From: Spizellomyces punctatus DAOM BR117
Taxonomy: Eukaryota
DNA length: 64,000 nucleotides
NCBI GenBank assembly: GCA_000182565.2
Contig: KQ257452.1
Reading direction: 5' to 3' (one strand)
Every line of letters begins with the position of its first letter. Within the stretch, counting starts at the first letter, position 1. Of the stretch, positions 1 through 64,000 are shown piece after piece. The notes beneath the pieces are model-generated. The model searched no databases and was not told where the DNA came from. It saw only the letters and a list, made by a program, of their open reading frames with translations. The position numbers and the translations under genes are program-made.

Positions 1-1392
1 GAGGAACCAAAACAGGTTGTTGTTGAACCCGCTGTACGTACTGCTATAGTTATTGAGGACGATGCACCTGCTAAGGCGGGGGTAGTGGTTGTTACGGGAG
101 AAGGTCCCGCTATTGTACCTGCCACTGAGAAGCCCGCGACTAACGAGCCGGTTGGAAAGTCGGTGGCTGGTGATGCATTGGAAGTCTCCTTCAAAAATAT
201 CGAGGCGGCGTTCCAAACTGCCCCCGATCGTCCGATTGCGCGAAGCCTAGCCCACTCAATCACGAGTCTGGCAGTCACACTTGGTACTCTCATTGGGTCC
301 ACCAGTGAGGAGGGAAGAGTCAAACTTGAGAAAGCTCGCAGTGAGCTTGTTGCTCTCACGAACTACCTCAATGCCTTGGAGACGGAAGAGGCAAATTTGA
401 TTCAAACAGCACTTCAGGAACAGGCTGCCAAGTTCGGGAAAACTTTGAAGAATCATGTTGAGGCTGCTCAGAAGGCTCTAGGAGATCAAAGCAGAGAGTA
501 CGAGGACAGGTTTAGCAAGGTCCTCAAGGAGGACCGCGAGCGATTGATATCTGAGCACAATGCCGAGCTGGCTGAGAAGCTTTCCAAACAGGCTAAGGAA
601 TTTCAGGCGGCCCTGGACGAAAATTTGAGAAAGCAAGCGGAGGAACTGGAAAAGCATTGGGCCAAGGAAGTGAAGACCAGAGTTGATGAAGAACGGGGTG
701 GACGTTTGGCTCGATTGGATCATCTGGCATTGAAGTTAAAATACCTGGAGCGGATCAGCATCGATGCAGGCGAGTTGCTGGACCGGAGCCATAGACTGCA
801 CCGCCTATGGTCAGCACTTAAGGCTGTAAATGATGTCCTTGAGCAGCCCTATCAGGCATCGCTGGCAAAGGAAGTGGCTGTACTGAAGCAACTCGGGGAG
901 GGCTTCCCTGTTGTGGAAACCGTCGTCCAAGCCATCCCGGCGGAAGTAATTCGGGAAGGAGTCCCCACCGTGTTTGACTTGGAACACAGTTTTGAAAGGG
1001 TCAGAGACTCTGTTCGGAAGGCTCAATTCATTCCACCTCACGGTGGGCCAGTTTCCTACGCAATTTCATCTGCTCTGAGTTATGTGACTTTCAGAAAGAA
1101 GGGCCTTGTTCCTGGGGACGACGTCGAATCGGTTTTGGCACGAACAGAATTCTTTTTGAGGGAGGGTGATGTGGATACTGCTGCTCGGGAGCTGAACCAG
1201 CTGAAGGGGTGGCCTCGAGCGCTGGCAAAGGACTGGTTGAAAAGCGCAAGGAGGTACCTGGAACTGAAGCAGGCTTTGGAGGTAGGCATCTAAATACGTA
1301 TTGCTGCTATGGTGTTGCCATGCTAAGGAAAACATTTTTGTTGACAGGTTGTGGAAACTCATTTGAGTCTAATGAGTTTGGGGGCTGTGTGA
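1..1392 (+). CDS. MIC60: Mitofilin / MICOS subunit Mic60 (3' part; 5' end outside window)
   Basis: Long coiled-coil ORF ending in the mitofilin domain (GDDVESVLARTEFFLREGDVDTAARELNQLKGWPRALAKDWL); intron 1282-1347, last exon VVETHLSLMSLGAV*. Confidence 0.9.
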
Positions 1393-1616
1393 GGTCGGTT
1401 ATCGGTGTAGACAAGAGTTTCTTTGTATTTTCGATAGAGTAAATTGGCATTGGATAATATCGCTTGATATCTCATAGGCCATTTTGAAAGGTTATACCGA
1501 CTCGAGAGCACACTCCCCCGTCATATGAATAAGATTATGCAACTCTAATGCTCTATACACTATGTGCCGCATCCCGCATACAAGTCAAATGCCATGACTC
1601 CCACTACAATTAGCAG

Positions 1617-3182
1617 CTATGGTACTCTGTCCAGCAGTAGCGACTCAATATCTGGCGAGCAAACAAATCTCTTCGATACATCGCCAAGGATATAACAAGC
1701 CGGTTTCTCCGCGTCAACCGCGACCACGTTTTGCAAGAAGCTCGTCTCAGGCCCTGGCGTAACCTGTGCATATGCAAGTCTAATGAGCTCCAGTTCTCAA
1801 CAATAGATCGCGAAGCGATACTCACGTCAAACATGATATTGCCCATTTTTAGCTTCATCTTGCCCGATCGATATAGCACCAGTTTGCCCACTCTACCATC
1901 GGGACCAACTGACTTTTGCGCCGCATCTGGATCGGTTTTTATCTTTGGGTCTGCCTTTACGTGCACAGGCCGTGAGTCTGTGGAGACCTGTGCTTCGACC
2001 ACTTCTACGCCCAAAGCGTCGAATTTCGGGAGAATTGAGGGGAATTGAAAGAACAGCATTTGATTTTCCTAATAGTATCTATAAGCAAAAGCCATCAAAA
2101 TGAAGCAAAAAGGAATAGATACCTCGGGTTGGACGAATTCCGCAGGAGGTCCCATTTTGGGTTTTTCTTCAACATCCATCGCATCCACATCTATATCTGC
2201 GCTCACATCAACGTCAACCGGTGCTGGTGGCGGTATCATTTGGTTGTCCGTGCCCTCCTCTATCTTGACCGATACGGAGGGCCGTCGTCTTGCATCCCGT
2301 ACTCGCTGTCGTTCCCGCTTCAGTCTTTCCATCTTTACATGTTTCGGCCCACCCATCGTAACAGGGGCCCACACATCATCTGGATCAAATGATCCGTCGT
2401 CCTCTGCTTCATCTTTGCGCTCACTCCGTTGATGAGCATATTCCACCTTGTTGAGATTTGCTTCAGCTGCGGAGGCTCGACCGGGGGTTGCAATTACCCC
2501 TGGATACAGTAATCATCAGTCCATGACAGGATACCAAGGATTAGCCCGCGGCAACTGAGTTTACCTCGTTGAGCAGGACCAAAGGCAAAAGGACCCGACG
2601 CTGTCAAGGTTAGCTCTTGTCGCCGTGATTGTCCTATGTATATTGATAAGTATGATGAGTGCGGGAACTAGTATTGCTCTCAGTAATCTGATACCGACCT
2701 CGTGGTTTCCGAGTGTCGCTCCCAGGTTGGCGGTGAGATCTTTCATCTCTTTGAGGTTGCTCTGGAGTACTAATAGGATGTGTCTATCAGTAAGGCATAT
2801 TGAGGTTTATCTTGCGATAAAAGGAAGGGCTGACGTACGGATCTGCCTTCTTTCTTCTGGCTGGAACAGTTGGTGCGAACTTTGGCTGCAGGAAATGTCA
2901 TGGATGTTAGCCGCTAGCTATAGGAGGCCCCCAGCATTCTTAAAATACCCTTGGCGTAGGATTTGCCCCTCCAGCAATAGGAACAGATAGCTCGCGTGGA
3001 GCTCTCAATGAACCCAGTCGTCCTGTTGTTGTACTGGGAAGTACAATCTCCAACGTTCCAGGCTGTCGCTGTGTATCTGCTTCAGATGTCGGGGATACAT
3101 CAGAACTTTCAGGGGCGCCATTGTCCGCTGTGGATGAAGGGGTCTTCGAAGAGCGAGTTGCAGGTCTTCGCCGTCCCGTCAT
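1617..3182 (-). CDS. RPC53: RNA polymerase III subunit RPC4/Rpc53 (multi-exon)
   Basis: C-terminal RPC4 motif LFFQFPSILP...GRVGKLVLYRSGKMKLKMGNIMFDV..G.ETSFLQNVVAVD; low-complexity N-terminus; start codon is inferred. Confidence 0.88.
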
Positions 3183-3380
3183 TGTAAAGTGAATGTCGTT
3201 GGTAGATCGAAGGCCCAAACTTGGATCTTCAGCTGGTTTGTTACGCTGGCAGGCGATGGCACAGCAATGGTTATGCATTGGAACCATTTGATTCTCCATT
3301 CACAGTCCCCCAGCCAAATCGCTTGCTTGCTTAACGGGTTTCACCTGCCTTCTGAACGACGACAATCCCCACAATCCGAA

Positions 3381-4045
3381 ATGCTTGCACGGACACTTGC
3401 GCACGGACGTCGCGCTGCGACAGCATCGTCCGTCTCTGCAACTTGCTCACGACGTCTCCTCGCCACCCAAAAACAGGTGGTTCCCCAAGCGGCCAACCGG
3501 GCCGATGTCTGGAGTGCTCACCAGCAAAAGAAGAGTGTCGCTATGACCGGACCGCGATTCGAACAGACCGATTTTTCCCTTCAGGTTTGTTAACAGAGAG
3601 ATATTTCGGTAGGCTGTAAGGAGCTAGAGGTTAAGGCTAAGATATGCGTTTAGCCAAATCCGCTATCCGCGCAAGAGCTGATTGACAAAGTGCCCGTTAC
3701 GTTTGTGGAGGCCCGTCGTGTCGCTTGTAATGGAGGTAATAAAATCCTTAGAATAGGAGGGCACGAGAATTCTTGGCTGAAGTTCGCACGCACATTTTAG
3801 GTGGCGGCGCTTTGGGACACCCACAAGTTTGGTTGAACTTGGTATGTGAACAGTTGTGCTGTTTTTAGACCACGTCCTATCATACTCATCAGCAACCATC
3901 GCCATATCTTAGGACAAGGATGAACCTCAAGCTTGCGGTGGGTGCAAAAACTGATACAGATTGGCATATTTGCATTCCGCTCATAGTTTTCCGGGATATG
4001 CTAGGCTACTGTGGTCTTCGATTTCAGCAGAAGCATCATCACTAG
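3381..4045 (+). CDS. NDUFS6: Complex I zinc-finger subunit NDUFS6 (multi-exon)
   Basis: Mitochondrial presequence, then AMTGPRFEQTD, SAQELIDKVPVRFVEARRVACNG GGGALGHPQVWLNL and CGYCGLRF zf-CHCC motif over short exons. Confidence 0.9.
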
Positions 4046-4206
4046 CGTGTCCAAGTATTATCAATCGTCAATAAAGGTGTTAGATCTTTAGAACAGTCTT
4101 CACACTCAAAACAATATGAGGGTTTGCGGCAGGCGTATGTGTGCACGGCGCATTGCTCTTAGTAAGTTTATATCCCTCAAAATACACCGTCATCCTCATT
4201 TCGATA

Positions 4207-5059
4207 TCAAATGAGTTTCTATCAAAATATGCAAAACCGTTAAATTTATCCCGAGGGAGGATGAGAAGCTGACGCGATCTTGGTTGCACGTACCTTTGCT
4301 TGGAAGAACCTCCTCAGGTACATGACCTGCCAGACGCCAGAAGAGATGACAACACCCATAGCGAGAATGTTGAACCACTTTACCCTCGAGTTTGTGGATT
4401 CTTTATGAGGAAGCGGGATTTAGCTCAATACACGGATATAGATAGCGGATGACGCCCGTACCATTGACATCGCGCATCAGCATTTCCCTCTCTTTCAAAA
4501 CCTCCATTTGCCCAGTGATTTCCGTCACCACCGCTTCCAGCCTTCGAAGTTCCACTTCGACAGGAAGCAGTTTCTTTTGTCGGATCTCTTCGGATAGATC
4601 CATGGCCTCCGCACCAGTGTCCACATGAAAGCTTATGAATAGCTTTGTGTCAGGCCCAGGATGTTGCCCTAGAATGGCCTTCGTTAGTCTGTCACCTAAT
4701 CTGCAAGAAAGTGTTCTGCCACACCCACCTGATTCCAGAGTATTGGTGAAGCAGAAGTACACAGCTGCGTCGTCGTGTGTTGTGAAGGCAAACTTCTGCT
4801 CGCCAGACGCTCCCCTTTTGTTCCAGTACTTGTTATCGTGTGGTTTATCGAATACTTCAATATCTACTCGTTGATGCTCTCCATCACCAACCACGACATT
4901 GCCTACGACTAGTTTGTTGTCTCCAATGTACTGAATCACACAACGCTTTGTCCCAGGCGAATGCGCCGCTTGGAGGTCAAATTTGAGCGCGTTGGACAAG
5001 GAGCTGAATAGCACAGCAATGCACACTAGCGATGCCGCTGTCCACCGTGAAAAGTACAT
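4207..5059 (-). CDS. ERV25: p24/emp24 family cargo receptor (Erv25/TMED10-like)
   Basis: Signal peptide, GOLD domain (FAFTTH..YFCFTN), LLPVEVELRRLE, MRDVNESTNSRVKWF, TM helix and YLRRFFQAKKLI* tail. Confidence 0.9.
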
Positions 5060-5249
5060 CGCGTCCTGTGGGTGCGTAGGAAGAGGTCGGTGAAAGATGT
5101 TGAACGCTGGTTGACGTGCAACGGCCTTTGAAACAGGCGAGATCGTTGGACAAACCATTATTAACCAAGTGCATTCCAATGCAAACAAATCATTCTGATT
5201 GAAAAGTTGAAGTTGGAAGCTGCAAACCAGCTCGGTCCCGCAAAGAAAC

Positions 5250-6038
5250 ATGGGACCTGTGGCAGCAACGACTTCACCAGGAGGATTGACGTCTGTACAG
5301 TCCTTGCATAACGAGCAAGTGAACACAAGTCAGAACGCTATGGGTACAGAGGTGCAAGCTGCCGAAAATGCGGGGGAAACACAGAAGGATTTACCAACTG
5401 GAGGAGAGAAGAAGACAAAGGCGGCGATAGAGACTGTTCGAGGGAAACCTGTTTCGGGTAGGATATCACAAGCAAGGGCATGTCTTTTGGACCGCCACTT
5501 ATGATATTGTTCAGGCCGCGCATGGAAAGTAACGCAAACAAAGCGGCATTCTGCCATGAGGCCAAAAATGCTCCGACCAGGCAAGTATTGTGTTGTCCTG
5601 TCAGGCGTCGACCTGCATTCAAATTCCGTCAAAGCTTGGACTGACACCTCTATTAGGCTGGGTAAAGCAACAGGAAGATAGAAAGAAACGCGAGATTGTA
5701 AAGACAATCGAAAAAGAATTGAAAGACCAAAAGATTGCCGCAAAACAAGTACGTTCTTGTCATGTACAGATTCTTAAGAGTCCTATATCATCTAACAGCC
5801 TATCACCTTACTCTTGTCTTTTGTTCAGAAAAAGAGGGAGGAGGAAAAGGAGCGACAGAAGCGAAAAGAGGAAAATGAAAAGCGTGCTGAAGTAGTCCAG
5901 CAAGTACGTGTAAACACACTGAGATTGCACAAACAGACTACCCCGATACTAAATACGCTCTTTTCGTCTGAATAGGTATCTGCAGCGAAGCTGAAGCGGA
6001 TGAAAAAGAAGCAATTGCGCCAGCTCCGCAAGCAATAG
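5250..6038 (+). CDS. CGR1: Cgr1/CCDC86 family ribosome biogenesis protein
   Basis: RGKPVSGRAWK motif, basic coiled coil, ENEKRAEVVQQVSAAKLKRMKKKQLRQLRK; start may be 5250 or 5340. Confidence 0.85.
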
Positions 6039-6301
6039 AAACGCAATTATCAATCACCGACTATAATCCTGTACATCTTTCTTTTCTCCATTCTACTTGT
6101 TACTATCCTTCTTATTCTTGTAATTTATCATTCTCAACATTGCTTATTGACCTTGTATGCTATCGTCCAGCGTTCATTGCAATCCGCACTTTGTTTTGTT
6201 TGTAATCTGAATTTTTTTTGTCGAGGCGCGTCCTTTAGTCATGACCAAACCCAGATCTGTTGAAGAGTAGGCCAGCAGTCATTTTTGGCTCAATTTACAA
6301 A

Positions 6302-9300
6302 ATGACGAGATCACTAGAAAGCCTCGAATGGTCGCTAATATTGGGCCGGCTACCAACAGAAGCGACACACACACCACAAAGTTCCCTCGTGGATCTCATC
6401 ATTCATGGCCATTATCACAAGGCTTTACAGTCCCAGGCCGCCGTCGAGGTGTTCGGAAGTAACGTCGACATTGGTTCTGATGATATACGGTGTATAACAG
6501 AAAGCTTTGGTAGGTCGGACGTATAGGACTGATATGCATGTGGTCAGGTATCTAACATCTTGGTAGATGCAACCCCTTTTATACTCTCTCGGTTGAAGAC
6601 CTACCTGGCGGACACAGAAGGAGGTCAATTCGAACGACAATTTGAAGTACTCTGTGTAGGAGTGGCTTGTTTGTATGCTTTTCTTCAAAGTGGATGGACT
6701 GGTCCACGTCTGAACATGGAACCAGTGGACATTCTCCCCGAAGCTGTACACAAATATGTAAGTATTACGGAAAATGCGACATTAAGTCTATATGTATGTT
6801 GCTGACAGCTGTGTTAGTCTGAAGACTTACGGAAGAAGGCATTGGAGAATTTAGTTGAGGATGGCGAGGAGGTTTACTCATTGACTCCACGACCCTTGTT
6901 TTTGGTCTATGCCAAAGTCATTCTGGTAGATGGCGCTAGCCTACTGTCGGATCTGAAAGTATGCATCAATGATAGTAGGCTCTGAGCGCCCTCTCTCATC
7001 GTTGTACTGTTATACCTAGAGTACATCCTGGTGGCGGGCGCGTACTCTATTCACTCAGCAGAAGCTCTTGGAAAACCCAGCGGCGACTTTGTGCGACGAT
7101 ATCCTCGCATCCTTAGAGCAAGGTTTTTCAATGCTTTCTCCTACGGTCTCTTTTTGCTATCGTTCCTAATTCCTGTCTTTCCATAGTGGCCGCAGACATT
7201 CCATCAGAAGATGATACCAATGGCCGGTATGCTTCCTGTTATGATTTATGGTGCCTTTGGCCGCATACTCATCCTCTCTTGGGATAGGGAACTGCGTACT
7301 AGGTACAATCTTGAACTTGGCCTGGTCCATCATTGGTATAAACAGGATAGCAAGTCGGTGGTTGGTATTTAAGATTGATTGCACCAGTCCTGCGTCGATG
7401 CTTACTCGAATCAACTTTCAGCCGTACCTTGAGGCTGCGCAAGCAGCTAGCAGGTTCAAGTGGACCTTGACTGGTGCCCTTGGGAAGCGTACAAAGTTTC
7501 AAGAGTTTGACGTCTCCCAACTCGTGGTAATGGCGGAAAGTGCCCAAGATGTGGAAGAAACCAATGACAAGGAACATGGAACTCAGTGCCAACCCAAGAC
7601 GTTGGCGCTGAACGATGATACATTATTGGAGACTATTGAATTTACCCAGGATGCCAGTCAAGAGGGTCAGAGTGCCGCAACGCAGGGCAACCTGAAGGTG
7701 ATTGATCAATGTATTCTTCTTGCGTTCTGGTAAGCGAAAGCTCGACGGTCAGGATGTACGACTCGAACTTATCAATTTTGGCAGTTTAAATGTCAAAAAC
7801 ACGAATCCTGCCCATGGTCTGACAACAGAAGAGATGTTGCCGTATGTGCGGGTGAGTGTCTGCACGTGGCGTCAGTGCAAGACTCTTTCTCTAATGAATT
7901 TGCTGTGGTTGTCCTAGCGCGTATTGGAAAACGCTAACAACTGGATGGTTCACACGATGGGGTTACTTTTGAGGTCTCGCCTGGAGAGCAACAAATCCCG
8001 CACTGTGGAACGAGCGGCATTACAGCTGCAGGTACGCGGCAGTTGAACGAAACGCTGAGGGCTCAGAATATTCACTGGCTGACACATCATATAGGCACTT
8101 GTCGACCAGTTCCCTCTGGAAGAGTCGTCCGTATCTGATCGTATGCTGCACATCTTTTCAATAATGCTTCCCGCGAAGTGGGAAATGGAGGTAAGCAACG
8201 CTCCTCAAGAGGAGAGGCGGTGCACTATGTGTGAAATCCTAGCGTATTGGATGATGCGATGCATTCATTCGATGTTGTTGTCAGGGGGGCGCGAGGGTTC
8301 TACTTCATAAAGGAGTTGCTATGATGAAACTTCACGTTCACTGTGTGAGAGAAGGCCACAATGATGTTGATGTCATTGCACCTCAAGGCTTTCGCCTTTG
8401 CTTCCGATTAGGAGCACATGTTACTGGCTGGCGACGTAAGATATTGACTGCGCACGACGGAATACTAATGAAGCCTTCTTCCGTATTTGCAGCGGGAGCT
8501 TGCCGAGCGCTTTGTTTCCCTTGGTGTCACCCGTACAGCTTTAGAGATCTTTGAACGCTTGGAGCTATGGGAAGATGTTATATCCTGCTATCAAATGTTG
8601 GAGCAGGACAAGAAGGCCGAGGCTCTTGTTCAGGAACGACTAAAAATAACACCAAGATCACCCAAGCTCCATTGTATACTGGGCGATTTGAAGCAAGATC
8701 CATCGTACTATGAAATGGCTTGGAAACTATCAGATGGAAGATATGCTCGTGCCATGCGATCACTTGGAGCTTATTACTTCAAGCGGAGTGAATGGGTCAA
8801 GTCAATCGAATGCTACCACCGTGCACTCGCAATCAACTCATTATTTGAAAACTCGTGGTTTGTGATGGGTTGTGCTGCTATGCGGGCGGAAGATTGGGAC
8901 CAAGCGGTTAGGGCGTTCAGCCGTGTGACATCACTTGATCACGAAAACGGTGAAGCATGGACAAACTTGGCGTCTGTCTACGTTCGACAAAAGAAGAAGC
9001 GAGAGGCTTGGCGAGCTCTTCGCGAAGCTATCAAGCAGCATTTTGACAATTCGAAGATTTGGGAAAACTATTTGTACACCTCTATCGATCTCGGGGAATT
9101 CCAGGAAGCTATTCACGCCATGGAGCGAGTGCTGGATACGAGGTGGGATAAGGCAGGCGAAAAAGAGAACGTAGTTGACGTCGAGGTCTTGGACATTCTG
9201 GTGAATGCAGTGGTGAATGATATCGCAGACGCCAAAGGTCAACCAGCTTCCCGACTGTCAAGCAAACTCAATCGGCTGTTGAATTCTATAACATCAAAGG

Positions 9301-9777
9301 TTGCCACGAACCCAGCAGTTTTTAGCTGCGTAGCCAAATTTGCTGCCTCCCGAGGATTGTACCGTCGTGCTCTTGATTACCGGTTGAAGGCCTATCGATG
9401 TCTATTACATCACCCACAAATGGCCGATGATGAATATGTCTTCAAGATGACGGTCGCAAAAGCACTAGAGTTGGTAGATGCATACGTTACGGATGGACCA
9501 CGTATGGAGGCTGTTCGAATGGGAGCTACAGAGGATGACCCTGGTAAGGGCGAAGAGGCGCGGCAGGAAGAAATGGTCTGCAAGGATTGGGCCTATCAGG
9601 CGAGAATGGTATTGAGGACATTGATTGGGCGAACAAAGGTGAGCGCTGATATGGCTCAACATATTTGCATGCAATACTGGTGCTGAGACCTGCAATTAGA
9701 GCACATTTGAAGATCATCCGCAGCATGATGAACTGAAGGGTAAACTACAAGAGATTACCGAACTAGCACGGGCGTGA
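6302..9777 (+). CDS. EMW1: TPR protein TTC27/Emw1 family (multi-exon)
   Basis: FLQSGWTGP, LTGALGKRTKFQEFDVSQL, NWMVHTMGLLLRSRLE, RTVERAALQLQALVDQ motifs and C-terminal TPRs. Confidence 0.88.
8200..8421 (+). ncRNA. Candidate intronic H/ACA-type RNA in TTC27/EMW1 intron (8191-8492)
   Basis: 302-nt intron; hairpin 8231-8308, then ANANNA box AAAGGA 8309-8314, second hairpin, ACA at 8416-8418. Confidence 0.5.
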
Positions 9778-10221
9778 GGTTGATACAGTTTGCATTGCAT
9801 TCATTAAAGAAGGAAAAGGCTTTTCAATGTATAATAGATGTGGCAATTCTGTCGCCTTTCATGTATTTAATACAGCATAAATATGACGGTCCTTCCATCT
9901 TGTGGCTGGGCACGATAATTAGCACTTACGTAAGCCCTCGATCGCGACGTGTTCAGCAACTTGCAGCTCTACCCGTTCAACCTCATAACAAGACGTGCAC
10001 CCGCTCACACTCCGCTCATCTTTGAAGGTATTGGGAAACCATTCTTGATTTCATTTTTAGCACCATCTAAATTGGGTGTCAAGTTCTTGTCACCTTTGAC
10101 CGGCTTATCAATTGGATAGGTTCGTGGTGCACACAGTAAGCCTATTATGAGCATTCACACGGATTTGATCTGCGATTAACCTCCATGGACAGGGCAATTG
10201 CGGTTTGCAGCTGCAAGCAGA

Positions 10222-10779
10222 ATGTCCTCCGATGAAGGTGACATGTCTGTTCCAGAGACGGACTGGGAAACTGATGGGGATCCGCTTCGTGAAACGATCA
10301 TGTCCGGATCTGAGCCTGATTTGCAGGATATGCCCGATCTCACAGATCAGGATGAATATGACGATGGCGAAGATGAATTCTCAGACGGTCCTCCAAGTCT
10401 TGTCGACGATAGTGAATCTGGTGACGCTTCCGGAGATGAGGCCAGTTCCCTCTGGACTATGCCAAAATCCGTGCTAACCAAGTCCGAAGAGACGGAATAT
10501 ATGACAGCCCTCTCTGCTGAACGCTCCTTGAAAAAAGCCCAGAAGCAGCTCAGCCAAGAGGTAGAGGAGAATTCCGATGAGCAAGAAGAGTACCTTCGGC
10601 AGAAAGAGGAAGAAAGACATCAGATACGTAGACTGGAGCGTGCAAAGCGGCGTGAGGCGCGACGAAAGGCCACTCAGGAGCAGCATGTTGATCCTATTGC
10701 CGAAAGCGTTACCAATGCAATGGTTGCTTTTCATCAAGGCAAATGGACCATGTCGTCTTTGTGCTTTGCGACTGCGGTC
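10222..10779 (+). CDS. Unknown protein, acidic N-terminus plus coiled coil; runs into assembly gap
   Basis: Open frame from ATG 10222 with D/E-rich and charged helical segments until Ns start at 10780. Confidence 0.65.
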
Positions 10780-11546
10780 NNNNNNNNNNNNNNNNNNNNN
10801 NNNNNNNNNNNNNNNNNNNNNNNNNNNNNNNNNNNNNNNNNNNNNNNNNNNNNNNNNNNNNNNNNNNNNNNNNNNNNNNNNNNNNNNNNNNNNNNNNNNN
10901 NNNNNNNNNNNNNNNNNNNNNNNNNNNNNNNNNNNNNNNNNNNNNNNNNNNNNNNNNNNNNNNNNNNNNNNNNNNNNNNNNNNNNNNNNNNNNNNNNNNN
11001 NNNNNNNNNNNNNNNNNNNNNNNNNNNNNNNNNNNNNNNNNNNNNNNNNNNNNNNNNNNNNNNNNNNNNNNNNNNNNNNNNNNNNNNNNNNNNNNNNNNN
11101 NNNNNNNNNNNNNNNNNNNNNNNNNNNNNNNNNNNNNNNNNNNNNNNNNNNNNNNNNNNNNNNNNNNNNNNNNNNNNNNNNNNNNNNNNNNNNNNNNNNN
11201 NNNNNNNNNNNNNNNNNNNNNNNNNNNNNNNNNNNNNNNNNNNNNNNNNNNNNNNNNNNNNNNNNNNNNNNNNNNNNNNNNNNNNNNNNNNNNNNNNNNN
11301 NNNNNNNNNNNNNNNNNNNNNNNNNNNNNNNNNNNNNNNNNNNNNNNNNNNNNNNNNNNNNNNNNNNNNNNNNNNNNNNNNNNNNNNNNNNNNNNNNNNN
11401 NNNNNNNNNNNNNNNNNNNNNNNNNNNNNNNNNNNNNNNNNNNNNNNNNNNNNNNNNNNNNNNNNNNNNNNNNNNNNNNNNNNNNNNNNNNNNNNNNNNN
11501 NNNNNNNNNNNNNNNNNNNNNNNNNNNNNNNNNNNNNNNNNNNNNN
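10780..11546. other. Assembly gap (N run)
   Basis: Run of N. Confidence 1.
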
Positions 11547-12976
11547 CAGTTTAGATGACCAAGGGCAGTTAACCATATCGCAGGACGCTAACTCATTGTC
11601 TGACGCGATTGCTGTCAAAGAATTCTTGTTTCCTGTTTGTGCCTTTAATTACTACTTCCTCCGCCTTTCCTCATACTCAGATCCCTTAATCTGCCTCATA
11701 TGCATTGATTCATCCTACAATCTTCAACTCCTCTTTCCGATCCTATAGCAATGTGAGAGGTTGTGCAACGAGACATAGAGATCACAGACATTCCTACCTT
11801 GTCGTACTCATCCTTATATTTGTCATAAAGGCTCTGCAGAGCTTGAATGTATTTTGCTTGCAGTTCGTCGATTTGAGTCGAGGTTGGATTTTCCGTTTTA
11901 GTAACGGGTATCGGTTTTCCTACTGCAAGTATGATAGGCAACGTATCAGGGGGGTTACCTGTCCTTAGCAAGGCTGCAACGTACCAACGGTGACGACACG
12001 TTGCTGTCGCGGGATCAGTGTATACCATCGTCCGTAAGCCAGAGGTATGGTGAAGCCGCATAGTCGCAGGAGTGCTTTTTGAAGTTTGTAGAGCATAGGG
12101 TGGCTCATTTGATTCCATAGCGATGTTTCTCCAAAACTGTATATCGGAACGAGGGCTGCACTGTTTGCTGGTTAAGGAAATGAATTCTAGAAGAGATGCA
12201 GCGTGCTCTTACCCAGTTTCCAAAGCAACCTTAAAGAAACCCTTCCTTTTCTTCAAGACGATCCTATTCGTTCCCTCAAAACACTCCAAGCTCTCGGCTG
12301 CCCCGCCAATCACAACTCCAACAGCCTTATTTCGACCTCTACTCAGCCAGTATTTGATCGAATTCTTTTCAACGCTAATAAGACCATGAATCAATGCGAG
12401 CTCTCGAATGAACGGAAAGAGGAAGATGATATTGAGCGTGGCAATACGGCGGTCGATGGACGGAAAGAGAGATTTGAATCCGGTGACATCCGTGAGAACG
12501 TTGACAAAATGACTGTAGCCTGGAGATTGATAGTTAACGGTACACATTCCACAAGCTTAATAGTCAGCCACCCTTACAGATAATGCCATGAGGATGCAAA
12601 CCCATCAGATAGGGCCCGTTTTCTGGATCTAAATCCGCCTCTTTGTGCAACTCTTGCGGGAAATAGTCGCTGGCATTCAAGGCATTAGCCGTTGATGCAC
12701 CCGCGGATCACAATTACTCGGTCAGTCCCTACCGGATATGCTCTGGCAAATACAGCCTGTTCTTTAGAACGTCGTTGACTCGGTTCCCTCCGCCCTTCCA
12801 CGGATCGCGATCAAATAAAGCGTACCATGCCACATAAACGAGAAGCACGGGACTAAATAGATATAATGAATGATTACTGGGTCTCATTTATTTGGCGGAG
12901 CCATAGCGTCCAAATACCGAAATAAGGTGGTCGACAAGGACAGAGTCAGTACGACAAGCGGGCCCATTGTCAGGAC
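11547..12976 (-). repeat. Apparently identical copy of 16353-17782 (DGAT2 minus its first ~50 coding nt), bounded by N gaps
   Basis: Same sequence and same ORF translations at constant offset 4806. Confidence 0.95.
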
Positions 12977-13076
12977 NNNNNNNNNNNNNNNNNNNNNNNN
13001 NNNNNNNNNNNNNNNNNNNNNNNNNNNNNNNNNNNNNNNNNNNNNNNNNNNNNNNNNNNNNNNNNNNNNNNNNNNN
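12977..13076. other. Assembly gap (100 N)
   Basis: Run of N. Confidence 1.
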
Positions 13077-14759
13077 GGTACTACTGATATTGATGGCCAA
13101 CCCTCTGGCGACCATCTTGGATTGAGCAAACCAGGGCCATCGAACTACCATTTTGCTCACCATTCCAAGGACAAGGGCGATAAAAGCGACTTTAAGCGAG
13201 ACTCGCCAGTGCGAAATGGCAGCAGCTCGGATGCACCCGTCCCGTCTTCATCGACGCAACGTCCGGCGTCATTCTCCATACCGGAAAAGCCACAAGTCAC
13301 AAGCACGGAAATCGGAGTAGACACCTGTCCATTGATCTCCCAAGCGGAAGACCATTCGCCCACCACGATCTCGGGCTACACCTTTGACGAATACCGCACC
13401 CCCTCACAAACACTTCTTCAAGGTGCTTCCTCTCGTACGCTATCTGATCAAGTTATAGAAGCTAAAGTGCACCAAATTGTGGATATACCCACAGGAAACC
13501 CTATATTGACGGCCATCGATATTCAACGAAAAGAGAAAGCAGAATCTCTTCCTCCTCCAACATCTGAACAACCAAGAGCGCTTGAAATGATGGCACCTGC
13601 GGCCGAGTCGATGGTTAGGAATAACGAGGACTTGAGCGTACCCTACAACCAGCTTGGGAATGAAAGGGTTGCGCCTCCACCAGGGTTTGAACCAAGGAAT
13701 ATGAACCCTCAAGTGACAGTCAAGCAGCACGATCTAGTAACATCTGAACAGCCAAGAGGGCTTGAAATGATGGCACCTGCGGCCGAGTCGATGGTTAGGA
13801 ATATCGAGGACTTGAGCGAACCCTACAACCAGCGCTGGAATGAAAGGGTTGCACCTCCACCAGGATTTGAACCAAGGAACATGAACCCTCAAGGTCTGGT
13901 CAAGGAGCACGATCTAGTTTTCAAAGATGTTCCAACACCGGCCGAATCGCCCAGATTTCACCGAAACCCCTCGTTTTCCGCATCATCTTGGCAAGAAATG
14001 CATGGTGACTATCTGAATGACCTTCCAGACCTTGGGGATGATCCAGGATTCTATTCCGGAATGAGCCAGAGTTCTTCAATTTTAACCGATCCGGACGGTA
14101 ACATTCCGAGTCAACATATTCCCAGCCAACCGACCAATATCATGGATATGAGAGCAACGGGCACTATGAACTATAGTAGACCTGTACAAGACTATCCGCG
14201 TCGCCCCATGTTGAACATGAATACTGGTATGATCATCAACCCAAATGTCAACATATCCGCGCCACACATCAACCCAAACATGCACCTAAGGGCACCCCAA
14301 ACACCACCTGGGCCTTACCGGGCGGTGGGTCTAGGATGGATCCCACCAGTTCCTCGTTGGGCACAAGTAGATGCGACGAATTGGACCCCGCCGGTGAACC
14401 CCGGCCACCTCCAACATTCGACTTGGTCATCTGGAGCACGCCTGGCCACCCCCAACATTCAGCCTTACCCATATACCGTCCCTCAACCCAATATCATGTC
14501 GTACCCAGGACCTAGTGCGCGGCCGGGATCGTACTTGAACATGAGGCACGCACCGGAAGCTCGGCGCCCTCCTCCCATTTTCATACCACCCCAGCTACCC
14601 AACCGCGCGGTGCTAGATCCAACAATTCGTGAAATTCAGCAAGAGATGCAGCGGCTCAAGAGTCGGCCCACCAGGCAGCTCCCTCTACGTGTAACAGCAC
14701 AGGCCAAAGTTTCAAACGCCCAATATGTATACTCAGCTCGAGTAAGTAATGGGAGGTAG
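13077..14759 (+). CDS. Unknown Pro/Ser-rich disordered region, probably the C-terminal part of the gene starting at 10222
   Basis: ~560-codon open frame starting at the gap, same strand as the 10222 ORF; linkage is inferred. Confidence 0.65.
   Translation, partial: GTTDIDGQPSGDHLGLSKPGPSNYHFAHHSKDKGDKSDFKRDSPVRNGSSSDAPVPSSSTQRPASFSIPEKPQVTSTEIGVDTCPLISQAEDHSPTTISGYTFDEYRTPSQTLLQGASSRTLSDQVIEAKVHQIVDIPTGNPILTAIDIQRKEKAESLPPPTSEQPRALEMMAPAAESMVRNNEDLSVPYNQLGNERVAPPPGFEPRNMNPQVTVKQHDLVTSEQPRGLEMMAPAAESMVRNIEDLSEPYNQRWNERVAPPPGFEPRNMNPQGLVKEHDLVFKDVPTPAESPRFHRNPSFSASSWQEMHGDYLNDLPDLGDDPGFYSGMSQSSSILTDPDGNIPSQHIPSQPTNIMDMRATGTMNYSRPVQDYPRRPMLNMNTGMIINPNVNISAPHINPNMHLRAPQTPPGPYRAVGLGWIPPVPRWAQVDATNWTPPVNPGHLQHSTWSSGARLATPNIQPYPYTVPQPNIMSYPGPSARPGSYLNMRHAPEARRPPPIFIPPQLPNRAVLDPTIREIQQEMQRLKSRPTRQLPLRVTAQAKVSNAQYVYSARVSNGR
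13559..13918 (+). repeat. In-frame tandem duplication, 2 x 180 nt (60 aa), each with PPPGF
   Basis: TSEQPR(A/G)LEMMAPAAESMVRN...ERVAPPPGFEPRNMNPQ..K.HDLV repeated with 180-nt period and scattered substitutions. Confidence 0.95.
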
Positions 14760-14949
14760 GATACTGCATTGAAATGGTTGTGTCTGCGGGTGAGCGTTAC
14801 AAATTTCATATCCTTTGTCAATCAATGCTCGCCAAATTGAGACAATTTATTGGACACAATGCACCTATTCACATATTGTATACAGCAAAAGAATAATGAT
14901 AAAAAGAATAAAATAACATTAAGCCAAAACTATCTCTGCAGATCAGCCC

Positions 14950-16130
14950 CTAAGAATCTTCGGATTTTGTCTTCTTTCGCCGTTTTCGCTTCTTTTTCTT
15001 TTTCTCTCCAGCCGGTTCCCCATCTACTGTCTTCTCTCCCTCAAGTGCTTCATCGTTGTCCTCTAAAGGGCGTGGCCTCTTTTTCGTCAACGTGGAGAGC
15101 GCCTCTTGAGCTACCTGCGGAGGTTCAACCTCGACTACTGATGGACTACCCGGTCCATCCTCCCTCATCTTGTTTGGTTTTTGCGTTGCTGCCTCCCCCA
15201 CCGAAACAGAAGTTCCGGTATCCCCCTGCTCGCCGCCTTCCTCCAATTCATCAGTCTTCTTCTTCGTCTTCTTCTTCTTTGCCTTTTTCGAACCTGCTGC
15301 TTCCGCGTCCGTTCGTTTCTTTTTGACAGAAAGCGGATTGGGACCTTTTGCTTTCTTCTTACGCTTTGATGGCTCAGGCGCAAGTGGCTCTGGTTTGTTC
15401 AAAATAGAGACCTCGAAAGACTGAGGAAGAGTTTTTGCAATCTCCATCTTTTCATGAAAGTCGCTTAGTGACATTCGTAGGATGATCAAGGACCGTACAC
15501 CATTTACCTCCTGTATTTTCGCCATGGTAGCCGCACTCGGCGGCTCGAGTATGACAACGCTTCTATTAATGTAAATCAGCGGTGTGCCAGGTATTTTTCT
15601 TAGGTCGCTTCGTAATGCTTGATCTTGTGTGGCAACACAGTAGTTGTGCTGGTTGGACTCTCCAATGATTTGTCGTATACATTCGGCAGCGGGAACGGGG
15701 GAATGGGTGTGTGCACACCGACGACGCTCGAAACGCTTAGCATTCAGCGAAGCACCAGTGAAATCCGGGCCGAGCGCTCGAAGTTCGGCTTGTACACACG
15801 AGGTTGTCACTAGAAAAAGCAACAGTGAGCAGGTGTCCAAACAGATTGTGCATGTGTGTTTTTCTCAAACTCTCTCTAATCAAACTTACTCGGCCTCGCA
15901 GTACCGGTTAGCACCTTCGGCAAAGCATCCCTAACATCTGTTCGCATTTGAAGCGCAACAGCTATAAAGTTTCCATCCACTGTAAACAGCACTCGGTCAA
16001 TTCAATTTCTCTGTCGCTCGCTCCCGAAAATGAGAACCTTACCCAACACTTGATACGGCTCCCTAAACCCAAAGGAATGGGTGTAAACGCTTATATGACG
16101 CTTGTTTGTCTTTTGACGCTTGACCTTCAT
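14950..16130 (-). CDS. UTP23: SSU processome PIN-domain protein Utp23
   Basis: MKVKRQK..YTHSFGFREPYQVL, FERRRCAH, YCVATQDQALR..LRKIPGTPLIYI, KKKAKGPNPLSVKKK. Confidence 0.93.
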
Positions 16131-16515
16131 CCTTCTCCAGCAATTCAAATCGCCAAAGCTCAAGAAACTCGCCAAAAACAATTCACGATCTGTTCGTAAA
16201 AGGTTATATTGATAAACACGTGATCGGATTGAGTAAGCAGCGGGAGTTGAACTCAATAAACATCGAATCGAATTGCAGTTTTACCATGAAGAAATCGTAT
16301 ATGGTGCAAATGCTTATTATCAGCAATAAAAGTCTGCAAAAGTACATAAATACAGTTTAGATGACCAAGGGCAGTTAACCATATCGCAGGACGCTAACTC
16401 ATTGTCTGACGCGATTGCTGTCAAAGAATTCTTGTTTCCTGTTTGTGCCTTTAATTACTACTTCCTCCGCCTTTCCTCATACTCAGATCCCTTAATCTGC
16501 CTCATATGCATTGAT

Positions 16516-17833
16516 TCATCCTACAATCTTCAACTCCTCTTTCCGATCCTATAGCAATGTGAGAGGTTGTGCAACGAGACATAGAGATCACAGACATTCC
16601 TACCTTGTCGTACTCATCCTTATATTTGTCATAAAGGCTCTGCAGAGCTTGAATGTATTTTGCTTGCAGTTCGTCGATTTGAGTCGAGGTTGGATTTTCC
16701 GTTTTAGTAACGGGTATCGGTTTTCCTACTGCAAGTATGATAGGCAACGTATCAGGGGGGTTACCTGTCCTTAGCAAGGCTGCAACGTACCAACGGTGAC
16801 GACACGTTGCTGTCGCGGGATCAGTGTATACCATCGTCCGTAAGCCAGAGGTATGGTGAAGCCGCATAGTCGCAGGAGTGCTTTTTGAAGTTTGTAGAGC
16901 ATAGGGTGGCTCATTTGATTCCATAGCGATGTTTCTCCAAAACTGTATATCGGAACGAGGGCTGCACTGTTTGCTGGTTAAGGAAATGAATTCTAGAAGA
17001 GATGCAGCGTGCTCTTACCCAGTTTCCAAAGCAACCTTAAAGAAACCCTTCCTTTTCTTCAAGACGATCCTATTCGTTCCCTCAAAACACTCCAAGCTCT
17101 CGGCTGCCCCGCCAATCACAACTCCAACAGCCTTATTTCGACCTCTACTCAGCCAGTATTTGATCGAATTCTTTTCAACGCTAATAAGACCATGAATCAA
17201 TGCGAGCTCTCGAATGAACGGAAAGAGGAAGATGATATTGAGCGTGGCAATACGGCGGTCGATGGACGGAAAGAGAGATTTGAATCCGGTGACATCCGTG
17301 AGAACGTTGACAAAATGACTGTAGCCTGGAGATTGATAGTTAACGGTACACATTCCACAAGCTTAATAGTCAGCCACCCTTACAGATAATGCCATGAGGA
17401 TGCAAACCCATCAGATAGGGCCCGTTTTCTGGATCTAAATCCGCCTCTTTGTGCAACTCTTGCGGGAAATAGTCGCTGGCATTCAAGGCATTAGCCGTTG
17501 ATGCACCCGCGGATCACAATTACTCGGTCAGTCCCTACCGGATATGCTCTGGCAAATACAGCCTGTTCTTTAGAACGTCGTTGACTCGGTTCCCTCCGCC
17601 CTTCCACGGATCGCGATCAAATAAAGCGTACCATGCCACATAAACGAGAAGCACGGGACTAAATAGATATAATGAATGATTACTGGGTCTCATTTATTTG
17701 GCGGAGCCATAGCGTCCAAATACCGAAATAAGGTGGTCGACAAGGACAGAGTCAGTACGACAAGCGGGCCCATTGTCAGGACAAGGACGGGAATGAGTAC
17801 GGCAATGAGTTGAATGATACGTTTATGAAACAT
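16516..17833 (-). CDS. DGA1: Diacylglycerol O-acyltransferase 2 family (DAGAT)
   Basis: YFP, PYLMGLHPHGI, VVIGGAAESL, RKGFFKVALETG, VGKPIPV and YIQALQSLYDKYK motifs. Confidence 0.88.
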
Positions 17834-18162
17834 TGCGATTGTGAATCAATATGGCTACTCTAGAAAAAGCTCGGTAAAAGGCGACTGAAATAGCTGCTTT
17901 GCCAGGCATTTTGCGGGAATCGCTGCTGCGCTTTCTGCTCTGCATTGCTCGCGTCGTGTCGTGTCGCGTCGCATAACGCAATCATGGGGGGGCGCTCGGG
18001 CTTCGTGCCCGTGAGCTGGATTTTGTGAACAACCCTTGAGCACGAGAACGACAGACGCACGGCTTACCCTGCGTATGGCTAGGGACGTATTCAAAGACCA
18101 CTAATGTCCGCCAAAGAATGCTTTTAGATCACTCAAATATCTATGTACACTTTTACGGGGCA

Positions 18163-19979
18163 CTACACTTCCCAGTTCAGGGCTCTAACAAACTCTTCTT
18201 CGGTAAAGTCCAACAGCTTGGCGGCTTCAATGTGCATCTGTGTTGTCCCAATTCAGCAAGGCAATAATGAAGAAGACCCAAAGGAGATACAAACCTACCT
18301 TCTGCCGCTTTAGCACATCAATCAACTGGGCCTGTTTGCGAAACGCAGTTAACAGTTCGCCTTTTTGCTTTTGCACTCTCCGCAAGTCAGCCAAAAGCTT
18401 TTCGTTCACACGTTTGGATTCTTCCAGTTTTTCCTGGTAACAGGCCTGATCAATACCTCTGGTTTAGCAGAAGCGTAAGTCGTTATCTACAAACTTTGGT
18501 ATCGGCCGCTGTTCTTGCTGCTGCCTGTTTGTGTCGCTCGATCTCATCTAAGGCTCGATTCAGCCTTTTTGAAAGGTGTAGAGTTGTTCAAACGTGTATC
18601 AATCAACCAAGAGACCGAGTGTATTGCTACCTGACATCTTTGGCATTTCCCTCGGTTTCCGATTGCCGTTGGGCACGAGCCTTTGCCTCCATGTCCTACC
18701 AATTTGGAGTAAGGAAACCTGAATTGTACTCTTCATCACCGTACATTTGGTCGTACCTTTTTCAGTGTAGCAGCTTCCCCCTCTGTACTCTCCACTCGCT
18801 TTTTGAGCTCTTCATTCTGCTTTTTATATTTGTCCACCTGGGATTGGAGAGATTGGACCCCTTTTGAAAGTTTGGAATTCTCAGTATCCGCTAGCTTCAG
18901 ACGTTGGTCTAAAGAGGATATCATTTCATTCTTGGATGCCATGTCAATGGACGGCATTGGCAGAGAACAATATGTACCACATATACCTTGGTCTCATGCT
19001 CTGAAATCAATCTGTCCATGTCCTGCTGCATCATTTGCAGTCTCGCTTTTAGAATACGGTTGGCGGCTTCTGACCCAATGGCTTCATCGGTTACATCTGG
19101 GGGTAACCCGCTCAATGATTGTGATTCGACTGTTTGCTGGGGCATATCGGCAGAAGCGTTGCGAGAAAGTGGAGTCGACGAGTGCGCCGCTTCCTTTTGA
19201 CTGAAGACCAGTCAGATGCATTCCAAAGGAAAGTAGGCTACCATTGCACATACTGTGACGATTTGCTCAGACTTGCAACAGGTTGCGTTCCTTTCTGAAA
19301 GGCATTGTGAATGAGAAACGTACCGCCAAAGAGTATGCAGAGGCAACATACCCTCCGCTTCGAATTCGCTGGAGTAACAGTGCGCCCAGTTTGGGGTCGC
19401 CTTGTTGTCTTTCCTGCAGCCGGCCTGCGAATGGACTAGCCTCAGCGGGGTACCCACATAAATAACTGTGCTAAGGTGGATGTCTTTAACTCTTACCCTA
19501 CGGTGTCCTCCGCCGCGCGGCTTACGCATGGTGCTGTCACAGGCCGAACTAATGTCTCCCTTCCCTCTCTCTACAAGCAGAAGACGCTTCATGACCATGC
19601 CAGTCACCACACCCAGTGCACAGTTTGGCTTACAACAACATCTTCAACAGCTCTAACGATCTTGGCCGACTTTGACTGTATTTCTCTGTTCATTCGGCTG
19701 AAAAGTACCTTCTTTAGCCCTTGATCGGGTATCCCTTCTCCTATTTTGAAGATTTCATGCTTACATGTATTCTCGTTCCTTTTTCAACAGCTCTTCACTG
19801 ATCTTGAAATCAGTGGCATCATCATTATCGTCTGGATCCGTTGGGATCTTTGAACGTTACTTCACAATCTACGTTAAGGGTTGCTTATTTCGATTACAAT
19901 ATGTACCATCTACTTCGTCTTCCCTGGCAATGGACGTTCCTTCATCGGAACTGTCTCCTGATTCGAACTTCGATAACAT
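18163..19979 (-). CDS. TEX9: TEX9-like coiled-coil centriolar/ciliary protein (multi-exon; start uncertain)
   Basis: IGSEAANRILKARL and C-terminal [35 protein letters not shown] resemble TEX9. Confidence 0.8.
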
Positions 19980-21085
19980 CTTAATTATGAGACACAAAGT
20001 ACAGAAAGACAAAATTCAATAAAAGTTATTTACCACCATCATATGCTTTGCTTTATTTGTCTGTATGAGTGAAATAATACTGAACTGGTCACTTGAATAA
20101 CAGAGATCTCTGGACGTCGTTGCTTGAGCTTCACGTCGGGTCGACGGCACGTGATGAGGATCTCGTAATCCACCGACTTGAGCGCGTTTCTACAGACCGG
20201 TACTCAACCCAAAAGCAGAATGGAAAACACTACAATCCATTAGAATACTATAGGACGGCTGCCTCATATGCTGCTAGTGGACCGGTCATGATTAGAACAA
20301 AATTCGAATATAACTCCTCCTCAAATTACTTTGATCCATTAGTGTTTTCCCGACGGGACACAGATCGACCGGTGAGCTTCCAAAAGTACCACCATTGACG
20401 CTTGCGGGCAAGGCCGTTATGGGAAAGTAAGATGAAGTTCCAGTAGCTCCAATTAGCTGGCACAAGTGTTATTGTGGGTGAAAAAGCTCTAGTGGTCTCG
20501 GCTCCATTTCACACCGAAATCAAGATGGATCCTTATTAATGTGGTTCCACACTTGGTGGGGTGCAGTCTACCTGACCAGGACTTTTGGTTATCTGGATCA
20601 TACGTGTTCTTCAAAGCGCCACCAGTTTTCCCAATTGCAGTTCATGGGACGACTATTGGTGCATGCTCCTTCCCAAGCATCATTGCTCAAGCAATGGTCA
20701 TATTTGATAGGAGAGAGATTTTGATGCTGACGTATGGAATGGACTTCATACGTTGTTGGTAAAGATAATTTCTGGCGAACGAAACTTGAAAATGCTAATG
20801 CTATATGTATGCATGCCGTCGGCAATGTCCCGCTGATCGCTCGGATAAACGGTCGTCCAACAATCTGGGTGGTCCTGTACCTTGGTCTACTCAACACACA
20901 ATCAATCAATGAATTTGAATTTGGCTGTTCCAATGTCCGCAACACAGCCCAATGGGAAATAATGAGAGCCTTATAACAGCTTCCGCATCGGCGACAATAG
21001 TCAAAGGAAGGTGAACTCTACAGGAAAGGAATCTGAAATAATGGCAGTTTGCTCACGTAAGTGTTCGCGACCTTTGGCGCGTCCC

Positions 21086-21128
21086 ATCACCCCACCCAGT
21101 CGCGTAAGCGCGATACACATCACACCAT
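21086..21128 (+). promoter_or_regulatory. Sterol regulatory elements upstream of ERG3
   Basis: ATCACCCCAC (canonical SRE-1) at 21086-21095 and ATCACACCAT at 21119-21128. Confidence 0.65.
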
Positions 21129-21338
21129 GGCAAGAAACACTTGCTGGTTGGGTGGCATTTCCGTGGTTTCTTCCAAGGACCGGTGATGGATTTTTTTTGT
21201 AAGAATGACTGGTATTAATGGTTCGTAAGCTTCGCTGCTTGCAGAACATCCCCTCTCGGTACGGCAAAGATAAAATAGACAAAAAACGAGGCCATCTGCC
21301 TTTGCTCATTGCAGCCTACTCTCGGCAGTGTCGCTAGT

Positions 21339-22650
21339 ATGGATGTCATCCTCGATTTAGCCGACAACCATGGGCTGGATGCCTTGTATGCCCAATTTCC
21401 TTCGACACTTCAACCCTATGTCGCTGACCGGCATCATGCATTTCGACAATGTTTCTCCCTCTGGCTTATCGCCGTTGTCGGCGTCAACCTCCTTTACTTC
21501 ATTTTCTCTACCTTATCGTACTACTTCCTCTTCGACCACTCCTTAATGAAGCATCCAAAGTTCCTGCCAAATCAGATACGGCGCGAGATAATGCTCTCCG
21601 TCACCTCGTTCCCTGTGACCGCCTTGGTAACTGTTCCCTGGTTCTATTTCGAAGTGCGGGGTTACAGTAAATTGTACAAGAATGTGGACGACTATGGGTG
21701 GGGGTACTTTTACCTGAGTATTGGAATGTTTTTGGCCTTCACGGATTGTTTGATCTACTGGATACATCGGTTCGAGCATCACCCGATGCTCTATTGGTGG
21801 CTGCACAAACAACATCATGCATGGAAAGTGTCGACGCCGTTTGCAAGCTTTGCGTTCCACCCGCTGGTAGGTTGAAGATACTGAGACACTGATGCTTTGC
21901 TGGAAGGACTGGGGACTCATACCCGTGGCCAATTGTGGGATTTCACGGGTTGGCGCAAGGGAACTGGGATCCGCACGAGAGTGAAGCGTGGTCGGAATGA
22001 TACTCTTCGTGGACGCAGGGATCTCACCATCTCCCAATTGCTCCACAGGATGGATATTTTCAATCCATACCCTATCATGCCTTTGTATTCATCTTCCCGA
22101 TGCATGCATATGCCTATCTTGCGGCTTTTGTGCTTGTGCAGATATGGACGATCAGCATTCATGATGGGTGAGAATCTACTTAACAGCATTTTTTTGATAT
22201 TGTGGGAGTAGCGTCTAAGATGATTGCCGCATTTTCTCCCTATTTTTGCAGAGCGTACTTTACCCAACATCCCATTATCAATAGCTCAGCGCACCACACA
22301 GTGCATCATTTGGAGTTCAACTATAACTACGGACAATACACGACTCTGTGGTATGGATCTCCTTTGGCAGCGTTCTCGATTAGTATGGCACATACTTGAA
22401 CTTTTTTTTCCTTCTTTTTAACTATAGGGATCGCATCGGGGGTTCATACAAGGAACCCACTGAACATGTCGAAAACAACATGTTCTTTGAAAAACTTTCC
22501 AAACGAATGGCCCAGTACGAAAAGAATGACGAGAGTAGGATGCAGACTGCCTTAATCGACAATAAGGACCAGAAAAGGCGCAATCGAAAACTGGGCAAAG
22601 GGCGTGCAAATGGTAAAGGACATCAAGCACGATTGGTAAAAGAAGACTAG
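21339..22650 (+). CDS. ERG3: Sterol C-5 desaturase
   Basis: [13 protein letters not shown], His boxes [53 protein letters not shown]. Confidence 0.95.
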
Positions 22651-22898
22651 TGAATATAATCTGGCGCACGATTTTGCATATGGTAGTTTTAGATATTTTT
22701 AACAAAAGATTAGGTTCTGGTCATCATCTCCTATTCTCGTTTTGCTGCATCGAACTTTTGTCTACTTGAGATGCAGGCAGCAATATCCCAAGCATTCTTT
22801 GCAGTTGCCACGCAACCGACGGCACAGTCATTCCAGGTGGAAAATGAATTCTTGAGCCAATTGACCTTCCTGCACTCGGGCTTCAACACATCGGCACA

Positions 22899-24506
22899 AT
22901 GTCCTCCGCTAGTGTGGCCTTCTTCTCCGGGGATCAGGTAAGAAATTCAATGTGGGAGGGACAGAGTGTTTGTCTGATCCCGCCTGTTTCGACATGCCTG
23001 ATTGACTGGTGATCTGTCTGTTTGACGTAGTCCGCTCTCGAGCTCGCAAACTATATTGGCGTGGCCAAGGGGGAGCAAGCGGAGACTGGTGCCTTTTTTC
23101 AATCGACAAAGCAATTGCTCTCTGAGGAGAAGTACACGGAGGTGCTAACCAAATTTGCGAATGAGAGCGCTGCTTTGCTGGAGGCAACGGAGAAAGGTAG
23201 GACTCTCAGCCTGGTAGTAGGACGAGGACAAAGGAGAAATATCGTCTGCTGCCAGATCTCTTTAGCATGCGGCCGCTGGCTTGCAGAGGATTAACACTCT
23301 CCTCTCTGTTACCCCAGATTTCGAGCCACTGTACAATCTTCTCATTGCCTTGATCAAGGATGCTCAACCCGAAATCGTACCCAAACTCGTAAACAGCATC
23401 ATCCAGCCAATCGTTGCTAGCGGCACCGACAAGGCCAACTTGAGACTCAAAGTGTAATTATCGCTCGTAATGTTCAGGCTGATACGCAGGGCTTACAACG
23501 TGCTGATTTTGTCACAGTCTTTCGAACCTCTACAACAACCTTGAGAGCAACTCTCCTGTCCGTTACGATGTGTTTGTAGCAATTTTGAACGTTGCGGCTG
23601 AGACCGGCGAGCTGGACGTTCTTGTTCCCCACTTGTTGTCTTTGGATGCTTGGATTGCGGAATGGGGTGTGGCATTAAACCAGAGAAGAGCATTATACCT
23701 TCTCATCAGCCAAAAATTGGAGCAGAGCGGGGAATAGTAAGTCTATGTTATATGTCGTGGATGAACGGGGTTACTTATACCTTTATACTATAGCACTCGT
23801 GAGGCGTACGAGTTTCTACTAAAATATCTTGCCACGTTCGACAATGGAGATGCAAAGTCACTGCAAGAGGCAAAGGATGCTGCTATTCGTGCAGTGAAGG
23901 AGGCTTTCCGCATCCCCACGGTGCTTGATTTCGAGGACTTGTTCAAATTGCAAGCTGTCCAGGCTCTCAAGCCAAGCAAGCTTTTTGACCTCCTTAAGAT
24001 TTTCTTGGACGAAAGCCTGAAACAATACCAGGAGTTTGTAAAAGCAAATCCTGGGTTCATTGACGAACACGGTTCGTTTCCACGCTTTTCCGCTTGATAG
24101 CTTCACTTTATACTGACGTAGGCATTGGTTAGGACTTTCGGAGGAGGACAATCTCACAAAGATGCGCCTTCTATCTATGGCAAGTTTGGCTGCTGCAAAT
24201 GTCCAGGGAGAGGTTGCGTATGACACCATTGCTCAAACTCTCGACGTTCCGGAGGATGAAGTGGAGATTTGGGTCATCAACGTAATTCGGGCTGGGTTGA
24301 TGGACGCCAAAATGAATCAGTTGAAGCGCACGGTTGTTGTGGGTCGATCGGTCCACCGAGTATTCAGCGAGACAGAATGGCAACAGTTGAACGATAAATT
24401 GAATGCATGGAAGGCAAATCTAAAAGATGTCCTTCAGGTTATTTCAAATGCAAAGTTGATTGCGGGATCACAAGGTGCTACTATCGAAACCGTTATTACA
24501 GCATAA
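22899..24506 (+). CDS. TIF3M: Translation initiation factor eIF3 subunit M (PCI domain)
   Basis: KMRLLSMASLA, YDTIAQTLDVPEDEVEIWVINVIRAGLMDAKMNQ, HRVFSETEWQQL PCI motifs. Confidence 0.88.
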
Positions 24507-24732
24507 TGCGGTGGAGCGATATAGTAAAATAGAGAGTGGGTAGGATAGGCTGTAGAGATTTGTTTTCTTTTTGTATATCACATTTCATCCCAAATGCCCA
24601 TCATCTTTTGTGTCGATCTTGAGAACACGTGATATGTCATGGCAACAAGCATTTTCATGAGCCTCTCCGATCTTGCTCGTTCTGCTACGAAATTCCGACC
24701 ATTTCCAAAGTTTGGCCAACGTTTTTCAAGAA

Positions 24733-25975
24733 ATGTCGAGCCCGTTGTGGAGATTAGCTGTATCAAGCAGCGGGTCTCAAACGAGATCCCTTCGGCTTCC
24801 ATCCTCTGCTCTGTGCTTATCTTCTCCTTCCACACATTTCCATACCAGCACTACCGTTCATACCCGAATTCCAGCCCTCCAAGTACGAATCTCGAAAAAG
24901 TCTTGGGAAAAGAACCAGAAGAAAATAGCAAATCTACAGCAACGGTTGGGAGATAAATATGCAGAAATTGGGCGTGACAAGCGGCGCTCACCTACCACAA
25001 CCACCCGCTCTTCAACCGCCGTGTCCCAAGCCCAGCCTACTCCTCCACCTGAATCGAAGCTGCTTCCCTTCCTTGCAACACCTGAAAAGCCTCACCCGGA
25101 GCCCATCGTATCCGGTAGTCTTAAGGACACTTTAGCTACCGCGGAGGAACGGAGTCAAAGAGCTGCGGAGGAGGCACGAGAGCAGGGCGCGGATGGAGTC
25201 AGCGAACAGGAGAGGGCAGGTAGTATTCGTATGCCTAGCCTTCGAACAACCGGTCAAGAAGATGTGAAGAAGGAAATGAAACTCCCTGCGAATGTCGCGG
25301 ATATCATTCCGGAGAGGACACCCATCGCTCTTCGTGGCGTTGCACAACCCGAAGGTGTAGAGGAGATCCCACTGCCTGCGGCCTCAGGACCATATTACGC
25401 TCATGGTCTCACTCCCTCAGAAGCTGAATTGCTGTTTGTGGATGCCCCACGTCTTGCCAAAACGTCGCTCAAGGGGCAGCTCTCGGCTGATATGGCAGAG
25501 CCAAAGGCTGAAATGCTTCGGAGGATCCTGAGTCTGGAAAACGCGAATCGAAGTCAGATTACAAAATTCAATACGGAGCGATGCGTTCAGTTGTTTGGCA
25601 GAATGCCGCATGATACCGGAAGCCCAGAAGTGCAGGGTAAGGATTCAGCGCCAGTATGAGATCGTCGCCCAGATAGTGTACTAATGAACTACATGTCTAT
25701 ATTCTAGCTGCGATTTTTACAGTCCGCATTCAAGCAATGACAGACCATTTGAAGAGTCATCGAAAAGATGTCTCTACCAAGCGACAACTGGAGAAATGGG
25801 TGTCAAAGCGGATGAAGATTTTGAAGTACCTCAGGAGAACGGTAGGTCACTGGGTATGGCGTGGCCAAAGTCTGAGCTGCTTGGCTGATATGTACTGTCG
25901 TGTCTACAGGATTTGCCAAAGTTTGTGGAAACTTGCAAAGCTATTGGAGTTGTGCCTGACACCATACGTGTATAA
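24733..25975 (+). CDS. MRPS28: Mitochondrial ribosomal protein uS15m (yeast Mrps28-like)
   Basis: Presequence-like start, LRRILSLENAN, HDTGSPEVQAAIFTVRI..HLKSHRKDVSTKRQL S15 domain. Confidence 0.88.
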
Positions 25976-26163
25976 ATCGGTGTATGGAAATCTGGACTCT
26001 ACACGTACATATCCAGCAATAGCAGCTTCGCTGTATCACTAGTAACTCTGTCGCTACTATCTATCGTTGCTATGCTAGCTAGGTGGAATCTTTATATACT
26101 TAGAGCGACCCAACGTCACATGGGCAGGCTAGTTGTTTGCAAAGTCACAGCAGCGTGCCTAAA

Positions 26164-27512
26164 TCAATAAATTATACCGACTCTCAGTTCTCCTTCAAAA
26201 GCATTAATTATCAGTCCCCTCCGAAAAGGTTCAGTCCATGCCACACAAGAGCATTGGAAATGAAGGAAGCTGAAGAAAATCTTCAGGCCCCAAGTGCTGA
26301 TTGCTGCCAACATCGTCACCTTGAAGGAACCCGGCCAATTGGGCAAGTCTGTGGATTGCCATGCAAACGGCCCTTGTGGCTTTATCAGCCAGTCCCATGT
26401 GAGTATTGGGAGCGCTGAAGAAAGATATGCCCACAATTGGTAGCAAAAGTAATGTGACAATTGAGATTTGACGCCCCGTTCCGCGATTGATCTGTCCGTT
26501 CGCATCAGCCAATTTTCATGTTCCCAGTGAATCAAGCCCAATACCCGCCTGCGGGCAATGAGAAAAAGCCACCAATGAAGAATCGGCACCCACAGTGTCG
26601 TCCACGTCCCAACTCCGCCATCAGGTCGCGTTGCACCTCTCCCTTTCCACCTTGCTCTGTCTATCGCATCGGCCGACAAAAACCACCACGCGGTCCATAC
26701 TGCCCCATTCACAATATATACCCCGTAGAGAAGGAGTATGCGTTCCATTGCTGGATAAACGAAATGTGCTATAAATGTTGCCGTGTAGAAGGCGAACAAA
26801 ATGGCGTAAACGTGATCGAGGAACGTGACAGTATGTGGTGGGCATTCGGCGTTTGGGTTGAAGGATAGGTATTTTGAGGAGGGGCAAAAGATGGTGCGAG
26901 TTGTGTAAGTGTAGAGGAGGTAGAGATGAAGAAGGAAGGTAATAGGTCCGTAGGAAATCTGGCTGAAGGCGGCAAAAGATTAATCAATCAGACATTCAAA
27001 AGAAAATGACCAAGGAAACGCACGCGTTAAACTTTATTCTGTCCAGAAATCTACCAAAGTCTTCTCTTTCATCTATCGTATCGGGCGCGCGATATGATTT
27101 CGACTCGCCCTTCTTTGTGATCTCCGCTATTCAAAGGCCCAGATGTCAGATATTTACATAGACACCCGTAGCATGAAAACAAACCCAACAGTTTCATCAC
27201 AATGGACATACCAAATAGTCTATAAAATCCATATCGATATCGCTGGAACTCCTTTTCTGACCGGCTTGGTGGATCCCCTTCATTCCGATAATAAGTATCC
27301 TCAAGCGGTTCTTCGTCATGGTCATCACCAGACGAGAATGAAAAGAAGAGAATTCCTCGTCGTAGCCATGCGGAGGCAAGATTGAGGTGGTATTCAAACT
27401 TTGCTCTTTGCATAGTGTGACATTCGGCAAAGATTAATGTTGGCCATCTGAGCGCTGTAAAGGAGGTCCACACCCATCGGTCAGCATCTGGCTTGATTGT
27501 GGATCCACTCAT
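26164..27512 (-). CDS. Unknown multi-pass membrane protein (multi-exon)
   Basis: Spliceable open frames with several hydrophobic, Trp-rich helices; no recognised family; ends uncertain. Confidence 0.6.
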
Positions 27513-27637
27513 GTATGACTCGTTGTTGCTATAGAAACTACTTGAGCATTGCCGTTTCCAGACGCGCAGGGAATTGTACGATCGAGGACATTGGGCATTT
27601 GACTTCGTATTCCTTGTTAAAGCAGACTCTCCCTACG

Positions 27638-28708
27638 ATGCGCTCACAAATCTTGTTGTCGCCGATACTCCTTGTGCTTCTTGCTCTTGTCGGCCATGTA
27701 TACGCGCGCCGTGTCATCCCAAGTTTCGGTGACATAACGTTGAAGATCACTGGGGCAGATGGCTCAGACATTCGTTCAGAAACGTAGGTGGAGCGCATGT
27801 GACTCGTTGGGGTAGCTCCCATTCCCTTGTACTGACCTCTACTGTCAAATAAAGTTTAACTTCCCCGCCCCGAATTTCCAAACCTCTCACCCTCGGTTCA
27901 GGCAGCAAGCTGACCCTGAACGTGCCTGTTAAAGATGACAAAGGCAAGGCTTTGTCCTTGCAGCATCTGTTCCTAGGAGCCAGGAACGATAAAACGAGAG
28001 ATGAGAAGACGTTGGTGTGCGCATCGAAGGGGACAGGTGTCTTTACGTGCGAGCTGGTGAGTTTCATACAGCGAAAGTATAAAAGATGTCAAGCCGACCA
28101 ATTCTACCCGACAGGATCAGTCAACCCTCGACAAACTTCACCCAGGCCCGCACACTCTGACGTTATACGCAGGCTCTGTAGACACGGAGCCTCTTGCTCA
28201 TAAACTTGGTACCGCGGAGTTCTCAATCGCCGGACCGTCAACAAAAGGGTCGAGTGACTGGGATGTTTTCCAACCACTTCCAGAGATAACGCACAAATTC
28301 CGTCCGGCTGACAAAATGCCGAATAAGATCTTGTCCTTAACGTTTAGTGGACTTGTGTTGGCCCCATGGCTGTTACTCCTTGGATCGGTGAGTGGAGTTT
28401 GCTAGTATGCGGCCTCATGCACTGAACCATGCTAATGCTTCACCCAATGATAGTATATCGTATTGGGTGCGAACTTTACAAACTTGTTCAGCAGTTCGGT
28501 TTCATTTATTTCCGGGTCGGCCTTTATGGGGAGCCTGTCGCTCTGCGTATTGTTATATTATGTCTATTGGGTAAAGCTGAATCTTTTCCAATTGCTGGGT
28601 TACGGAAGCCTCCTGGGACTCATTACGGCCATTTTGGGACGACAAGCTTTGGTGGCGAGGGCTGCAATGCGATCAGCTGGAGTGCCTCGATCTGTAAAAA
28701 CCGAATAA
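27638..28708 (+). CDS. SWP1: Oligosaccharyltransferase subunit Swp1/ribophorin II
   Basis: Signal peptide; FQPLPEITHKFRPADKMP motif followed by three TM helices (YWVKLNLFQLL..GRQAL). Confidence 0.88.
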
Positions 28709-28814
28709 TATTGTAATCACAAAAGTGTTCGAATTTGGATATACATTCATTTAACCAGAAAAAAAGAACTATTGCTACAAATAACTGTACATGGTGTAAT
28801 CGATCATCTACAAA

Positions 28815-31800
28815 CTAATATAGAGTCTTATTGGACTCGTAAATCGCATCCAGCAGGGCAAAGAGCGTCCTGCCCACATCTCGTCCATCGCCAATCTCAG
28901 ATCCCTGTAGCATAGATTCGGCAAGCTGCGGCTGTTGCTGCAGCTGTCGTTGACCTATTCCCAAAGTGGACGAGGTTCCATAAAACAATGGATGTGGTTG
29001 ACCATTATGAAGAGGGTGAAGGTGTTGCGACGTCCCGACGGTCCGTTCCGGAGAGCCTTGCAAAGCAGGGTGACGATCGTCTCCGCTCATCTCATTGAAC
29101 TTTACGTTACGCTGCGAAGCGGCGAATAGGTGTCAGTTTTTGGCCAACAAACACACCTTGATATGGTCCCTTACCCTCGGTCTCAACAAGGAATGCAAGA
29201 GCAATGAGGAGGAATTGCCAGGGTCTGGCATATACTGCGACTGTAACAACTCGTTCCCTCGAGCTAGGATTGTATTCAAATACTGCGATCCATCGACTCT
29301 CGGCTCCCAGCCGGGATTGTTGATCTGATAAACAGATTAGATTGGAACGTTCGCAAACTCTTCACTGCAGAGGATATAAAACGGCATACCTTAAAGTTCA
29401 CAAAGGACTGCTCCATTTTACCCTCTTTGGATATGTAATATTCGTCCTGGTTCTGTGTAGGGACCCCGTACTGAGAAGATCAAGAGGAATGATGAGATAC
29501 AAATCCACCTCCAGTCCGCAAACGTCCTAGTGATGACAAACCTTCAAGTTTCCATGCCTCTGGAAATCAAAAACGGCGAAAGAGCAAACGTATCCAAGGG
29601 AATCAACATGGACAGTAAACTCCCGGAAGAAATCCACGATTTGCTCAGCGCATGATGGGAGAGAGTACCACAAAATGACAGGGGCAAAGAGAACGCTCAT
29701 AATCTCTTGAAGGAAGAGGACGATTTTGTACTCGAAGAGGATGCCAAACTGCTGTCGAACCTGTACAAATAGGATGTCGGGAATTAATTGATGAATGTGT
29801 GATGGTATTGCCAAGGATGCTTGCCTCATCCAAATGCATCTTCCCTCTCCATTCAGAAGGCAGATAATGAGTCTCTGCCACCACCTGACGCAGCATTCTC
29901 GCAGGTTCAAAAACCTCATTTTCATCGGGAACCATGCCTCGGCTGACGGCCATGACAGTTCCAAATATCCCAATGTAGAAGAACACTGAGCGATTTGGTG
30001 TGATTTCAAACCCATGAAGCAATTCCTCCTCGATCATAGTCATAATAATCAGGACCGCCAAGAAGGCGCCAGTAATGAACGCAATGAATCTAGACAACTC
30101 ATATAAGTAAACTGTACCAGTACTACTCAGGCAATCTACACATACCGTGCCAATATGGTAATCTTCTGGTTTGGGAACTGATTCATATATTTCGTAGCCA
30201 TGCGGTAACTTCGGTTTAGCCGGCGTTCAAACAGGTGCGGAAGCTCGTTGAATTCGCGGAATTTCCATCTTGCAAAAGGAGAATATTGACGAGATCCAAG
30301 TGAGGATGGGTTCTTATGAAACTCCTGCGAAAGAGTACAATGGAATGAAATTTCAGTGATCAGCTGGGTTGGTTCTATATAATACTAAAGCTAACCTGTG
30401 CGTATCGGAAGAAGAAATGCATAATGAAAACGAAGAAGAGGAAGGGGGCGCATATGAGGTTAACGAGGCCCATCATGGCAAAACGCTGTTTCAACCTAGA
30501 AAGACATTTTTAGTTACTCTATAACCAACATATCGCAACAGCTCCGTTGCTTACTCATTAACCAACTTGGATCTACATCGATCATCCAAGGACGTATTAA
30601 TACCATGCATCTTGACACGAATCCGAGGGTAATTACCTATTAGTGTCCTTAATGAATCTCTTCCTGATTCTGCCTTCCTCATTGAATGCAAAGGACAAAA
30701 TGCAGAATGACAGATTCCACTCGATAATTTTCGTTAACATTTGTCGCCGCCCGAGTAATGGCACGGTCAGGTCTAGGATATCTTTATTGAACAGGGCAAT
30801 CATGTAGTTGTCCTTCCGAAGGATGCGGTTGGCAATATTGTGCGCGTCCAGTTTCATCGTCATGGCACGGTTTTGCATTGGGCCCGGTATGTCGGGAATG
30901 TGCATGATTTTATTCACTATGTCGCGCCAGTCAATCGTTTGCATCTCAGCCTATAACGGTCTCGTCAACTTCCCAGGCATAACTAAACAAGAAAGGTCTG
31001 TTTGAACTTACATCAGTAATTCCTAGCACATGATAGTAGAAGCGATGTATCCTTAGAAGCTGCGGTATATCCGTTAATAGCCGTAGGAATTGCCAAGTCC
31101 ACCAGATACTGAATATGATCAGAATGAAGGCCGGGGCTCCGTGTATGCTGCACATACCATCAGAACTACATCCTTTATTACAGCTCCTTGAATTGAGGAG
31201 TACCAACCTGCGGAGACAGTGGGGACGAATCACTTCACTCAACAGCTGCTTCTTCCGAATGAGTGAATAGTCGATACACCCGAAAAGAAACGTTGAGAAG
31301 GCGACAATGAATGCCAGGATGCTGTAGAAATTAGCTCAGGACGACCCCACGCATGATAGATATATCTGACTACGCACACTCACAAGAGATTGGTGATTCT
31401 CGCCAGGATAATGGAATACAGTCCCTTTCCAATATAGAATGCATATATCTAGTAGAGTATTGCCATAAATGGATTGTAGGGAATGAGTATGCTTATGTGT
31501 ATGCAATATACCTTCTCGAGGAGCTTATCCAGATTCTGTGTTTCAACCCACATCTTGACCGACCTTTCTTTGGACGAGCCCGGTCCAAGTTCTGCTATGC
31601 TTGCCGACAACCCCTCCATAGCTCCCCACAGAGCAGTCTTAGTTCTTCTCCGATTATAGTTCATACCGAGATTATGTCTTCTTTCAAAGCGGCGGCCAGG
31701 ATTTCCTCCGCCATGCCCTGAAGGCGCTCCTCGGCCATCAGTGTTTAGCGGTGACATTTCAAATCTAATTGAGGCCGGCGCCTCCCCCACGTCTGAATCC

Positions 31801-32111
31801 TCATCGTCGTCATCCTCAAAGTCAATTTTAGGAGGTTCATAAGCGCCAAACCCGTTATAGACTCTCTGTTGTCCACCAAAAAGTGCTTGTTCCGGTAATC
31901 CACCGTTCGGAATATCAGATACAGGGTAATCAGACACCTGAACCTCTTCTAGTCCTGCCACGTGGAACTGGGAAGCTGGAGGTTGTTCGAAAAAGGTGGG
32001 CGGCGAGTCGGAATCCTCGTCGTCGTCGTCGGGGAGAAAAGGCGGTTCATACGTAAATGGTGTGGACTGCAGACCACCTACATAGTCAGCAGTCTCTCCC
32101 TGATATGCCAT
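28815..32111 (-). CDS. ATG9: Autophagy lipid scramblase Atg9 (multi-exon)
   Basis: [76 protein letters not shown]. Confidence 0.95.
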
Positions 32112-32419
32112 GAGGCGGCCTACAACTTGTAGAGCTCTCAGGCCCTCTGGTATTGCTGTAATTAAGAAACTTGAATGGGAGAAAAAGTAACTTGCTCTAC
32201 AAGTAGGCGGAGGCCTGTGGTAGAGCTTTGGCTAAAGGCACGCTGATGACACGCGACAAAAGTCATGTGCCCAATGCAGTTCAAGTCATTTGCAGTGCCA
32301 GTTGCAAGCGACGGAACAAAAACAAAAACAAAAACGTTACTTCAATGGGGAAACAAAGGCCAAATCTTCAATATTTAAACCAAGGTGCACCTTTACAAAA
32401 ATATCTACACTAAAAAAGT

Positions 32420-32435
32420 AGAGCTGAAAAGCTCT
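32420..32435 (-). promoter_or_regulatory. Histone-stem-loop-like hairpin in H2A 3' UTR
   Basis: AGAGCT-TTTC-AGCTCT-AC on transcript strand, 68 nt after the stop. Confidence 0.55.
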
Positions 32436-32503
32436 GATTTCGTTTTTTAAAATCAAAGATCGGTCTTGACCGATGAAGGGTGTATGCGTGTGTAAGTAGG
32501 TGT

Positions 32504-32990
32504 TTACTGAGATTCTCCTTGGCTGCCCTTGGCGCCCTTTGTCTTCTTTGGCAAAAGGACAGAGTGGATGTTCGGGAGGACACCTCCTTGGGCGATTGTG
32601 ACGTTGCCAAGTAGCCTGTTGAGTTCGTCGTCGTTGCGGATGGCAAGCTGGAGATGGCGGGGAATGATACGGGTCTTCTTGTTGTCACGAGCGGCATTTC
32701 CAGCAAGCTCTAGAATTTCAGCAGCAAGATACTCAAGAACGGCAGCCAAGTAGACGGGGGCACCTATGCAGAATGATTTATCTTAGCCTATGGACCAAAA
32801 AGCACTATGGTTGATCATTTATCGGATATAGACACATACCAGCTCCGACACGCTGCGCGTAGTTGCCCTTGCGCAAGAGACGGTGGATACGACCGACTGG
32901 GAATTGGAGACCCGCACGAGCGGAACGAGACTTTGAGTTGGTCTTGGCGGCTACCTTTTCGGCACCAGATTTTCCTTTTCCTCCGGCCAT
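32504..32990 (-). CDS. HTA: Histone H2A (one intron)
   Basis: [43 protein letters not shown]...[12 protein letters not shown]. Confidence 0.98.
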
Positions 32991-33391
32991 TGCTGTGTAA
33001 GGTGTGCGTGAGAGAGAGGGTCGTGAGTGAGTCTTGAAGAGAAACGTCAAAGCTTGAAGCGTAGCAGAATACGGAAAACGACTTGGGGGAATGGCGAGGA
33101 GCGTCGCCTTTTATGCTCCAAGCGGAGACGATGAGGCCGATATTACAGTGGCTTAGTAGCGTGTACAATATTTCCATAAAAGGCTACATGGTGAGTTTTT
33201 CACGTGACCGTAATTAGTCCCAATTAGGCTTTATTGTATATTGCTACTAAGCATCGTTAAATGACCTGCTCGAAGCTTCGTCTATAAAAGGCGGGCGTGT
33301 GTGCGCTTCCCCCGCTACGTCTTTTTCACAAACACTTTGCGACTTGACCAAGACCTTTCACCCGCACCACTCTCATCCATCACACACACAA
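32991..33391. promoter_or_regulatory. Divergent H2A/H2B promoter
   Basis: Head-to-head histone genes; TATAAAA at 33283-33289 (+) and CATAAAA at 33109-33115 (-). Confidence 0.7.
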
Positions 33392-33925
33392 ATGGCACCC
33401 AAGGAAGCTCCCGCTGCTGCAGCCCCTACTGGTGGCAAGAAGGTGACTTTTGTCGTGAGCTTGAAGCATGAGGACGTCAGAATCTAATATCGTCCGCTTT
33501 GACAGCCCGCTGGAAAGGCACCCGCAAAGCCCGCAACAGAGAAGAAGGAAAAGTCAAAGAGGAAGACTATCCGTCGTGAGACCTACTCTACATACATCTA
33601 CAAGGTGTTGAAGCAAGTGCACCCCGACACTGGTATCTCCAACAAGGCCATGTCCATCATGAACTCTTTCGTCAACGACATCTTTGAGCGTATTGCGGGA
33701 GAGGCATCCAAGCTCGCTGCCTACAACAAGCGCTCCACCATCAGCTCACGTGAGATTCAAACCTCAGTGCGTCTTATTCTTCCCGGTGAACTTGCCAAGC
33801 ACGCTGTTTCTGAGGGTACCAAGTATGTACTCGCCTTGCTTGAATGAAAGTTGCTGCTTTCAGATTGTTGACAATCGATTTTCCACTACCGTAGGGCTGT
33901 GACGAAGTACCAGTCTGCTAAATAA
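33392..33925 (+). CDS. HTB: Histone H2B (two introns)
   Basis: [40 protein letters not shown]...[16 protein letters not shown]. Confidence 0.98.
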
Positions 33926-33992
33926 GCTCCGCGCTCCGTCTCTTTTGCATAGTATAATATTTGGATCATGCGCCCGTCGGTGGCTTCATTCC

Positions 33993-34010
33993 GCGTTTTT
34001 GTCAAAACGC
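33993..34010 (+). promoter_or_regulatory. Histone-stem-loop-like hairpin in H2B 3' UTR
   Basis: GCGTTTT-TGTC-AAAACGC-AC, 67 nt after the stop. Confidence 0.45.
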
Positions 34011-34250
34011 ACTGCAAACGTTTTGTTTTGTAAATAGTTGATAATAAATTGCTTGAATTTGAAATCTACAAGTTGGTTTGCATGTTCCTGCTTTGTCATA
34101 TAGATACCGCATTGGTGAATATTTGCCAGGCGTTGCCGTGGCAACAGCAATGCGTCCCTTTGCAAGTCTGTTCCTCTTGACGCCTACCTCGCCCGACTCT
34201 TTCGTTATACATCATCTATTCAACTGTCTCCTGTAGTAAATCAGTAAATC

Positions 34251-35408
34251 ATGTCAGACCCGATGGATCTTTCCCTTGAGGATATCATTTCCGCAAAATC
34301 CCGTGGAAGGGGGGGACGCGGACGAGGACGCAGGAACCTCAGAGGTCCAGGGCGGCGGAATAACGCTGATGGGGAAGACGTAGCGTTTTCAGTGACCAAC
34401 ACGCTCTCGCGCTCGCCAAGAACTGGACGCGGAGGACGCAACCGAAATGCAGATAAGCCGTATGCTCGGGGAAATGTTGAGGGGCAGTGGAAACACGATC
34501 TTTTCGATGGTCCGAATGCGCAGCGGGGTAGAACTGTTTTAGGAACTGCGAGAGGAGGTAGCAGCGAGAGTACGCGCATTCGCATTGAAAACTTGCATTG
34601 GAATGTACGTGTTATTCGGCTTTGTGATATGCAGACCATTCTTGCTCTCATACGGACACTAACTGGTTTCTTGGCTTTCCAAAGGTTACGGAAGCGGACA
34701 TCTGGGAACTTATGGGGTCGGTACAAAACGCACCGATATGAGCATTTGTTGTCACTTGCCCAAATCTTTTTGAGACGCGATCGTTAATCGAAGCCTCACC
34801 TTCCTCTTCATCCACCCATCTATTGATGGATTCCTCGAATACTCTTTCCTTTCTTTGCATATTGCAGCTCGCTCGGTCATCCGGTGAAGAATGTCAAGAT
34901 TTTCTACGACAATGCTGGCCGGTCGGAAGGTAATGCCGAAGTGACCTTTGAAACTCTCGAAGCCGCACAGGTTGCCATCGATACGTTCGACGAACGAGAA
35001 CTCGACGGAATGAAGATGAAGATTACTTTATTGGAACGAAGCGGCCGGGGCGGCTCAGGAAAAGTTACAAGTCGCCTTGGGCCTAAATCCCAGGGGAGCA
35101 TTTTATCGCGGTTAGGTCAAAAGTTGGAAGACCGGCTTGGACCTAGAGTAGGAAACGGGGCTGGGAGGGGTGCTGGTGCCGGTGGTCGTGGACGTGGTCG
35201 GGGTAGGGGCCGTCCAACCCCAGCAAGTAAAACTGATTTGGACGACGAAATGGATCGCTATATGAGCGGAGAACCCGAACCTGAACAAGGTGCTCCTCCA
35301 GCAAATGGTGGAGGAATTCATCGCGACTTGGATAGACCGATTGGAGGCGTGCAGCGAGAAATCATCAGTTATGATGATGTGGACACACCTGCCGTGATGC
35401 AGGTGTAA
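34251..35408 (+). CDS. YRA1: mRNA export adaptor Yra1/ALYREF (RRM, RGG)
   Basis: N-box MDLSLEDII, WKHDLF, RRM (IENLHWNVTEADI..YDNAGRSEGNAEVTF), RGG and C-box DLDDEMDRYM. Confidence 0.9.
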
Positions 35409-35669
35409 AAGTTGGACGATGTTCTTAGGGTTTTGGCGTGCAGAATAGTATTTCTTATTCAACCATGCTCTATTTGAGATTGTGGATATTGCTGCACATG
35501 TGCATGGCTCATCTGGTTGCAAACTGTTCAACCGTACTCCCGCGTTAGTGCGGAGCTGTGAATCTACTACATTTGCCCAGTATCAGCACCATTCAATTAG
35601 GGGCCTGCAAGTTCAAATCGCACAAGATTTATTATAGTACATGATCCACAATAGTTCTATGGGATGAAC

Positions 35670-36523
35670 TTAGAACTTTGCGAACGACTTGGCACCCTTC
35701 ACAATCTTCTTCTGGACACGGAGAACGTTGAAACGGACGGTCTTGGACAAGGGCCTAACAAACCAGATAAATGCCTGATCCATTTGAATCACTGACAATA
35801 TCAACTAAATCCTTACCTGCACTGGCCAACAGTCACAACATCGCCAACCTCCACACCGACGAAACAGGGGGACATGTGGGCAGCCAAGTTCTTGTGGCGC
35901 TTCTCGTAACGGTTGTACTTGGGAATGTAGTGAAGGTACTCACGACGAATGATGATGGTCCTCTCCATCTTGCCAACGGAGATGACAACGCCAGTCAAGA
36001 TACGACCACGGATGCTGACCTTGTCGGACGTGAAGGGGCACTTTTTGTCAATGTAGTGACCTTCGATGGCTTCACGGGGTGTCTTGAAGCCAAGACCGAC
36101 ATCCTTGTACCACCGGCGGACGGTCCTCTTCTTGCCCGTGAGCTTGGGGTTCTGGAAGATGCCGATCTGGCTCTGGAAGGCCTTTTGTGTCTGCGAAGAG
36201 GAAGAGCGTAGCAAAAGCGTATCAGTGCGCGTTCACTTCCAAAAATGACACCTGTCCCTCATTCAAGCTATGGAATCCTCTCTTGCATATGAGAATCCCA
36301 GGATCAGACTCGGTCTCTCAAAATCAATGGATTCACCGCCTTTTTCAATCGAATGGGTAGTAGAAGATTCTCCTCCCAACTCTTGCTCCAGTCCACAACA
36401 CCTTGCACCACCCTTCATCACATGGCCTACAATCTCCACGGTCCCCCCTCCGCAACCCATTCCAACTCCTTCCCCATCAATACCACCGTCCTCGCCATCT
36501 GCATTACCCACCTGCTCAGCCAT
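35670..36523 (-). CDS. RPS11: 40S ribosomal protein S11 (uS17)
   Basis: [51 protein letters not shown]. Confidence 0.98.
36299..36426 (-). ncRNA. Candidate box C/D snoRNA in RPS11 intron 1
   Basis: Box C GTGATGA (36421-36415) and box D CTGA (36307-36304) with short AGG/CCT flanks, in a 321-nt intron of a ribosomal protein gene. Confidence 0.55.
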
Positions 36524-36991
36524 TTTTGTCCGCTTGTCGTGAAAGGTAGGGACGGTCTGAGAGCTGGTCAAAGAGGAGGGAAAAACGAGAGCTTGTTCCT
36601 GCAACACACTTGAAATCCATTTTTTGCTGGACGTGGCTTGTATCCTGCCAGACGATTCTGATTGGCTGGCTGTTCGCTCAAAAAGGAATAATTGTATACT
36701 GCACCTGACTGCACGTGACATGAGCGGACTACGTCAAAGAATCGAAACGCATATTGGAACGTGGACTTGCAACGACCGGAACTGCCGATTTGGGACATGG
36801 GGAGTTCGAGCAATTAGGCAGGATAGCGCGGACAATTCACACCAGATCTTCAAGAGCTCGCGCACCGCTACAAATTCAACTTGGAGTCAAGTTCCTCCTT
36901 GCTTCGCCGAAAACCACTAGAGTTGCTTGCTGTACTAGGCAGCCATCCCGCGATATTGTCCATTGTCGGCGACTTGCCCTAGGTCACAAAG

Positions 36992-38017
36992 ATGAATATC
37001 TTTCGACTCGTTGCGGATTTGATGCATTTGGCTTCAATCGTGATCCTACTGCTAAAGATTACAAAGACGCGGTCTGCGGCAGGTAAGAGCTTATCCTCTT
37101 GAGAATCGGGTTGTGATGAGCGCGAAATTGGCGAGCCTTTGGGCGAGAGCATATAAAAACTCGGACAGACTGTGCAAATCTGTAGCATGCCTCACTTACC
37201 ATCCCTCTCACTCTCTCTTCACTTTCCAGGAATCTCCTTCAAAACACAAGCACTGTATGCTGGCGTCTTTTGCGCCCGATACTTGGATCTCGTCACGCAC
37301 TATGTGTCATTATACAACACTCTGATGAAGATATTCTTCATTGGCACATCGTTCTACATCCTTTATCTGATGAAAGTGCGGTTCCGAGCAACATGGGACC
37401 CAAATCTCGACACGTTGCGCGTCGAGTATCTTGTCGCTCCTTGTGCACTTTTGGCGTTGATCTTCAACTACGCAAAAGGTTTCGATCCAATTGAGGTAAG
37501 ATGCCAAACACGTGCTTTCAGAGTGCACTTTATGCAAATTCAACATTGGAAGATACGAATTATGCAGATCTTCTGGGCCTTTTCAATATACTTGGAATCG
37601 GTGGCTATCCTACCACAGCTTTTCCAGCTCACCCGAACGGGAGAAGCTGAGACCATTACAACGCATTACCTGTTTGCCTTGGGTGCCTACCGTGGATTGT
37701 ACATCTTCAATTGGGTATGTATCCGGTAATATATGGCGGCCATAGTGCCTTGCCCATGTTGATTTTACATATGCTAATGTGACCATCTTTCTGTAGATTT
37801 ACCGGTATTTTACCGAAAAGGGCCATGTAGAATGGATCCCAGTTTTGGCGGGCCTCGTTCAGACGGGGCTGTACTGCGATTTCTTCTACGTATACCTCAC
37901 GAGGTGAGTGACGGCATCGTGCCTCATGAGGCATGTACGAGATGATTTCAACGGCAAACTCAATGGGTACACTTTTATAGAGTCCTGAAGGGCAAAAAGT
38001 TCCAACTTCCAGCGTAG
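36992..38017 (+). CDS. ERD2: ER lumen protein-retaining (KDEL/HDEL) receptor
   Basis: MNIFRLVADLMHL, GISFKTQALY, SIYLESVAILPQL, ETITTHYLFALGAYR, YCDFFYVY. Confidence 0.97.
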
Positions 38018-38280
38018 AATCCCTAATAATATCTCGACCATGTATAATATGATCGCGAGATTAAAAATAATATATATTCCTGGCTGATACGGAAGTGTAC
38101 GGTCACCCTTGAACAATAGAATCCTCTGTTTGTTATCCGAGAACGAGACGCATTGTTTGGGTATGATCAATGTTTTTCATTTACATAAATTCAGCGGATT
38201 TGGTACGGGTACAAGCTAGTATCCTATAAATGTGTAATCAAAGTCCGCTCGTGTTGTATTGCTTCAAATATATGTCTTGC

Positions 38281-39095
38281 TTATTTCCTGTACCACATTC
38301 TGGTCACACGCTCCCTCCGCATCTTTTTCTGCAACTGGAGAACACCGTACAATAATCCTTCAGCCGTGGGCGGGCAACCCGGTACATACACATCCACCGG
38401 CACAATACGATCGCAACCCCTGACCACTGCGTAACTGTAGTGATAGTATCCACCTCCGTTGGCGCAACTGCCCATAGAGATAACCCAGCGAGGCTCGGGC
38501 ATTTGATCGTAAACCTTTCGGAGCGCGGGGGCCATCTTGTTCGTCAGAGTCCCAGCCACAATCATCACATCTGATTGACGAGGAGAAGCACGAAAGACAA
38601 TACCAATTCGATCCTGGTCATACCGAGCCGCAGCCATGTGCATCATCTCGACAGCGCAACACGCCAAACCAAAGGTCATGGGCCAAATGGAAGAAGTACG
38701 AGTCCAGTTGATTAATCCGTCAATGGTCGTAAGCGCCCACTCAGCGGCATTATTGGCAACCTTTGGAAGATTATAGGGGTTGACAGGCTGTAGGTGCTTC
38801 TTGACGTCCGCATCGTTGAAAGAGGTAGGTCCACCTTTTGCGCGCATTTGGGCAACAATCTGAGAGATAGACTCGGACGGGGGCGTTTGAGTGAAGGAGC
38901 GGGATTGCTGAACAAGGGCAGGTGACGAAGCACTATTGGTACGAGGGACGAAGTCAGAATCAACTGCGTTTGTCAACGTCATCCTTGGGATGTAACAAAC
39001 CCTTACCCGACGGCCCCAATCCCTATACATGCTGCCTGGCGTTGGGACACCACCAGCGCAGAAGACAGCGGAGTCCGAATAGCTGGAACAACCAT
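38281..39095 (-). CDS. NDUFS7: Complex I Fe-S subunit PSST/NDUFS7
   Basis: [50 protein letters not shown]; presequence exon from ATG 39095. Confidence 0.96.
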
Positions 39096-39352
39096 CGTTT
39101 ACTTGAATCTGTTCTTGAAGATTTGCTGTCGAGCAACAAACGCAAAGAGGTTCTTGGTCGCCCTTTGTCTTCCCGATACCCACCGCGCCCTCAAGAAATG
39201 TCGGGTTCTAAATTATTGTTGAGCTGTAGATTTATAATCGAGTTACTAGTTGCCAAGGTGACGGGTGGCACATGCAGCACGATGCCAAACGACGAGCTTT
39301 GAGGTCGTTGTAGGATCTTGCTACAGACATTAGCAACCCTAGTTTCGGCAAC

Positions 39353-40540
39353 ATGACCTCCTGTTTGCGCTCTCTCCGCGCTCTCCGGGTGCACCGCATT
39401 CAGCACGCTCACTTGCGCCCCGTTGTGCGCTCTGCCCCTAGTGCTTTCCACAAGGTTTGACTTGGAACGTGCAGTAATTTAGTCTTTTGCAAACTAATGC
39501 ATTTTCTTCTCTTCAAGCTCTACTCAACTGAGGCCGCGGAGGTTGAGAATCCGGCAGCAAAGTATGCCCCAAAAGCCGGGCAACTAGCGAGGTTTTGGAA
39601 GAAGGTGGCGATCAAGCCCGTGGACGGTAGGTCTGAGGCAAAAAAGAATCTTGTAAAACAAAAAATGTACTAAAACCTCTTTGCAGATCAGTTCCACGTC
39701 ACTTTGGACGGACGAAGCATGAAGACCCCCGATGGAAATCCGTTGGTGATCCCCGCGAGTAGGAAACTGCTCGCCCTTCTTGTCGCTGGAGAATGGGAGG
39801 GCCAGGCCAAATTGTTGAAATCTTACTCTCTGCCATTGGTGAGGGTTATTTTACGGATGGTAACGAGGTGGAGATCAAATTGTTTACCAAAGCATTGTAG
39901 ACTTCGATTATTGTCCGATCCATCGACGGACTTTCCGATGAAGCAACACGACAAGGTGTAATTGATAATTTGCTTCGATATGTGCACACGGACTCGATTT
40001 GGTAAGGTCTTTTGAGATTGTGCAAGAGTTTTGTTTTGATATCTGATGATGTGGGCGTAGCTACTATCAAGACTACCCCGACTCCTTTGTCAAACTCCAA
40101 GATGAACACTGGCGACCGCTCATGGCATGGATGAAAGAAGAGTATGGTTTGGACATTAAGACAACCAATGGTATCCTATCCATTCGTCAACCGGAAGAGG
40201 TGGTAACAAAATTGCGGTCCATCTTGGAAGACTTTGACTTGATCACGCTGGCAGCATTTGAGAAGGCAGTATTAAGCAGTAAATCATTTATTGTTGCCTT
40301 GGCATTGGTCCGGAGGAGGATAACGGTAGAAGACGCCGCCAAGGCCGCCCGCCTGGAAGTATTGCATCAAATTGATCGATGGGGAGAAGTGGAAGACAGT
40401 ACGTATTACACCACTTTTCGTCACACGGAATTGGCCCAGACACTTATTTGACCTTGATGACAGGCCATGATGTAGATAGAGAGGATCTGACTCGACAGCT
40501 TGGAGCCGTTGCATGCAGCTTGCTGAAAGTGGCCAGCTAA
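39353..40540 (+). CDS. ATP12: F1-ATPase assembly chaperone Atp12
   Basis: RFWKKV, VTLDGRSMKTP, LALLVAGEWE, LRYVHTDSIC, ARLEVLHQIDRWGEVEDSHDVD. Confidence 0.93.
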
Positions 40541-40928
40541 AGGAAAGGGGGTTTGGTGCACAGACGTCTAATTGGGTTGCTATAGCGTAGCTGTATTTGC
40601 TTCTGCCATACCTTTCATAATCATTGTAGAGTATATTTATTGCAACATGTCAAAGGGGATGACATTCCCTCATATTATTTTGTGAAAATGTGGTAGTGTA
40701 CTGGGCACACGTTAAGCAATGTTAAGCACTGATGACTAGTGGTGGTTGGCAACGGCAACGCCGGTGAGTAAGCGGCAGTGGTATGCAAACATGAGTTCTG
40801 CGGAGGATATAGAGGCAATGTCAAACGTTGCCTTTGCTTTACGACATAACAGCCTTCAACCTTTTTGGACATCATTGGCCATTCTTCTACGACATTCATA
40901 CGACATTGTTTCTTCCTTTTTAAAGGCC

Positions 40929-41116
40929 CTCGGCGTCACCCAGAGATAGTGCAAGACTGGGGACACCCGTGCCAGGCGTCTAGGGCAAGCCCATCAACTC
41001 CCAGCGGAATTCAAAAATTAGTTTGATAACAATTGTCCACAATGTGAACAGATTCAGTTATCAGACTGAATAGAACAGATACTACACTTGATCTTAGCCA
41101 AAAGGCCTGAGAGGAT
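40929..41116 (-). ncRNA. U2: U2 spliceosomal snRNA
   Basis: Minus strand ATCCTCTCAGGCCTTTTGGCTAAGATCAAGTGTAGTATCTGTTCT (branch-pairing GTAGTA), Sm site AATTTTTG, loop IV TTGCACTA; TATA box at 41151-41160. Confidence 0.97.
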
Positions 41117-41449
41117 TAAAGAAAACAGGAGGGGGGACGGGGAACGGCGCTTTTTTATAGGCGATGGAGAACTGCGCTGTGGCGCAGATTGAAAAATGAA
41201 AAATGCATTTGATTGGCTGACTCTGTTGCCGTGAGAACATGTCATTTCTAGAAGGTTCTTGCCACCAGCAGTCACATACGCGGTGGGTGGACTGTATTAC
41301 ATAAGACCAATCACGATCAGTTCAGAAAGGATGGCAACAACACCATGTTTGTTTTTGATTAAAGACAGGTGCACACTATACAAGCCAAATCATATTATTT
41401 CATCCAAGCTATACAGTCACCGCGCTTTGGTTCTTTGTACAATCCTTCT

Positions 41450-43664
41450 TTAGTCCTCATCCCAGTCCTTGTTTTCCTTGACCTTTGGCCCTCCAGCAGG
41501 CTTGCTCATAATAATCTGAAAAAAAATGGGACGTTAGTGATTCTAGTTCTGTCAAGCATACTAGTCAATTCCCTGCTCACCTGATCCACACTCAACACCG
41601 TCAAGGTAGCATGTGTCGCCATTCGGATGGCATGGTGTTTTGGAGCAAACGCGTCAAAGATTTCATGTTCCTTTGCGTCAATCAGTCCATTCTCATCGCT
41701 CTCAATGTCCACTCCTGCCGCTGCCTTTCCTTGTGCGTGAGCAGCATATAGCTTTGAAATGATCTCGGTGCTGTCCAAACCAGCGTTCTCAGCAAGCGTT
41801 CTTGGGATGACCTCCAACGCTTCCGCAAACTTCTTGATCGAGTATTGATTCAGTCCAGCCGTTTTCTCGGCCACTGATTGTAATTGTCTCGCAATCTCAA
41901 TTTCCGCAGCCCCAGCACCAGCCAATAACCGGTTGTCCTTTGCCACAGCTTTGATAACGTTGACCCCGTCATCAATAGCCCGTTCTATATCATCAATCGC
42001 ATTTTGAGTACCGCCGCGAATCACAATGGTCGCTGTTTTGGTTGCCTCCTCTTCTTGTCTGAATACAGTGCAACGATCGCTACCAATTTCGACAGTCTCC
42101 ACGACCTCACAGTAACCCATTTCTTCGGCCATAGGTGCACCCTGCCACATCAAGATCGGTCACCCCACGTGTGTGCTTTAGCCTGGGCAAAATGCATTTG
42201 ACGTACCAAACGAGTAAGTGCTGTTGCTCCAGTCACACGGCAGAGTCGGCGAAGGTCAAATTTGGACAAGACCTTCAACGCCAACAGGTTGTATCGGTTC
42301 AGAAAGTGGAGCGCCAATTCGCCCACTCCACTGCCTGTCACGACCACCTTAACGCCGGAGTCCGCAATCTCCTTGATAACCTACAGACACATTCAGTTGT
42401 GAATTGGGCGTTCTCCGTTATGTAGCAAAAGAACTGAACGTTCTTCACCTCTTCCAACTTTGACTCTTCTCCCTTGCTGAAGTTGAGCATTTCCGAAGCA
42501 TTATGTATCAGAACTGTTCCCTTGGTCTCAGTCAGGGCAACGTCCAGCGGGCAGGTGAAAATGGCCACCTTGGCCTTGGTCGCCTTTGTGGTCACACCTG
42601 GAGGGGAGAGTGAGATCAATGACTCGTCTTTAAAGCGAATGAGACTCTTCGCGTACTTTCAGGTTCGCGTCCAAAGACCATTCCCTTGACTACTTTAGTA
42701 TCGTGAATACTCCCTCCAAGAATCTTGACCACTCGGATACTATCAACATTAAAGTTTGCTGGGTTCTTGGGCATAACCGTCAAGGCAGCCTCGACAACCA
42801 AGGGGGCCAGTAAACCTTCATAACCATACTATTTCACAAGTTAATACATATTAGTCAACGAGCCAGTCGCGCACTTTGACATACCTGCTTCGATGCAATA
42901 GCAGTTTGAACAACCTTCGTCAGTTCCGCCTCTGACGAAGCATCCTTCACCGTATCAATGGCAAGACCTAAAGTGCGCAAGTAGCGCCAATTGAGTGCCA
43001 GTCGTACAATGCGCATTGATCCTCCGAACTCTACCTTCTATAATCTCCAAAGCCTTCTTGCTTGCCACTCGGTAACCTTCAATGATGTCGCTTGGGTGCA
43101 GGCCCATGCGCAGCAAGTACTCTGCTTGCTGCAAAAGCTCGCCGGCAAAAACGATGACAAGGTTCGTGCCGTCTCCCACCTAAAGAGATAACCGTTACCA
43201 ACTTAATATGATTACATCCTACAGCATCGTCCTCTACCTCTGCCTCTTGTTGCTGGGACGCCATCACAAGAAGTTTTGCGGCAGGATGGATAACTTCCAA
43301 TTCCCGAATGATCGTGGCAGCGTCATTGGTTACGAAAAGCTTTTCCAAGTGATTAATGACCATCTTATTCCGTCCTATTCAGAAATAGCAGCGATTAGCA
43401 CACCACACGTAGGAACATCTCGCCGTCTTTGACGCGGTACCATTAGGTCCTAGCGAAGTGCGGGTGATCTGTGTCAACTCCTTGATAGCGGCAATGTTCC
43501 TAAAGACAGCTTCGTCCAACCCTTGCATGTGCTTTTGTTGTCATATTCGCAAGAAGATGAGGTTAATAAGCGCGAAACAACGACGACATCCCGCTGATAC
43601 CGCCTACCTTGTACCCATCCTTGAGTAGCTGGGTAAACCCAGACTTGGGGATTTTCATTGCCAT
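41450..43664 (-). CDS. CCT8: Chaperonin CCT/TRiC subunit theta
   Basis: GLDEAVFRNI, NHLEKLFVTNDAATI, GDGTNLVIVFAGELL, NFNVDSIRVVKILGG, DQIIMSKPAGGPK..DWDED. Confidence 0.96.
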
Positions 43665-43947
43665 TTTGAGGAAGCTTCAATGAAGAATCTGTATAGGACT
43701 ATCAGACTGACAGCGCGATATTGGAGTAAAGTGAAGCTAGACGTTGAAACGAGATCAAAAGTGTCGCGTGTAAAAGAGATCAAGGGTGGGTTTGCTGCGT
43801 CCCACTTGTCGTTCCTGGCAACGAATATTAAATGGGCGTCCGAATCAACGAGTCCGGAAGGTCGCTGTGCCGCAAAATGCTTAGGTTAGACAGCGGACAA
43901 GTCGATGGTTCACTGATATTCCAACTTGTCTTGCAACAATCATCGTC

Positions 43948-44868
43948 ATGGTGGGCGTTTTCTCGACCTTTGACTTGCGGTGCTGGATTATAATGCTTTC
44001 AAATCCATTTCTCTAGAGTAACACTAGCACAGTTGACAATACTTGTGACGTTCCAGCAGACGTCATTGAGGCGGTGAAGGTGCGCGTAAAACAGTTCACA
44101 ACCTTCAATACCACCTACTCACTAGTGGATCATACTTTAGGCTTTTCGATTTAGGTCAGTCCTGGAAGCAAAAAAGATTCTAGAGTTGATTCGCTTTTCT
44201 CCACCAACACATTGGTTAACATCTATTGCTTCAACATGTCAGAAAGTCCAAGACGAACGCGGCGCTCATTCTGAAGATTGATGTACCTCATCTGAAGGTA
44301 CAACGCTTTCTCAGTGTAACGTCACCTGCGAGTTCGCTACTGACTGCTTCAAACACAGGTTGTTATTGATGAACTTTTGGAAGACTCCTCAATTGGTGAG
44401 GATCTAGGGACACGTGCTGGCCGTGCAAAGGAGGGTCTTTAATTACTTCCGTACTGTATTCAAGAGGACATATCGGATGCCCTTCCCGATACAACTCCAA
44501 GGTTTCTAGTGATGAGCTTTGAACTCCGACACAAGGATGGCCGGGTTTCATATCCTCTGTTTGGTGTTTATTATAACCCGGCTGGTAAGTCGAAAAGTGT
44601 ATTCTGGCCAGTGCCGTGAACGCATGTTCTCATCAAGTTCACCAGCGGCGAGCACAGCAAATCGGATGTTGTATGCTAGCACCAAAAATTATCTCTATCA
44701 GCAAACGGATATTTCCGGCAAGGTGCGCCTTGGGATTGATATGAACCGGGTTCTACTGTCAGTCTCTTAACCCACTTTGTCGAGCAGGTCTTTGATCTCA
44801 CAGATTCGGAGGATCTCACAGAAGAATGGCTTGTCGAACAATTAGAGAATTCAAAAACAAGACCCTAG
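43948..44868 (+). CDS. AIM7: Glia maturation factor (ADF-H domain, Aim7-like), many micro-exons
   Basis: LPDTTPRFLVMSFELRHKDGRVSYPLFGVYYNP, RMLYASTK, EDLTEEWL. Confidence 0.85.
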
Positions 44869-44989
44869 ATCAATATAGTGATCTCTCGCAGTATCTTCCG
44901 GCTTACACGGACCATTGAAATTGCATCAGTAGGACAATACGTACAATTAAGCATTTGGTATCCCATTCCCTCATAACATGACAACCTAA

Positions 44990-45743
44990 CTAGGCCTCAT
45001 TTAATAATGCCAGAATCATGCGGTACAAATCTAGGTATCAAAAAAAGAACCGTCAAAAATCCATCTCGGACAATTTCATGGCAACCTCATGAGAACTTAC
45101 AGTAAAAGAAACTGAGCAGATAAAATCCAAGCTTTAAGAAGCATTCCTTTTTATGTTGGGGCAGTGTCCGGAAGATTTCGGTGGCGTCGAACATGTGGCG
45201 GTTGTTGACAATTCTGCGGTAATGAATGTCAGCATGCATTCTATTCAGCGATACATTTCGTGGTCAACATACTTATACACATGCCATGCGAGGAGGGGAG
45301 TATTTAGTATTAGCGCCATCCAGCTTCCATTGATCAGGAACATCAGCCACAGGAATGCGTGCAGGAAATTTTCCGGAAGAACAAACTGATATCGCCCAAA
45401 ATGCATTAAGTACGGATGATGCCTTCCCGCAAAGTTGCATTACCTACCTGGTTGAGTTTATTGCACAGATCGATAGGATTGATATAATCGCATTCCAAGT
45501 CCGAGAACATTATTATCTGATAGGATTGCATAATAGTTCAGCGAGCTGAGCTAGATTGATGTGGACATTTCGAAGAAGTATTGAGCTGTGCAAACTTACG
45601 AAAAACACCATGGCAAACAAAAGTACTGCCGCCATCACCACTCCGAAGAGAAATAGAAACTAGATGCCGAGATGCAGAATGGTCAGTCGACTGCAGTGAT
45701 GAGCTCCTTGCCATGGCTTGGTCCATACCCCTTCTCCGTTCAT
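44990..45743 (-). CDS. ERV14: Cornichon family ER cargo receptor Erv14
   Basis: [53 protein letters not shown]. Confidence 0.93.
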
Positions 45744-46052
45744 ATCGACAGCTTTCGAGCTCTAAAGGAGTTTAATGCGGTTTCCTTTCTGTGCGAGACA
45801 GCACTTTGTAAGGCCCGATTGTGAATTGGGTTTTTGTTTAATCTAGCGGAGGTATCGACCTTGGGTAGATGTCATGTACAACCGCGTCCTTGGGTGCTGG
45901 GAGACCTAATTTTGGAGCGGATTGGTTTGGGGCAACCGGTTTGGCCTTTTTTTCCCGGTTGGACGGACGGTTTCGGTTTTTGTTCATCCACAGTACGGTT
46001 GACACAATCTGCTTTAGAGAATACACTTTGTCTCTTCTAAAAGTCGCCGGGC

Positions 46053-48305
46053 ATGCGACCCGCCAAGTGTCCTGAAGGATGGTGCATTCGACAGCTTCTC
46101 ACTTCTGTTGTCAGCACTCAACGGCGTTCAATTACCGTGCGGGCTGCACGTGCAGCAGCCAGGGCACAGGCACAGCGGGAAACTGAGGCTCAACAGCGGG
46201 CGAGTAGGCGAGATCCGTACCGTCCTGTTGCTGCTCGTCCACTAGGACCAGTACCCATGGACGTGCAGCGGGCGTACGGGGTGTTTCGGCGTGGATTAAT
46301 TGAAGGAAATCTCGAGGTTGTGCTTCCCAACTATCGTATCGTCGCGGCCCGAAAGTATCTGCACGCTATCTCTCTAGAGGAGTTTTGTTTAGTGTTGCGA
46401 GCGCTTGCAGAGCCCCTAAATGACCGTCGCTACGTACCTGGAAAGGAAGAAGTTGATCAATGGAAGAGCGTCTTCAATGATTTGATTGCAAACTGTTTTA
46501 ACCACGAAAGAGGTCACGTTCCCGAGGATATTTACGCTATTTTCATCGATGCATACAGTCGTCGGGGCGACATAGAGAGCCTTTCAAAGATCTGGGATCA
46601 CATGCATCGTGATGGTGTGCAGCCCTCTTTGAACAGTTACAATCTAATTCTAAAATGTTGCGCAAAAGAAGGCTTGTATGAAAAAGCCGAGGAAGTCTAC
46701 CACTCACTGCTGCTGAGACCCGATATCGAGCCGGATGCCACCACCTATTCTGCTCTCATTAATGTGCGAGCAAGCGTGTCGGATATTCCTGGCGCTCATG
46801 GCATCTTGGAAAAGTTGCTGGAGACTGGAGGCAAGCCTCCCATAAAAGTTTTGAACGCATTGTTGACGGCTCATAAGAAACAGGGCGATTTGGAGGGCAC
46901 GGAGGAGTTATTTGCATTGATCAAGAAGAACGGTCTAGTACCCAATATTGCAACCTATAACACAATGCTGGATGCTTACAGCAAAGCGAACGCCCTTGAA
47001 AAAGCGGTAGCCATCGTGAACGAGATGCAAAGTGTTGCTGACAGCTCCTCACGGCCTTACTGTGCGCCAGATTTTATTACTTATAACATTCTTATCAACA
47101 TGTTCGGAAAGGCCGATAAACCTGAGGACGCATTGAAGTTATTTCACGACATGCTTGAACGCGGAATCCCTCCAGATGTGGTTACTTTCACTTCGATAAT
47201 GGATGCTTACGGGCGTCAAGGGGATCTGGAGAGCACCAGGACCTACTTCAATATGATGCATCAGTATGGGCTGATTCCTAGCGCTGCATCTTACGCCGTC
47301 CTCATCAACGCCATGGGCTATCAGGGCGATCTAAAAGCAGCAGAGACTGTTTATACCGAAATGGTTCAAAGAGGTATATCACCTACCCGGCCTGTGTATC
47401 GATCATTAGTTAGGGTGCATGAAATTGCCAATGATCCTCAAGGGGCAGCAAGATGGTACATGGAGATGACAGACAAGCACATTTCGCCTGACGTGACGAC
47501 ATTAATATCGATTATGCGAGTCCATGTGCGGAACGCGCAGTCAGGGCAGAATCTTTTGGACGTCATCCGAACTTACTACAAGGATGCGGAGCGGTTTGGG
47601 CGATTGAAAGTTGGTATTTGCAACGAACTGCTGCGCGCACATTTGAAATGTGGGGTTAGTGTGGCTGAAGCAGTTAGTACTGTGTACGAGACGGAGTTTC
47701 GGATGCGAAGGATACCTCCCAATTCGTTTACCCTCGAGATTCTGGTTCAGCATGGAGCATCAGCGAGAGAAGACGGTGGGAGCGGCACAGAAAGTGATTT
47801 TCCTGAAGCGGCAGAGATGGAGCAAAAGTGGCGAAATATGGTTGAGAACCACCCACACACAAGCACTGGGTCTAGCACGAACCAAAGCAAACTGAGTTCC
47901 AAAAGTATTACGTCGGCGGACAGAGATGCCGAACAACAAGCTCGGACAGATCAGCCAACCCCGAGTCAGCCAGCAACGCGGGAGCACATCATTCAAGCAT
48001 TTGTGAGAATGGCCGATCGCGCCCGGAGGGGTGATTCGATAACGCAGCAGGAAAGAATAACCATAACCTATGAACAGTTGATGGAAGCACGCGCTTTGCT
48101 GGAGGTGTTTGGCGACCTATTGAAGGCTGGAACAGTCCCAGGTGAGTTTGCGTTGAACACGATGGCCAAGCGTGTGGAGCAGTTACTGGGGAAGATGAAC
48201 TGGGTAGAAGAGTCTGGGGCATTGATGACGGCCGCGAGCAACACACGGATTCCGGCGCCTACGGATGGAACATCTTTGCTGGATACACCCCCGATTAAGT
48301 ACTAG
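46053..48305 (+). CDS. Pentatricopeptide repeat (PPR) protein, probably mitochondrial; intronless
   Basis: Tandem ~35-aa repeats (TYNTMLDAYSK, TYNILINMFGK, PDVVTFTSIMDAYGR); Arg-rich N-terminus. Confidence 0.92.
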   Translation: MRPAKCPEGWCIRQLLTSVVSTQRRSITVRAARAAARAQAQRETEAQQRASRRDPYRPVAARPLGPVPMDVQRAYGVFRRGLIEGNLEVVLPNYRIVAARKYLHAISLEEFCLVLRALAEPLNDRRYVPGKEEVDQWKSVFNDLIANCFNHERGHVPEDIYAIFIDAYSRRGDIESLSKIWDHMHRDGVQPSLNSYNLILKCCAKEGLYEKAEEVYHSLLLRPDIEPDATTYSALINVRASVSDIPGAHGILEKLLETGGKPPIKVLNALLTAHKKQGDLEGTEELFALIKKNGLVPNIATYNTMLDAYSKANALEKAVAIVNEMQSVADSSSRPYCAPDFITYNILINMFGKADKPEDALKLFHDMLERGIPPDVVTFTSIMDAYGRQGDLESTRTYFNMMHQYGLIPSAASYAVLINAMGYQGDLKAAETVYTEMVQRGISPTRPVYRSLVRVHEIANDPQGAARWYMEMTDKHISPDVTTLISIMRVHVRNAQSGQNLLDVIRTYYKDAERFGRLKVGICNELLRAHLKCGVSVAEAVSTVYETEFRMRRIPPNSFTLEILVQHGASAREDGGSGTESDFPEAAEMEQKWRNMVENHPHTSTGSSTNQSKLSSKSITSADRDAEQQARTDQPTPSQPATREHIIQAFVRMADRARRGDSITQQERITITYEQLMEARALLEVFGDLLKAGTVPGEFALNTMAKRVEQLLGKMNWVEESGALMTAASNTRIPAPTDGTSLLDTPPIKY

Positions 48306-48571
48306 CTAGATGGGCAACAATGGATCCCCCACATCGGCGTAGAACTTGTATAGATATTTATTCCTGTATGTAGCTACCATTGCAAGCTTTTGGTCATTCA
48401 GTTTAACCTATTTTCATTATATTGAAAGATTTACTTTATCTATCATCACACTTATACATACTTACAACAGAACAAATTACATTATGTTAACCACATGTTG
48501 CGTTTCACTCATAGGTCTAAAATACATCAATACATCACATTCTTGGCCATCACCGGCGCGATAGCATGGTT

Positions 48572-49282
48572 TCACGCGCGTTCCACCGGGCTTGCAACCA
48601 ACTCAGTTTGAGAATAATTCTGTTCCATGGCCCAGGGAAACTCTCTGGGCGGTTTAACAAATTCCCCCTTTTTTGCTCGTTTCCTTTCTTTCAGTTTGCA
48701 CCATACGACACTGATGACAACGCACACGCCGACAATTCCAAGAACAACAGCTACAGCAATAATAGTAGGTTGGAGCAGAGTGGTGGCCGTATTTCCTTCG
48801 ATGGAAGAATTAGCAGTAACCGGCCGGGTAGGCACAGAGCTGGGAACGACCACAAGAGGTGTTTGAGCCGGAGGAGTAAATGACGCGACCGGAGGAATCG
48901 TCGATGCTGCCAACGTATTTCCAGCCTGCGTGGGCGTCGACTGGAGTATCGGATTCACCGATGGCATTGAATGAGTTGGCTTGGACGATGGCAATGTAGG
49001 CAACGATGCAGGAGTTTCCACCGGCGGCGCAGGTGCCGGCGAGGGGCTTCCCGCAGCAGGAGGTGGGAGATCAGGTTTTGAAGAGGGCGATGGCACATTG
49101 TTGATTGGATTGGCGGGATTAATGGCGGGCGAGATGTTCGGAGGATTGACGGGTAATGGCGCAGGAGGTGAACCTCCAGGCTTCAATGGATTTAAGGACG
49201 CAGGCGGGAAGATTTGCCGCTTGTCAAGAGCACGTCTTGAGGCAGAGGAAGATATTGCCAGTTCGTAGGTGAAGATCGCCAT
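48572..49282 (-). CDS. Pro/Ser/Thr-rich single-pass membrane protein
   Basis: KR-Q dibasic site, P/S/T-rich region, TM helix IIAVAVVLGIVGVCVVISVVW followed by basic KLKERKRAKK. Confidence 0.75.
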   Translation of the reverse strand: MAIFTYELAISSSASRRALDKRQIFPPASLNPLKPGGSPPAPLPVNPPNISPAINPANPINNVPSPSSKPDLPPPAAGSPSPAPAPPVETPASLPTLPSSKPTHSMPSVNPILQSTPTQAGNTLAASTIPPVASFTPPAQTPLVVVPSSVPTRPVTANSSIEGNTATTLLQPTIIAVAVVLGIVGVCVVISVVWCKLKERKRAKKGEFVKPPREFPWAMEQNYSQTELVASPVERA

Positions 49283-49847
49283 GGTACACCGCAGAGAGTT
49301 ATGGACGACGGGGGAGGATTCGGCGGTTTACGGATTTCTAAAAAGCAAACATCTTTATAGCCGGAAGGAAGAACGCGTATCAGTAGACCAGGGAATGTAA
49401 GGGAGCAAAAGTCGTAAGCAAGCAAAAAGAAGCGGAGGAATGGAAGGCAACTTTAAACAAAAACACGATGCGTGACGGACCGAATCGCGTTAGGTAAGCG
49501 GATACCCGCTTCGAAAGGCACGTGACTCTGTTGGGTATATCCAGATTCTGGCCTTGTATGCAACCAAACTGTCGTATGCTTCCTTGTCTGCACTTTTGAT
49601 GGTTTAAAAGATTTGGTGTTGGTGTTGTGTTTATGGCTACAGGGGTCAGCGCATATGTGCATTAGCCGAACTCGCAGTTGATATTCCTCCATTGGTCACT
49701 GTCGTAAATTATCAGCCCGCTTTACGGTTCGCCTTTGCCGTAAACCTGTCACCAGCAGCTCCATAAAGGCTTGCATCCAAAGTTGTCGGCGGTGCCGGGG
49801 GCTTCAGGTGGAGCATAGTTTAGTGTAGTACACCTGGCCGTTAAGAT

Positions 49848-52806
49848 ATGTCAAAGAAAGGCAACATGCTGACTTCTGACTTGACGGCACCGGCGCCGAA
49901 GATTACTCTGCGTAGTGAGTCTTACGGCTGCCTGTCTTTATTCATGTTTTGCATTACGACGAATCATCTCTGGTAATATCTTCACAGTGCCGACCAAACG
50001 TTCTTCTCCTGAGGATACCTACGTCAACGGAAATGCCATAAAGAAACGAAAGAGTGACATTGCGAATCAGGGGCAAGCTATACCTGCACCGGAGGAAGGC
50101 GATGAGAATGCTCGTATTCATGAGCATTATACCGATCCTTCGAGATTCGCAAAGTTGAGGGTGGAGGATGAGCAGATTGGCATTGAAAGTCGGGAGAATA
50201 TCCAAAAAGATACTGTGACCCATTTATTCTCGCAAGACTACACGTTTTTGGCTCAGAAGCCCGATCACCGCACGCGCCCAATATGGGTTTGCGACGATGG
50301 CCGTATCATTTTAGAAGCATTCTCTCCACTTGCCACCCAGGCACAGGACTTTCTCATAACAATAGCGGAACCAGTCAGTCGACCCGCACGAGTACATGAA
50401 TTCAAACTTACTGCCTATTCCCTCTATGCTGCTGTCTCGGTGGGAATGGAAACGCACACCATCTTGGATGTACTGGAAAGGTTTTCCAAAGTCAAGCTGC
50501 CCGAACGGGTGCGAAATTTTATCAAAGAATGTACGATGGCATATGGGAAAGTGAAGTTAGTTCTTAAGGATAACAGGTATGGTCGATTAGTTAGCACGCA
50601 GTTATAGCCAGTACTAGGCGAAATTGAAAGCCATCAATCTCCCGAAGAAGTCCTGATTGATATTTCATTGCTGCCCAATCCGTAGATATTTCATAGAGTC
50701 TACTTACCCGGAAGTCTTGAAAAGGCTGCTATCCAATCTTGATATCGCCAAAGCCAGAGTCGTGCGTGAAGATGACAACGCCATTCTATCCTTTGGGTCT
50801 AAACCAAAAGAACTCGCGGAGCAAGTGAATGGAAAAACGAACGGAACCAGCGGTGGTAACGATAATCCTGATAACTTTGGAGCCGTAATCACTTTAGATG
50901 AGGATGAGGATATTGATGACGAATCAGAATTTGTGCATTCCTTTGAAATTGAGAAATCGCAGGTTGAAGAAGTCAAAAAGCATTGTATTGGCATGGACTA
51001 TCCACTTATGGAAGAGTACGACTTTCGTCATGATGCCCTCACACCGAATTTGGATATTGATCTCAGTCCAAAAACAACGATTCGTGACTATCAAGAAAAA
51101 AGTTTGAGCAAAATGTTCGGTGGCGGAGGAGGACGTGCGAGGTCGGGTATCATTGTACTACCCACTGGTGCTGGAAAGACCCTTGTCGGAATTACAGCGG
51201 CTTGCACTGTCAAGAAGAGCACGTTGGTTCTCTGTACCAATGCCCTTTCTGTTGAGCAATGGGCTAGGGAATTCCGCAATTGGTCAACTGTCAAAGAGGG
51301 ACAGATCGCAAAGTTCACGGCTGATGATAAGAAGAAGTTTGTCGGTGACGCTGGTATCGTTGTATCTACCTACACGATGATATCTCATTCAGGAAAACGG
51401 TCATGGGAAACCGCCCGCATGATCGAGTGGATCAATACGGTAGAATGGGGATTGTTGATTCTTGATGAAGTCCATGTTGTCCCGGCCAACGTATTCAGAA
51501 GAGTTTTAACCACGGTTTCCGCGCACACCAAACTCGGCCTAACAGCGACGCTTGTTCGTGAGGATGATAAGATCGAAGATTTGAACTTCTTGATTGGACC
51601 AAAGTTGTATGAGGCGAATTGGATGGATCTGGCACAGAGAGGGCACATTGCCAAAGTTGAGGTATACCTAAAGCGTCCTGCAGCCTATTTTCTTATCAGT
51701 CAAACTCAGCTCCAATTGTTATTTAGGCCACGGAAATATGGTGCGGAATGACGTCTGATTTCTACCAAGAATACCTTGAGTCTCGGCCAGGGTATGTGAT
51801 TATATTGGCTTCTTCTAAGACCTCAATGTGATTTGCCCATTGTTTTCTCTTTTTTTTTGGTTTTTCATTCGCTCCATAGAAAACGGCGCTTATTGTCGGT
51901 CATGAATCCTAGCAAGTTTCAAGCATGCGAATATCTCATCAAACAGCGAGAGGCTGCTGGTGATAAGATCATCGTGTTTTCTGATAATGTTTTTGCGTTG
52001 GACGTAAGCAGCGAAATCCTAAATCCTACATTCTCGGTTTGACGGTTATGCCTGACATCTCTTTGTCGTATCTCATGTAGTATTACGCTAAGAAGATGGG
52101 CAAGCCGTTTATTTATGGTGGAACAGCACACTCCGAGCGACAAGTAGTCCTCGCGCGGTTCAGGGGAGACACTCCACAGTCATATCAGACCGTTTTTCTG
52201 TCCAAAGTTGGGGATACCTCACTCGATTTACCAGAAGCAACGTGTCTGATACAAATTAGTAGTCAGTTTGGCAGTCGTCGACAAGAGGCACAGCGAATGG
52301 GACGAATTCTGCGGGCGAAGCGACGAAACGAGGAAGGATTCCGTAGTCGTTTCTACACACTAGTCAGCAGGGACACAGATGAGGTTCAATTTAGCGCCAA
52401 GAGGAAAAGATTCTTGATCGATCAAGGCTATGAATATAAGGTATGGGTCATCACAGTTGCAACATTAATTTATGGCGATTGACTTACGCCAGTAACCGCA
52501 TAGGTCGTCGCCAATCTTGAGCAACTGATACCACCAGAGGAGCGAGGGAAGCTCCACCTGTCTAGTCGAAGGGAACAGGTCGAACTCCTCGAGCAGATAA
52601 GGAGCCTAAGCGTCGATGCCAGTGGAGATACAATGGGTGAGGAGGACGGATCAGCAAGTGACTTACCGAGACCACGATTTGGGGGCAGTAAGGCTAAGAA
52701 ATTAGAAGAGGCTGCCAGAAGGGCAGAAAGACAGAGGAAGGAGGAAGCAAAAGCAAAAGAAAAGACAAAGCATTCGCTTTTCAAAAGTTGGAGGGCAGGG
52801 AAATAG
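49848..52806 (+). CDS. SSL2: TFIIH helicase XPB (Ssl2/Rad25)
   Basis: [57 protein letters not shown]. Confidence 0.97.
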
Positions 52807-53180
52807 TATTCTCATCGCGCGCGGTCGTCAGAAAGTTGAATCCTGGTCATGTATACATAAAACTCATTCAAAACATAAAACTGTCGCTTCATTCGTTGTG
52901 AAGATTGGCATTGCATTTTGTACTTTTGATCGTATCGCTTTGATGTCAGCATGATTAGGTAACGCGTGACTCCAAGATCTGCACTGATGCGCGATTTTGA
53001 GGACACACCAGAGGTATGAGTCCAAAGGTGAGCAGTACATTGAAAACATGTGAACGTAAATGTGTCCTCTTTTACAAATTTTTTGAATTTGCACTTTAGC
53101 CATATTCGAAGCGTACTACATCCTCGAAGCGGGTAGATGAAAATGCATGGTTGGACGCCGAGCTGACGAAGCTAACAGCA

Positions 53181-56130
53181 ATGACAAAGGGAGACATCCC
53201 TACGACTACAGTTAAGAATAGCAAAAGTCGTCGTGACCGCCACGGAGGAGAAATCCTATCCGAGTCCATTGATGTGCTATCTGAGAATCACGGCGGTGAA
53301 CAGGAGAGGACCTTGTCGCATGATGATTACGAAGAAGATTTTGAAGTAAGTCATGCACAAAGATTGCATATCTAAAGGGCCACTGCAGTCCTTCCTTTAA
53401 CATACCGCTGATCGTCAGAACTTGCTATGCTATTTTGATGTAAGGATTACGAAGAGGATTTTGAAGATTTCGAAGATTTTCAAGATGAGGAGCGTCCAAA
53501 ACCTAGCCAGCCTGAGGGAGTAGTAAAGAATTTGCTAATCCTGCGGGAGAAATCACTAGTTGAAATAAGCGAGGTGAGATTTATGTGTTCATGAAGATTA
53601 CTCTACATATATGAACCAGGTAGTGCAGGTACAAAAAGCGCTGCAAGCGGAAAATCAAAGAGCATCGTCACGGCAGGAGCAGCGTGCAAAGTACGAGGAG
53701 GAGCAATTCAGTAAGCTGATGATCATTTTGTTGTGATTTCCGCGTCGTATAAGCGTACTAAAGATGTGATTGTTAAAGCAAAGCGGGAGCGGACTGGTTC
53801 TGCCCTTCCTCAACGCAAAAGAGTAGGGCTTGAAAATGCGTTAAAACAAGCTCAAAGAGCCAAAACTTTGTCTCATGCTGAACGGCGACAGGCAAAAAGA
53901 GCAAAGGTGGATGATCATTTCTTCTTATATAAGCACGTAGTGTATGTTTGCATTTTGACAATTAACAATAAGTGCCCCAGGATCTTAGCAATATGGTGAC
54001 CCTTGATGTTTGCTTTTACGATGTCTTCGATTTGCATCCGATGAATGAATATGAACTGTACATTCGGAATTTTGGAAGTTCAAATGCCGTACAGGTAAAT
54101 TCTGGCAGATGAAATAAAACCATTCTCGTACTTACAACATTTGGAAAGGCTGCAACTCAAAGTAATGAAGATCGCACAGACCAGGACATGCAGACAGACG
54201 TATGGCCAACTGACGTCAAATGGGTTCAATGTCCTCCCGATCAATTTACGGATTCTGGCAGTGGTAATCCATTAACCCATTCAACGGGGCATTTGCGATC
54301 CAACAGCAAAATACTAGACGTCGTAGCGAAGGTCGATTCAGTGCGTCTATCAAACTTTTTACAGCGGTCATCTCAAGTTATGGATATTTTACTGGAGGAG
54401 AGCACAGCAGCGATGGGAATCTCGAGTGGTTTTGCGGAACAGAGTTCACTGAATATCAGTCAAGGGGTTACTACACTTCAACAACAGAAAAATTTGAGTG
54501 GTATGTAAACAGTACTCGCAAGATTTGCGACGGGGAGCGATGCCAACGTCTTTCTCAAAGGTCGTCAGATTCGCGACGTTTGCTATTCCACAACGGATTA
54601 TCGTCTTTTGTTGGTTGCCTATTCTATGGCATCTGGGGAGCAGGAGAAGGATATCCTCGGCGATAAAGGCATCCTGTGTTTATGGCAGTTGAGCGACCCA
54701 ACGGTCCCATACCGGTAAATTCTCGTGGAAATGCTTGGTTCATCGCCTATGCATTGTCAAGTAAATCTCTTGCATCTCTCTACAGTGTACTCGTTTGTGA
54801 AGGCGACCCAACATGTTGTTGCTTCGCTCCCACCAAGCCATATCTGGTCTTTGCAGGCACAGGGGATGGTAGCGTTCTAGCTTGGAACCTCCAAGAATCT
54901 CCATCGTTGCATCGTAAAGTCATAATTGATGGGCAAGAAATACTCCTTCGGTACCCTAGTTATAGCACCAGCGGAATATATACACTGAAAGGCACCCACG
55001 ACGAACCTATTCGAAATATAATGGCGTTGCATCAATATCGACCGGCGAGGGAGGATAACTGGCATGCGGCTCTTGGTGTGTCATCGGAACTAGAGGGTCA
55101 GTCGTTTCAAGTGGCATCATTGGATGAGAGCGGTTGGATGCACATTTGGGTACGTTCACGAGATTGCATTAGAATTTGAAAATGCACAAGATTAACCGTC
55201 GTATCCATAGGCTGTGGTGGAGCTACGCAGTGAATCCATTACGGCATCGGAGTTGGATTTCGGTATGGCAATTGGAGGTAGACTGAAGCTCATTCGCAGC
55301 ACGGGATTCAAAATCTCCCTCCCACGCAGGTGGATAAAATCTTTGACATATGGACGCTTAAAGTCCTAATACTAAATCGCTATCTCGAAAACAGCCAAAC
55401 ACGGTCAGCAGTAACCGACCTGAGAGTTCTTGACTGCAAATTCCGCACCAATGATATCGATCGCTTTATCGTCGGTACAGATATTGGCACAATTATACAC
55501 GAGTCACGCTTCCGAAATCGCTGCAACCCACGTACATACAACCTCAAAGAGACCACAATAGCCCAAATTGATGGTGTTAGTTCATTGGATTTCTGTCCAC
55601 ACGATCCTCGACTTTTTCTGGCAGGATACACATCAGGAATGGTTGGTATGTTTGCTGCAAATGAGGCGACGGCGATCATGAGATGGACGGTTTCTAAAGG
55701 TCCAGTGAGACTTGTACGGTGGTCTCCCCATCGGCCGGCTGTATTTTACGTGCTGGATGAGACGGGTACGCTCCATGTGTGGGATTTATCGGAAAGTGAA
55801 GCTCAGGCGACCCAGGTGGTCAAGGCAACCAAGACTGGCGACAATGGGCGGATTGTTACATTTGCCCTAAGTCCGACCATAGTGTCAGCTGCATCAACAG
55901 TTTCCCACGCCAATCTGGCGGCGGCTTCAGGCAGAAATGCCACGATAATGCTCGGATACGCAGATGGAACTATGGAAGTGCATTTGTTGGACAGTACGTT
56001 AGCAGAAAGGGCGATAGATGAGGAACATGTCCTTGCATCGTATGTGGGTGGAACTCGAGTAAGCCAAAATGCAGGGAAGGAGGATGAGGAGATGTATGAA
56101 AATGATCATGATTCCGTGTATGATGCATGA
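53181..56130 (+). CDS. WDR60: Dynein-2 intermediate chain WDR60/DYNC2I1-like (WD40)
   Basis: YEEDFEDYEEDFE acidic motif; DLHPMNEYELYIRNFG...Q.NEDR.D..MQTD; WD40 repeats with WSPHRPAVFYVLD. Confidence 0.85.
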
Positions 56131-56439
56131 CGTCTTTTGGTTTCCTGTAAACTTTGTATATATGGATTGAGGGAAAATACTCTGTAAATTCCATCATTTG
56201 GCGCGGGTAGGAGGGATGCAATGAAGAATCTGCCAGTCTCCGGCAGCATAGGTTCTGGACGGATACCAAACAGTCAAGTTAGCAAGACGCAGCAAGGTCG
56301 CATCTTAAGGTACTTGGTGGGGGGCTGACGCACAAGTTAGTGGCAACCACAATACGAATATGAAGCGAGCAAACAACGAATCTTAAAAATGTGAGCGTTG
56401 ACTCGCCAATTAAAAATAATGTATGGTGCCATGCTGTTG

Positions 56440-59400
56440 CTACAGAAAATTATCATATGTGCCATTCTGCCCCGCAAAGAGGGAGCTGGCATCCCTCTCT
56501 GCAACAGGTTGACCTTGCTCTTTCACCCCATTTACATCTGGCTCCCTGTGCGTCTCCTCTGTCTCCTCCTCCCCATTGCCATCCCCATCTCCGTCCTCGT
56601 CTTCTTCCTCATCCTCATCTTCGATCACTTCGCCGTGTGCCTTCAATCGTTCTCGGTATTTTTGCAGCTGAGTGTCTTGGTCCGCAAGGCAAACAAGAAG
56701 GTCTTCTTGCTCCGATTCAAGCTCGGCGTACTTGGAGGATTGTTCGCTTAACGCATTTTGCAAATTTTGTATGGTTCGTTGGAGGGATTCGATCTGTTGT
56801 GTATAAGCAGTTGCCTAAGATTGTAACCAGTGAGGAAAATGAGGATTTCTTGCCGGTACGAATGCCAGGGCTAGGATCTTACTTGCTCAGCGACCTGTGC
56901 CTCTAGTATCGGTACTGCTTCCCGAAGCTTGGTAAGCTCCTTTTCCTGTTTTGCTATTATGTCTTTATATGATTGTACCACGGACTCGTCTGCTTCTGCA
57001 TTGGGACATGATAAAGTTCCACCCATTCTGTAAGCACCTGCCGACTGCGAGCAAGTAAGAAGCTCTTCCCACTTACGCGCAACCTTCTTTTTCGGTGGGC
57101 TTCCCCTAGGGGTTACGGTCGTTATCGCCTTCGCAATTGCATCTGCCGACCAGAAAAATACCCGAATCATCAGAAACGGCAGGGCCGTTTTATGACGAGA
57201 AAAAGCCTCACAGTACCATGACTGGTTTTGAACAGGTCCACAAACATAGAGTCGAAAAACACTTCTGGCTGGCCGTCAGGTCCTATCGCGGTCTCTTTCT
57301 ACGAGTGTATAGATGATGCACTTTAGGAATGAACGAGGATTCAAAGAAAAGCGTTCCATAATACCTTCAGAATATGTTGAGAAGTGTTATTCAATTCCTT
57401 CGACTCCCGCAAACGTTCCATGCGACTAACATACACGTCCGCGCCAATACGGCTTGTGACTAGCGACTGCAGATTCGCGCTATAAACCAACGTTGAGTCA
57501 GCACATCTTTTTGGCGGACGATTTTATGCGGAGCTTAAACACACCGAGTGAACTCTGGTTCCGAATCGTCGTTGTACTCATACAACAAGCCGAGCAGAAA
57601 AGCGGCAACACCTTGCAGTAGCGGATTAACTGAAGATTGATTGATTTGCGCTACCAACTATGGCAAGCGTCAACTCTTGAGTACGTCAAGGTTCAGAATT
57701 CGTTCAAGGATACCCACAAACTGAATGTTGGACCCTTCCGTAAGTAACTCCTTCACAGCTTCTGGACACTCGTGCACCCATATGCAAAGGAGTGAAAGGA
57801 TGCCGATTGAAATTCGCACATCTGATCCCTCGCTGCTGGCGTTGAAGAGGGCGAACATGCATCTATGAAGTAAGGATATGGATTCTGTAAATGAAGTGGG
57901 ATAAGTGGGCTATTAAGAATTCGTTGAACATCATTCATACTATATCGTCTGATCCTTACCTTCATCGTCATCAAGCTTAGTCGCCAACGCCCATTGTTGG
58001 CATTGTGAGTTCCCATGGAGGATATGTGAGAGTAACGTAGCAGCAAACCAGGTTGCAAAGGGGTCCTTCCTTGATACATCCCGGTCCAAAATGGATGAGA
58101 TCAGAAGCGAGCCGGCTGATTCAGGCTTATCTATTGTCATCAACCTCAGTACTTTTATGTGGATTAGCATTTCATTGGATTTATACCTGTGCTTTGAGCG
58201 TTCGGGTTGTCTGGTGGAGGTGGTGTTAGAGTTGAAAGCACTGCTAGTTGTGCATCGGCGTTATTATATACATAGCACTACATATTGATCTGTAAGTAAC
58301 AACATAACATTCAGAAATCATGTGGATTACCACACCTCAAAGACGTAAGCGGCAGCCGCGCGTAAGGGAAATTCTCCTCCATTTAGGGCCAGCTGTATCA
58401 GATAGAGAACAGTAGGAACCGGGGGTGCGTTCCGGCGTTCGGCAGAGGTGGCAGGAATCGTGCTTCGTGCCGTTAAATCTTGATTTGCCTTGTGCCCCCG
58501 TACAACATCACCCAAAGCATAAAGTGCCTGGGTTTTGACTTTGACAGGTATTCGAGCAGAGAGACCAATTTCTATCAATACAGGCACAATCTTTGCGTGA
58601 TTCATGACATTCTAGACGCAAAGACCATCATCAGGTATAGCTCGGCTGCGAGAGAACTTATGAGGCGGCGAATTACCTGGTTTACCGCTGCACTTGGATT
58701 CTTCGGAGCTGCCAAGATCCTAACAAGCTCAAGGACCAAGACCGCATTCACGATCTTCTGGTCCGCCCATACGATACTTTCATGCGACAGTGGAATATCC
58801 ACTGGTGTGGAACGATCGGGTAACATTGTGCGCACGGTGAGTAGAGACGGTATTCGCTGTATACAGCTGGTTTCGCGGAACAAGTTCTATATGGGATTGC
58901 CGTAAAAGTTAGCACCACACACAATTGGAAGCGTAACACTTGCCACGATAGGTAATAGTCGTCCCATACCTGATTTGAGACGTTATACTTCAACAAGTTA
59001 TGCGTCAGCTGCAGACAGTCTTGAACTATAATACCACCGTCAGTGGCGCCTTCTTCCAAGATAATTCCTAGGAGTCTTTCAAACGCGTTTTCAAATGCAA
59101 TGATTTTCTGGATGTCGGCATTGTTTTGGGTGAGCCCGATCAAAAGAAGGAGGCCCTCTAACATGCAAATCTGTTAACCTCTATAAGCTCCACGCGCAAA
59201 CAAACACGGGCAACTACCATTGCGAATAATTTCTCGTCGATCATCCAATAAATCAATAAGCCTATTCCATGCAGTTCACGTATTAGGATTCCCGAAATGG
59301 TCGACCATACCTTGTGCAGGAAGCTGTTCACTTACCGGGAGATGCCAAGTGGACTCGTCAGAATGCAATCTTGCAGTCTGGCTCCAGTGTTTTGAAGAAG

Positions 59401-60114
59401 CGTACTCAAAAGCTGCACGGTATTAAACCGGACATAGAAGTCGACTTCCTCCAAAATGTCAAGCAATAAAGTGACGTTTGCTGGGTCCTGCGGGGTCGGT
59501 GTCGTCAGGTATATTTCTTGCCCCCCACGCGTCTCTCATTGACCGAACCTTTGTATAAATCTCTGTAAACATGACACCTAAGTCATTCGGATCGTCAGCG
59601 CCCTTTGGAGTTGTAGGTAAAGTTTTAGCCCAGTGCGTTGGTGCGTCCCTTGAAGCCCGTGTTGAGAAAACATTCGTGTCCTACCCCTTTGTTCGGCGTA
59701 TCCAAAGTGCATAGCACATTCAAAGTTTCTACAGTGGCCTTTACAATGTCCACATCCATGCGGTCGTTCCGTAATACATTGATGAGAACCGGCATACCCT
59801 TCGTCCCTACTTCCTGCACACGTGTGTTAACATCAGTAGACTTTCTTATAAATTGCATTCGGACTATCAGTACACTACGCAATCCCACAGTCCCAACAGA
59901 CTATCTATCTCTGCGACTTGGGACTCTTTCATTTGCTACTAACCAATTTCCAGTCTCGAGCCAGGCCTTTCAAGCCCATCACCGCGGCTCTCCGGTCCTC
60001 CAGCAATGTCGAGTTCTGCACTCTGTCACATAGCTTATGAACCGTTTCCGCCCCAGATTGAGGAGTACCTTTATCGCCTCTTAATGCCGAGTATCCTTGG
60101 AAAAAAACATTCAT
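56440..60114 (-). CDS. USO1: Vesicle tether Uso1/p115 (multi-exon)
   Basis: ETVHKLCDRVQNSTLLEDRRAAV, IQKIIAFENAFERL, DGGIIVQDCL, C-terminal EQEDLLVCLADQD and acidic tail. Confidence 0.95.
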
Positions 60115-60261
60115 CTTTGCATGCGATCACAGCACCATTTCATGTCGTTTCAGCATTTGCAGCTCCGGTCCAACTTACGGTTCAAATCGCGTAGCCACGT
60201 GACTGCTCACGCAAGCGCGTTCTGAATGCTGCTTCATCGCCAGGACTTGGTGTCCTTTCAG

Positions 60262-61694
60262 ATGGGTGAGAGATATCATGCCAGTTCTAGAGAAAATCAA
60301 GCTACTTTGCGCCCTTTACGACTGCACCCAATTTATGGGAATAGCGACCTTCAAAGTAGACGGGCAGGAGGAGTGGCCAACTATCCGCATGAAGGAGAAA
60401 CTGATCGTGAGCGTGGGGACACTGCCATAGCACTTTACCCTAGAAGAAACTCCTTTAGATCTTATTCATTACCTCCCGCATTTTCGGGGGAGTCTACAAT
60501 AAATAGAGGAAGAGAGGAAACCACTGACGGAATACTGTCCCGGTTTCGGAACGATCTGCTAGAAGAAGTGCTGATGGAGTTGCTACAGGACGTTGCAGTG
60601 GTACCACTTGACGTTACGATCTATTTCCCTCGCCTTATTATTTTCAAATCTCTTACTCAACTTGTTATTTAGTACAGCATTGGAGAGACTTACCGCTACG
60701 TACCCGGCAGACCCAACAAAAAGCTGTCATCTAACAGCGCCGTAGATTATAGAAGGGCTCTGCTTCAACCTGACATCGTAAGGCGTGCAACATGGTAGTG
60801 CCCGGGCTGTTCTCACGCATGAATTTTCAGATCTGCACCTACGGCTGCACCCACCGGGCCAGTTCCTGCTGTCCTCCTTGCAGTTTCCGGGGTCCCTGCC
60901 AACATCTCATACCAGAAAGCCATCCACCGCGCCGCGATCACACAGATCTAATCCAAATGACAATGATACGGGATTCTGTGATGGATGAAACAATTTCAGA
61001 AATGATTGGGGATGTTGTGATGGTAAATTTTAAAACATTCCGCACCTTATCACCTCAGAACGATTCTTACTGTTAGCATAAAGCACACATTTGGAAAGGC
61101 CCACCCTCAGACGCGCGATAACAAAGTGTGCGACAACATGTTTTCGAGTCTCATCAACTTGATCGTGAAAGATACCGTTCAGGTACCAGCAGCTGCCACA
61201 TGCCCATCACATAGTGTAACTGGACTTGAACACCTCCATCCAGGAAGTCATTAAAGAAGAAGCCCTTGACTACGTTCGTCAATCCAAGGCGGAGGGGATT
61301 TTTCAGTTGATCCTAGAAGATGATCTCATCAAACCAATTATCTACGAGGAGTGGAGTGAGATTGTTCGAAACGTATTATTTGGTGATATCATGATGGAAA
61401 CCCTCCATGATGAAATTAAGGATGCAGTTTTAGAGGCAAAGGATGAGGTATGGGAACATCTTGCTAGAAATTAACTTTCCACTTACCTGTTACTTCAACC
61501 AGATACTTGGAGCAAGAAGTGTCCGCCCACAACGAAAGGCCAAATCTGTGATGCTGGATAACGTCATGGATCATCTGTTCCATCGGATGCTTGTCGCTAG
61601 CCTGATACAACGAATCGCGCGTGATAACCCCGATGCACCAAATGAGGCGACAAATGTGGATGCGGAAACTCTAGAACATTCACAGAGAGAATGA
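60262..61694 (+). CDS. Unknown protein, helical, multi-exon
   Basis: Series of open frames separated by GT-AG introns, acidic helical composition; family not recognised, boundaries approximate. Confidence 0.55.
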
Positions 61695-61784
61695 ACGGAC
61701 AACACGCATGTCCTCGAAGATGGGCAAACCCATGTCTGATGTTAATTAAAGCAACTCTGAATACTGTATATATATCTTTACAGA

Positions 61785-62917
61785 CTAACGCAATATAATG
61801 TATTTATTCGCCTCATCCACTCGGTAGACAAGTTTGTCGCCCATCGCATCCGTTTCGTCCGTGTCGGCTCTATGCGGTGTCCCATTGCTCGGACGGAAGA
61901 GTCTACCACCGTAAACGGAAGATTCTTCCATGGTCATCGTAAAGTCGGGATGATCGCCTATTCAGATTGGCGGTGTAAGCGGTGCGAAGACAATAAGTGA
62001 GATACGGCAACCTACCCGCGATCGTCACCGTCCATCTGAAGAATCTCCTACAAACAGCATCGATAGACACTTGCGCGGACTGATACTCCGGAAATTCAAC
62101 TGATTGACAGGAAGTACAGCTCGCCAGCACGTAAACGTCGCTACATGTAGTCTCAGTGCTGATCGTACACAGCAACATCCGTCCTCGGGAGTGCATACCT
62201 CTTCTTTTCCTCACGCACGAAATCCATGGTAAGGTTTACCAGAGCCATCGTCCGAGAGATTTCTTCGTGTCTACATGGTATCAATTAAATCAGTATTCTG
62301 CTCTGCTTCATGCTGCAGTCCAGTAGCTTGCCAACCCATACGTTGCTTGGCCAGTCGCGAAAAAACTCGAGAGATCATCAATCACAATACAATCCGGTAG
62401 TTCAGGAAGACCGGGTATTGACGTGACATGTGGGAACCAAGCCAAGAACATTCTTAAGGCGTAGGAACTGGTAATGTATCTGTGGAAGATTACATTCGTT
62501 GTTAGTTCATCGCTTTTTGAAGCAGAAGTCGCTAATGACTCCATACCGAATATGAACTCGAGCCAAAACGCTGGGAGTTGGTGGAGAGCTTCCAAGGGGC
62601 ACATAAGGCTGCGTAGCCCGCAAAGCCTCTTTGTTGGAACAAATATACAGTACAGTTTCTCCCCGTCGTGCGTGTTTGAACGCGTACTGAAACAACATGC
62701 ACGATGTCTGGCTAGAGGGCAGATTAAAATAACTTTCACAACTGGAGAACATGTTCGAAGCGTACCACTTTAACGGGCCAAGCAATAGAATCCCTTCCGT
62801 TCCAATGTCCTTGTCAAAGCCGTGTTGGTTAAAGTCATCTTCGAAGCCAAACAGGGATGTCAAGGTGTTTTGGGGCTTCTCATCCTGTGAGGTCTCAGCC
62901 GCCACAACATTCAACAT
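61785..62917 (-). CDS. SWSAP1-like RecA-fold Shu complex subunit
   Basis: ILLLGP..., LFQYAF..A..GETVLYIC, LARVHIRY, PDCIVIDDLSSFF resemble the SWSAP1 layout. Confidence 0.7.
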
Positions 62918-64000
62918 TGTAAAGATAAGATGTTAATGGAATCATTCCCGATTGGGTTCGTGTGCTGGGAGAAGAGCGTTGCAAGGAAGATCACTGCTTG
63001 CTGGATGAGTCATCGCCTTTGTGGCGATCACTTTTATCGTAAGCACGATCGCCCGCCCCTCATGAGGCATCAAACCATCTAGTACACCGTCGGAGGCTGC
63101 TTTATGACTTTGTTGTGGTGACCTTTCCCATCGTCTTTGGCGAGGGTCATTGTTGGCAATTAGATAATTTGTATCCTCAATAGCTTTGCATCGACTCCCC
63201 CCGTATCTCTTTGAACCAGGCTAGGAATAACATTGGTGATAACCTGACCAATCCAGCAAGGTTCGAGGAATTCAGCGGCGATGCAAAGATGATAGAGGTC
63301 ACTTCCGTTCTGTGTAAAGTTGAACTTATGGAGATTCGATGGGCGATGTCCGCGAGTGTTTTAGATTCGTTTAGGCCCTCTTCAAGTATCTAATCCCCAT
63401 TGTAAATGTAGCGAGATACGATATCCTATACAAAATGATACCAAGTTCTCTCAATCCTTCAGAGATGCAGGGCATACTTTGGCAATTTGCCATTGAAAAG
63501 CAAGACAATGTTTATCGATTAGATTGCTTTTTTTTTTCTTTTGTAATTTCATAGATCTGAAGAGGTTTTATTGTTGAATAGTATACTGGTAGCCAACTTT
63601 GATGATATGACGCATTAAAATGATAGCTTGCGTACACATACTTGGGCATGAGGTGCGCACATTTGAGGTCGCAAGGGAGGGACCCTTGAAGTCTGACAAT
63701 GTTGCGACGGATATCGCGCACCAGTGGTTGCATGTCTAGTAATGGCCATTATCTTCCGCAGTCATATTCGCGTAGGGTCAACCTACTCCGTACTCTTTCT
63801 TGCCGTGTTCCCGCCATCCCGCCAACGATCTTTCACAGCGCAGCGAAAGTACCATGGCATTCAGCCGGGTTATTCAGAAAATGTTTGTACCCCAGCGCCA
63901 TTGCCGCGAAGCTAGTTCTTGAGGGATATGGTCGTAACCATTACCTTCATGCGACAAAGGGGCATCAAACAGTAACGCAATTCTTGAATCTTGAATCGTA

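Follow-up and report, generated by a model that had tools for sequence, protein, structure and literature searches.

Hairpins resembling the histone mRNA 3' stem-loop follow both genes of a divergent H2A/H2B pair in the chytrid Spizellomyces punctatus

Within the 64-kb window (the whole stretch of DNA that was analysed), the 3' UTRs of an H2A and an H2B gene each contain a hairpin resembling the histone mRNA 3' stem-loop, and the occurrence of the two is confirmed to exceed chance expectation. [quoted passage not shown] The best explanation, which as a whole appears on balance probable, is that both descend from an ancestral stem-loop, are bound by SLBP and lie inside a spliced, polyadenylated mRNA.

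The hairpins belong to a divergent (head-to-head) pair of intron-containing core histone genes, H2A on the minus strand and H2B on the plus strand, which is made of the following parts:

32840 to 32990, minus strand: H2A exon 1, with the ATG at 32990-32988; the spliced translation has 136 aa and contains the AGLQFPV motif.
32764 to 32839, minus strand: H2A intron of 76 nt (GTATGT...CATAG), the junction of which restores the frame.
32504 to 32763, minus strand: H2A exon 2, with the stop codon TAA at 32506-32504; matched by Pfam Histone_H2A_C (E 5.2e-21) and Histone (E 2e-08).
32991 to 33391, no strand assigned: divergent promoter and 5' UTRs common to H2A and H2B, 401 bp, with an exact match to published primers.
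33392 to 33925, plus strand: H2B gene, with exons at 33392-33442, 33506-33822 and 33895-33925, two introns and the stop codon at 33923-33925; the spliced translation has 132 aa.

The H2B product is recognised by Pfam Histone at E 8.4e-16. Three published S. punctatus primers, directed at the H2A/H2B promoter and the H2B coding sequence, each have a single, exact match in the window, the H2B reverse primer at 33899-33922. In the part of the source text available, published S. punctatus transformation vectors are described as using the H2A/H2B promoter of the same gene pair, and the length given for this promoter, 401 bp, is the start-to-start distance found here (PMC7213984). No H3 or H4 motif is present anywhere in the 64-kb window, and a motif search of the same window finds no SLBP, the one TPNK, at 59699, lying in an unrelated context. 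Elsewhere in the window, a single-exon PPR protein (46041-48305) is 88% identical to an NCBI protein of Spizellomyces sp. 'palustris', its next match being at 26%.

Three perfect hairpins are found in the two histone 3' UTRs:

32418 to 32441, minus strand: H2A stem-loop-like element, made of the flank GAAAUC, the hairpin AGAGCU-UUUC-AGCUCU (32435 to 32420) and AC (32419 to 32418).
33993 to 34012, plus strand: H2B hairpin GCGUUUU-UGUC-AAAACGC-AC, with a 7-bp stem; its 6-bp register, CGUUUU-UGUC-AAAACG, is at 33994-34009.
32459 to 32474, minus strand: second perfect hairpin of the H2A 3' UTR, AUCGGU-CAAG-ACCGAU, separated from the stop codon by 29 nt and unlike the histone stem-loop.

The H2A element and the H2B hairpin both have a 6-bp stem and a 4-nt loop, a seventh pair being possible in H2B, and the distance from stop to stem is exactly 68 nt in both, with H2B taken in its 6-bp register. 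Stem position 2 is a G paired with C in the two hairpins (A-G-AGCU in H2A, C-G-UUUU in H2B), which in H2B holds only if the 6-bp register is taken within the 7-bp stem. The closing pair is U-A in both, and the loops, UUUC in H2A and UGUC in H2B, have U at positions 1 and 3. The U-A closing pair and the uridines at loop positions 1 and 3 matter for SLBP recognition. In the part of the source text available, SLBP binding is reported to need G at stem position 2 (G7), the contacts between G7 and Arg181 being the only base-specific ones, and full affinity to need two 5' adenines and one 3' adenine (PMC10388802). The stem of H2A is flanked by GAAAUC on its 5' side and by ACUUUU on its 3' side, with a run of six U after the AC; that of H2B is flanked by AUUCCG 5' of the 6-bp stem and by CACUG 3' of it, or by AC after the 7-bp stem. 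The ACCCA 3' flank is missing from both hairpins and the A-rich 5' flank from H2B, and stem positions 3-4 of H2A are purines where environmental stem-loops (see below) mostly have pyrimidines.

The original prediction had placed the H2A hairpin 68 nt after the stop codon, where it is indeed present, and the H2B hairpin 67 nt after it; for H2B, the sequence, the U-A closure and the UNUC loop stand, and the distance shifts by one base, to 68 nt, in the 6-bp register. It had also described different stems with a matching loop pattern, closing pair, 3' AC and position, as is confirmed in both UTRs, and it was right about the introns (one in H2A and two in H2B, according to the spliced translations) and about an AATAAA some 30 nt downstream in H2B.

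Folded locally, in a context of 28-30 nt, each hairpin is the minimum-free-energy structure (-6.9 kcal/mol for H2A, -6.7 kcal/mol for H2B), and few shuffled sequences fold at least as well, 7/200 for H2A and 10/200 for H2B. Each hairpin also recurs in the fold of its whole 3' UTR, the energies of these whole-UTR folds being unremarkable (z-scores of -1.75 and +1.57 for the two UTRs). A reading as Rnt1-type AGNN tetraloops was rejected, as the loops are UUUC and UGUC.

The excess over chance lies in the type of hairpin and not in hairpins as such. Perfect hairpins with a 6-bp stem and a 4-nt loop number 17 in the window, for a simulated mean of 16.7, and three of the 17 are in the two histone 3' UTRs. 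When the type is made strict (six Watson-Crick pairs, G at stem position 2, U-A at position 6, U at loop positions 1 and 3), two are found on both strands of the 64-kb window, and these are exactly the H2A and H2B hairpins. In 200 first-order Markov simulations, 0.125 such hairpins are expected per window and at least two occur in 1% of the simulations; the criteria of this count were picked after the hairpins had been seen, and are the same as the known SLBP determinants. A looser scan of the window, which admits G-U pairs and any UNUN loop, gives 21 hairpins, four of them closed by U-A, and among these the H2A hairpin alone is also followed by AC.

The hairpins were then compared with the Rfam model of the histone stem-loop, RF00032, the gathering score of which is 34 bits. 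At Rfam gathering thresholds, nothing but a U2 snRNA is returned from the window. When 32300-34150 (1,851 nt) is searched permissively, RF00032 matches the H2A hairpin with 22.8 bits (E 0.0022), below the gathering score, and gives no match at E<=10 for the H2B hairpin. An independent covariance model, R1, was built from the alignment of 33 distinct environmental H2A stem-loops lying at most 110 nt from the stop codon; as G2, U6 and a U-N-U loop were required in this training set, these bases are invariant in R1 by construction. The environmental sequences are 80 metagenome loci with H2A relatives, found with H2A exon 2 as the query, and come mostly from protists, animals and SQEL-type fungi. 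Applied without filters to both strands of the 64 kb, R1 gives 14 matches at E<=10, of which the H2A hairpin is the first, with 17.9 bits (E 0.0038), the second-best match in the window reaching only 10.4 bits; the H2B hairpin is the ninth, with 8.4 bits (E 4.6). The H2A match to both RF00032 and R1 takes in part of the 5' flank, AAA-C.

The scores were calibrated by scanning 16 of the 80 environmental loci with Rfam, 12 with a hairpin downstream of H2A and four of the SQEL-type fungal kind. RF00032 matches the H2A-downstream hairpin in 10 of the 12, with 17.7-34.9 bits; it gives no match at this hairpin in L045 and L072, and none at E<=10 in any of the four SQEL-type fungal H2A loci. A score of 22.8 bits is thus typical of non-animal stem-loops, given the range of the environmental ones. 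Moreover, only one of the 10 matched stem-loops (L021) reaches 34 bits, so that the gathering threshold is a matter of curation and not a biological boundary. On the strength of these sequence comparisons, the hairpin behind H2A is very probably a histone stem-loop that has diverged. Its H2B counterpart is weak by sequence, reaching significance in neither model alone, and is probably a histone stem-loop in view of its position and key bases.

A comparison of the two stems points in the same direction. They differ on both sides at four of the six pairs (1, 3, 4 and 5) with pairing kept, and have in common the G-C pair 2, the U-A pair 6, and U1, U3 and C4 of the loop; the MAFFT alignment of the two 3' UTRs, for its part, reveals no meaningful similarity overall. 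Changes that keep pairing around shared key bases are the pattern expected under an SLBP-type constraint, and would be suggestive of one, but only suggestive, because the two hairpins are paralogous elements and not orthologues. Among the 80 metagenome loci, the C-terminal tail of this H2A is found in none and its intron position is shared by one (L012); these 80 loci include no chytrid orthologue, and hence provide no orthologous UTR and no phylogenetic covariation.

The textbook view has long been that the SLBP/stem-loop system was wholly lost in fungi. A recent preprint (bioRxiv 10.64898/2026.10.14.759114, 16 Oct 2026) reports, in the text available, that Chytridiomycota have SLBP orthologs in which the RNA-binding domain is present, and that SLBP is absent from Dikarya. 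According to the same text, (i) chytrid histone genes keep stem-loop motifs variably, at some loci only, (ii) stem-loops coexist with PAS variants and with poly(A) tails, (iii) the SLBP of S. punctatus is expressed, and enriched together with histones in multinucleate stages, and (iv) LSM10 and LSM11 are never found together in any fungal genome (10.64898/2026.10.14.759114). Its stem-loop criterion is lax (6 bp and 4 nt, one mismatch allowed, any loop, at most 300 nt), and stem-loop-like hairpins are reported to occur also in fungi without SLBP (10.64898/2026.10.14.759114). A full-text literature search returned no other work linking SLBP to chytrids, and the presence and expression of SLBP are taken here from the literature, in the part available. 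As to the original prediction that an SLBP-type stem-loop has been retained in an early-diverging fungus, searching the UTRs with RF00032 and R1 supports it for H2A (22.8 bits with RF00032, 17.9 bits with R1), in keeping with the chytrid SLBP described in the available preprint text, and falls short for H2B, which neither model finds significant.

Three elements lie downstream of the hairpins:

32392 to 32400, minus strand: UUUUGUAAA, 19 nt after the H2A stem, a candidate polyadenylation or processing element.
34026 to 34034, plus strand: UUUUGUAAA, 16 nt after the 6-bp stem of H2B, the same 9-mer as in the H2A UTR.
34043 to 34048, plus strand: AAUAAA, the canonical poly(A) signal found by motif search, 30 nt after the AC of H2B.

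There are three matches to UUUUGUAAA in the window, for 0.82 expected, and two of the three are in the histone 3' UTRs. Downstream of H2A, none of the nine PAS hexamers of the preprint occurs within 300 nt. The hexamer TGTAAA was considered as a general poly(A) signal, a role that is not obvious because, among the ends of 14 further long reading frames, some perhaps not real gene ends, only two have it within 220 nt. For H2B, the coding sequence has been amplified from S. punctatus cDNA primed with oligo(dT)18 (PMC7213984, in the part of the text available), which indirectly indicates a poly(A) tail on the H2B mRNA. This cDNA, the AAUAAA and UUUUGUAAA argue against membership in the canonical, U7-dependent and non-polyadenylated class of 3' ends; the Rfam scan of the 64-kb window finds no U7 snRNA.

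To our knowledge, no U7-type machinery is known in the chytrid lineage, so that ordinary cleavage and polyadenylation are probable. All these elements can be assembled into one scheme, in which what we infer is that SLBP binds, where the mRNA ends and how, if at all, its regulation is affected. The two hairpins would derive, with divergence, from the 3' stem-loop of ancestral eukaryotic histone mRNAs, kept in the UTRs of replication-type H2A and H2B genes. The chytrid SLBP ortholog would most likely bind them by recognising the G-C pair 2, the U-A pair that closes the loop and the uridines within it, and its binding would tie the export, translation or stability of histone mRNA to nuclear division. 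The 3' end itself would probably be generated tens of nucleotides downstream, near UUUUGUAAA and, for H2B, the AAUAAA, by ordinary cleavage and polyadenylation. The stem-loop would then be internal to a spliced, polyadenylated mRNA instead of forming its terminus, and a role of 3'hExo, which had been part of the original prediction, becomes less likely if this is so.

An alternative, which we consider unlikely, is that the H2A hairpin alone is a retained stem-loop, the H2B hairpin being a decayed remnant or an unrelated structure and the H2B mRNA being purely AAUAAA-polyadenylated. This would fit with the behaviour of the H2B hairpin in both models (no RF00032 match at E<=10, rank 9 of 14 and E 4.6 with R1), with the AAUAAA 30 nt downstream of it, with the oligo(dT)-primed H2B cDNA (in the available text of its source) and with the retention of stem-loops at only some chytrid histone loci, as stated in the available text of the preprint. 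It does not, however, account for the identical 68-nt spacing between stop and stem, for the identity of G2, the U-A closure and the U-U-C loop bases in the two hairpins, or for the presence of UUUUGUAAA downstream in both UTRs. Moreover, about 14 R1 matches (E<=10) per 128 kb amount to about 0.016 expected per 150-nt UTR on the correct strand.

The shared 9-mer could also be given a more active part. The hairpin and UUUUGUAAA could form one bipartite, histone-specific 3'-end signal, with SLBP, a cleavage independent of U7 and possibly a poly(A) polymerase of the non-canonical kind that would supply a short tail; this is, in our estimate, distinctly unlikely. Such a bipartite signal would be the chytrid counterpart of the stem-loop and HDE of animals.

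Slightly more doubtful still is the possibility that the hairpins and UUUUGUAAA make up a lineage-specific signal for 3'-end formation or termination, or the site of another protein, the likeness to the stem-loop being convergent and SLBP taking no part. The non-canonical flanks, with no ACCCA and with the U6 run after the AC of H2A, would be understandable in this case, as would the second perfect hairpin of the H2A UTR, which is not stem-loop-like, UUUUGUAAA, of which the animal system has no counterpart, and the stem-loop-like hairpins that the available text of the preprint describes in fungi lacking SLBP. On the other hand, the bases common to the two hairpins are exactly those that SLBP reads, the H2A hairpin fits models trained on genuine stem-loops only, including the AAA-C of the 5' flank, and S. 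punctatus is reported, in the same available text, to have an SLBP co-expressed with histones. [quoted passage not shown]

Returning to the retention of both stem-loops inside polyadenylated mRNAs, a stem-loop system surviving in chytrids would mean that its loss took place in the course of fungal evolution, and S. punctatus would be a tractable organism that has a stem-loop alongside introns and poly(A). The novelty is low, since the concept has already been reported in the preprint (10.64898/2026.10.14.759114); our finding is a confirmation at one locus and not a discovery. What is added here is a stricter test, in which the H2A hairpin proves to be akin to genuine stem-loops instead of an arbitrary hairpin, the equal spacing from stop to stem, the compensatory differences between stems and the shared 9-mer UUUUGUAAA as a possible processing signal, which are small additions beside the preprint, as judged from its available text.

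When compared with the metazoan and protist element described by RF00032, the two hairpins are alike in the 6-bp stem, the 4-nt loop, the G-C pair 2, the U-A closure and U1 and U3 of the loop, in the AC after the stem, and in following the stop codon of a core histone gene at no more than about 100 nt; the H2A hairpin also has, like many environmental stem-loops, an A-rich 5' flank with C as its last base. They differ from this element in their first pair, which is A-U in H2A and C-G in H2B instead of G-C, and, for H2A, in the purines at positions 3-4. They also differ in having neither an ACCCA flank nor a purine-rich downstream element, in belonging to genes with introns, in scoring below the gathering threshold, and in that a poly(A) site probably follows, so that the stem-loop would not mark the end of the mRNA. 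The stem is farther from the stop codon here, at 68 nt, than in the environmental set, where the distance is mostly 17-60 nt.

The locus also resembles the polyadenylated histone genes of Dikarya, for instance those of S. cerevisiae, by its divergent H2A/H2B pair, by its introns, as in some fungi, and by its probable poly(A) tails. Unlike chytrids, Dikarya are without SLBP according to the available text of the preprint, and the four SQEL-type fungal H2A loci are without an RF00032 match at E<=10.

A further comparison is with the loci from early-diverging fungi in the preprint, which belong to the same lineage and, judging from the primers, include the same species as its expression analysis. 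The text of the preprint, as available, gives no sequences for the H2A/H2B locus and does not mention the equal spacing, UUUUGUAAA or the compensatory differences. In its classification, again as available, the H2B gene fits the SLBP-SL-PAS (stem-loop-plus-PAS) class. The H2A gene, in which none of the nine PAS hexamers lies within 300 nt, therefore fits the SLBP-SL class, with a stem-loop and no PAS, and may be the very 'PAS-lacking histone H2A locus' of that text.

Besides the histone-stem-loop-like hairpins, which lie 68 nt past each stop codon, the 3' UTRs of the divergent H2A and H2B genes contain the following elements:

32459-32474, minus strand: second perfect hairpin of the H2A 3' UTR (AUCGGU-CAAG-ACCGAU; 6-bp stem, 4-nt loop), 29 nt past the stop
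32392-32400, minus strand: UUUUGUAAA, H2A 3' UTR, behind the H2A hairpin
34026-34034, plus strand: UUUUGUAAA, H2B 3' UTR, behind the H2B hairpin

The AUCGGU-CAAG-ACCGAU hairpin is not stem-loop-like; when it is counted, the two histone UTRs hold three of the 17 perfect hairpins of the window. UUUUGUAAA, a 9-mer, is common to both UTRs at a nearly equal offset past the hairpins, and is found three times in the window, versus 0.82 copies expected.

The intergenic region (32991-33391) is matched by the primers for the divergent H2A/H2B promoter of published S. punctatus transformation vectors, of which the terminator is yeast ADH1 (PMC7213984). As these vectors carry the ADH1 terminator, the native H2A and H2B 3' UTRs are untried in them (PMC7213984).

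Other features of the window are:

34251-35408, plus strand: protein-coding right-hand neighbour of the histone pair (RGG-rich N-terminus, RRM, FoP_duplication domain)
40924-41118, minus strand: full-length U2 spliceosomal snRNA gene (RF00004, 151.1 bits, E 3.4e-31)
10780-11546: run of 767 N
12977-13076: run of 100 N

The domain architecture of the neighbour is reminiscent of ALY/REF-type mRNA export adaptors, and both N runs are presumably assembly gaps.

Two environmental eukaryote contigs from the metagenome loci encoding H2A relatives carry a 5S rRNA gene adjoining the H2A gene:

L045, 364-482: 5S rRNA gene
L058, 844-962: 5S rRNA gene

The stem-loops of these two H2A genes are U-A-first (UGUCCU..., UGCUCU...).

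The S. punctatus H2A ends in ...KGSQGESQ (32504-32530, minus strand) and is devoid of the terminal SQ-E/D-hydrophobic motif, which is present in the SQEL, SQEY and SQEF tails that many metagenome H2A relatives have.
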